DNA of 55,434 bases, counting the filler, from Sphacelaria rigidula (lineage: Eukaryota), in assembly GCA_964200075.2 (NCBI GenBank). It is 4 parts of 4 records of this genome, joined end to end, with 100 filler letters (N's around TTAATTAATTAA, not from the genome) between each part and the next. Parts side by side here need not be neighbours in the genome. Positions count along the whole stretch, not along the records: positions 13,890 to 27,675 come from CAXNAA020002669.1; 3 more parts are not named here. One strand, written 5' to 3'. This document shows, in pieces, positions 1 through 55,434 of this stretch (the stretch's first letter is position 1; each line of letters begins with the position of its first letter). The notes under the pieces are model-generated. The model did not search any database and was not told the origin of the DNA. It saw only the letters and a program-made list of their open reading frames with translations. The position numbers were made by a program, and so were the translations under genes.

Positions 1-202
1 TAAAACCTCAACCAGCTAACATCGTTTTGGGACACCAGCTCGACACCTTTGACCACGATCAGCAAGCCGCACCACAAGCGAGGACTCTGAACACCCCAGC
101 CTGTGAACCTACGAGAACACCACAAGCCAGTTGTGGTTCTGACAGTATTGCACAGATTACAGTCGGCAAATTATTCTATACTGTGCAAAACAAAATCACC
201 TA

Positions 203-420
203 ACGGTCGACGAGGGAAAGGGACTGCCGAACCCCTCTCGCGATTAAAGAAAAAAGGCAAGCACCGCAGAGGGAAGGTGGAGAACCAAACCAAACATGAA
301 ATAAAAACCTCCCGTGTTGGCCTTCCTCCTGTGTGACCCCGGCTAGCGCCGCCACATATACCGGAAGGTGGAGACCGGCGTTCAGAATAGATGGGGAGAC
401 AACACGATCAACACACTGTG
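203..420 (+). mobile_element. SINE copy, 5'-truncated
   Basis: ggtcgacgagggaaaggga...gcaagcaccgcag...tgtgtgaccccggct...ccacatataccg matches 13210-13410. Confidence 0.82.
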
Positions 421-2584
421 CGCAGTACACTTTTAACATCGTGTTCGTACTGACTTTAAAAATCCTTGTCCAGGGTCTGGTTCATTTCCACTATAATGCA
501 GGGTCTGGTATATTTCCACATGTATGTAATGTTACTCAATGAGATCGTGAAAAACATCCTCAACATTTGGGCGAACTGCAGGTGAGGCAATCGCCGAAAT
601 GATCACCTGCAAACTCTGCTCCAGTGCACTGTAAGCTGACATCGCTAGAAGGACACTACCATAACAACCTTGCCGGCTGCCAGACTGTCAGGACGTAGGA
701 TCCACTAGCATTGCTACTGTCTGTACGAGGATGCTGCCTCCTTGTCGGGTACGTGGGGAAGGGTCCGTGGCAGAACGCAGGGGTCGCGTCAGGCAGCTGC
801 GCGCTGAGCGTTCTCACTCAAGACTTCGATTCGGAAGATGATACTAGGTAGGCAACAGCAACTGCTGTGTGTCCAGGTATCCCTTGGAGAAGGATGCGTT
901 TGGTTTCTGTTTGACAAATGTTTACACAAAAATCGAAACCAATGGGGGTTCAAGAGTGGGAAATACAGAAAAAAAAAGTCGCAAAAATCGAGTCGCAAGA
1001 AATCGGTTAGTCGATTTTTTCCCCGGAGCAGACACCAAATTCACTTCGTGAAATTGGAATGGAAGAAACGTATTGAGCGCCTGAATGTTGGAGGTGTCTC
1101 TATTAGGAGTGGGAACGGTGCTCCGTCTCGAAAAGGATTCGTGGTCAATGGTTAAACGACAAAGGCAAGCAAGAAATGAGTACGCCCCCCCTCCTCCCCC
1201 CTCTTACTCTCCCCACGGGCAATAGACACGTTGCCATGATGTGGCGGAGTAGAAGAAGTAACATAGCTGTCCTGGAAAGCGGCAAATAAAAATGACAGCA
1301 CAGTACAGTATGGTACATAATTACCTCAGCACCGCTGCGGTACACAATGAGCGTAACTGTAGACCGCGGAACGGTATTGCATTATGTTGATCTCACAATG
1401 ACCTGGGCCGGGCATCATAATTTTCTCCTAGTTGACAGGTGATGCGCAGCCTACTCTGAGGAGTTCAGAGCTGAAATTGCGACACGGCATATCTATTATC
1501 AAGACAAGAAACATGTGTCAAGCAATGACGAAAGAAAAAAAATAGAAACTTGGAGCGATTTGAAATTTCAGCGAAAAACAGATATTGTCACAACTCCGAA
1601 AGTTACGAGAACGATTTCCAATTTTGAGCAGAAACTAAATATTGCCATGACTCCATGAAAAGGTAAAAAAAACAGGGTTCACGTGACACACAATTTTTGA
1701 ACTTGCGCGCGGAATATTCTTGAAATTATCGGCTCAAAACTCAGAAAATAGGGCTGCGCGTGCAACTTTATGTGACGCCGCTGAGCCCCCGTGGTTCAAT
1801 AGACAGAGATGCCTCCATTTATGGAGGTCACGAAATCGAATCCAGACATGACATTTTTTGCAGGATCTGGGTTTCATCGTTGAGGAAATTTTATGTACAT
1901 GACACTCTTCTTTCAGTTGAAAAAGACCATCTCGGTACTTCCGCACGAGCTTCTACTGTACCCCCCGAACATGCGAAAGTGGTCTTTTTCGCTCCAGCGT
2001 GGGTTGAGCTTTTCTCCCGTGCCTGTCTCGAACACTTTCCCGCTTCCCTGGACGCTCAGGTGCCGAAAATCAGCGTCAGCACGTCTTTTTTTTCATTCTA
2101 GGAAAAATTCACCATCGGGGATTGGATCGAGTAGAAGCGTTGCAGCCCAGTACCAGGTGTTTCCTTGTTGTGCCCGTGCTCGTTGTAAGTGACAATCGGC
2201 TCGGAGCTCCTCTCCCATGATGGAGCTGCTGACGAGCTCGGTGCCATCTCGCAGCATTCCCACTGTACTCTTGACTGCGCGTCGAAGTTGTCATACGTAA
2301 CTCCACCGCGCTTCACAAAAACAAATAAACTCATAACACGCTCTCACGCTACGAAATCAGACGCACAATGTACTTACATGGTACTTAATGCAGTACAAAA
2401 ACGTCATCGCCAAAACTACGCCAATCGGACAGTTTTGCCCGTGAATAGGGCCCGATTTTTGGGCACTAATATCGGGAAAATGGACCGACGAACTTCAAGT
2501 CAAATGAATGCAGAAGAAATAAGGCCTAAATGAGCCAATCAGTATCAATCACAAGTGCACGCGGCACTCGAAATAACGACGGCG

Positions 2585-3150
2585 TTCATACAAAATGTAC
2601 TCTTGCTATAGTACACTCTACAACAATCCTGTGACTGACGTTGCTGTACACCTGTACACAGGGTTACAACAATAGGAGGATATAAGCTGCCGCTCGTGTT
2701 GTTGTTGTGCCCCTCTTGATGCAGTATGTTGTTGTGCTTATCTTTCAACGCAGATTTCTCGGCAACGAAGCAGAAGATTGGACTGCGGTTTGATGCATGC
2801 GCTTTCCACACACCAGAATCATTCAGTGTGGCAGCAGGTTTCCGTAACACGTGCCGGGGAGGCTGCAGCACTTTGCAAACCGCTGCACCAAACACAAAAT
2901 GTACCAAAAATACGTTTCCTCCAACGCTCTGGGGCTTTTCGGATCCGCTGCAGCGAATTGAGCACCTCCGCCGCCACACTAAGTAGGTATCGTGTGTGTG
3001 CGGGAGGCTGTGAAGTGCCACAGGCCGGTTTGCTTCCTGTCTCGAGAATATGCGATGAAACAATTACAGCTGTCGCATACTGAATCTAGGTAACTTGGGA
3101 TGGAGCGTGTGTTCTATTCGGCAGAGGTTCGGCAGAGGTTCGGCAGAGGT
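2585..3150. repeat. Dispersed repeat family A, copy 1
   Basis: Collinear with 18155-18685 (ctgtacacagggttacaacaa, gattggactgcggtttgatgc, aattacagctgtcgcatact). Confidence 0.85.
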
Positions 3151-3824
3151 CCGCCCAGTCTACGACGTCTTCAATAAATTCTTGAGTATCCTTCCACGTT
3201 CATTCTTTTTTTTGTTGACGAATGATTCTTGGTCGGTAAGGCCTTCATTCACGGGCATAACAGTGGCGAAGCCATGCATAACCAGGTAGTTCCGCAGATC
3301 ACAGCGATATGCTCACATCGGGCTGATTCGGGGTTTTGAATAAGTTGTTGTGTGATGAGGGCTTCTACGTTTTACGACTGGCCCAGCTCGTACGATATGC
3401 CAAATGCGGTTTTATGAAACTGCGGTACGGTAAACGTTGTAAGACATTCCGTTAAAAATCGCGGTAGATACAGCACCTGAATCAACAGCCAATGGCGATC
3501 GCTACAGTCATTGTAGGAGCAAAAGAGCCTCAGAAACTAACCGACGAAAAACAGGCATGGTAAGGGAACTGAAAATAATATATACATGACTCTGACACGG
3601 GTTAATTGTGGAGTTATGTTGTGGCTCTGCCGTACAATGGCGGGCTACCACCTGCCTATAGTAAAACCACGTGTGTCCCGTTAATTTTTATCGCTCACAA
3701 TGAAAAAATGACCTCCTCTGCACGTTCCCATATATTCGACATGATCTTCCAGTTTCAGAGTTTTCCACCAAATATTTCTTTTTCTCACACGTTGCAAAGT
3801 GCTGCGCCATACAGAACATCATGC

Positions 3825-4640
3825 GATTACATGTCCATCGAAATCAACCGCCGTATCAGCGCGGCGTGGGCGCGTATCCGAAAATATAGCTTCCAAGCTT
3901 ACGACCCACCCTACGCTCAGCTCTCCTTGAAAGTCGGGCTGCTTAAAGCGGAGGTGGTGGAAGCTCTGTTGTACGGATGTGCCACATGGACGTTACTGTT
4001 TGAGGACTTCGACAGTCTGCAGACTGCTCATCACAAGCTTTTGCTGCGAGTGGTTGGATTCACAGGAAAGATAGGAATGACTACAAGACTCTTTCGTACA
4101 GAGCGGTGCTCAAGATGACCAACTGCGAACGTATCGAGACGACTATCCGCAAGCGTCAACACTGGTTCGTGCCAGCCCTTGTCCGGCAGAAGGAAACACG
4201 CGTTCCTAAACGCATCATGAACGGACGGTAAACCGCACTAGGACCCAAGGAGGTCGGGCGCCCCCTTGAGAGGAAAACCTCCAAGAAAATCTACGTGCAC
4301 TAGGGGCTGTTCCGCACAAAGAAGCGCGACGGAAATGGTTCGTCTACGGTGTAGAGGCTACCGATGCATACGATTGGGTCACTGCCGCGAAGAACATGGG
4401 CACATGACATATTGGAGTCGAAAAAGTTGCGGAAGAGTTTGAGGATGCGTGGCGACGCGCGAACAAACGAGAGGCTGCGGCGTCGAGGGCCGCCAATCGC
4501 CGAGTCCTGTCTGCTCGTATAGGTTGTTGATTGTATTCTCAGTCGATGGCTTTGCGGTGCTCCCTGGTGTGCGTCTGTATCTACTCTGCTGCCCTGTTTT
4601 TTTTCTTGGCTTCACTTGTGTAGTCTCCTCCCTGTTCTCC
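3825..4640 (+). mobile_element. 5'-truncated, decayed copy of the same LINE family
   Basis: MSIEINRRISAAWARIRKY...LLKAEVVEALLYGCATWTL...HHKLLLRVVG is homologous to 44620-45370; the 3' UTR (4530-4640) resembles 45915-46040. Confidence 0.88.
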
Positions 4641-5769
4641 CTCATTCTCATATTTCTCTCTATATGTGTTATTTCCTGCCGGTGTTTGCCAGAGAAATGT
4701 GGTACCTTGCTTCATTATTTATCTTTGTATATGAGAAGGGCCATATCCGGAATAGAGCGCTTATAGTAGATGAGCTGCAAGCGTCTCCTTTTTACGGCCT
4801 TTGGTTTCCTACGACTATTCGAACCTGCCCTCACAGGCGTTTCGCCGATGCCGGTATCATCTGCTTTGTTTTTGATGTGGAGAACTTGTGCCAAAACTCT
4901 CACTTCCTCGTTTAGAGGTTCGCAATTGCGCGTTTCCGATGTTTTGGAGACAGAATATATCATAGATTGCTCTGCTTTGCATCGCGCGTCTGATTTTCTT
5001 TATATTTTCCTTTGTTATGATGAAAAATGAGCATAATGAGAAATCATGCGCCGTTTGAATCTAGCAAGCTAGGGTGAGAAACATGTGATACCGAGACGGT
5101 AAAACAGCACGCGAACAGACAAGCGATTTCGAGGAGGTCGGCAGTCACGCGCAAGGGGGTATGGGTATTGTCGCCGGTCAAAACGCGGACCGCCTTCCGT
5201 ACGAGAAGGAGAAGAAACAATACAGGGGAAAGCAATTGGTACGTACTGTTGTACTCGTACTAAAAATAACAGCCTGGATTGGTTTTTGAGGCTCAACAAT
5301 TGGGTGAGGTTGAAGAGGCCATCGAAATTTTATTTATTTCGTCCAAAACGCTCGAGATTCGCAAGCGGTTTCGACCATGTAACCCTGACCCAGAAGTTTC
5401 TGCACGGCAGCGGAAGCATGATGATGAGAGGTCCAAGAGAAAAACCACCGTCATTGTGCGGCATCTTTTGAGCAGGACCGGCGTCTAAGCGCCACGGAAC
5501 ACGTAACAAAGCATGCTGAAAACATACTTGTTTGGACTAGCCGTCGAGTTTTTGAGCGCCTCTTGTTGAGTATCTGAGAGAGACTTTGTACTGTTGCGCC
5601 GGCGACGACCGCCGTCAGCGAAACGATCCAATGCGGCGACAGACGCCAGCGATCTTTGAAACGCAGCATCATTCAGCGATCTGCTGAGATATACCAGCAC
5701 ACCAGAGTACAGCACCACTACAGTACAGTCGTTAGTTGGATAAAATGGATGCCCCATGATAAAGCTGCA

Positions 5770-6050
5770 GACCCGCCGCATTTATCAACCTGCGCGCTAA
5801 TCCGGGTTCGTGCCGCAACTTGGATGGCCTGTACATGGGCACGAACAACGTACTTTTTACTTGTGGCCTGTCTTTGCCGCCTGCCTGATCCCTCCGTCGC
5901 CAACATAGCTTCACACCGTAGTGTTGTTGTGGAACATCAAGCAGAGACACAAGTAGCGTGCAGCAGACTGTGCTCAGTGCAGAGCGATGCACGCTCACTG
6001 TTTCTTGCCGCTGAGTCCAGCGAAGATGTATAGGCTGGTTCAGGTTGGAA
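5770..6050. repeat. Dispersed repeat family B (also 9033-9240, and inverted at about 52850-52985)
   Basis: Shared acgtactttttacttgtggcctgtct...tgttgtggaacac/tcaagcagagac...cgatgcacgctcactgttt. Confidence 0.8.
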
Positions 6051-6731
6051 ACCCAAAATTGAGTCCCCGGCAAATATCTTCCGCAATACGCACCCAATAG
6101 TCGCATGCATAGTATCATACTGACCGCAATGAAGAGACGAAAAGGGTGACATAGCCGAATTTTTGTTGAAGGCTACAGCGGTGGCGCTATGGACAAAAAC
6201 ATGTCTCGATCAATCAGCGCCTTTCAAGTTGTTCCGAAATTGAAAAGACGAATTCCGAGCCCAGTTTCCACTCCACATGCTTCAAATCAAAGTAACCGTC
6301 ATCAGCTTGGGAATCTAACGGGGGAGACAGATTTGAAAACCGTTCCAGCGGGGTCGAATTTTGCCCGAAACCGTAAAGTTTCGGTGATGTGGAGCTTTGG
6401 CTTCGTCTGATTTCCACTCATGATACGTACCAAAGACCCACGGAGTCTCGTGACAATCTCCCTTTTATCTGTTGTAGAAGAGCTCAGATCATCCTCAAAC
6501 TTTTTACCCCCAGAACCCGGTACATAATGCCTCAACCCCCGAAATGTTGACGTCTTAGAGCTAGGTGGTATCCCGAGGAACATGTGTACCAATTTTCGTT
6601 GCTCAACTCGAAAAACGTAATCGGCGGGGTCTTGTGCCGTAAAAACAACCCTCAAAAAGGGCGATTTCATATTTCAATCAAGTAATTAGGGGGGCCGGCA
6701 GTTTTCATGCTTCAACGCACGTGTTCGAATT

Positions 6732-7004
6732 TTCTCACGCCGTTTTTTCCAGTTAGACCACGAAATTTTGCACATATGTTTTCGACGGCATTATCTAAAA
6801 CTTGAAGGATGGGCTTTTTTATTTTGTCGTTTGTTGACCGGTTATCCAGGGTCGCGGTTGACCAACTCGACCGGGAGGGGGGGAATCCCAACTATCTCGA
6901 CCCCTAAACCAAAAATAAAAAAGCCCATTCTTCGAGTTTTAGAAAATGCCTCTAAGAACATGTGTGCAAATTTTCGTGGTCCAACTCGAAAAAACGGCGT
7001 GAGG
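6732..7004. mobile_element. Diverged foldback/MITE with arms of about 95 bp
   Basis: ctcacgccgtttttt...ccacgaaattttgcacatatgtt...gggcttttttattttg versus caaaaataaaaaagccc...aacatgtgtgcaaattttcgtgg...aaaaaacggcgtgag. Confidence 0.75.
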
Positions 7005-10000
7005 AATCGCCGGGGACACAATTTCGGGTCTTAAACCCTTTTGGAACCCTTCTGGAGCCCTCCTCTCCTGTCCCCTGGCCAAACGCCTTATTATGAGAAG
7101 CCCTCACGAAGAGGAAAACATGGAAACAGAATAGGCCGACGGCAACCATTAATATATTGGAAGACCGGAGAAGAACGTCCTCCCTGGAAAATCCGCGAAA
7201 TGTTTGTCTAATCATACCACGCAACGGATAAAGTGTGTCCATTTGTAGCCATCGCCATTAATCAGCAAAACCACTATGAACCAATCCATTCGAAAAACAG
7301 CAATGGGCTCCAAGGTCCAGCCAGGCACGTTTGTATATTAGCATTTGTAGATAGGGGAAGCATCGTTTTCACGGGTTGCAGCATAAGGTGGCGAGTTCAT
7401 CAAGCCAAACCGTACATACAGCACAGTATGGCTGAACCAAGCGTAATCTCGTCACCAAATGTGGAATGCACAGTGGGTTGTGCGGGCGGTACATGGCGGG
7501 CGTAATCGCAGGCGTCCGCACAGGCGATTTACATGCACACGGGAGGGAGCCAACGGGCACCGCCTACCGTAATCAGGCCAGATGAAAAACACTACAGTCA
7601 GTAAATACAGTAGGTTTCAGTATTGACTTGCGGCTACACTCCGTGCAAGATAAATATAAGCACGTGAAAAGTCGGCCACGAGAGTAGACAGCACGAGACG
7701 ATAGCGGTAGCCGGCGCCATGAATCTCATGCAGCATGAAGTATGTCGGTGTAACGGTCTGGAACGCTCAACCCGCGGTATAGACTTGCTGGGGCAACTGT
7801 GCCTTTCGCTACGCCGTAGTGTAATAGCCAACCCGCAGTATGATGTTGTCGGCACGTGCTTAGCAGAGCACAGTTCTGTGCATGCCTCGCGTTTTACAGA
7901 GATATTTCAAAATATCATACAGACATAACACGGAGCAGCAAGACATCACCCCTGGAGCGACGGCACTTGGCAGACTCTACACCACTGTGACGGTGCACAA
8001 CTGCAGGGCACATAGCGTCTGCGTCGCCTTGACGCATTTTTTCATACGGCGGGATGGTGCTGTCGGAACGTGCGTGAGCGCAATGTTGTGTATGACGTGA
8101 GTCTGCAGTCGAGGTTACCCCGAACTGCTGTCAACATACCCAGTACTGTACAGGGCAGTATCGCAGCACCCCCGGCGGCATGAAAAGGTGACTGCCTGGG
8201 ATTGTAGTACACCGTCAGTTCATAAATATGGCGAATGTGCCATCGGCGTTGCCCTTGTTGCTACGACGCTGCAAAGAGTATGAACTGCAGCGGGAAGGGC
8301 GTGCAGGTCAGGCGGGAATCATGCTTCACAGAAGCTTGCCGCGCAATTTGGCCGGGGAAGGAGCTCATGAGTGTAGAAAAAAAACGTCGACGGGTTCTGG
8401 ACCTCGCCGCAGCAAAAAAGAGGAAACCTTCCCTTGTTCCACTTGTCACTCACACGGATCTGAAAAATACGCATTGGGCCAAAATGTTTGCGTCTAAGCT
8501 GTGAACCATCAACCATATCTTTCTCAAAAACCGTCAATTGCGAATTATCAACTTCCCATGGTGAGTTCCAAAAGGGTTAACCTGAACCAGCCTGTACAAC
8601 ATACAAGAATCTGATACTTTGTCCGCACTTCGGTGCGGGTGGGTGTAAACTTTTGAGAGTATCTCCTGCAGTCTTTTCTCTCTATTTGCGGAGCATCAAG
8701 TAAACTTGAGGTTACAGACAGTAGGTCGTAGTGTAAATTGTATCATCCGTGTCTAGTCCCAAACCAAATGCAGTATGATTCCTCCACAGGGGCGAGGAAT
8801 TATTTGATCCCACCCCAATTCTGTGCAGACCGAAACACAGCATGCAGCACTACAACAGCTGTTCAGGCACTCTCCAGCGCACATCGCACCGTGATCGTCG
8901 CAGAGTTTTTAGATTCACAACAGCACAGCGACAACTACAGCATAAAAATGATGGGTGTGGGGAGCGCCTTGTTCGTTTGACTCGAGACGAAATAGCCAGT
9001 ATACCATGAAGGTGTCAACAGTGTCTGAAGGGCACCCGCCGCATTTCTCAACCTGCGCGCAGAGCCGGGTTCGTGAATAACGTACTTTTTACTTGTGGCC
9101 TGTCTTCGCCGCCTGCCTGACCCCTCTGTTGCCAACATAGCTTCACACTGTAGCGTTGTTGTGGAACACCAAGCAGAGACACAAGCAGCGTGTAGTAGAC
9201 TGTGTTCAGTGAAGAACGATGCACGCTCACTGTTTTTTGAAACATTTGCGGTAGCTGGTGCAATATCAGCAGCATCTTTCGTTCCAGTAGGTGTACGCGG
9301 CTGTGGGTGGGTCTGAATCAGCCGGTGCCGATACTACCGCTGCTGCTGCCTCTTTTCCTCGTGGGAAAGACGGTCCGCGTTTCGATCGTGCTACGACGCC
9401 CACGCACCTTGCGCAAATGCTACCTACATACGTACACGGGATTCAAGTGTGTGGGAGGGGTCACATTTCGGGGAGTTTTTGAAAAGTTCTGCTTGTTTTT
9501 GAAAAGTTCTGATTGTTTAAAAAAAAGTCCTGCTGTTTTTTTTTCAAAGTTCTGATTGGTTCTTGAAAAGTTCTGATTGGTTGTAAAAACATTTTCTGAA
9601 AAAACGAGGCAGTTTTCTGTCACAGAAATCCAATGCCGAATCTGAAATGGCCTGAGACGACAACCAAATCGAAAATTGGAATTTCAGCAGATATCCGCGT
9701 TTCAAGTCTCTGACGAGGGTTCGAATTTTTCGCTTCAGGATTCGACACCAACGGCGTCAGCCACCAATGGTGAATACCTAAACGTCCCTCAGGAAGAGGG
9801 GCGATTTCCGTCGTTGCACAGCAGCATGTTTGATCTCAGTGATATCTAAAATACTGTGCGTTTCGTATCTTGTGCAGAGCCGACCTGAGGAAATGTATGT
9901 AAACAATGGTTGGTACTATGGAGATGCCGCCAATTCTGACGCTAACCCTAACCCCGACCAAGGCATACATACCGAGAACCCTAGGGGAAGGGGGTGCAGA

Positions 10001-10729
10001 GCGTTCCCAAGGCAAAGCGTGCGTTGCCAGAGCTCATATCGACGTCTTTCAGCTGATTTTCGATCAACACACGTTCTGGACGAGCTGGGTCTACTGCTCA
10101 CCACTGCTCACCTGCCCCAGACCATATTTTTCTCAGAACCTTCTTCAGTCTGAAATCAAGCAAAATCGAGTACCAAACATTGTTCACGTACATTTCCTTA
10201 GGTCTACTGGTTGTGCACTCGGTTTCGCGATACGTCTGTGGGTGACGTCATGGAACGTCGGCACGCGAAGCCAATTCAATAACCATCCTTCATACTTGAT
10301 ATTCACCTTTTTTCATCAAATGTATACAGCTGACGCATCCCACGCAGAAACTCCGGAAACGAGCGCAACGAGAAACAACAACCAGAGGCAATATACAACT
10401 GTATGTGTGTGCGATCAGATACATTCACTGTATGTTCACGATGAACATCACTAGTCTGGCAGAAATTGAACGAAACACGTGGGAAAAGGTTGCCCGAGAT
10501 GTATGCACGGATCCTTCAGTATCGTCGAGGATACCTCTCAATCACAGGTCGAACACCGTCGCACATTTGCACATCATTCTACAGTACGGCACCAGCGTTT
10601 AACGGCACAACATCGTGTGGCACCAACATCTCGCGTCGGTTGATATAGTAGTCAGCACCAGGAGTTTGCGGAAATTGTAGTTGTTTTAGGTCCTGAGGTT
10701 TCCTCGAGTACTGTTCTTCATAAGTATTT

Positions 10730-11210
10730 GGAAGTGCTAGCGTCGATATATTTAGGGGGAAAGCGTAGGCCGGGTTCAAACGATAGTGCCCAAGTCGGTG
10801 TTTTTGGGGCGATACGGACTAGATACCTCGTTTATCCGGAGGGTGTTGTTGACCGTTTTTTGTCCAATAAAAACAGTTTTTCGGCTCTTTCTCAGCGAAT
10901 CGGTAGATTATCAGATAAATGAATATACATACAATTCTTCAAAATAATGATCGAAATCGTATTTCCCCCCTATACTGCGCAGACCCCAGTCCAGCATTTT
11001 CCGTGGATGGCTTCTTGTCGGAATTTTCTCGCAAACTATTCTCCATAGTAAAAGTGTTAGCGTCGATAGTTTCGGCAAAAAAAGAGGACCGCGCTCAAAT
11101 CACAATGCCCAAGTTGGTATTGCGGGGGCAATACGGCGTAATGGCCCAGTTTATCAGGAGGGTGTTATTGACCGTGAATGGTCCAAGAAACATAGTTTGC
11201 CGGCTCTAGC
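10730..11210. repeat. Diverged tandem duplication, period about 320 bp
   Basis: aagtg.tagcgtcgata...tgcccaagt.ggt...gtttatc.ggagggtgtt.ttgaccgt occurs twice. Confidence 0.65.
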
Positions 11211-11480
11211 GCAGTGAACAGGTGGAATTCCAGAAACTATATATTTTTCATGTATTCACATACATGATCGGGATCGAGTCGGTCCACCGAAAATACCAAA
11301 AAGCTAGAACTTGGGACTGCACTTCCGCAGATCCTCCGAAGATTGGTCAAACCCGTAAGGCACTCGATAATGATTGCAGATTTTCTTCTTCGAACCTTTG
11401 TCAAGAGGACTACAATATCACCAGATTCCCATTTTCTAACATTTACCATTCACTGTGACGAGCGGTGGCAAGCGAAATTT

Positions 11481-11503
11481 TATTATTATTATCATTATTT
11501 TTA

Positions 11504-11567
<64 letters not shown>
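11481..11567. repeat. (ATT)n microsatellite
   Basis: Direct reading. Confidence 0.95.
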
Positions 11568-11568
<1 letters not shown>

Positions 11569-13043
11569 CTCATTTATCTTATTCATTAATAGCGTAATGT
11601 CGCTGGCTCCCACACTGCCAACCAGTACGAGGGTGTCCGGTTTACCCACGCTGTAGCCAAGATACAAATGATCCTTATCGGAACAGTAGTTTGTACCAGA
11701 CTCAGACTGAAGAGGACAGAATTGCCACTCCTCTCTGACGTCCTGTAGAACCAGGCCGGAAAATGCTCCGGTATATACGGTCAAATTTTATCGATACCCA
11801 TAGAATTTGAAAACGGGGTAGTCTGGACACTACAGATACGACACACTGCACCCGTGCACAGCAATCAAGTGTTTTTTGTCAGCATCGCAAAACACTGTAC
11901 TGTCACCTAACGTGGGCACCCATCGCCCAACAATGGGGGGTCCGACGCACGTGGGCTGCTAGAACACGGTAGGTGACTGGTGGGAAAAGCGTAGTGCGCT
12001 GCTGTCGAACGCTTTGTCATCTTACTGCCTGGTGGTTGTTCCCGCCCTGGGTTTGAAAGTGATTAGTATATTGTGTTCTGAGCACCGGACGTTCTCTAGA
12101 AAGGAGGTCGCTTTCCATCCCAGATTTGAAGCGCAGTGCACAGCGCTCAGGGACAGTGATGCACAGTAATTCAGTGCATTTTAGTAAGCATAACAAAGCA
12201 CCGGACAGCTAAACCGGACACCCATCGGCCGATAACGGGGGGTTCGACGTACGTGCGCTGCTAGAACGTAGTGTGATGTGTGCTCTCCGCCCTTATCTAT
12301 TTACCCGACTGCGCTGTGTACGAGTAAGGTGGAATGTTGAGCTCTATACTCTCTTATGGATATATTCATGTTCCTCTGTACACTGTTGTACTGGTTGTAC
12401 CGTATGTAATACCTGCCACCTCCGAACCAAAACATCCGCCGTTGGAAAGAAGACAGTCTATGACTGCATCTACAATAAATCTTGTTGCACAAACACGACT
12501 AGCCCTAATCTACCATCTCACGGGTTGTAGAAAGGAGGAGCACTGTGTAGAGACTAGCAAGACCTTCACCCACCTTGCCCGGAGGTTATCAGTTTGCCTT
12601 TGTTGGGGTGAGGGTGAGGGTTACGATACGACAGTAGTACAGGAAAGAACACAGCTAGCTGCATAGACTTGGCGAGGGATACTCGCGGCTCTCTCATGTG
12701 TGTCAGTGTGTGTGTACATACTTTCAAATCAAGACAACTAACTACGGATAAACATCTCTGTACAGTATTGCGAAAGTTGAAACTGTAAGCACTATCAAAT
12801 CAGGACGATGGCGGAGGAACCTCTCTGGATCAGGAACAATCATTTGGTGTAGTGTTTGAATATTGGCAGCCCACAAGCGTGTGCCACAGGTTCAGCGGCG
12901 CCGCACCGTCCCAACATGAGCGAGTTCCTTTACTTGTGTATTTACAATAGACGCAATAGTCGACACTGTTGTCTGTACGCCGTGTACTCCTTGACATTGC
13001 CATACGTTCTCCAGGGTGTGGATTTTCCTCACACCGTATGTAA

Positions 13044-13410
13044 GCCGGTTGCCTCCGTAGCTCAGCTGGTGACCTCGGAACCTTCTGAAGGTTGTGCTGT
13101 GGGTTCGAATCTCGGTGCAGTCACATGGTCTGAGATTTTTCTCACACAATGCCCAACAGTGGAGAGCGACTCTGTCGGGGGTACACAAGAGTTCAAAAAC
13201 TCGACTTCTTGGTCGACGAGGGAAAGGGATTGCTGGACCCCTCTAGCAATAAAAAATAAGGCAAGCACCGCAGAAGAAAGGTGGAGTACTAGGAGGAAAG
13301 AAAAAAGGCTCTTGTGTTGGCCTTCCTTCTGTGTGACCCCGGCTGATGCGCCCACATATACCGAAAGGAGCAGACTGGCGCCCAGAAAAGATGGAATGAC
13401 AACACACACA
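13044..13410 (+). mobile_element. Apparently full-length tRNA-derived SINE
   Basis: Pol III A box TAGCTCAGCTGG (13058-13069), B box GGTTCGAATC (13102-13111), body shared with other copies in the window, (CA)n tail. Confidence 0.85.
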
Positions 13411-13789
13411 TAGAGGGGAAGGGATCTCTGAAGAACCCTTTTCACGAATAAAAGGGAAGGCAAGCAGCGCAGAAGGAACGCAGACTTCACGAAACAAAAT
13501 CAAAACTTTGGCCTTGCTGTGTGAAAGTCTCGTGTCTTGCCAGTAGTATGTGTCTCTCTGTCTTCAAAATATTGACGAGAATAGGAGCAATACCCTGTAG
13601 TAGCGGTCGGTCGCCCCGGTGGCTTCACCCTTTTGGAACTCACAATGGAAAATTGATCATGTGCAATTGACGATTTGTGAGCAAGATATGGTTGATGATT
13701 CATAGCTTAGATGCTACAATTTCACAGGGCTTGCGAGTTCGATTCAGTAATTATTATTCCGATGCCAGGAGAAGGTGGTCACGAAGTGG

Positions 13790-13889
13790 NNNNNNNNNNN
13801 NNNNNNNNNNNNNNNNNNNNNNNNNNNNNNNNNTTAATTAATTAANNNNNNNNNNNNNNNNNNNNNNNNNNNNNNNNNNNNNNNNNNNN
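13790..13889. other. Artificial contig spacer N44-TTAATTAATTAA-N44
   Basis: Six-frame stop linker inside Ns. Confidence 0.98.
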
Positions 13890-14219
13890 GCCAACCCCAT
13901 CGGGGGTCCGCCCCTACAAAGCCGGGATGGAGCACGCCGGGTTCTCGCCGGACCAGGCTAAGTAGGGGGGGGTGCTCCACGTTCCCCCGATATGCGGTCC
14001 AGATTGGGGATTTTAGTGCGAGAATCGAAAATCCGGATCTAGGCTCTCCCAATCTGGGCCATCTTCGGGTCCATGGGAAATGACTTCCGAATATGAGCTC
14101 CCCCGAGATACACAGAGATGTAGAGTTGTCTCGCCATCAAAATAAGACTCAGCCCCGCCCCCCCCATTCCTCGCCACCGGGGATAAAATTTCTTCATTCC
14201 TTCCCCAGACACGATGGGA

Positions 14220-14370
14220 GAGGGGGAGACGTAGTCATGTGTTGCTTGCCTTAGTCGTTCGGCCACTGACCGCGCATCCATTTCGAAACGGAGCATCATT
14301 TTCTCTCCTTGTAGAGAAACCTCCAACACTTGAGCGCTCATTACGCTTCTTCCATACACTACGCATGGGC
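14220..14370. repeat. Dispersed repeat (second copy about 29640-29790)
   Basis: Shared gtcat.tgttgcttg.ct.agtcgt...agaga.acctccaaca.ttg.gcg.tcat; the minus-strand translations are also similar. Confidence 0.65.
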
Positions 14371-15977
14371 CTTTTTGCATATCTTATCCGCATCCAGATT
14401 CACCGTCTGTGGCCACAATGCAACTCTTTGTATGGCGATTGTTTTCTTGCTACTGTCTAATGCATCAAACAATTTTATGCCATCTTCTTACATATCCGCA
14501 TTCGCCCCTCTAGCACGCCCTGTTCCTCATTGTGTAGTTCATGTTCTGCCACTGTATGCTTCCTACTGTATTGCTTTGCCACAGGGCAAATATGTGCACC
14601 ACTGGGGAGGGCGAGGGGAGTAACGTACCGTTTTAGCCAGCTAGCTACACGGGCATTTGAACACGCGAATGGCGATGCTCTCGAGCACGCAGGGGGCATC
14701 GCCAGAATGAGTCGACATACTGTTCCCGTGTGACACGTCCCTGCCCCCATCTCCTTCACCGGGGATGAAATCGATGCATCATAAACGCATCCCTCCCCTG
14801 AACATATTTCAGCGGAAAGGGGGGTAATATCCAACGTTTGAGCCATTCGCGATCGGACAACAATGGATTTTCACACGTGACTGGTACCAGTTATTCAAAG
14901 CCATCTAGTGATAAGATATGGTTTTTCTTAGCCGGGTTACAGACACCACGGGGAAGTCATTGTTCCGTTCCCTCACTGCACATCCGGAAGGATCATCATG
15001 CACCATCAGGGTATATTACATACGAATGGCGATGTCCCTGAACACGCTGAAGGCATAGTCAGGCCGTAGTTTCCCCATCCTGAAGGTTTACTACCCCTGC
15101 CTTTCCCCCGCCCCTCCTCCTCGGGGATGTAATCAACGTGTCCCCTCCCTAAACCAGCTGAGCGGAGAAGGGGGTGTTATCCGACGTCAATCATTTGCGG
15201 CGCGACAAAAATGAGTCTGAACACGCAACCGGTACTAATAGAGAGCCCACAACCTACCCGAACTCATAAGACGTTACGTTTTTCTTAACGGGGTCACAGA
15301 CACCCTGGAGTAGGTATTGTTCCATCCCCTTCTTTTCTTACAGACGTGCTGGGATAATAATATATTGCCATTGCTTGTCAAATACGAACGACGATTCCCG
15401 TGAACACGCGAGGTGGTCACTCGAACGTTCGCATCTTACTCGCTGATTCGAGACCATCCTTCTCCCTCTCCACGACGATAAGATGAGCATACAAGCTGCT
15501 TCACGCTCATCACTCAGCGAAAAAGTCAACATTGAGTACAGATATATATATATATATATTGTAATGTGGAGCGGATACAAATATCTTCAGATCCCCGATG
15601 TGAGAAGCGGTGGCAAACACAAGGAGCCCGAGAAAATCGCCAATGACGAAAAAATCACAAAATACCACAAAATTAATAGTTGGACCGCCCACCACTGTAG
15701 GTGGTCCGCGGAGGGGGGTAATGAGGAAAACCGAAGCAGCGGCATAATTGGCCCTCACTCGTCCCACACTACCCAATTTCGCTAGAGAGCTTCGAGTCTA
15801 CTTTGCCCATCACATAAATCGTGATTTTCAATCATTTTCGCGCTAAGTCATACTCGCCACGTGCTACGCCAGCTCGCTCTGAAGAAACGGGGGCTAAGTG
15901 TAAATAGTGGCATACGGCCCGAAAATTCGCGATATCCGTCATTTTTTACAAAACTACGGACGCTTGTAAAAAATATA

Positions 15978-16443
15978 ATGGGAAAAGAAATCGATTAGCG
16001 GCGCGACATCAGCAAACCTGATTAAAAAAGGCAAATAGCATAAGGAAATTGTCTCCTCCAATGAAACCATCCCGTGAATGTCATATCAAGGACAGGGGTG
16101 GGCGGCCGACGAAAAGGCAAATGTGTTCGCTTTCATGTACAGTTTGTTCTAAGGGTGGTGTCATTCACCGAATACCAGTCCATATGCCATCGATTTCCAC
16201 CTCAGACCTGTGATGGGAAAAGAAATGGAGAACCGGCGCGACATCAGCAGACGTGATTCAAACGGGCGAATAGCGTAAGGGAATCTAATTCGCCAATATA
16301 ACTATTCCGTGGATGCCGTACCACGCACAGGGGAGGATAGCCGACGGAAAAGCATGTGTGTTCGCTTTCATGTACAGTTTGTTTCGGGGGTGATGTCATT
16401 TACCGAATACCAGTTCATATGCAATCGCTTTCCGCCTCAGACC
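15978..16443. repeat. Tandem duplication, 235-bp period, 2 copies
   Basis: atgggaaaagaaat...cggcgcgacatcagca...tgtgttcgctttcatgtacagtttgtt...cctcagacct at 15978 and 16213. Confidence 0.85.
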
Positions 16444-18154
16444 TTCGTCTGGTGGTGAGGTCTGTATATTGTCGGAGAGCGATGCCTAATGAATCGACTT
16501 ACTCCTTCCGTGCTGCCTGATGAATCGCCTCACTCCCTCCGTGCAGTTCAATTGCCAAATCCGCAGCTGCTCACAAAATCCTCGTGGAAAGAAATGACGA
16601 TGGGTAATGGTTTGTCCCTTCCTGTCGTTTCTCAGAGAAAGGGCTTTCCGTCCCGTCCCGGTCCGGCCCGACCCGACCTGACCTGACCTGACATACTTCC
16701 ATTTGTTTTGATGTCCCGTCGTTTGCCGGAGGAAAGGAAAACGTTCCCGTTCCGTTCTGACCCGGCACGTTGTACTTCGTTTCTTTTTTGCATCATTCTC
16801 CGTTCTCCTCACTACCTTGCTGGATGTTATTGCTGGATCGCTCGGCTAGTGTTCCGGCTCCCGTTTCATTTCGTCACTTGTGTTACGACTTCTAATGGGA
16901 TCAGGTGTGCAAAGCATCGGCGGCGTGTTGCGCGTAAAAAGACGACAGGCGGGTTATGTGACCTAGGAATGACTAGTTCTACAATCTGAGAGCACATCAG
17001 CCGTCTTTGACGATTTTTGGTGAGTGCAGTTTGACTATGGTTGAGGAGAAAACAAATGCGTGAATTTTGATACACGCCGATCAATCGTCTTGATCTTTTA
17101 TGCATTTTCGAGACTAGGGAAGGTTTGCACAAAACGCACCATTTTCATTTTTCTCGCCCAGAGTCAGAGTGCACCCACCGAGACTCGTCAATGTGTCCTG
17201 GAATCCTGTCAGATGATGAAGCATATCATTCCCAGATAAAATACCCCGTCCGGCCTACTACTCAGGCGCTCAACGTCAGCGAGGGGCCAAAATAGGCACT
17301 TTTGATCGGTTTGCACCTGTGGCTCCACAAGAAGCCGTTCTTCAATTTTTCTCCCCTCCTGTTCGCTGCTCCGTACTGTTCGGCTTTGCTCCGGCTTTGC
17401 TTTGACTTTGCCCCTCCGTGAGTCGTCGACGTCTCCTTTCTCGACCCCCCCCCATTATTTTTTTCTTTCTTTCTTTCCTCTCATCTTTTGTGTCCTGTCT
17501 TTCCCTGGTAGCAGCTGCACCTGCCGATGTCTTTTCATGTTCTCGTAGATATGTGTCATCCTGCTTATTTCCGGTGATCACGTGGTTGGTTTCTGCTGTG
17601 GCGCTGCTCAGAGTTTTCCCGTCCAGGCTTATCTGTTGGTTGTGTATTTCTTGCAGAGGGGAGACAGCTGCTTAGAGTTTCCCGTCGTTCAAGCTCCTGT
17701 TTTGATGGTGTGTTTCTTTCAGAGGGGGGACACCAGCCTGCAGCTCGCTACTGCAGTAAGGTACTCTCTCTACCGGAGGAGAAGCAATCCTTCTTTGCGT
17801 GGTTACCCCGGAACGGTACCTCTCGACTGCGGGTCTGAACACTCTGGTTAATGTGAGGGAGAGATGAGAAAGAAGGACACCCCTTCACGGTCTGATGAGA
17901 TATACCGTCAAAGAAACAGGGAATGCGTCCGATTCCGCGGGGAACTAAGATGACCTTTAGTTTTTTTTCAATCTGTACCTGATTTGATACAATGTTCTGT
18001 AGTGCCCTTGAATCTGACCCGATTTTGAGCACTATATATCGAGAAAATGAACCGACCAACTACATAGTCGGATGAATGCTGGAGAAATGAAACCTGAATG
18101 ACCCAATCAGAATCAATTTCAAGTACACGCGTCACCCGAAATGACGGCATCGCT

Positions 18155-18685
18155 CAAAAAACATGTGCTACAGTACATTTTACAACAAATCTGTGACGTT
18201 GCTGTACAACTGTACACAGGGTTACAACAACAGAAGCATAGATGCTGCTGCTCGTGTTGTTTTTGTGCCACTTTGTTGCAGTATGTCGTTGTACCCATCT
18301 TTCAACGCGGCTAACTCGGCAACCAAGCAGAGGATTGGACTGCGGTTTGATGCGTGCGCTTCCCACACATCGGAACTCGCGACTATACAGACGGTTTCCC
18401 GAAACGCGCACTGCAGAGGCCGCAGCACTCTGCAAACCGCTGTACCAAACCCAAAATATACTGAAAAAGGCGTATCCTTTAACGCTTTGGGATTGTCGGG
18501 TCCGCTGTGCCGAATCAGTCCCTAGATCTAGTTCGTGTGCGGGTGTGTGTGAAGAACCACAGGCCGGTTGCTTCCTGTGTCGAGAACGAGGCGATAAAAA
18601 AATTACAGCTGTCGCATACTAAACCTAGGTAACTTGGAATCGAGCATGTGTTTTGTTCAGCAGAAGTTTAGCACAGGTCCGAACA
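18155..18685. repeat. Dispersed repeat family A, copy 2
   Basis: Collinear with 2585-3150. Confidence 0.85.
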
Positions 18686-21384
18686 ATTCATGTACTGTAG
18701 CTACGCTATATCGACGGCCTGCGGTGTGAACTATGTAAGGATGATATAATCATACTCTTTCTTTGGTTTGTGCTCGACATGTGTTTTCCCATCACTATTT
18801 TTTCTTGATTCCTTTTGACTCGATAAACCGATCCGTCGATATATCCAGAACCGGTGGGGAAGTACACGTTGAAACCTGTTGCCCGGGGGTAACCTCGTGT
18901 CCAGCTCATGTCGGCACGAACCCAACGTACATTGTGCCCTCCATACTCACAGCTGGAGCACATGTCAAGATCCGCATGGGTACTGTCTACGATGCAAAGC
19001 ATTGATCTTTGTCGAAAATCTCACTGAACCGTCGACGGTCTGGGTTCTACTCACCATGTTGTTCCGTCCGAGGGCAAGTTGGGAGGATATGGCATGAGGA
19101 GGGGAGGTTGAAAGGGTGCTGTATGTGAAGAACTGCTTTTGCATGATGCCATCAGGAGAATTGATTGAACTCTAGCGGTGATATTATTGTTAACAAAGAC
19201 ATGTAACACTATGTCATCAACGTGGGAGAAACTTATCAGACAGGATTGCAGTCGTGTGATGGTGGTAGGTTTGTAGCACTTGCGTATTGAGCCGATTGTG
19301 TGTGCCCTGTGTCTACCAAACTTGTTTTTTTTTTATTCCCGTTGCTCGAGTTTCCACCATTAATAGCAAGTGATGGCGTTTCGTTTACTTTGGGTGCGTC
19401 TATCGTGTGACCACGCCTGCATTACTCGGGAATCACCTAGTGTACGACAATAAAAAAACACGGAGGGCCCGTACGCGGAACCAGGAATAAATGAATAAAT
19501 GTCACGTATGTACCAAGTGACCAGGAACAAAAAGCGACGTCACACGGAGCTAAGTCTGTCGGCCTGCTGGAGTAAGTGCTGCAGAACCATCACCCCCGGT
19601 CTCGTGTTGGGGGCTGGGTGTATTTTTCTCCTAGAGGTATTTTCCACGCGTCCTGTGCACTGAGATGGTATAATTCGGAGGTGCTATTATGTGTTGATCT
19701 TCTCGGTAGCCGGAAACATCATTTTTCGGGGGTTAATGTGTTCAAAGTGCTGGTGCTAAACTTACTTCATTCTAGTGTGCTCCTTACTCGTGTTTTTTTG
19801 CTCCCAGCACCTCGGTTTCCAGTCCATACCAAACGATTAAAGACTGCCACGATCACATGCAGAGGGGTATCCCAATCGCATATGTTGTTGTGTGATTTAT
19901 CGTGACACACAAGGGGGGCGGTGCATATGGTGTATTTCCCTGCACATGTGAAGCCATATGCAGTCGCAAACTTAGCATCAACCCTTGAGGCACACTATGG
20001 AGTAGCTTCAAGGACATGGCTCAGTCCATCATGGCTACGTCGAGGATCGTGTATTTTTTTAGCATCGATGATGTAGCCATGCATTCGTTATGAGCTGTCT
20101 TGCGGAATTCATCGGGATTGTCATGTACCGGTGTTGAGGCGGGACCTGAGCGTTTTATAAAGTCCAACCACCGCGAAATTCATGTCTTGAAGCGTAGGGT
20201 TCACCGCTCAAGCCATACCGTGACTTCGCGACTTCCCTACGGAATGAACAATCCGTAGTCGGTAGACACCGATACCTACTACTCCTTCAACGAGTGAACC
20301 CAAGTAGTTTTATTTTCCTATGTCTCGAAGTGTACGGTTTACCCATCCATCTCATGTCTCCTGGTTGCGTTGAGTCTGAGTTTACCGAGTAGGTCCAGCA
20401 TTCAGTAAGGCACTGACTTTCGCTTCTCGTAAGGAGTGTTTGTTGCTTTCGTTGTCATCACCAGTCGTTTCAATCGCCTTCCCTCCAGTATGTCATTTTT
20501 TCGAGCTATTGCTTGGAAGATAGGTCGCTATTGACCAAGAATAAAGTAGGATTCATACATTTCCGGTAGGATTCCCGACTCACTCATGGAAAAATCAATT
20601 TTTGTGATGTAGTTCCACTTGCTTGTTCGATAATTTTCCGTACTCGGTTGTTACATGCATGCCAATGGGTCTTGTGGAAACTGAAGGATTGGTGGCTATC
20701 AGTCACCGAGAAACTCGCCTGCCTTTTGAGGGCTGGAGTCCTCGGCCGGTTGTGTCAATACGCACAACTACAGCGGCAGCACGTACCAGTGCAGAAATTG
20801 GCAGGATTGTACTTGAGCCGAAGACGTTAACATCCTCTCAATCATGCCACTTCATCCGCGCAATTGGTTGAAGTTGAGTGAAGGGAGTAAATATATACAT
20901 TTGGTAGTGTTTTTTGCGATCGATACCATCCCATTCTACTGATTTTTTGGCCGTAGTGTTTGGCATGTCTTTGTGTTGTTTTTTTGCATGGGCTGCGCAA
21001 TCCAATGGAGAACCAAGCCGAGGAATAATGTAGGGTTTTGCAAAATTCTCCCCCAGAGGAATTGGCAGCACTACGTCATGTTTCGGAAAAGGAGCCCCTC
21101 ACAGGGCAAAGGCCTACCCGATCTCATCACATTGTGAAGGTCCACACAAGATATGAGCCGTCCGTACTGACCATTTTCCCTCGAAGTACTGTACGCCTCT
21201 TTTGACAAAACACTTGACAATCTTCGACCCGGTTTTTTAATCCGTTCCTTAGCATCAGGCAGCACCAGGAGGGATAGCCTGCCCCTCTTGTTCGGCCATT
21301 TGACTGTGGGACTGCTAGAAGCAGCCGACATTGTGTGCGCTGGAGGCTTCCGTTTTGCCGACGTAGCGCCGATGCTGGCTTGGC

Positions 21385-21683
21385 AGTGCTCCCAAAAGGG
21401 CTGCTTGAAATGATTACCAGATGGCATGATGGGCGTCAACGTCGTGGAGCTGCCGATGGTCAATGAAATAAACAAAGAGTGCGGTTGACGACGGCATCTC
21501 CAAACAACCATCGCACTGTATAGAGTGAAGCCGGAAGGCGGGGTTCTGTGCCGATCACGCGGAGGGGGGGATGACTCCGCCAATGGGCAAAAGTGCAGCA
21601 ACTAGGGCTGCTCGAAACAACAATCGTACGGTGTAGCGGAAAGCCGGTTGGCGGAGTTCTGTGCTGCTCACGCTAGGGGAGGG
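21385..21683 (+). pseudogene. Decayed EsV-1-7 repeats upstream of the intact ORF
   Basis: Recognisable repeat DNA (gagtgcgg...tccaaacaaccatcg...agccggaaggcggggttctgtgccgatcacgcg; aagtgcagcaacTAGggctgctcgaaacaa) with stops and frameshifts, including GAG>TAG at 21603. Confidence 0.75.
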
Positions 21684-24005
21684 ATGATTGATGTTGTGAG
21701 GAAGAGGTGCGGCAGCGAGAGCTGCTCCAAACAACCATCGTATGGTGTAGCGGAGGGCCGGTTGGCGGAGTTCTGTGCCGACCACGCGAGGATGGGGATG
21801 ATAAATGTAGTGACGAAGAAGTGCGGCAACGAAGGCTGCTACAAACTCCCGTCGCACCGAGTAGCAGGAAGCCGGAAGCCGGAGTTCTGTGCCGCCCACG
21901 CGAGAGTGGGAATAGTAGATGCAGTAACGAAGAAGTGCGGCAACGACGGCTGCTCCAAAATCCCGTCGTTCGGAGTAGCAAAAAGCCGGAAGGCGGAGTT
22001 CTGTGCCGCCCACGCGAAGGTGGGGATGACTCTTGTAAGAGGCAAGGAGTGCGGCAACGAGGGCTGCTTCAAACAGCCATCGTACGGAGTAGCAGGAAGC
22101 CGAAAGGCGGAGTTCTGTGCCGACCACGCGAAGGTGGGGATGACTCACGTGAGAGGCAAGAAGTGCGGCAACGAGGGCTGCTCCAAACAACCATCGTATG
22201 GTGGAGCGGGCAGCCGGTTGGCGGAGTTCTGTGCCCGCCACGCGAGAGTGGGGATGATCGATGTGAAAAGCAGGAAATGTGGCAGCGAGGGCTGCTCGAA
22301 GCATCCATCGTATGGTGTAGCGGGCAGCCGGTTGGCGGAGTTCTGTGCCGACCACGCGAGAGTGGGGATGATCGATGTGAAAAGCAAGAAGTGCGGCAGC
22401 GAGGGCTGCTCCAAACAACCATCGTATGGTGTAGCGGGTAGCCGGAAGGCGCAGTTCTGTGCCGACCACGCGATAGTAGGAATGGCCAATGTAGTGAGCA
22501 AGAAGTGCGGCAGCGAGGGCTGCTCCAAACATCCATCGTATGGTGTAGCGGGAAGCCGGAAGGCGGAGTTCTGTGCTGATCACGCGAGGATGGGGATGAT
22601 CGATGTTAGGAGCAAGAAGTGCGGCAACGAGGGCTGCCCGAAAAACCCGTCGTATGGTGTAGCGGGAAGCCGGAAGCCGGAGTTCTGTGCCGACCACGCG
22701 AAGGTGGGGATGACTCATGTAAGGGGCAAGAAGTGCGGCAGCGAGGGCTGCGTCAAACTCCCATCGTACGGTGTAGCGGGAAGCCGAAAGGCGGAATTCT
22801 GTGCCGACCACGCGAGAGTGGGGATGGTCGGTGTGAAGAGCAAGCAATGTGGCAGCGAGGGCTGCTCCAAACAACCATCGTTCGGTGTAGCGGGCAGCCG
22901 GCTGGCGGAGTTCTGTGCCAGCCACGCGATAGTAGGAATGGCCAATGTAGTGAGCAAGAAGTGCGGCAGCGAGGGCTGCTCCAAACATCCATCGTATGGT
23001 GTAGCGGGCAGCCGGTTGGCCCAGTTCTGTGCCGACCACGCGAGAGTAGGAATGGTCAATGTAGTGAGCAAGAAGTGCGGCAGCGAGGGCTGCTCCAAAC
23101 ATCCATCGTACGGTGTAGCGGGAAGCCGGAAGGCGGAGTTCTGTGCTGACCACGCGAGGGTGGGGATGATCGATGTGAAGAGCAAGAAGTGCGGCAACGA
23201 GGGCTGCCCGAAAAACCCGTCGTATGGTGTAGCGGGAAGTCGGAAGGCGCAGTTCTGTGCTGGTCATGCGAGGGCGGGGATGGTCAATGTGAAGAGCAAG
23301 AAGTGCGGCAACGAGGGCTGCCCCAAACAACCATCGTACGGTGTAGCGGGAAGTCGGAAGGCGCAGTTCTGTGCTGGTCATGCGAGGGCAGGGATGGTCA
23401 ATGTAACGAGCAACCAGTACAGCAACGAGGGCTGCTCGAACCGGCGTGTGTACCTCGTTGATGACGCCGAACAGGGTGACATTTGCCAACATGCTGTATC
23501 TCAAGCAACAGGGCGAGGGCAACGTGGAGACATCTTCGATGAAAAATTAACCAAGGACGGACGACCTACTCATTCCATCAGTCACGGAGGTGGTGCGGGC
23601 GATGTTAGGTCCGACCCTGTCTTACTTGTAAGTTCCGAACTTGTTGTTACTGCGCCGTCGCAGCCTGCCGGGGGTGCCGAAGGCGGACCTCTGGGGACAA
23701 GGCCGTACACGAGGGTGAAATTGGAAGAGTTTGCTCCCGGTCAGCGTTCCAGGCAATGCTTGCGAAGGGGGGTTGGCGTGGCCACCTCCCCTGATGAAGG
23801 TGGGAGCAGCAGGATTCGCAGTAGCTCCAGTGATGGTTGTGATGGAAGAACGAAGAAGCGTATTTGCAGGATGCCGTCGATGGTTGGTGAACATCTTCGG
23901 ACAGAAGCTGTTGCGATGGATTCTCCTTCAGTGGTGTTTGATGGTGAAGAGGAAGGCACGAAGATCGAGCTGTCAGTTTCGGCTCCGTTTCCCCCCCTTG
24001 CGTAA
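21684..24005 (+). CDS. EsV-1-7 cysteine-rich repeat protein (15 complete 38-aa C-X4-C-X16-C-X2-H repeats plus a low-complexity C-terminal tail), intronless
   Basis: Open frame from just after the in-frame TAG at 21603-21605 to TAA at 24005; first ATG at 21684 (the ORF track starts at TTG 21648). Repeat consensus CGSEGCSKQPSYGVAGSRKAEFCADHARVGMIDVKSKK matches the EsV-1-7 motif known from phaeovirus EsV-1 and brown algal proteins such as IMMEDIATE UPRIGHT. The true start is uncertain. Confidence 0.9.
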   Translation: MIDVVRKRCGSESCSKQPSYGVAEGRLAEFCADHARMGMINVVTKKCGNEGCYKLPSHRVAGSRKPEFCAAHARVGIVDAVTKKCGNDGCSKIPSFGVAKSRKAEFCAAHAKVGMTLVRGKECGNEGCFKQPSYGVAGSRKAEFCADHAKVGMTHVRGKKCGNEGCSKQPSYGGAGSRLAEFCARHARVGMIDVKSRKCGSEGCSKHPSYGVAGSRLAEFCADHARVGMIDVKSKKCGSEGCSKQPSYGVAGSRKAQFCADHAIVGMANVVSKKCGSEGCSKHPSYGVAGSRKAEFCADHARMGMIDVRSKKCGNEGCPKNPSYGVAGSRKPEFCADHAKVGMTHVRGKKCGSEGCVKLPSYGVAGSRKAEFCADHARVGMVGVKSKQCGSEGCSKQPSFGVAGSRLAEFCASHAIVGMANVVSKKCGSEGCSKHPSYGVAGSRLAQFCADHARVGMVNVVSKKCGSEGCSKHPSYGVAGSRKAEFCADHARVGMIDVKSKKCGNEGCPKNPSYGVAGSRKAQFCAGHARAGMVNVKSKKCGNEGCPKQPSYGVAGSRKAQFCAGHARAGMVNVTSNQYSNEGCSNRRVYLVDDAEQGDICQHAVSQATGRGQRGDIFDEKLTKDGRPTHSISHGGGAGDVRSDPVLLVSSELVVTAPSQPAGGAEGGPLGTRPYTRVKLEEFAPGQRSRQCLRRGVGVATSPDEGGSSRIRSSSSDGCDGRTKKRICRMPSMVGEHLRTEAVAMDSPSVVFDGEEEGTKIELSVSAPFPPLA
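21708..23417 (+). repeat. Coding tandem array, 15 x 114 bp (EsV-1-7 repeats)
   Basis: Exact 114-nt period with no indels over 15 units; a 16th degenerate unit (YSNEGCSNRRVY...CQH) follows. Confidence 0.95.
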
Positions 24006-24851
24006 GTGTTACCAACACGAACGCGAGTTGGTGATTAAGACATGCTCATTGCACGCCGATCAGTAGCTCAGCGCCGGTTCCTCCCGGAGAGTTTGACGGT
24101 ATATTCGAATGCGCCGCCGCAGCCCCCGTTTCTGTGCGTGTCGTTGCGACAGAATGGAGCTGTTCTGGTTATGAACATGGTGATGCCTGCGCCAGAATTA
24201 TGTTTTTCGTTCAATCACATGCTTCGCGAAAGAAGCACTTCGCACAAGTGTGTATTTGTTTTTGTACCGGGCATAGACGCTGTTATGTCTGCTCTTTTGA
24301 TTGGCACAAGTACAACGTACAGCAGAGCGTTGATGCATCAGGTGCTCTTTTGCTTTGATTACTGTAGCAGCATCGTGGGCTCTTTTTTCGCTGGGCACGA
24401 ATCGTGTATCGCCAGTGACAAAACCGGCTTGTCGAGGATGTCACATGTTCGTAAACAAACGTATGACGCGTGTACCCGCCAACCCCGAACATATGACAGA
24501 GGGCACATGTGATTCAAAGGTGTCAGACGGCCCAGCCAAGAGTGTTGTCGTGGTATAGTGGATCAGGGGGGCAAGCATTTACAGTACGCTTTCGGCGTGA
24601 GTGGCACGTATAAACGGAAAGAATTGCAGACGATCCGTCACCGGGTCGATAGCAGCTTTAACGTCATTTCCGCCGTTGGAAGGGGATATGTCATCCGTTC
24701 AGCATCCCTCGTTGCTCCGGCCCCATTCTCCGCTCTCTCCTGTCCTTGTTGTGGCAACAACATTAGTTGATCGACCTTAATCGATTTCAATGTTTTTACT
24801 GTAACTGTGTCGGTGCCACGGACCGTAAGTAGGATCTGCAGAGGGTCGTAC

Positions 24852-25018
24852 TTCTTCTGCCTCTAGTGGGACCAACCCGTAGAAGCTTGTACTAATGCGG
24901 AAAAAGATCGATTTAGGCCTGTCAACTCCTGACTCGGGGAGCAGAGTTGCAGCCTCATGCTGTGGATCCGAGAACTGGACATCAACCTGCAACAGCTTCG
25001 TGTCAACGAAAGGTAATC
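24852..25018 (-). CDS. Possible isolated internal exon (LPFVDTKLLQVDVQFSDPQHEAATLLPESGVDRPKSIFFRISTSFYGLVPLEAEE), unknown gene
   Basis: ctgcag acceptor, gtacga donor, open frame with globular-protein-like composition; no partner exons identified. Confidence 0.3.
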
Positions 25019-25087
25019 CTGCAGGTAACACGGGACCTTACAAATTGGGGATGGATATTTCATTGGGGATGAGAAACCCTGAGAACT

Positions 25088-25408
25088 AGAATCTTCGTAT
25101 CCACACCAAATCTTCGAAGTAAGCTTACATTTCTTCACCTACTGATAGCTATTGACAACTGCTACACGCCGTAGAAACTTGGATTTCGATCACTTAAATG
25201 TCGGGGTCCCAGGTAAAAAAACACTCTTGGGACCATTTTGGCGCCCGGTCGGACACCCGGGATTCCCCAAAATTGGTTTTTAACCTAGGCCCCCAACATT
25301 TCGGTGATCGAAATCCAAATCCCTATGTCGTGCAGCAGTTGTCAATAGCTATCAGTGAGTGAAGAAATGGAACCATATTTCGAAGATTCGGTGCGGATAC
25401 GAAGATTT
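25088..25408. mobile_element. Foldback/MITE-like element with arms of about 140 bp
   Basis: ctgatagctattgacaactgct / agcagttgtcaatagctatcag, ttggatttcgatcac / gtgatcgaaatccaa and atcttcgtatcc / ggatacgaagat are inverted pairs. Confidence 0.8.
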
Positions 25409-25879
25409 TTAGGGTTGGATGCTGGCGCCCAGCGCCAGTATGCTGGGTCCAAACAGTACACTGGTGCCGCGGCGAAGCCGCGACCACCGCCCCCCCCCCG
25501 GCTGGTGAGGGGGCCCCGCCGGAGGTGTGTTTTTACGCGATTTGGCTTCACTAGAAGATATTTTTTGGGTACTTTTGGTAGGTGCATGGATCCCGTGGTA
25601 GGTGCATCACTTGAATATTGGAGACATGCATTTGCATTCGTGGTGAATACGGTGCTAATGAAAGTTTTTGGCGTTTTGCTCTTTGGTACATTGCTTCCAT
25701 GTTGCCATGTTTGAGCATGGTCACGGCATTCGTGGGCGTGAAATCGGGTGGCCGATGTAAAGATTCGTGCGAACTGGCCGTGTTGAACATATTTCTATAG
25801 GGACGGATCTCGATACTGTGGAGACCCCAATCTGTCAGAATCGGGGGGGCTTACATATGTGCGGAAGATCCGAGGGTGT

Positions 25880-26440
25880 GTCCTGTAGGGTACGGTTTTC
25901 TATATACCCGGGATATTTTGCCGAGTATTTACCGTACCCGACAGTCCTGTGACTTCTGTAAGACTTTCATACTGGTACCCGATAGTTCTGTAATATCTGT
26001 AAAACTTTCATACCCTTACCCGATTGTTCTGTAATCTCTGTGAGACTCCCGTACCGTTACCGGGGGGCACGGGTACGCTCTTGGTAACATATATAATTGC
26101 GTGAACGGTTTTTTGTGCAACCTCCATACCCTACCCGAATCTTTCTGGGACTTCTGTAAGCCTCCCATACCCTTACCCGACAGTTCTGTGAGTTTTGTAC
26201 AGAATGTTTTTACCCCTACCCGGAGCGCCGGCATGCTCTTGAAGAAATACCCGATTGCCGGTACCGGTTCTCCGTGAGTCTCCCATACCGTACCCGACAG
26301 GTTCTGTAATTTATGTGAGACTTTCATTCAGTAACGGTACTCGACAGTTCTCTGAGCTCTCTAACGTCCTGTATCCCTACCCGGAGTTAGGGTATACCGT
26401 TATAGATGTACCAGATTGCAGGTATGAGCACAGGTATATA
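25880..26440. repeat. TACCCGACAGTTCTGT subrepeat element, copy 2
   Basis: Same 5' end (ctgtagggtacggttttctatatacccgg) and internal units as 51265-51843. Confidence 0.75.
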
Positions 26441-27390
26441 GGGCCTTGCTATTTATGTCAACGTTGACGTACTCTGTTACATCCGTCAACGTCCAGCATC
26501 CGTCCCACAAGCCCCGCATGGACACAGCAACACATGGAAAACACTCATACAGTCTCTAGCTATCGTTCAAGCCATCGCACGGAGCAAACGGACCCGTAGC
26601 GGATGAGATACGTGCTTAGCTGTCACAACGTTGTGCTACACACGATGCCCTGACAACAGATGAATGATCGAAAAGGCCGCAAGCTTCGAATAGGCAAGCC
26701 CGGGCGCCGGTCGACATAACATGAAGTTGTTACCGTGAAAGCTGAGGTCATGGGCTGGATATAGGCAGCGGGAAGACTTGATTCGTATCCGTACTTTTCA
26801 CAGCGGCAGCTTTGTAGACTAAATGTGAGCCCGACACCGCGGCAAGCGGGGGGCACTGCTGGCTCATATTAGCATGTGATTTGTTCTTGCTGCTTGGTGT
26901 AGCTTATAGCCAGCGAGGCAATGTGAGCACAGAATTCGTAAGTGACAGATACAGGGGCTACTCACGCGTGGTTTGGCCTATACTGTGTTCCTTGACACAT
27001 GATCCATAAAGAGGGACAGCAGGACACGACTGATGAAGTCGATCAAAGGACACGGATGAGCCGATCATGTTGATGTAGAAGAGTAGTATTACATAGCTTG
27101 ACTAAGCAAGCTAAGGAAGGAAAAAGAAGGAAGAGAAGGAAGAGAAGGAAGTGATTGAGTGTGGCTACCTCAACACTATGACAAGTAGAACTTCCCAGCC
27201 AGACATCACGTACGTAAGTACAAGATATACGCCTACTATAGTATCAAATCCCACCGCGTGTAACTGACACTGTCGAGTAAAGACAGATACAGAGGCGGTC
27301 ACCACTTAAGAATACCTTATTTTGAGCGAGGCTCAGTTCTTGTTGGCTGCTCCAACCCGAGCACAAGTTCTTATTCTCCATGTTCTTATT

Positions 27391-27555
27391 TGTGTGTGAA
27401 AAAGAGAGGTACCTACGCAAGGTAGTGTACTAAAGTCCGTATCAATCTTCCCGATTGATTCGAGGTCCCAAGGCCTCGAGCCAGAGAGCACAGGTGCGGT
27501 AATCATTAGAGTTCAGTACACTACCTTGCGTAGGTACCTCTCTTTTTCACACACA
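27391..27555. mobile_element. 165-bp MITE with 41-bp perfect TIRs, nested in a second TIR element (27303-27675)
   Basis: TGTGTGTGAAAAAGAGAGGTACCTACGCAAGGTAGTGTACT and its exact reverse complement; the outer element is bounded by CACTTAAGAATAC / GTATTCTTAAGTG. Confidence 0.82.
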
Positions 27556-27675
27556 CCTCATGTGCGGGTTCTTGTTCTTAACCCCAGGTCCAATTTGAGC
27601 ACGTGTTCTTATGAGCAAGTTCTTAATATTTCAAATTTTTGAGGCTCAAATTCTTAAGTGCCGTATTCTTAAGTG

Positions 27676-27775
27676 NNNNNNNNNNNNNNNNNNNNNNNNN
27701 NNNNNNNNNNNNNNNNNNNTTAATTAATTAANNNNNNNNNNNNNNNNNNNNNNNNNNNNNNNNNNNNNNNNNNNN
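27676..27775. other. Artificial contig spacer
   Basis: Same linker. Confidence 0.98.
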
Positions 27776-28906
27776 TTTATGACGTTTAACCTAGTGAGCG
27801 GCTGTGACAGGGGTAAGTTCGGAGGAGCTCTGAGTGTGGCATGTCGGTAGCAGGGTGAGGCTGGATGTGTGCGTGCGTAGAGCCGGCGGGTGACGGATGA
27901 GGTTTAAGGTGTGTTTGAGATGTATCTGTACTCATCACGTCGAACATGGCGCGCTTTGAAGAAATGGGAGTGTCCAGTACCTCTGCGATCGTGAATGCTT
28001 TTCACAGTCTGACTAGGGTGTACACGGCGTAAAGAACACGCAGTTAACGAGCGTTGGTGAGAACTGTGTAATGCAGTACTGTACAGATGAGACCGTTGAT
28101 GGGAAAAAACACGTCTCTGGGGGCTACCGCCGCCAACAGGTCCCCGCGGGTCCGGTGGCAATACAAATCACCGCTGAAGACGTCTTTTTAGCCGCCGAAG
28201 ATCTCTTTTGTCCAGCAGCGGTCTCAGTTGTTGTGCACTTCGGATGTTGTATCAATCAAGACACCCTACATCAGACACGTCGGGCGATACTGTACTCCGC
28301 CGTTGGTTGCAAAGCTTCCATTTGACGTTATTCACCCCGTCTCTAAGTCTGCGTGCACTGTCCAGAACGATTTGGTGCTGTGAGTTGCAGCACGTGACCA
28401 ACAACACACACATATTTGTGAACAATCCGACGATAACCGGGCAGGGCAAACCTGGCAACTTTGTTCACTGTACCGTAGTATTGGAGTGGTGACTCGATCG
28501 CGCTGTTTTGAGCTTAGTACTTGCGTAAAACAGAGCGTAGGGAAGAATAGCTGTTGCTGTACTTATCGCAGTGGCATGTACTAGGACAAATATCGCTTCG
28601 CCCACGAAAATTTCTCTTCTTCAAGTTCAACAAATCCTCAAAATCGTTGCTCTTGTTGACAAACATCCTGGATACTAGCACTCACACACACTCACACATA
28701 CCCGTCTTGCTTCATGCTACCGTTCACTAGAAAACTGTACCCCGCCACTCAATCACTCAATGAAATGACGACAGCAGCAACAACCAACGAGCACACGATG
28801 AGCTAGCTGAGAGGCTCGTGTGACCTTGGCCCATCCACTCAGTGAATGAAAAACACGTCAATGACAACGAAAAGTCGTATCGAGCTGATCCTCGATGATC
28901 TAGTAC

Positions 28907-28993
28907 CTCAACAAACTCGCCGTCCTCCCACAGTCCAGTTCGAACTTCGTCCTGGGTCTCTCCAAGCTCCGGAATGTGCACGGGTGTGCGCAG
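28907..28993 (-). CDS. MORN gene exon h: [29 protein letters not shown]
   Basis: catag acceptor, gtacta donor, phase 0/0; G-x-W-x-DG resembles a terminal MORN half-repeat. Confidence 0.75.
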
Positions 28994-31900
28994 CTATGCA
29001 ATACGCGAAACAACAGCCCGAGAGAGAGACAGAGAGGGACAGAGAGACAGAGAGACAGACACAGACAAAGAGACAGACACAGACAAAGAGACAGACACAG
29101 ACACAGACACAGACACAGACACAGACACAGACACAGACACAGACACAGACACAGACACAGACACAGACACAGACAAATACAAAGAGACAGACACAGACAG
29201 ACAGACAGAGAGGGGGGGAAGGGGGGAATCGGAGGGCGTTATGTTCGCAACACAAGGCACTAGACAGACTCGCACGTCCAGCGTCTTATTGCCGTTGACG
29301 TCAAAACAAGGCGTGTCCACTTTCCGACAGGGATGAGTGCCAGGGTTGAGGAGAGGACGCATGTCGACGCACAGGAACAATGCGGGTGATGCTGTACGTA
29401 ATGTCTCGTGCGCTGATCGTTCGGTAGAATGGGACAAACATCGATTCCCCGTCACTGCGATGACTTTTCTCCATCTTGCTGTCTTTGTCAACACACACCC
29501 GATTGGGGACGGACAGCCCAAATGTTAACGAGGAAATCGTCCGATAATGCTGGATAGCGGAGGTATGTTTCATGCACGGGTCGTGGCTCCTCACAAGGGG
29601 GGGCAGGGGGGGTTGTTAATCATGGGGCGGGGAGGGGGGGGGAGGGGGCGCAGTCATTTGTTGCTTGTCTCAGTCGTGTGACCATTAACCATTTAACCCT
29701 TTCGAGACCGAGCACCGTTCCTACCCCTAACAGAGACACCTCCAACATTTGGGCGTTCATCATGTTTTTTCCGTGTATTACGCAAAACCTTAAACACATC
29801 TTATCCCCGTTCAGTGGCGGGGAGGGGGCAGGGAGGGACATATTTAATGGCGTTATCCACTTCCGTGTGTGCATCGTAATCGCGAGAGTTATCTGCCCGT
29901 GTGTGACAGCGATGCAGTTCGCGCCGAAATCGATATGATTGGGCTACTACCCGCGCTTTGCACTTCCTCCCAGAAAACCAGTCTGTACTAAGAGACGACA
30001 GGAGAGCACGAAACAGAAGGGGGGGGGGGGCGAACCCTACAAGTGTATCACTTTCTTGCCGCACAATGAAAAATGTTTCCAGCAAGATGCAGACACATAT
30101 ACACACGCAGTGATTGACAACAGGAGAAACAATCCGCCAGCGAGAGAAACAGACCCGCGCTCACCTCGACACTCTCCGATGATAGAGCCAGCGCTACAAC
30201 TCCGAAACCAAGATGAGTCCACGATTAGGCGATTCAAACCACGGTAGAACCCACTCGAGGGTTCACAAAATAAATACCACGCATGATGAGACGAAAACAT
30301 CATGGCGGGAAAAAAAAAAAAAAATCACGAAGCAACAGGAAAAGCAAGAAAGACCACGGGGAAAACAATCTTTCAGCGCTTAAAAACCAAAAGGTTGCAA
30401 CACCTCGAACTCTCCGTGTCGCCTATCATTTTCCCAAGTGCCAATGATTCGCCCTCCGCTCTCGTCCTCCAGGACACCCTTGCCGGACCGCTGTCCAGCT
30501 TCCAACTGCCCAGTGTAGGAAGATCCGTTGCTGTATCGTATAAGCCCTTGGCCGTGAGGTTTACCCTGGAGGAAATTGCCGTAGAAGGCTTCCTGTTGTT
30601 TTCAAACAACAGTGAGGGGCATGGATTCAGGAAAGAGAGGCAGGGGGGAATGAATTTGTATTCACCACGGTTGCCGTATGTAGTGAAGGGGAGGATGAGC
30701 TGCGGACGGGGACGGGGGGGCGGGGGGTGTACTCATGATCTTGCACGCCGTAGTCATAAGATCATTGATCTCGCATCCGGAGGGGAAACGGGAGGGGGGA
30801 GAGGGGAGGGAGGCGTCTTGTGGTTCCGGTCTTCATCGCCAGGAAGGAGGGTAGATATGATGGTGAATCGTACGTTGAATCGTGCTTACCTGCAAAAACA
30901 TACATTACGAATGTCCTAAGGAGCATGCCGTCCAGGCTGGGCCCTTTGCGGTGGCATACAAAACTGCTTTGAGTTTCTCTACCTTTGCCAGCAGATCAGC
31001 CATCCATGGTGCATACGACAATGGAAGTATAAATATTCAAAAGCAATTCTTTGGTAACTCGATTTGGGAAACATTCTCTCTCTCCGTCAGTCGTTAACCT
31101 CACTTGCGCTTTGATGACATAGGAATTACCCTTTTGCGACTTTTTATCATGAGGGAACAACATTGCACAGTTGGTGGTAGTATACAGCTTTTTCTCTTTT
31201 ATTTTTATTTTATCGCGAAAACCTCCGATATGGGTTTCTATTTAAACTCACTTACCCTCATTGCGGTCACGTAAAGGCCCTTGCCCTCCCGATTGCCATT
31301 TTTAGCCTGTCCTGCGTACATTGATCCGTCGGGCCATCTCCAAACTCCCTCTCCGTGCATGGCGCCGTGATCGAACTCTCCTGCAAGGGTAGGGCAAACG
31401 CAGGAACAGAGGGGGGGGGAATACAACGCTTCAGAAGTACAGTAAGCCGCGCGGTATAATATTCGGAGTACTTGAACTTTGGAGGTGCAGCAGTAGTGTA
31501 TAGATGGAGTCATGCGCACCGGAAAAATCGGATAGATAGACAGGACCTTGTTTTTGCGAGCAAATTGGCAGCTCATATCGTTATGTCATCAGGGATCAAA
31601 ATCGTCTGTGTTTTTTGTTGTCTACAAGGCATATGCATGCGGGCTTTGAAGCCACTATACTCCCGCATGAACGTCCAATAGGGCAGATGGCATCAATCAA
31701 ATGAGAAGAGTACGAGCGTGTGTCTGGCTGGTTGGCTGCCTGCCTACTTTCCATGACAGAAAGGACTTTGCGTGCTAGCTCAGTTCATGATATTCTAAAT
31801 CGTTCGTTCTATTCATTGCGCTACAATCACCGTTTAGGGCGACCACCGCGATATTTTTCTGACCAGAAAAAGCCCGCAAGCAAGCATTCTGCCAATCCGA

Positions 31901-34257
31901 TTTGGCTCCATGTACTTCTCGCCGAGGTGCGCATATAACTTGCAGGAGGGTAAGGTTCGCCGACCGTGACTTAGTCAGCAAATTTATGTCAAGACCATGT
32001 ATATAAATCACAGAAGTATCGCACACAGCATAGATCGTGCTAAACGATCCATAGGTGACAGAGGATGCCCCCCCACGAATTAAGAAACGCCCCACCCCCG
32101 ATCTATCTAAAAACAAAGTCCCTGCACTGCGGTAGACTTCCGGTCAACGGGATACCTCGATGAGATATTCCTACCGACACAACGCTTGGCGACGGGGTCC
32201 GCCGCGCGTTTGCAAGTAAAAAACAGCTCGAGATTTGTCATCGCCCAGAGCGATACACTCTGGATCATGACCTACGGTACTGTTACGAGTACACAATGAT
32301 CGTACCAGATCCCCAAGATCCTAAAGCTGCTGGATGACGAAAAAACGCCGCTCTGTTATACCGTCCACCATTAGACCTGTGGTTATTATAAGGACAAACC
32401 TGCGTGCACACAAGTCTGCAGATTTTACGCTTATACCAGCTAGTAGACTCGGTTTGGAGTTCTGAGACTTGGACCAGAGTCCTTAGGGGAAAGTGTTTTC
32501 GGCTCGGTGGGACGAGGCCAGACTCATTACCCCATTTTCCGGACGTTGAGGTTTGACGTATCATCGTGTCGCGCAGAGTTGTGCAGTTGTAAACATATGG
32601 AAGGGTTGCAACATTCGTTTTCTGCGTATACATATTTGATGCGGCACAACTACGCGCAACATGGTGATATATCAGACGTCGACGTCCGAAAACATCGGAA
32701 AATTGGTTCGGTTGCATCGCACTGAGCCGAAGAACTTTTCCCAAGGGGGTTCGGTGCAGAAACCGAATCTATGGACCAAAATTACCCGTAAAGAAGACCA
32801 GATTCGGCAGATTTTTGTGCACGCAGATCCGTTCCCCAGTAATAACTGGTCATACCATCCCCTACCGTACTAAAAAATTAGGTACACAAAGTATGTTATG
32901 TTGGCGTGCACGATAGCCAACATGCAACCGGAAACGAAAAAATCGAATGAGGTGTGCGAGGCCTAGTCTATGTGTTGGGCTACTTCGAAATAGTACTCTG
33001 ACCAACGACGGCTTCCATCAGACATGGACGAACTCAAAGTCACGACAGCATTGCGCTTTCTGCCGCTCTGGACACGAAAGGATAAGGCACGTTGTATGTT
33101 CACCGTGCAGATTCGCGTACGCTAATGGTCTTCCTTCACATGCTAACGACATGCCGAAGATGATCGTCGTAGTTCCACCAGACGGACATTTTACCGTGCT
33201 TGAAATGTGCTACGCACTTTTTTTCTCCCTGAAGACTTCATTCGACCTTCGCATTTCGTGTATGAAATCCGCAAACCGAATACCTTGAAACTTTCATATG
33301 ATACATATAACTATCTACAGGTAAACATCGACAACGTCAACGCGCGGCCATCAGGTAAGACGGCACTCCGAAGTATATTTTCATTATGTAGTCCTGCATC
33401 AGGCAGGCGGCAACTTGGTGCGGTGTATTTTGTTCGTATCATCATTTTCGTGCACACATACAGCTCGCCTTCGTAGGATGCACCGTCCGGAGCGACAAGC
33501 ATCCCGAAGCCTTGGCGTTGACCCCGGTACCAGCCGCCGCAGTACTCTGTGCCATCCGCGTAGTGATACTCTCCCATCCCGTGCTTCTGCTCGTCCAGCA
33601 TGTCTCCCTCGTAAACCTTTGCACGCGCAGTACGTAGCGTGAAGTCATTCGATTCCACCTTCCAGGAACCAATGAGTACAGTAGCCGCTAGTACGCTGCT
33701 CAAGGGGTATGTTGAAAATGTTCTACCGCTTTGTACTGTCGGCGCTCTGGTATTGACCCACCAGCCCGGTGGGGATTTCGCGACGTGCCTCCACCACAGG
33801 AGCACCTCCTCCGCCGTTCAGACGCAGTATCTATTCCATCGGTGAGCCAAAGAAATACTTGTTGACACCCAGAGAGCCCCATACGACTTCATTCGAGGCT
33901 AGTCTAGAGACTCCGATTTCTATAGGAAGTAGTTTTTCTTCATTGTTTCGGTGTTTGCAGAGCTCAAGTACGGGTGTTTTGTTTTTCGAACGGCGTGGTG
34001 ATACGTACCGCCACCTACAGTACATATATGGACAATATATCCGCCAAGGTACGCACTTTTGTGACAGAAAAAAAACAGTCGTTTTTGTTTGTTTCAATCG
34101 AATCGGGTAAGTTGGGATTTCGATGGCTTCAAGGAAACGCTGTTGTTGTATCGTCTGTGATTCCACCTCTTCTTTTTTGTAACAAGTGAAAAATGCCACA
34201 ACCATCGTAGCCGAAATACGACACCAAAACTATTGTTGTTGTTCTTGTTGTTATTGC

Positions 34258-34327
<70 letters not shown>

Positions 34328-37300
34328 GGGTGTACTGCATGTACACCAGACGCTCGCTTAAGAGCTGTTTTTTGGATGGGTGCATGTACTGCATACTTTA
34401 CGGGGTCGTACTCATTTTTTGGTTGCATTAGTCATTTGACCATTGAACACGCATCCCTTTCGAGACGGACGGCATACTGCATACAGTACGGGGGAAACGG
34501 CTCGGCAAGATGAACCGCATAACGTGTGATCCGCCCCCTTGAAAACCTTGCGCGACATCTGCCTAAACGTAGTAGAAGGCACGCCTAGCCACGGACTATA
34601 GATTACACACGAAGGGCTATCATGGACGTAGGGGCGCCAGTTTGATACACGTTTGATCTGTCAAATTGAAATCATGCCCGTCAAGGACGGTACTACCCTG
34701 TACTACTGCCAAGTACTGTGCTGAAGCTACAGTGCGTTCTTTTTAAGGAAATGTGGGTTGTCAAAAAAGATGGTAATGGTACAGGGTTGGGATGGAATTA
34801 TACTGTGCGTTGTGACATGTATGATACATTTGTTCGTTATCATGTCTTGAAATGGAAAATAAATGACTCGTGTGTGTACTGGCAGTACTTCACCTACCCA
34901 CACAACGAAAAACGCCGCAGAACAAGGCATCATTCTAAGCGGCCGGGAACACGATACGGCATCACAGGTAGGTGACCGCAAATTTTGAGACATGTGAATG
35001 GCCGGACCGGCCGAACTAGAAATACTCAGTAGTTAGCTAGGAATGCTATAATAGCCAGACATTTCCTGTGGTAATACTTTTGTACATATTTCACGATTTT
35101 TGTTGTATTCAAATTAGTATTCGCAGAAACACTGGAGTTCTTCGGGTCTGCAGCTAACGGTGTAGTGGGAATTCCGCCATAGTACGGTCCCGGCAAACTG
35201 CGATGCCCCACACCGATAGCGCAGGACCCAATCGTAGTGCGGCCTGGTCCGGCTTGTCATCGCACTAATGATTGAACCCTCATATCTCATCCCCACTGTT
35301 GTTGCTACACGGGAATTGCATATATACGTATACATATATGTATATATGTGCGGTATGGGCAATAACCCTTTCAAACGGTTGAAGCGTTACCTCGCCGGCG
35401 GGGGACGTGACGCGGTAATATCCTGTGACGCAATCCTTGTCGAAGTGGTTGTCGACCAAGGGGCCCTCGTACACCCACCCGCCATCGGTGATCCACTTGC
35501 CCCAGTGACCCGGATCGCGTACCTCTGCACGCGCGCACACACACACAGTTTCAGGCTATGAGTGAAAGGCACCGAAAAAGCACCCGAACGTTATAGATTT
35601 TTCGTTGTTGGGCGTACACCCTGACACGCTGGGTGTGCTGAACGTGTGTGCGCTAATTTGACTCCGTAGACCCACGAGAAACCTCGTGGACTTTGGAACA
35701 GAACACACGGTATTGATCTAAGTTTGATACCTCGCAAGCACAACAGGTGACCGGGTGCAGGACCATGCGTGCACGCGCATTTCCATCTTGCAAGATTTTT
35801 TCGAACCGTCGGGAGCGATCTATTTTTGTGGTCCATTCGCGACCTTCTATTGTACAGCTTGGCGTCCCTCCTTGCAGTACAACAGAGACATGTGCGGGTA
35901 TAGCATTCACGAAGGAAACGATTCGCTTTGCCTCCTATTCTCCCCGCTCCCCCCCCGCCGCCATCCCCATGATGGTGGTCGAGTTTGATCATATTGTGCG
36001 GGGTGGAGAACCTAAACTCTGCGCCAAGGGGATGATCGCACTATATAGTGTCTAGATGTTGAGGAAGCGATGAGGAAGTGTAACCTACAGCTGTCTCTGA
36101 AAGTGGTGATATCAGAAAATAAAGCAGCTCATTCAAGGTTGCCATCCACATACAAGATCGTCAATACGTTTCGGGTCGAACAATCTTGGCAAAATGCAGA
36201 TCATCCCTCATGCGACTCGCCGAAGACATCACGGAGCTTCGCGCTTGGTGGTTTGAGTGCAAGTCTGGTCCGGCGGAAACCCGGCGTGCTACGTCCCGGC
36301 TCTGTAGGGATGCGAGGCCAATGATCTTGTGACTTGTGGCGGTTTAAGAGACAACTGACTAGACTACTGACCAGTCAGCGCTGACTGGGTCAGTAGTCTA
36401 GTTGGTTGTCTCTTAAACCGCCACAAAAGTTAGTCGCTGGTTCGATTCCCGTCGAACGTCACAGACTACGGCATACAAGATCATGACTACACCCCCCCTC
36501 GCCCCCCTTCCCGCTGCACGCAAGCAGCTTGCCATGAGCAGCACTTTCAGAGGGCTAGTCTCAAATGCCACTGCAGTATAACCAACGACGCCCTTAAGAT
36601 GTAACAGGGCATCGCGGCAGAGGCATTGCAGCGGGGTTGCCAGCACGACCAGCTTCTAAAAACGTACCGTGATAGCGGGTCGGGCTTTCCGGCAAGCGAT
36701 CTTAACCACGCTGTGGGAGGGGCAGCGCACTAGACGGGGTCGCAGGGTGTGATTGGATTCCCACTGTACTACAACGAACTTCTCCAGCTGTGCTCACCGG
36801 GGGGAACGCTTCCTTTCCAGTTCAAACATCCCTCCGGAACGTACGGGCCGTCGTACACGGCTCCGTCGTGGTACTTGATCAACACGTCGCCACCTAGGTT
36901 GGTTTTAAAATCCAGCGGGAAACCAATGGCAAGGCACAGAGTTGTTGGGGCGTGGCGCCTGAAGTAGAACGTTGCTACATGAGATTTTTCAACTGCGACC
37001 AACAAAGCACGAAGCACGTACAACAGGAAACCCAGACAGTGTGAAGCCCGACGCGCCCGGCCGGGGTGGCTGGGTCACTCCTTACGAGTGAACACTCAAA
37101 GTGCGGAAGCTCCAACACGAAGCAGATAGATCGTTGAGGAGGACTAACTATTTTCTGTATTGTTCTTGTCGTTATCTTCACTCTTCGAAATTCTAGGTCT
37201 TGTGTCTTTCGAACATCCGCAACGACATGATATACTTACTGGCCCCATCCTAAAAAAGCAAGACCTACATACCCGACTGTATCTACAATCCGGGGACGGA

Positions 37301-40300
37301 GGCGTACTTTTGCGTTTTGAGCTCACGTCAGGTTCGAATTTCTCCCAAGTTCATATCTTCCTGTGTGGGCTTTTATTAAATACACTGACTTGTTCAAGTC
37401 TAGAGCTGTAATATTCTTGTATTCGTGTCTGCCGGCGGTAATACCGAATGGAGGTAGTTATCCAGCCCGGACTAAACGCACGTAGATGCACTGCAATCAA
37501 GACTAGTTGAGGACATGAAGTTAACCCATGGAGTCTCCCGGTTCTAAGCACAAGTAGTATACACCGCAATCTAAAACAGTCCAGGACACAAAGCCAACTC
37601 ATGTGATTCTTCGGTAATCTGAAGTCGAGTGCATTGCTTTGCTCTCGGTTGTGTGGAGAATATGACGTGTTTTTAGTGAACGAGGAAGTTGTTTTGATGA
37701 TAATCTATCCCGCAGGCAGTAGTTAACCGGCCCAATCATACTGCGTTCTCAAAGTACGTAACATTTTAGTTTGTCGGCAAAACCGTCAGGTAATGATTGT
37801 TGCTGGCACTACTATTGGGCCCGTGGCAAGCGAACCCAGATATCATATTATTTCAATGCTTCATCCCAGAGTATGATGTTCGCCAAACGTATAAAATGCC
37901 ATATACCTGTCCCCCGGCATTGGTGCAGGATAACACGCATATCCAACACCGTCTTTGAGGACGTTGCTACAAGGGCGCGCGTTTTTGTAAATTGCGACAC
38001 ATTGGCAAGGGGTTTCCGCGACGCTGTTTAAGCATACATTCACAACAATTAGGTTCTTACTCGGGTATCCCTGCCACCCTTCCCCGAGGTATCCCCCCGG
38101 TACACGTGTATGGCTTACCAAGCTTGCCGTGGAGGAACCATCCGAAGGCCCAGGCGTATTTGGGCCAGTACCGCCGCCGCAATATCGCCTTCGGGTTGTA
38201 CGACATCGCAACCTTGTTTTATCATTGCAAACATGAAATCCAACAGGGTTCGACGAACATTTTGGTATATAGTTCGCAGTGACTTTTTACGCAGCCAACG
38301 TGTCCAGTGCGCATGGCCCGCCATCCAAGACGTGAAGCCCTTCTCTGTACACACAACAGACTGCAAGACATGATGAGTGGGATGAGGTAAAGTGCCACAG
38401 ATGGAGTGAAGTTTATTAACCATAGGACGGCAGCCGTAGCAATCGGCAGTAGGGGGAAGACATGACGGTGTGGATGCTATGACATGGAAGGGAAGAATTC
38501 CCGCAAGTGTCGATCGAGGACAACCACATTTTCACATTGGCGACACCACGAGATAACTCTGTACGTTTCATGAACAAAACGTCCCGGGCTCGAATCCCGA
38601 GTCCCATCGACCCGACAAAAGGAAACGAAAAATCCTTGAAATCAACCGGTACACTGGAGAAGTGAAAAACTTGTGGGAGAGGCGAAAAGTGGTGAGTGAC
38701 AAGTAAGCACAGCTGACACACCCTCAAGAAAGTCTTCTGCACATGAGGCGATTGTGAGCTTGGCAACCCAACACAACGCGAACAGGATTTACAGAAAGGT
38801 GCACGGCTAGCTATCCACACCGCTAGCCGGCGAATATTTTTTAACTCTTCATAACTGATTTCCGCCAAAGAACGCATCAAGAGGCTTATGTCGGGGGGGC
38901 GGAGTGATATGGATACTACTAGAGCTCGGAAATGATACCAGTTATAACTGGCCATTATTATCATTATGGTAATAATGGTCAAGGTTGTATGAAAACTTTT
39001 AATAATGGTTTCAAACGAATATTTCCAGTTTCCGGTTTTGCCCTTGAAAATTGATCCAAATGTAACGTAATGCTTGGCTCTAGTGAAGCCAAATCGCATA
39101 AAAACGTGCCTCCGCCACGCCGCCTCCAGCGGGGCCCAGCGGGGGCGCCTCGGGCGGGTCCCCCTCTGCCGGGGAGAAGCTTTGGGCTTTCAGCTTCGCC
39201 GCTCGATGATCAAACCATTGTGTACCATTATACTGCTTTATGGATGCGCTACGCGTAACTGGTTAACTGGCTATAGGTGCTAGACAAACCATTTCCGAGC
39301 TCTACATACTACAGTATGTGACAGGAAAACAAAACTCAAGTGTCTGTCGAGGACATTCACCTTCTGACACATCGATGAGCTACCCCGGATATGACTTCTT
39401 ATTAGCGTACTGGTCCCGATCATGAGCTGGCTCATTCGACCCGTTTCCCATTCATTTACTCCCTGCAGAGCTGGACGCCCGAGCATCGGAGTCGCGAAAC
39501 GATAGCGCTTTGGCTTCTCGGACCCCGCGGTCGCGTATTGCTTTTATGGTTTCGGACAAGGGATCGTAGAGGTCTTGCTGACTAGTTATTTCAGGCAGTT
39601 CATGAGGTGTCCAACGTGTGTACCTTTTCACAACAACGCTCGCGTCTCGAGGAGCTGACGACCATCACCCATCCCGCCTAGTAAGAAAGTCTTCCAGAAA
39701 TCGTACGGAACCACTCAGGAATAGAAGCAAAACAAAGCAGCAATGGGAAAAAAAATACGCTTGTCACGAACCCGTCCTCCTACTTCATCTGAAAACAACT
39801 CACACCGCAGCTCTGCTACTGTTGTAGTAGTAGTCAGGGAACAAAACAAGGGCATCATCTGAGCCGCTGCGGGCGACTCAAAGCCCGCGCTTGCGGTAGA
39901 GAACGAGGCGATCGAAGCACAGCGCGAGTGAACCATGACCTTGACGCCGCAAGTTCTGTTCGCCTCAGGCTATGCCTTGCAACGATTGAATTGATCTGGT
40001 TGAATTGTCGAGGTATGGAATATTCAACAGCGGTTTCGGCCTCAAAACAAGAAACAACAAATGCAGCCTTTCTGAGACTCGTCTATCCCCCTCTACGATT
40101 CGGTGCGCTCCTAGGTTTGGCAAGCGTCCTATGATCAGAACCCACCAGAAAACGAAAGAAGTGTGAAGAACACGTCGGAAATTTTATCACTATCAAGGGC
40201 ACGATGTTTTTTTTTTTTAATTTCATTGCCGATCGGAGTTTATAGGAAAATGACCGCCACCGAATTTTCAAAGCCTCGCAAAAAGGAAAAGTGGGCTGGG

Positions 40301-40775
40301 CTTTTCTCGGGGAGGTGAAGTTACGTGTCGAGAACAAGACGTGGTGCCAATATCATCTGAGGTAGATAGAAAAATAAAGCAACAAAAGCCCAAAAGAAAA
40401 TACCTAACCCCCATGGAACGTGGCCTACCAAGTACGAGTACTCTTTCCCTGGCCTTGGGTCAATCTTGTTCGATGTGTACTGTTGTGGCCCCGGAACTTC
40501 CATGTGTACCCTACGACGATGGATTTGAGGAATCGGATGCTGCCTGGCCGGAAATAAATAACAAAATAACAAAACAGAACAGAACAGAACAGAACAGAAC
40601 AAAACAAAACAGCAGTACAAAATAACTTTTCCACTACTCAACGTACCTTCAGCCTGAGAGGAGGCGGGTCTCTCGCGAAGACGTAGATGCGGAACGACGG
40701 CACCGTGCGAATGATAGTCCCGCTCCTCGTGTTCGACAGACGGCACTCGTACACACCCTCGAAATCATGGCGGAT
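28907..40775 (-). CDS. Multi-exon MORN-repeat protein with an N-terminal Ig-like segment; partial (start and stop not identified)
   Basis: Exons 40775-40647, 38212-38119, 36893-36798, 35524-35391, 33616-33469, 31380-31256, 30592-30404 and 28993-28907 all have AG acceptors and GT donors (one GC), with matching phases. They join into 1002 nt (334 codons) with no stop and about 7 canonical plus 2 divergent MORN repeats (e.g. [42 protein letters not shown]). Confidence 0.88.
29020..29212. repeat. (ACACAG)n / (AGAC)-rich microsatellite next to the acceptor of MORN exon h
   Basis: Direct reading. Confidence 0.95.
30404..30592 (-). CDS. MORN gene exon g: [63 protein letters not shown]
   Basis: aacag acceptor, gtgttg donor, phase 0/0; three MORN repeats in a frame missing from the ORF track. 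Confidence 0.9.
31256..31380 (-). CDS. MORN gene exon f: [42 protein letters not shown]
   Basis: ttgcag acceptor, gtaagt donor, phase 1/0. Confidence 0.92.
32398..32830. mobile_element. Old diverged foldback element in a MORN gene intron
   Basis: ctgcgtgcaca / tgtgcacgcag, ttcggctc / gagccgaa and agttgtgc / gcacaact are arranged symmetrically around about 32615. Confidence 0.6.
33469..33616 (-). CDS. MORN gene exon e: [49 protein letters not shown]
   Basis: caaag acceptor; GC donor (GAAG/gcgagc), phase 0/1; canonical MORN repeats. Confidence 0.92.
34231..34328. repeat. (TTG)n microsatellite
   Basis: Direct reading. Confidence 0.95.
35391..35524 (-). CDS. MORN gene exon d: [45 protein letters not shown]
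   Basis: tgcag acceptor, gtaacg donor, phase 1/0. Confidence 0.88.
36334..36465 (+). repeat. 93-bp near-perfect hairpin (36334-36426) whose right arm leads into a tRNA-like A/B-box head
   Basis: ttgtggcggtttaagagacaac...gttgtctcttaaaccgccacaa centred on cagcgctg; TAGTCTAGTTGG followed by GGTTCGATTCCC. Confidence 0.7.
36798..36893 (-). CDS. MORN gene exon c: [32 protein letters not shown]
   Basis: cctag acceptor, gtgagc donor, phase 1/1; MORN-like Y-x-DG-x-x-Y-x-G. Confidence 0.82.
38119..38212 (-). CDS. MORN gene exon b: [31 protein letters not shown]
   Basis: acaag acceptor, gtaagc donor, phase 0/1, fits both neighbours. Confidence 0.7.
39205..39300 (+). mobile_element. Possible tiny LINE remnant inside a MORN gene intron
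   Basis: LLYGCAT motif shared with the two LINE copies; otherwise highly degenerate. Confidence 0.3.
40647..40775 (-). CDS. MORN gene exon a: [43 protein letters not shown]
   Basis: caaaag acceptor, gtacgt donor, phase 0/0; G-x-Y-x-C motif resembles an Ig F-strand. Confidence 0.65.
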
Positions 40776-41029
40776 CTTTTGGAGGTGTGCATCGTCGACG
40801 CGCCGGCGGTGTGAGGATCAGCCAGGAGCAAGGCCCAGTTCGTAGAGGGTGGATGGAATCAGCCACTTTCCCCGGGTAGACTACGAGTAGGCGTTTTTGG
40901 CGTCTATTTTTCAGTAATGAACGATCAGACTTGGACTGCACGTGGAGAGTGTAGACTTCGATCTAACAGCAACACACTCCCATGATGGCCTGTTGAAAAC
41001 ACTCCTATCTTTTTACGACACCTACTACC

Positions 41030-41345
41030 AACGACGTTTTTGTGAGATGAGAGTAGAGCGCCGATTGAGAGTGGCGTTGATCATTCGCTCTGACTTGGCG
41101 ATTGTTCATTTCGTGTGTGCTTTGTTTTGCCTCCATCACTGGCGTTTGCTTACAGCTACACGTCGATATCGTACCCAGGAATGTCAAGGGTCTCAGTGGC
41201 GAGCGACTACAGAAAGCACATCGGGCCTCATGGAGGGGCATTTCGGAACTGAAACAATTAATTTACTATTCGACCGCTTTTCACTCTCAATCGTATCCTC
41301 TACTCTCAATCTCACGAAGACATTGTTTACCACGTTTTTACGCTT
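41030..41345. repeat. Dispersed repeat family C (second copy 53630-53930)
   Basis: Shared gagagtagagcg..gattgagagtgg, gcatttcggaactgaaac, ctctcaatcgtatcctctactctcaat. Confidence 0.8.
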
Positions 41346-41555
41346 CGAGCGATAACCTGATGTTGTCTTGGTACTTCCTTGCATTGTGGACGAACCCCCC
41401 CCCACCCCACCCCACCCCAATGGTGAGACACCCATGAGGCAGTGCATAAGCCATGACTGTCTCTGGAAGTGGCGATACCACAGAATAAAGCAACGCATTG
41501 TAAGCTGTCATCCAAATGCAAGATAACCAGTAGGCTTCGGGCCGAACAATCTCAG

Positions 41556-41655
41556 NNNNNNNNNNNNNNNNNNNNNNNNNNNNNNNNNNNNNNNNNNNNT
41601 TAATTAATTAANNNNNNNNNNNNNNNNNNNNNNNNNNNNNNNNNNNNNNNNNNNN
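41556..41655. other. Artificial contig spacer
   Basis: Same linker. Confidence 0.98.
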
Positions 41656-42976
41656 ATTCTGTGGTATCGCCACTTCCAGAGACAGCCACGGCTTTTACAC
41701 TGCCTCATGGGTGTCTATCTGGTTTGGGGGGGGGGTGGCTACGGTAGAAAGTCACATATACTGTTCGTGTTGGATGGAATGCGGCGAATTGCATGTATTA
41801 GTGTGTTCGCAGAGCGTTGATATACGTGCGGGGAGACAGCGCCCAGACAGTTGTTACTGTTTCTGGCTCACCGTTGGTCTGAGATATTTGCGACATTTTA
41901 CCCTCCTCTCCCCTTATCGACACACGACTCGTGACGTGGCCCTGACATACCAAACGGGATGAAGAGCGACAAGGACGACAGATTCGAAGGATTCCCGCAG
42001 AGCACTGCATATTCCAGCAGTGCGCCTATCGACGAACAAACAGGCCGACCGGCACAATGCGAGATCTATATTGCGGCCAGTCGGAGCATTGTCGTTTACG
42101 ACCGCGCTAGAGATATCCATAGCTCCAACAAAATCACACACGTTGAAAGCATGAGCATGGCGCAACGCCACCCGCGCAGTCGAGTTACATCTTCCTACAG
42201 TGCCTGACAGGCTGTCGGCATTGTAAACGCCGTTGACTAGACATACCGGGCGCGATACAGAGGTCCATCGTCCGAGCGTCACTTACTGTGCTGCTCTCGT
42301 TCAAGTTGCTCTATGATAAACCGCACTGCGGAGCGCCTGTGATAAGACGTGGGCCTGCGAAAATCAGGCGGACAAAGTTGCCATCATTTAGGAGCACAGG
42401 GTTGCTCGATTATGAATTGCTCCCCGAAATTAGCTGACGGAAAAAAGCGAGGGCAATCTTGGAACGCCCATAAGCTTACCAATCCATCGTGCCCTAACTA
42501 ACTACCCCCTTTCGTTGGAGACGACTCATTCGCCCAGTGAATGTGGCTGCCCACGGATGAAGTGCGTGTACAGACAGCATACCCCTTGGTACAACTCAGG
42601 CTGTAGACCACTAGCATCTGGGTCATTGGCCGTGATCTTGGTCTAGAGTGGTTTCCTTAGACAAGACTATTCATCGGAACGCCTCTTGTGCTGAGAAACA
42701 AAATTGTGTAGAGAAATGCCTGTTTTAACGATTCAGCACCGAGTTTCGCTGGTATACGAGGCTTGGCGGATTGGCCCCCCTCGGAAATGTGTTCTGCATT
42801 TATTTGAGTGTACTTTTCCGATATTTCGTGTGCTCAGTTTTACCCTCGGCGGACCTATCGATTTCTCAAATGCCCCCTCAAAATGCCGTGTTTTCTGATA
42901 TTTGCACGTGTTTTTTGGGAGAGTGCGAAGGTTTCGTGGTTTGTGTGAGAGTTGTGTCAGAGATTGCTAGTCCGTC

Positions 42977-43115
42977 TGTGTGTGTGTGTGTTGTCGTCCT
43001 ATCTATTCTGGACGCCGGTCTACACCTTTCGGTATATGTGGGCGCACCAGACGGGGGGTCACACAGGAGGAAGGTCAACACAGGAGCTTTTTATTTTTTA
43101 ATTTGTTTCTAGTAC
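42977..43115 (-). mobile_element. SINE 3' fragment
   Basis: Reverse complement of the SINE 3' half, including the (TG)n tail. Confidence 0.8.
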
Positions 43116-43806
43116 TCTGTGTATAGGCCAAACTGGGCGTACGGAAAATCAGCAAAGTGTACTGGAATCCTCTCCGACGATACAGCAAGTCTTTCCGAAG
43201 TGACAAAATCCGTCGGGCGGCGTGCTCCGGCAAAGATCGGCGCTGCACCGCTACAATAGACGTTTTTTATTGAAGAGATTTTCAGTGTCATGGATTTTTC
43301 AATGGACAACACCACGTGGAAACATGTCACATCCTTGAGAAGGTCATGCCCTCACCTCTTGTATCCACGCTGTAGTTTGTTGGAGACAACTACGCGCACG
43401 GGCTGAAAAGTGAGGTGTTCAGGGCACCAAGCCGTAGTTTCGGCAATGATCCTGGGGGCTGCAGCAAAATGCCACATAAGTCCACCTGCGGAAGGCATGC
43501 CACTATCCAAGTGGTACACACGAAGAAAAATATGACCGAGTGTGGCAACTACCGGGGGATCCCACTGGTGGCACATGTTGGTGACGTGCTCCTCAAAATC
43601 GTAGGGAGTGAGCTCCGTGATTTCTGCATCTTCCCGGAGGAGCAATGCGGATTCTGGCGCCGACGATCGACCACCGACATGATGTTCGTTGCACGCCGAC
43701 TACTGGAGCTGGGACGGGCGAGCACTGTCCCAACTAAATTGTGCTTCATCGACATGCAGGTTGCCTAAGATTCTGTAGACCGCACGCTCCTGTGGGAAGT
43801 GCTTGC

Positions 43807-44054
43807 GACACTTTCTACGATAGCCCCCCCCCGAAACCAGCTAAAAGTGTCACGTTAAAAATGGCCATACAGCGCCTGATGTTAGGGTTGAGGCTGCACG
43901 AAGCGCCTCATATTGGCGACATCGGCTAGAACAAACCCAAGCGTGGGAACTCCCAGCTTCTCGTTGTGCTCGACGTTTCCCATTTCGATTTACGTGAAGA
44001 TTTTACCTCCCAAAACCATGCACTTTTTGAGGGGGGGCTATCGTAGAAAGTGTC
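43807..44054. mobile_element. MITE, 248 bp, 24-bp perfect TIRs, 4-bp TSD (TTGC)
   Basis: GACACTTTCTACGATAGCCCCCCC ... GGGGGGGCTATCGTAGAAAGTGTC, with TTGC on both sides; removing it and one TTGC restores the LINE frame EVLAQFGVP. Confidence 0.93.
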
Positions 44055-44688
44055 TTGCCCAGTTCGGAGTCCCTCTGCGAATGATCACGATCATCCGTAT
44101 CTTCACGACGGTATAAGAGCTCCGGTACAGCTGGATGATGACGAACTATGAGCGTGATTCCATGCCTGCCAGGGACATAAACAAGGGTGCGTCTCGTCCC
44201 CGATGTTGTTCAACATCTTCGGCGCAGCCTTGGTCGACGTGACCGTGCGGCGATTCGCAGACTCAGCCATCGCCTCAAACTTGGCATTTCTAGATGATGC
44301 ACCAAAAGGTGACGATGGTCAACTTCCGGGAGAGACGTCGTTAGAGAAGGTACGGCGCGGTGTGGGAAATGCTAAATGCGGATGACGTCGGCATAGGTTT
44401 GAGATCCGCAGACGGGCTTACTAGAATGATGGCCATGGTAGTGGTGGCTTGTCAGGAGTTCGGTCTGACAGTATCAGGGATTGAGATGGAGCCCATGCGC
44501 CTGTGTTCAGTGCCCAGCTCTGAAGAGACCGCCCTGCACATCAGCACGGCCGGTCAACGTTATAAGCGCACGGCCAAGTTTGTCTACCTTGGTGGTGATG
44601 TCAGCGCAGATGCGAAAAATTTCCGTCGAAATCAGCAGTCGCATCAGCGCTGCACGGGCAAGCCTACGTTACGCTCGAACCTACGCTA

Positions 44689-45154
44689 GGCTTTTACTTA
44701 TTATGCTAGCATAATTTCTGGCATAAGACGACCTTGGTAGCATAAGTATCATAGCGTTTCAGCAAGAAACATGAATAGCATAGCGTTTCAGCAAGTAGCA
44801 TGATCGAGCATAAATTCCACATTAGGAGCTTATATCGAGCACAATTTTCCACCTTAGGGGTTGGCACATCGGTCTAAATGCTGGCCTGTTGCAACATTTT
44901 GGGCGAAAACTCTGCTATCATCGACCGCGGGTCTGAAATATGCGTGTGCTCTGGAATTAGTATTTTACTGCTACTGATGACAGTATGAAACTGCCAGTCT
45001 GATAGATCGCGGGTCTGAAAGACGTTTAAGAAAGCATACGACAAAAACCACAAACACGTACACTGTGTAGTCTGTAGTACAGTAGCATGAGCACGATTGT
45101 TGATGAGATTACGAGCGTACCAAAATGACTCTACTAGCATAATAAGTAAGAGTC
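44689..45154. mobile_element. MITE, 466 bp, about 21-bp TIRs, TA flanks (Tc1/mariner-type boundary)
   Basis: TA|GGCTTTTACTTATTATGCTAG ... CTAGCATAATAAGTAAGAGTC|TA (2 mismatches); LINE homology resumes right after it (PNAQLPLKL). Confidence 0.8.
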
Positions 45155-46646
45155 TACCCAACGCCCAGCTACCGTTGAAACTTTGGCTACTTCAAGCGGA
45201 GGTGGTGGAAGCTCAGTTATACGGATGCGATACATGGACGCTGAGTTCCGAGGACTCCAGCAGTCTACGCATTACCCACCACAGGCTTTTGCTGCGAGTC
45301 GTTCGATGCCGCAGGAAAGACCGAACGGCCTACAGTATTCTTTCGTACAGATATGTGCTCGAGATGACCGAATGAGAACGTATCGAGACGTACCACCCGC
45401 CAGCGTCAACTGTGCTTCGCGGGGGCCCTTGCGAGGCAGGAAAAACCACGTCTTCCAAAATGCGTCATGCACGGACGTTGAGCCGCACAAGGGCCCAAGG
45501 AGGCTGGCTGCCCCCCCGAACACTGGGGAATAACTCCGGGAGGGACCTACGTGCGCTGGGAGCCCTTCCATGCAAAGTAGCGCAACGGACATAGCTCGTC
45601 TACGGTGTGGAGGTTAACGACGAACACGATTGGGTCACTACTGCGAAGAACAGGGGCGAAGGAGCTCCATAACACGTGGTGATGTGAAGATAAGCACAAA
45701 TCGGACCTCCGCCGCAAACAAAAAGCTGCTGCGTCCAGAGCTGCTAATCGAAGAGCTACCACCGCTAACGCAAGAACAGCTCGCGAGGAATCCAGCATGG
45801 AAAAAACCGAGACAATGGTCCGCTTCATACCTCACTAGTGATGAATGGGGGGAGCTCGGTTGACAAGGAAATGATCTACCCCTTCCTTTCCTATCTTTTT
45901 GCTGATCTTACCCTCGATTTTGTCCTTGGTCGATGTCTTGCGGTGTTTCGTGGTGTGTGCTTATACCTGCTCTACGGTACTACGTCCTTGAGTTTTATCA
46001 CTCCTTAGTCTCCTCCTCTGTTTGCTCTCTCTGTTCGCTCTCTCTCCTTCTCTCCCCATCTCTCTCCCTAGGGGGGTGCTCTTTCCTCCCGGTGTATAAA
46101 AGTTCCAATTGGCGCCTCACTTCCTTAGGATTCATGGGTGAGAGCTCATACCCAAAATAGTGTGGCCGATTTCGATGAGCCGCAATCTGTCCCCACGGCT
46201 TTATGTTCTTTCCAAGATCGGGTGTGAATGTACGTCCTGTTGCGCAAGACCGTTTCCCGCCGGGAGCCATGATGCCAAGGCGATCATTCCTAGTTTTTTC
46301 TTTGTCCTGTTTGTGTGTGTGTGTTTCTTTTCTGCCTTTACTCTTTGTGCCTGTCCCACTTTCTGTTTTCTGCACTTCCGTTCAGCGAGTTTTCCCGTTA
46401 TGTTTTATCTCGGGTACGTCTATCATGTGTCCACGGCTGGATCCATGGGGGATCAGCTGTTGTGCGATAATCAACAGTCAATGAAAGCCCATGGTCAGGT
46501 ACTCTAGAGTTACACTGTACTGTTTCGTGCTGAAGGTTGACATTTCCGTAGGCAGCATCCTGATGTGATACATATCCAAATTCGAGGTTAGTTTACCGCT
46601 TGAGAGGATGAGAAATCTCTCGGAAATTTATAATTTCGACCAACTA

Positions 46647-46681
46647 TAACCCTAACCCTAACCCTAACCCTAACCCTAACC
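46647..46681 (+). repeat. Interstitial telomere-type repeat (TAACCC) x about 6
   Basis: taaccctaaccctaaccctaaccctaaccctaacc. Confidence 0.9.
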
Positions 46682-47115
46682 GTGGGGAGCATGCATGTGG
46701 AATCTCATTCTCCAGCTCTCAACAGTGGCGTGATAAGTGACGCACACGTGAAACTCTGTCTCGAGAAGATGCTCAGATTTGTCCACAAGGAGCACATGAA
46801 TCACATGTGGTCGATTTCTCCCTCATTTTCAAGAGTGAGGACACCATTCTTCACGCACGTGTATAGGGCATATATTTTCATTATTGACTCCAAACGAGTG
46901 ATTGCAATCTGCAGAAATGAAGAAGAACCAGGTGCAAGATGGTCCTGGCGGAGAAATTTCTCACCCTCCCAAGTGGTAAACTAACCTCCCCCACGAAACG
47001 GCGGAGGTCGCCCATGGTTGGTACCCAAGAATTTCTTGGTTTCAGCGGTTTCTCGGGGTCTCCGTTCCCTCAACGCCGGAGGTCGTACCGTGGACGAACG
47101 GGCGGGGACCAAAAA

Positions 47116-47529
47116 GACCAATTTGTATGGCAACCAATCCGTACTTGTACAAGTATGAGGATTTCAGCCCGTGTAAATCCGATTTTCTCCCGTTGAATGA
47201 TTTTTCGGATCCCAGTCCGTCGGGCAATGTTTTTCGCCTAGCTCTGAGGAAGCCAGATCAATTCTCCGATTCTCTGGGCGCTGACTTTTGGTTCGTCACC
47301 TTCCTGCTAAGATCGGGAGACTCCCGCATCTCCCCCGATTTGGGCCCCAGATTCGGGGGAGATGCGGGAGTCTCTCGATCTGAGCAGAAAGGGGATAAAC
47401 CAAAAGTCAGTGTCCCGAAAATCGGAGAATTGATCTGGTTTCCTCAGAGCTGTAATAGGCGAAAACTCCTCAGAGGGCTGAAATCCTCATATTTGTACAA
47501 ATACGGGTTGGTTGTCATAAAAATTGGTC
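47116..47529. mobile_element. Foldback (long inverted repeat) element
   Basis: Inner palindrome 47231-47465 centred on gggccc; outer arms gaccaatttgtatggcaaccaatccgtacttgtacaagtatgaggatttcagccc and its reverse complement. Confidence 0.85.
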
Positions 47530-48621
47530 CAAGTATCAGTTACAGGCGACCCCTTGCTTTCCTCCAGGAAACCCTGGTTAATCGTCATCGCCTAAGTCTT
47601 GATGGCGTGAGAAATATCTTCCGAGTTTCCCCTCCGTTCCTCCCGCGGATCAGCCTCTATACTCCCATGCATGCTCGAAATCAGGACCACCACTGCTATG
47701 GTATATTGTAGACATTACAGTGGGTATACTTGAATCCTGTACGGTTTCATGTACGTCGTGTGTACATTGTACAGAACGGAGTGGTAATTTTCGCATTGTT
47801 ATTGGGTCGAGGGGTATACTGTAGTGACAAAAAGTGCGGAGCAGCTAGAAGAGGTCGCCGCTCACCTTCGGTCGCCTGGCCCTTGTTAGCTGTACCGGCT
47901 ACATCCGCACCGCTCGCCGCTTGCGACGTATCCTGCGACATTGTTCCAACTTGTCCTAATATTATACTACGATACTAAAACTGTACTGCAGTCTACCCGA
48001 AGCCCGACAAGAGAGCACCACCGCACGAACAGCGCGCTGGTGTCATTATGAAACGCGACCGGGCGACTTGATCGAGATACCCCGCACGACTGGTTCAGAT
48101 ATATGTCCCGTGCCACGTTCAAACACGAGATTTGCTGCAGGATAGCGCTTGTCGAGAACGCAGGAGCAAACCGCCAGAAAACTGCGCTACGAAAGGTTGG
48201 CATTATTATGCCTTGTGCCGACAATGCTATCTTTGTGGCAAGCATAAAACGATGACATCGCAATGATCACCGCGCATCGCGCTACATTCCCAGCACAACA
48301 CGACTGGTCGTGAAAAGAGAGCTACTCAAGGACAAAAATGAACGTTTGCGACGATGAAACCCGCCGCTGCATCATACAAAAGTGACAGTTACATCGGATG
48401 AAACAGTTCCGATAAGAGGTTAACCACCCGGAATGGTCCTCGAACCGGAGCGGACTACTCGTACCGTTTGTCCATAAGTCGTACTCTGGTTTCTAATTAA
48501 TCTTGTATGTCATATTCCTATGGCGTGATGAGACAGAGCGGAGAGATACTCCCCTCAGTTTTCCGGTACATTGAAGCGAGGCGAATACGGCTGAAGGAGG
48601 TTGCCGAAGTAACCGTGTGAA

Positions 48622-51600
48622 ATGAAAACGGCGCAGATCCTGCCGCTGACGCTACTCGCTGGGGTCGCAGTGACTGTAACACACGGGTGTCATCTACGTG
48701 GCGACATTAATAAGTTGAACCCCCACAACAAGAATGTTGATCTCAACGAACCTCTAAGAAAAAATGGACTCACCTTTAACGCAAGGGTGCCACAAGACCT
48801 GCAAGGGTTGCCCGCAGTTCCCGCCCGCGGGTCTGGCGCCCTCACGGCACAGGCTCAGGTGTACAGGGGGGTGACCAAGAACGTGGATGCTAACGGACAC
48901 CAGAACCCCGCAAGCGCTGCGAGAGATAAGAAAAGAGCGGTCAAGATCGAGACCCCTGAAGAGATTGTTCGGCACCGTGAGGCTGCGTTATTGCTGTCAC
49001 GAGACTGCGCCGATGAAATGGAGAAGTACGTGTGTAAGATTGGGTTCATGCCTGCGAGGTGCCTGAGGAAACACCCTCTGTCGGACCGTTGCGGGAAGGC
49101 TCTGGTATCGTGGTGAGTTGAATGGAGTAGGGGTGTAGATGCTGTTCTGTAGGGTTGTTTAGGTTGTGCTTTTTGTCGAAATACTCTAGTACTCAATCGT
49201 ACCATTTGTCTTGTGTTCATCCCAAAAAAGTCTGCGTTCAGTTCAAGATGGCAAACTGAAAAACTTTTCGCCACACCGCTCCAATATGCATTCCTCCCTC
49301 GCAGTAGTGCTAGATTATCGGTAGGTATCGCGACGAGGGGTTCACCGAAAGGCCTCTATACCCTCAACTCCTACAGTTGCTCCTTTTCAGGTGGCATGTC
49401 TTGTGCAAATGTCCTTTCATTTCATGTTTGCGAGGCATCTACGCGGATTTCAATATCACGGGGACGGCGACACCGTCCTCGTCAGAAACTGTGACTGCAA
49501 CTCTTCGAGTCCATCATAGTCCCAGGCGGCTCAACAATAAAAGCAGTTCTTGCCATGCCATAAAGAGCTCGAGAAGCACAGAAGAGTATTCACCTCATCT
49601 ACCGGAGCGTTTGGAGTACTAAAGTGACGTGCAATAAAATATCTGATGGAGATGAAGAAAGGCAGTACTCACGTACGTGCTCAGCCGCTTCAAGTAGTAT
49701 GCCATGTGGTAGCGGGGAAAGGATGAGGAGCGCATCGACAGCTGTGCATAAGATGCGCATACAAGGCTAGCACCCTTGACATTGCAAAATTACATCTGTA
49801 TTACAGACAGTGGTGGTTCGTCCCATTATTATTATCGAGCAAAGTACGAAGCCTATTTGTCCGATTTTTATTCGTTCCGGACTGTCTGTACGTGATACCT
49901 CATTCCATTTCACTTTACTCCGAAGCAACGGATGACCCACCCTGGAGTAGACACGTGCTCCATGTTCTCTTCAACACCGGACGGGTGCTGAACAGACGGC
50001 ACGGCGCACAAGGCGGCACTGATGGGCTCAACACAACTAACGAACAGAAAAACAAAAATGCAGTCGTGATATTTGTTCCGGTACACGACGCGTTATCCGC
50101 CTTGGGTTCACTGTGCCGCTGGCTGTGGCACAAAGCCGCAGCTCCGTTCCCTCCATAAATTCTCGGCGTGCAATTATACACGGGTGAGAAGCAAGCAAGT
50201 ATAAAGTTATGAGCTTTTACACTTGGAATTATCAGTGTAGAGCAGTTTATTTATTTTCGAGCTGGCGATGGGAGGTCACGCAGACGAAATGCACGCCCGA
50301 CAGTGAAAAGCGACTACATAGTGCGTACACAAAATTCCAAGTTTGTGCCCTGTAGGGTACAGTTTTCTGTATACCCAGGGTATTTTCCGTAGTATTTTAC
50401 CGTATCCGACAGTTCTGTGAAAATACCCCGACAGTTGTGTAATCTCTGGAAGACTTTCATACCCTTAGCTGATAGTTGTGTGAGTTCTGTACAACCTCCA
50501 TGCTCTTCTCGACAATAACTGTGAGGTCTTCGAGCCTCCCATAACCCCACCCCAACAGTTCGGTGAGTTCTGTACAGTATGTTCACCCGTACCCGGAGCG
50601 CGGGTATACTCTTGAAGAAATACCCGATTGCCAGTACGTTTTTTCTGTAATCCTCCCGTACCGTACCCGACAGTTCTGTGACCTCTGTCGGCCTTCCATA
50701 CCCCTACCCAGGGTTAGGGTATACCCTTGTAGATATACCCGATTTCAGGTACGAACACAAGTACATACCTTGGGGAATTATGGAGATAGGTTCAATCCAA
50801 GCACAACCTTGGATCTCAACATGTACCTCCCATCGACCATCCCACACTACTCCTTCATTCAACACTACACACCAACAATAATTCAATGTTGGAAAGTTCT
50901 CGAGTTTGACATCTGACGGGATACGAAGTACTGCTGAGTGGAAACACGAAACAAGAACAGCACTGCAGACAGTCAGGACGGATCCCCCCCCGACTCGAGT
51001 GGTGGCTCGAGCGGGGGCGGTTCATCTGCGCGACCAGGGGATCAAGCAGCAAGACGCACGTCATCGACGTTGATGGTTCTGTCGCAGTCATCAAACCCCA
51101 GGCCGTTATCGGCATGCACAGCAAAGAGTATGACGCCACCGGAAGCAAAGGCCATCGACGATTGTGTCGTGCCGAAGGGCTTCCAGAGCGTGCAGCCGTG
51201 AATTCTCCTTCATGTACTTCCTGTGAGTGTTGGTGTGGTCTTTCTTCATAAACCCCGTGAAGTCGTGTTCTGTAGGGTACGTTTTTCTGTATATCCGGGG
51301 TATTTTGCGGGTATTTACCCTACCCTAGAGTTCTTTGACTGCTGCAAGACTTTCATACCGGTACCCGACAGTTTTGTAAACTGTGTTAGACATTCATTTA
51401 GGTACCCGACAGTTCTGTAAACTCTGTGGGACCTTCATACCCGTGCCCCATAGTTGTGTAAGTTCTGTAAGCCTCCCGTATCGTTACCGGGGGGCACGGG
51501 TATGCTCTTGATGAGATACCCGGTTGCGGGCACGGTTTTCTGCGCAACCTCCATACCCTGCCCGACAATTTCTGTGAGGTCGTTTAAGCTTCCCATACCC

Positions 51601-52720
51601 TTACCCGGCAGTTCTGTGAGTTCTGTACAGAGTATTTACCCGTACCCGGAGCGCGGGTACGCTCTTGAAGAAATACCCGATTGCCGGTACGGTTTTTCTG
51701 CAAGCCTCCCGTACCGTACCCGACAAACTCCATGATTTCTGTCAACACTTTCGTCCTGTACCGTTACCCCGTATTTCTGAAAGTTCTGTCAGAACTGTCA
51801 TACCCTGCAGAGCATACCCGTACCCTACAGAACATAACCTTGCAAAATTCGACTGCATGGTTGACGAGAGAAAGGGGCCGCCGAACCCCTCTCGCGATAA
51901 AGAAAAAGCAAGCACCGCAGAAGAAAGGTGGGGTACTCGAACAAAATGAAGGAAAATGAAAGAGCTCCAGTGTTCGCCTCCCTCCTGCGTATATACCGGA
52001 AGGTGTAGACTGGAGTCCAGAATAGATGAGATCACAGCAACACCGTCCGCACCTTTCGATGTACGTGGGCGGATCAGCGGGGTATTTTTTTTTAACTTGT
52101 TATGGAACCCCCACTTTTTCTTCTGCGGTGCTTGCCTTATTATTTATCTCTAGAGTGGGTCAGTGATTCCCTTCCCTCCACCGTGAAGCCGAACTCTGTA
52201 TACCCGAGACAAAGTTGCTCTCCACTGTCTGTTTGTCGAGCATATCGTAAAATAATATACGAGACCGTGTGGCTTCACTTATATTCGAATCCTCAACACC
52301 AGGGTGCACATGGACATTTTGAAGGTACAGCCGGTTGCATATTTCATTTGTAGAGATGTAATTCGTGGATGTTGGGTACATCCCGCTGTAAAAGGGCTGG
52401 ATCCGCTTTCAGGCTGGCCTGCGTGTGTGTGCGCGCGCGTGTGTGTTGTCAGATTATCTATTCCGGACGCTAGTCTGCACCTTTTGGTATATATTGGTGC
52501 GTCAGCCGGAGGTCACAAAGGGGTAAGACCGACACTGGAGCGTTTGCTTACATTTCTTCTCGTGCCCGAGAAAAATGCAAGTACGAAAGAGGAAAACTGA
52601 GGCCACCAAAAAAATTGCACAGGTGTGCTGGAACTGTTTCAACGAGTACAGCAAGCTCCTGGGTGTCAAAACCCGCCTGGCTTTGCAGTCTTTGAGGCCC
52701 CTTGGCCTGATCGGTTCTGA
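48622..52720 (+). CDS. Putative secreted protein, 4 exons (48622-49112, 50064-50183, 50969-51222, 52623-52720), about 320 aa
   Basis: ATG followed by a signal-peptide-like MKTAQILPLTLLAGVAVTVTHG. Donors gtgagt/gtgaga/gtgagt and acceptors tgcag/tgcag/cacag have consistent phases (2/2/1) and give an open 963-nt frame. Exon 1 is well supported; exons 3-4 are less certain. Confidence 0.55.
50345..50770. repeat. TACCCGACAGTTCTGT subrepeat element, copy 3
   Basis: Same 5' end and units; its 3' end resembles that of the 25880 copy. Confidence 0.75.
51265..51843. mobile_element. TIR-bounded element made of internal TACCCGACAGTTCTGT-type subrepeats
   Basis: Starts tgttctgtagggtacg and ends cgtaccctacagaaca; family members at 25880-26440 and 50345-50770. 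Confidence 0.75.
51845..52045 (+). mobile_element. SINE fragment
   Basis: ggttgacgagagaaagggg...gcaagcaccgcagaagaaaggtgg...tataccggaaggtgtagactgg. Confidence 0.8.
52100..52300 (-). mobile_element. SINE fragment (5'/middle part with B-box remnant)
   Basis: ttcttctgcggtgcttgcc...attcccttccctc...tattcgaatcc is the reverse complement of the SINE body and B box. Confidence 0.72.
52424..52540 (-). mobile_element. SINE 3' fragment
   Basis: gtgtgttgtc...tctattccggacgc...ggtatat...gtcagccggaggtcaca. Confidence 0.7.
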
Positions 52721-54319
52721 GTTATGGGGGGGTTCGAACGGAGAACAACAGGAGGAACAATCGACATAGGTTATAACGGAACCCCTGACCGGTTTCACCC
52801 TGCGGTCAAGTGCGTGGAGAGTCCCCAGCTGTACTCCTGTGCATGCTCTACGCATTCGCTGGATACGACGGCAAGAAACAATGAACGTGCCATCGCTCTC
52901 CACTGAACACAGTCTACGGCAAACCACTGACGTCTTTGCTTGGTGTTCCACAACAATACTGCAGAATGTGAAACCATGCTGGTGACACAAGAGGGGGCAG
53001 CGCACAGACATACCGACTCTACACCCAATTAATTGACTGCAGGTTCACAACTGCTCAGGGGTCCCCTGAAACTATTGTCTATATATATGACAAATGAACA
53101 CATGTTCATGAAAAAGGCGTTTTGTGTAGCGACGAAAGAACAGTTCTGAACCCCAAATGTTGCATGGTCCAACTCAGTCCACGTGCGGGGGGGTCGCTGT
53201 CTGAGGGTTACTAGGGTCGCTCGGCTGTCCTCGGGCCTCTTTCTTGGCATAGATTTTTCCCTTGGAAACTTCCAAATACACATGGGTTGACCAGGTGAAC
53301 TTTTCGGCTTTTCTGCGAACGGTTCCCCACCCCATCTCCCGGAAACCTCTGGGGTTGCTGAACAGTCAGCCAGGAAACTGTTCCGAGACGACGCTCGCGG
53401 TCTAGTGGTCAAGGGATCGAAGTAACGGTGAAAAATGTCATTTTTCTTGGTGTTCTTGCCTCATCACTCCTCCATTGGAGGAAAAGCGTCCGATAAAAAT
53501 CACCAAAATATCTTGGAGACGAGGAATCAAAGATCCCAGACGGAAGTCATGAATATTTCCCCGCCAGGCTTGCACAAACAATAATTGAAGAGTCGTCTCG
53601 ACAAAAAAAACAAAAAACGCCTAGTATTGTTTTCGTGAGATTGAGAGTAGAGCGTTGATTGAGAGTGGGCTTTATTATTCGCTTCAATATGACCAACTTT
53701 ATATTATTTGTGTGTTTTCTTTGCCTGAAACACTGGCGTATGGTTACAGCTAGACTTCGATGTCCACTTTGGGATATCAATGGCTTCAGTGGCGAGCTAC
53801 TACACCAAGCGTGTGGGGCCTCGTGATGGAGCATTTCGGAACTGAAACTATTCATTCATTAGTTGGTCGCGTCTTACTCTCAATCGTATCCTCTACTCTC
53901 AATGTCGTGGAAACATTGTTGCCTGTACTTCTTGTCCCTCAGCTACACGGCCTTGTCTCGCACACACCTTACTTCTCAGTGCAACAACACAGATGGAACT
54001 CGAAGACTGACACTCATCCGGTGGCGATCGTCCCGCTCATGGCTGCAGAGCTGGCCGCAGCGAACAACTTGAGAACCATGGTGTCCGCGCCAGCCAAGCA
54101 CTGCGCATGACTGTATGGATGCTCTCTCTGAAGACACGAGCGACTTTTTATATGTAGTAGCTGCTTGCTATCGAGAGGTACTACAGCACCATACTGATCA
54201 TTGTGCCATTCTGCAAGAGACCGCAAGCACAGGCCATAACGTACAACACGCAGTCCATACTGCTGCTGCTGTGTTTTAAACTGACTTTCAGACTGTTGGA
54301 ACAAAAGTAATGGTATTGT

Positions 54320-54965
54320 AGTGTTCCTGTATAGTACTACTCATCAACTGCACAATAGAGCACGGTTTGGACGAACCATCGCCGATTCGAATCACCAAAT
54401 CCACGATTTTTCAGCCCTGATTGCTTGAAAGAGAGAAGATATTTACCGCTGGCAAAAAAACAGACTCGACGCAATGTTGCGCCATTTCACGTGCCTGAGC
54501 TGCGCGTACCTGGGTTGCAACGCTGAAAACGAAGCCTAGGCATTGATCCGTAAGGTACGAATCAATTACACTAAAATCAAGTAATTTACAGACCAATCAT
54601 TCATTCTTCCGACCGTTGCAAAAGAGTACGGTCATCGCATAGTATGCAGCAGTCTGTACACACAACGGTCGAGCGTTAGAGTCCCTGTATTGTACTACTC
54701 ATTATCCGGAAGAGAAAGTGTTCCACGGTTAGGACGAATCACCAAATCAACGATTTCTTTGGCCTGATTGCCCAAAGGGGAGAAAATAGTTGACCGCTGG
54801 TCCAAGGGGTATCCACGCAACTTTTGCGCTATTCCACGTGTTCGGGCTGCGTGTACCTGGGTTGCAACGCTGAAAACAAAGCCTGGGGATTGATTCGTAC
54901 GATTCGGATCAACGATACTAAAACCAAGTAATTTCCAGATTACTCATTCTTTGTCCGACCCTTGA
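54320..54965. repeat. Diverged tandem duplication, period about 350 bp
   Basis: cgaatcaccaaatc and gtacctgggttgcaacgctgaaaac each occur twice, collinearly. Confidence 0.8.
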
Positions 54966-55434
54966 CGTGTTCGGTGTTGGTACCGTGCAGTACGTCGAGG
55001 ACAACAGTAGTATAATAGTGTTTATCTGCCGTCTACAAAAGTCACACTCATGGAGCTTTGCATCCCGAGGAATTTTATTTTTTTAATTCAGCGTACAGTC
55101 GTGCAAACATCCATGGATGACGTAGTTGAACTCTTGGACCGCGAAGGTAGTCCATCTGGACTTCGCGTAATTTTTTCCAAGTGAAACTGATGCCGATTCA
55201 ACAGATGACCCACTCTCGCTCCCCGAGGGTTGATTCAACATACATTCATCATGCAAACATACACGGATTACGTGGCTTTACACGTTCACCCCCTGCCTTG
55301 CGTGCACATCACCTGTACTTGTTCCTGATGTAATAGGAATACTCAATTTTATCCCGTTTCAAAAATATGGAGGCGGTATTTTTGGAGATTAGGCGCCCCA
55401 ACACAGTACACCAGGCGTCTGATGATACTGAAAC

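What the first reader, a model, noticed from the sequence alone, without database searches (positions are those of the whole stretch)
21708..23417. EsV-1-7 array looks like a modular recognition scaffold with repeat-variable positions
Seen: 15 equal-length repeats keep invariant C,C,C,H ligands and a K-x-PS motif. The two residues flanking the K after Cys2 vary from unit to unit: S/Q, Y/L, S/I, F/Q, S/Q, S/H, S/Q, S/H, P/N, V/L, S/Q, S/H, S/H, P/N, P/Q. The residue before His (D/A/R/S/G) and the linker (MIDVKS, MANVVS, MTHVRG, MVNVVS) also vary. Established: the EsV-1-7 motif is a putative zinc-binding repeat shared between phaeoviruses and brown algae; I know of no defined ligand. Inference: a fixed scaffold with a few variable positions is how TALEs and C2H2 zinc-finger arrays work, so this may be an undescribed code-based nucleic-acid or protein recognition system.
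Basis: partly seen in the sequence, partly recalled or inferred. Interest (0 to 1): 0.8.

Follow-up and report, generated by a model that had tools for sequence, protein, structure and literature searches.

The report
Brown-alga EsV-1-7 zinc-repeat array gene
This is an apparently intact gene for a protein made of fifteen small zinc-binding repeats of a known but functionally unsolved brown-alga and giant-virus family, and its unit-to-unit differences look like ordinary drift at loosely constrained positions and not like a proven recognition code.

Summary
Window 21708-23417 holds 15 gap-free 38-residue units, all C-x4-C-x16-C-x2-H, and all 15 listed residue pairs are correct. It is a member of the known EsV-1-7 family (Pfam PF19114, 16 matches, E 6e-231). 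It lies in a gene-poor, non-viral setting. The likely gene is 21684-24005, 773 residues. It has decayed units upstream, a decayed 16th unit and a low-complexity tail.

The "code" reading is only partly supported. Variation is concentrated at positions 3, 7, 9, 25, 28, 29, 32, 33, 35 and 36. These evolve at about the synonymous rate: ratio 1.00 for the ten, 1.32 for the six most variable. The scaffold is at 0.18. Only position 9 is faster (2.1-2.4-fold, P 0.015-0.04 uncorrected). That does not recur in two independent arrays. The repeated S/H and P/N pairs trace to a block duplication and a mosaic unit.

A single unit models as a three-stranded β mini-domain (pLDDT 88). The array carries net charge +49. 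77 of 116 relatives, mostly metagenomic, share an endonuclease-like tail; the window's tail shows no similarity to it. DNA targeting is plausible but untested.

The parts
21454..21593 (+). Decayed upstream repeat copy (about 1.2 units) with frame-breaking indels and in-frame stops; no longer coding in the array's frame
   Evidence: Local alignment to the consensus unit needs several 1-2 nt gaps. The translation shows TGA stops in the unit frame. The tandem-repeat finder starts the array at 21498.
21594..21707 (+). Unit 0: a full-length unit without indels (21 nt from consensus), disabled by TAG at 21603-21605 where the consensus has Glu4. Its conserved Met31 (ATG 21684-21686) is the first in-frame start of the long frame.
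   Evidence: Eight of 120 homologues begin the same way (M-V-N/D-V-x-x-x-x-Cys1), plus one variant.
21684..24005 (+). Proposed coding sequence, single exon, 773 residues plus TAA. It comprises an 8-residue leader, 15 units, a decayed 16th unit and a tail.
   Evidence: Stop-to-stop frame 21606-24005. Start and stop checked. No disabling lesion in 2322 nt, against at least four in the 254 nt upstream. Not confirmed by RNA.
21708..23417 (+). 15 intact EsV-1-7 units of 38 residues (114 nt each), C1-x4-C6-x16-C23-x2-H26. Predicted strands at unit positions 12-14, 20-22 and 31-33; basic linker at about 35-38.
   Evidence: anatomy; Pfam; single-unit model, pLDDT 88; net charge +49, pI 9.4.
22392..23417 (+). 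Higher-order duplication. Units at 22392, 22506, 22620 and 22734 pair with the units 570 nt downstream (7, 5, 16 and 22 nt differences). Unit 22620 is a mosaic: its first 38 nt are identical to 23190 and the rest resembles 22050.
23418..23498 (+). Decayed 16th unit: Tyr in place of Cys1, Cys6 kept, C-x1-H in place of C-x2-H; 70 of 114 nt differ from the consensus.
23499..24002 (+). C-terminal tail, Gly/Ser/Arg-rich, with no Pfam family. It has a V-K-L-E motif (23715-23726) and a terminal E-E-E-G-T-K-I-E-L-S-V-S-x-P motif (T-K-I-E-L-S-V-S at 23958-23981). Both are shared weakly with tails of Sphacelaria homologues.
   Evidence: hhalign probability 35%, E 4e-4 to the brown-alga tail cluster; 0.1% to the conserved endonuclease-like tail shared by most homologues.
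21555..23546 (-). Antisense open frame of 663 codons running through the array. Judged a by-product of a G+C-rich repeat whose complement lacks stops, not a gene.
   Evidence: Its periodic translation mirrors the repeat. No family match was sought for it.

Best explanation

Shown:
- 15 uninterrupted 38-residue units, each with Cys1, Cys6, Cys23 and His26.
- Purifying selection on the scaffold.
- A 5' end that has decayed, while the frame from the ATG inside unit 0 stays open.
- Growth of the array by unit and block duplication, with exchange between units.

Predicted: each unit folds on its own as a tiny three-stranded β-sheet domain. The C-x4-C knuckle precedes strand 1 and the C-x2-H knuckle follows strand 2. 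Units are joined by about four basic residues. Orientation between units is not fixed, as in beads on a string.

Inferred:
- Each unit holds one zinc ion through C, C, C, H.
- The strongly basic array binds a polyanion, most likely DNA, through several units at once, in the manner of poly-zinc-finger proteins.
- The Gly/Ser/Arg-rich tail with conserved short motifs is the effector or regulatory part.
- The differences between units are mostly near-neutral divergence at loosely constrained positions since duplication. Position 9 (the x of K-x-P-S) is the fastest-changing site and the best candidate for a ligand-contacting residue.

There is no evidence for a discrete two- or three-residue code.
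For: Family membership:
- PF19114 at 746 bits, 16 stretches.
- 231 homologues at E<=1e-5 among the 8000 candidates scored. The best named ones are from Sphacelaria rigidula, Pylaiella littoralis and Ectocarpus ('EsV-1-7'), at up to 61% identity.
- The top viral structural match is EsV-1-7 of Ectocarpus siliculosus virus 1, E 1e-16.

Host setting: of 85 other open frames of 110 codons or more, only two reach a Pfam cut-off, both MORN repeats. There is no dense viral gene set.

Live gene:
- Pairwise pN/pS among units is 0.34; tree-based it is 0.41; in five independent closest pairs it is 0.28.
- There is no indel or stop in 21684-24002, against at least four lesions in the 254 nt upstream.
- Eight of 120 homologues have the same M-V-N/D-V...Cys1 start.

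Fold:
- The single-unit model has pLDDT 88 with strands at 12-14, 20-22 and 31-33.
- The four-unit model has pTM 0.35.

Drift reading:
- The ten variable positions show 53.5 non-synonymous changes against 53.4 expected at the synonymous rate. The other 28 positions run at 0.18.
- Block duplication and a mosaic unit explain the recurring residue pairs.

DNA reading:
- Net charge is +49 and pI 9.4; family units average +2.6.
- 77 of 116 homologue tails form one conserved C-terminal domain with invariant acidic and basic residues.
- The nearest named Atlas clusters for that tail are DUF559 / very-short-patch-repair endonuclease, at 0.86, which counts as a lead only.
- One tail hits a PHROG named HNH endonuclease, E 2e-5.
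- Four of 29 significant BFVD matches are named Endonuclease and one DNA primase.
- A Tc1/mariner transposase with an N-terminal EsV-1-7 domain is reported in PMC12477816 (passage read).
- The zinc-finger transcription-factor hypothesis is quoted in PMC12629598 (passage read).
Against: - No ligand, no zinc binding and no expression was shown here.
- The sequencing runs laid were contigs of uncertain kind, so transcription and the start codon are unconfirmed.
- The decayed 5' end leaves short upstream frames ahead of the proposed ATG, so a recently dead gene is not excluded.
- The window's own tail shows no similarity to the endonuclease-like domain (hhalign probability 0.1%). The nuclease context therefore applies to relatives only.
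- That domain is not recognised by Pfam (no nuclease family among the 25 most-matched families listed for 48 members), NCBIfam, PDB sequences or a phage tblastn.
- The only long fused forms found (2 of 5599 candidates) carry a ubiquitin hydrolase with a MYND finger, or dynein domains. These point to protein partners or to merged gene models.
- No solved fold matches the unit: best Z is 2.2-2.8, to RING domains. The structural class is therefore unplaced.
- Position 9 does run above the synonymous rate in this array, so some diversifying pressure cannot be excluded.
Confidence: 0.6

Rival explanations
1. One reading: the array is a code-based recognition scaffold. Each unit reads one element of a nucleic acid or protein target through a few repeat-variable residues (7, 9, 25 and the 32-36 stretch), as in TALE or C2H2 zinc-finger arrays.
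For: - Variation is concentrated: entropy is 1.7-2.1 bits at positions 7, 9, 25, 32, 33 and 35, against 0 at 14 positions.
- Position 9 has the highest mean within-array entropy in 56 other arrays, 1.73 bits.
- Position 9 shows 12 non-synonymous changes against 5.8 expected (P 0.015) on the tree, and a ratio of 2.44 (P 0.04) in five independent closest pairs.
- It differs in 7 of 10 closest unit pairs.
- Units keep their individual residues between orthologue-like proteins: identity at position 9 is 0.68, against 0.10 between non-corresponding units.
- Related arrays sit in front of a tail domain with weak endonuclease leads, where sequence targeting would make sense.
Against: - The P values are uncorrected for 34 testable sites and do not survive correction.
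- The tree has weak support (33-99) and the units are mosaic, which inflates the counts.
- Positions 7 and 25 are at or below the synonymous rate in closest pairs, 1.14 and 0.88.
- In independent arrays L001 and L008, positions 7+9+25 run at 0.44 and 0.75 of the neutral expectation. Position 9 alone runs at 0.62 and 0.94.
- The recurring pairs are explained by descent.
- There is no coupling among positions 7, 9 and 25: ranks 122-164 of 703 pairs.
- In typical arrays half of the unit varies, unlike TALE repeats.
- Between orthologue-like units, positions 7, 9 and 25 are less conserved than average. That argues against fixed unit-specific constraint.
Confidence: 0.12
2. The array is a protein-protein interaction or scaffolding module, like RING, LIM, MYND or B-box zinc domains, and not a nucleic-acid binder.
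For: - The only structural neighbours are RING domains, at insignificant scores: Z 2.2-2.8, rmsd 2.5-2.7 over 35-38 residues.
- One long fused form joins 11 units to a USP-type ubiquitin hydrolase with DUSP and MYND domains.
- A cluster of giant-virus relatives is named for an ArfGap domain present in 20% of its members.
- Papers read give the function of IMM as unknown (PMC7457493, passage read).
Against: - The fold matches are below any useful threshold.
- The fused forms are 2 of 5599 candidates and may be merged gene models.
- Net charge +49, the weak endonuclease leads on relatives' tails and the reported transposase fusion favour DNA.
Confidence: 0.18
3. The locus is a dying or dead copy: a 5'-truncated pseudogene of a large, fast-turning-over family, whose open frame persists only because the lesion is recent.
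For: - Upstream units carry TAG and TGA stops and frameshifts.
- The array ends in a decayed unit.
- The family is very large and tandemly amplified (Denoeud et al. preprint, passages read).
- K-mer depth over the array is tens to hundreds of times that of the flanks in DNA-like runs, so many near-identical units exist elsewhere.
Against: - At least four lesions fall in 254 nt, and none in the next 2322 nt. If lesions fell evenly, all four landing in the first tenth has a probability of about 1e-4 (my arithmetic).
- pN/pS is 0.28 even between the most recently separated unit pairs.
- All 60 ligand residues are intact.
- The start at the unit's conserved Met is shared by annotated homologues.
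Confidence: 0.08
4. The gene belongs to an integrated phaeovirus (giant-virus) element and not to the host.
For: The family is named after a phaeovirus gene, and many relatives are on giant-virus contigs.
Against: - The 55-kb window has only ten stop-to-stop frames of 180 codons or more, four of them inside the array.
- It has no viral marker family.
- The tail resembles brown-alga host copies and shows no similarity to the conserved tail carried by the giant-virus relatives.
Confidence: 0.02

Closest known systems
EsV-1-7 domain proteins of brown algae (Pfam PF19114 / IPR043822), including Ectocarpus IMMEDIATE UPRIGHT (IMM) and the unnamed Sphacelaria rigidula, Pylaiella littoralis and Ectocarpus homologues
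   Same: - Same C-x4-C-x16-C-x2-H unit and the same 38-residue period.
- Same architecture: a short leader, an array, then a tail of about 180-290 residues.
- The same start at the unit's Met in eight homologues.
- Weakly similar tail motifs.
- The family is described as a possible novel class of zinc finger with 2018 members in 31 genomes (preprint 10.1101/2024.02.19.579948, passages read).
   Different: - 15 intact units, against 4-9 in the nearest named homologues.
- No homologue above 61% identity.
- The units here are unusually alike (83% mean column identity), so variation is confined to about ten positions.
- Positions 32 and 33, conserved family-wide, vary here.
- IMM has a unique N-terminal domain and five repeats. 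This gene has none upstream of the array.
Giant-virus EsV-1-7 array proteins (EsV-1 gene 7, UniProt Q8QNQ2; metagenomic Nucleocytoviricota proteins, several named 'Endonuclease')
   Same: The same unit and arrays of 5-16 units. The structural match is E 1e-16 to 1e-10. Within-array variability also peaks at position 9.
   Different: 77 of 116 homologue tails carry a conserved C-terminal domain, with a C-x2-C...C-x2-C cluster and then R-P-D...E-x-D-E-x-Q-H...R-x-N-P-D. There are weak leads linking it to Vsr/DUF559-type endonucleases. The window's tail shows no similarity to it.
C2H2 poly-zinc-finger proteins (for example KRAB-ZNFs, PRDM9)
   Same: It works like them in outline: tandem one-zinc mini-domains with short basic linkers, a flexible string, growth by unit duplication and exchange, and variation concentrated at a minority of positions. 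That C2H2 contact residues show dN/dS above 1 is recalled, not tested here.
   Different: - The ligand order is C,C,C,H with different spacing, and the period is 38 residues.
- The predicted fold is all-β with no recognition helix.
- No C2H2 family was reported by Pfam.
- There is no significant excess of non-synonymous change at the variable sites.
TALE repeats (Xanthomonas) with repeat-variable di-residues
   Same: Equal-length tandem units with a few recurring residue pairs at fixed positions.
   Different: TALE units are helical and metal-free, and are near-identical outside two residues (recalled). Here the units are zinc-type β domains, about ten positions vary, synonymous divergence between units is large (pS 0.34), and the recurring pairs are explained by descent.
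First (Cys3His) zinc finger of the plant SBP DNA-binding domain (Pfam PF03110) and the WRKY19 zinc finger (PF24906)
   Same: - Unit positions 1-36 align without gaps to SBP profile positions 1-36.
- 14 of 50 family members give sub-threshold SBP matches (best E 0.0012). 14 of 50 match Zf_WRKY19 (best E 5e-9, above the cut-off in one protein).
- The first SBP finger is Cys3His (PMC5768680, passages read). Its identical C-x4-C-x16-C-x2-H spacing is recalled.
   Different: - The SBP score for the window's units is 16.3 bits against a cut-off of 27.
- The second SBP zinc site is absent.
- No SBP structure appeared in the sequence or fold searches.
- The window's units gave no Zf_WRKY19 match.

Membership tests
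EsV-1-7 cysteine-rich repeat family (PF19114) | Match to the family profile above the curated cut-off | tested here: met
   746.3 bits against a cut-off of 25, E 6.1e-231, 16 stretches, each covering profile positions 1-35.
EsV-1-7 cysteine-rich repeat family (PF19114) | C-x4-C-x16-C-x2-H ligand pattern in tandem units | tested here: met
   15 of 15 units. A 38-residue period is the commonest spacing in homologues.
EsV-1-7 cysteine-rich repeat family (PF19114) | Relatives in brown algae and Nucleocytoviricota | tested here: met
   The best named hits are from Sphacelaria, Pylaiella, Ectocarpus, Ascophyllum and Scytosiphon. Viral hits include EsV-1-7 itself.
EsV-1-7 cysteine-rich repeat family (PF19114) | One zinc ion bound per unit | not testable with these tools
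   Inferred from the invariant ligands only. The models carry no metal.
TALE-type repeat code | Units near-identical except for two hypervariable residues | tested here: not met
   Ten positions have entropy of 1 bit or more. Units differ at 5-32 of 114 nt.
TALE-type repeat code | Helical, metal-free repeat fold | tested here: not met
   The model is all-β with Cys/His ligands. The TALE fold itself is recalled.
C2H2 zinc-finger arrays | C2H2 ligand set and ββα fold; Pfam zf-C2H2 match | tested here: not met
   The ligands are C,C,C,H. No helix is predicted. No C2H2 family was reported at E<=0.01.
C2H2 zinc-finger arrays | Excess of non-synonymous change at the specificity positions of paralogous fingers | tested here: inconclusive
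   Position 9 runs at 2.1-2.4 times the synonymous rate, P 0.015-0.04 uncorrected. This is not replicated in L001 and L008. Other variable sites are at or below 1.1 in closest pairs.
SBP domain (PF03110) | Profile match above the cut-off covering both zinc sites (about 75 residues) | tested here: not met
   16.3 bits against 27; only profile positions 1-36 are aligned.
Vsr/DUF559-like endonuclease tail of the giant-virus relatives | The conserved C-terminal domain (R-P-D...E-x-D-E-x-Q-H...R-x-N-P-D) present in the window's protein | tested here: not met
   hhalign of the 77-member tail alignment against the window's tail gives probability 0.1%. The window's tail is a singleton in the BLAST clustering.
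Vsr/DUF559-like endonuclease tail of the giant-virus relatives | That the relatives' tail domain is really a DUF559/Vsr-type or HNH nuclease | tested here: inconclusive
   Leads: Atlas features score 0.86, one PHROG hit at E 2e-5, and depositors' names. No match in Pfam, NCBIfam, PDB sequences or the phage collection.

The most novel reading that the evidence does not exclude
EsV-1-7 arrays are a third natural kind of modular DNA-reading scaffold.
- In giant viruses they aim a C-terminal endonuclease at chosen sites, as natural zinc-finger nucleases of a selfish or defensive kind.
- Brown algae kept the aiming arrays, replaced the nuclease with regulatory tails, and expanded them into hundreds of transcription regulators.
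- Each 38-residue unit would read a short stretch of DNA through the extended segment after the first knuckle. Position 9, with 7 and 11, would be the main determinant, and position 25 in the second knuckle would contribute.

On this reading the 15-unit protein in the window would recognise a long composite site.
Probability: 0.15. Interest if true: 0.85.

Novelty: new member of a known kind. Interest (0 to 1): 0.4.

Why it matters
EsV-1-7 proteins are among the largest gene-family expansions of brown algae. The family has 2018 members in 31 genomes and forms the largest orthogroup in a 2026 atlas (passages read). It includes the developmental regulator IMM. None of the passages read in the six papers opened states what the repeat binds.

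This window adds a long, clean 15-unit example. It is useful as a test object: the units are alike enough that a handful of positions carry nearly all the differences. The analysis narrows the hypothesis in four ways:
- The unit is probably a self-contained β mini-domain.
- The supposed linker is part of the fold.
- Only position 9 shows any hint of accelerated change.
- Most relatives, largely metagenomic and giant-virus, join the array to a conserved tail with weak endonuclease leads. That makes DNA targeting the first thing to test.

If DNA reading were shown, the family would matter for brown-alga developmental genetics, and possibly as a new programmable scaffold.

Tried and rejected
- Whole-genome search: no genome is held for this window. 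It was replaced by the 15 units, 478 units from 120 homologues, and two independent arrays with DNA.
- Expression: no RNA holder is listed. Runs X6-X8 are only guessed to be RNA. They cover unique flanks at depth 2-3, so they look like low-coverage DNA. All laid data were contigs. This says nothing on transcription, start or splicing.
- Solved-structure sequence searches with three profiles (A1, A2, A3) found nothing meaningful. The results were low-complexity hits, none, and a plastocyanin copper loop at E about 1.
- Fold searches. Foldseek against PDB gave no match at E<=0.001 for the 4-unit model and no match at E<=10 for the 1-unit model. VIA-align wide gave a best Z of 2.8 and 2.2, to RING domains. 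These are too weak to place a 38-residue fold.
- ESM Atlas on the 4-unit piece gave no usable hit outside PF19114.
- Related DNA. The family-wide unit alignment had no stretch conserved enough to search with. Subfamily patterns found no relative in viral contigs or metagenome contigs. P0002 was not found in viral contigs. In metagenome contigs P0002 retrieved only L002, a 30%-identical relative.
- Identity of the relatives' tail domain. No nuclease family appeared in Pfam (48 members, 25 families listed), NCBIfam (10 proteins), a PDB profile search, tblastn against 50,697 phage records, or a search for short stand-alone homologues, which gave one unnamed hit. The viral records were not held for the genome search.
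- Covariation among positions 7, 9 and 25: none.
- DUF1490, Phe_ZIP and similar sub-threshold Pfam rows are summed weak matches over repeats with no single passing stretch. They were ignored.
- Macaisne et al. 2017, the founding paper, is not held. Its content is known here only through citing papers. Supplementary tables of the two preprints (lists of EsV-1-7 genes) were not opened and may hold the orthologue of this gene.
- No structure with zinc or DNA could be predicted, and no model coordinates are returned. 'Variable residues on one face' remains untested.
- Complex prediction was not used, because no protein-protein claim is made.

Full report
**Observation.** The tandem-repeat finder reports a single array at 21498-23437 with period 114, 17.0 copies, 83% matches and no indels. 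The stop-to-stop frame 21606-24005 on the + strand is 799 codons. A six-frame pattern scan finds 15 intact C-x4-C-x16-C-x2-H units with Cys1 at 21708 + 114k. It also finds one more unit at 21594 that carries an in-frame TAG, and no other family-like unit in the 55-kb window.
- the 15 residue pairs around K8, in order;
- invariant K8, P10 and S11;
- D/A/R/S/G before the His;
- the four quoted 'linker' strings.

Pfam PF19114 (EsV_1_7_cys) matches 16 times, at 746 bits and E 6e-231.

**Gene anatomy.** The 254 nt upstream of the first intact unit are decayed repeat DNA.
- From 21454 the sequence aligns to the consensus unit only with several 1-2 nt gaps, and it has TGA stops.
- Unit 0 (21594-21707) has no indel, but TAG replaces Glu4.
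- The first in-frame ATG (21684) is the conserved Met31 of unit 0. It gives an 8-residue leader before Cys1.
- Eight of 120 homologues start the same way, plus one variant. 60 of 120 have Cys1 within 15 residues of the N-terminus.
- After unit 15 comes a decayed unit (Tyr for Cys1, C-x1-H; 70 of 114 nt from consensus). Then comes a Gly/Ser/Arg-rich tail ending at TAA 24003-24005.

There are at least four disabling lesions in 254 nt and none in the following 2322 nt. This argues that the frame from 21684 has been kept by selection after the 5' end decayed. The probability figure in the report is my own arithmetic.

**Setting.** The window is not a viral insert. Only ten stop-to-stop frames reach 180 codons, and four of them lie in the array. 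Among 85 other frames of 110 codons or more, only two MORN-repeat pieces reach a Pfam cut-off. No whole genome is held.

**Relatives.** 231 proteins match at E<=1e-5 among the 8000 candidates scored. The nearest named ones are from brown algae (Sphacelaria rigidula, Pylaiella littoralis, Ectocarpus 'EsV-1-7', Ascophyllum, Scytosiphon), at no more than 61% identity. Many others come from metagenomes.

Papers describe the family as follows:
- a possible novel class of zinc finger;
- 2018 members in 31 brown-alga and sister genomes, often in tandem gene arrays;
- containing the developmental regulator IMM (preprint 10.1101/2024.02.19.579948, passages);
- the largest orthogroup in a 2026 expression atlas (preprint 10.64898/2026.04.27.720984, passages);
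- of unknown function (PMC7457493, passage);
- hypothesised to be zinc-finger transcription factors (PMC12629598, passage);
- present at the N-terminus of a Tc1/mariner transposase (PMC12477816, passage).

The founding paper, Macaisne et al. 2017, is not held. Searches for 'EsV-1-7' alone, with 'zinc finger' and with 'DNA-binding' returned 11, 5 and 3 papers. Six papers were opened, only around the search terms. None of the passages read states a ligand or a recognition code.

**Where the variation sits.** With Cys1 as position 1, entropy among the 15 units is highest at 9 (2.07 bits). Then follow 33 (1.97), 32 (1.91), 35 (1.83), 25 (1.74), 7 (1.69), 28 and 36 (1.24), 29 (1.10) and 3 (1.00). 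Fourteen positions are invariant.

In 478 units of 38-residue period from the 120 homologues, positions 7, 9 and 25 are among the most variable, but so are many others. These units were selected by the ligand pattern, so ligand invariance there is by construction. In 56 arrays of five or more units, mean within-array entropy is highest at 9 (1.73), 36 (1.70), 35 (1.46) and 11 (1.41). It is 1 bit or more at 18 of 34 non-ligand positions. The window's profile correlates only moderately with the family's (Spearman 0.39 and 0.50). The 'fixed scaffold with a few variable positions' is therefore a property of this young, homogeneous array and not of the family.

*Pairwise Nei-Gojobori over all 105 unit pairs*:

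| Sites | pN/pS or dN |
|---|---|
| All sites | pS 0.339, pN 0.139, ratio 0.34 |
| 28 scaffold positions | 0.18 |
| Six most variable positions | dN 0.63, against a global dS of 0.45 |

*Maximum-likelihood tree of the units, supports 33-99*: parsimony counts give 56.5 synonymous and 82.5 non-synonymous changes, omega 0.41.

| Sites | Observed / expected at the synonymous rate | P (uncorrected) |
|---|---|---|
| Ten variable positions | 53.5 / 53.4 (1.00) | 0.49 |
| Six most variable | 1.32 | 0.046 |
| 7+9+25 | 1.57 | 0.02 |
| Position 9 alone | 12 / 5.8 | 0.015 |

These sites were chosen after seeing the data, and there are 34 testable sites, so none of these survives correction.

*Five independent closest unit pairs*: pN/pS is 0.28. 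Position 9 runs at 2.44 times pS (P 0.04), position 7 at 1.14 and position 25 at 0.88.

*Two independent, similarly homogeneous arrays on giant-virus contigs, L001 and L008, 8 units each*: positions 7+9+25 run at 0.44 and 0.75 of the neutral expectation. Position 9 alone runs at 0.62 and 0.94.

*Six orthologue-like protein pairs at 66-77% identity, 31 gap-free unit pairs*: identity at positions 7, 9 and 25 is 0.55, 0.68 and 0.61. This is below the mean of 0.71 for non-ligand positions, and far above the 0.07-0.14 seen between non-corresponding units. Units therefore keep individual identities, but these three sites are not specially protected.

Mutual information shows no coupling among positions 7, 9 and 25 (ranks 122-164 of 703).

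**Why residue pairs recur.** Shifting the array by five units gives the highest self-identity (0.852). Unit pairs 570 nt apart differ by only 7, 5, 16 and 22 nt. Unit 22620 is a mosaic: its first 38 nt are identical to unit 23190 and the rest is close to unit 22050. The repeated S/H and P/N pairs are thus inherited or exchanged patches. They are not an independently re-selected small alphabet. The mosaicism also inflates the tree-based counts at codons 7 and 9.

**Structure.**
- A four-unit model is middling: pLDDT 69 and pTM 0.35 (50-row alignment).
- A single unit with a 107-row alignment is confident: pLDDT 88, with strands at 12-14, 20-22 and 31-33.
- In the four-unit model the first unit forms its sheet without the preceding M-I-D-V, and the last unit, which lacks its own 31-33, does not. 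The domain is therefore Cys1 to about Val34 of one unit, and the true linker is about positions 35-38.
- No solved structure matches by sequence or by fold. These negatives are weak for so small a domain.
- Coordinates are not returned, so the 'one face' test could not be done.

**What it may bind.**
- The 15 units carry net charge +49 and pI 9.4. Family units average +2.6.
- Foldseek against predicted viral structures finds 29 matches at E<=0.001. EsV-1-7 of EsV-1 leads at 1e-16. Four matches are named Endonuclease and one DNA primase by their depositors.
- Clustering the C-terminal tails of 116 proteins puts 77 in one group. These are mostly metagenomic and, where known, giant-viral. The group has a conserved domain with a four-Cys cluster and invariant or near-invariant D, R-P-D, E-x-D-E-x-Q-H, E..R and R-x-N-P-D.
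- For that tail the nearest named Atlas clusters by language-model features are DUF559 / very-short-patch-repair endonuclease. At 0.86 this is a lead only.
- One tail hits a PHROG named HNH endonuclease at E 2e-5.
- Pfam, NCBIfam, PDB sequences, the phage collection and a short-protein search do not confirm a nuclease.
- Ten brown-alga tails, nine from named Sphacelaria proteins, form a second and unrelated cluster (hhalign probability 5.6%).
- The window's tail resembles that second cluster weakly (probability 35%, E 4e-4). The shared features are a V-K-L-E-type motif and the terminal E-E...K-[IL]-E-L-x-V-S-x-P motif. It does not resemble the endonuclease-like tail (probability 0.1%).
- Sub-threshold Pfam matches link the unit to the first, Cys3His finger of the plant SBP DNA-binding domain. 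Unit positions 1-36 align to profile positions 1-36, in 14 of 50 members, with best E 0.0012. They also link it to the WRKY19 zinc finger, in 14 of 50 members.
- Long fused forms are rare, 2 of 5599 candidates. They join the array to a ubiquitin hydrolase with a MYND finger, or to dynein domains.
This was not tested here.

**Verdict.** This is an ordinary, probably live member of a known family. It is remarkable mainly for its length and homogeneity. The most likely mechanism is a string of one-zinc β mini-domains that binds DNA through many units. The unit differences are mostly near-neutral. Position 9 is the one site worth mutating first. The TALE-like code is not supported by the tests that could be run, but it is not excluded either. 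The family's ligand remains an open and now sharply testable question.

Noticed in passing
homologues P0002-P0119 (tails); loci L001, L003-L009: 77 of 116 homologue tails share a conserved C-terminal domain of about 180 residues. It has a C-x2-C...C-x2-C cluster and then R-P-D...E-x-D-E-x-Q-H...R-x-N-P-D. Weak leads point to Vsr/DUF559-type or HNH endonucleases. The architecture 'EsV-1-7 array + nuclease-like tail' in giant-virus relatives was not mentioned in the passages I read.
   Followed up: partly
window 23715-23726 and 23958-23981: The window's tail shares two short motifs with Sphacelaria homologues: V-K-L-E or M-K-V-E, and a C-terminal acidic run followed by K-[IL]-E-L-x-V-S-x-P. They resemble the hydrophobic-K-x-E SUMO-acceptor consensus. 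That consensus is recalled, not tested.
   Followed up: partly
unit positions 21-32, e.g. window 22338-22373: The best PDB sequence match of the family unit profile is the copper-binding loop of plastocyanin, E about 1. It shares the same C-x2-H-x4-M spacing as C23-H26-M31. Pfam Copper-bind and the NCBIfam plastocyanin model also give sub-threshold hits in some homologues. Met31 is kept in 430 of 478 units. This is probably chance or a hydrophobic core residue, but a fifth metal ligand is not excluded.
   Followed up: no
window 21308-23466 (read laying bins): In four sequencing runs the summed contig depth over the array is tens to hundreds of times that of the unique flanks. In X1, for example, it reaches 15534 against about 63-80. 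Many pieces also fit two places. The source genome therefore holds very many near-identical EsV-1-7 units elsewhere.
   Followed up: no
window 21555-23546 (-) and 21692-22441 (+): Long open frames on the opposite strand (663 codons) and in a second + frame (249 codons) run through the array. They look like by-products of the stop-poor, G+C-rich repeat (G+C 0.59, against about 0.49 in the flanks).
   Followed up: no
window 31241-31585 (-) and 33314-33817 (-): Two open frames carry MORN repeats (E 5e-9 and 1e-7). They are probably exons of one minus-strand gene, and they are the only other recognisable coding signal in the window.
   Followed up: no
window 13790-13889, 27676-27775, 41556-41655: Three pairs of 44-base N runs lie about 13.9 kb apart. 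The regular spacing suggests masking or scaffolding and not biology.
   Followed up: no
window 29023-29211, 15978-16444, 25930-26061 and 51347-51468: Other repeats in the window: an AGACAC hexamer array (26 copies) under a cluster of overlapping open frames on both strands; a 235-nt tandem duplication; and two related 41-nt arrays 25 kb apart.
   Followed up: no
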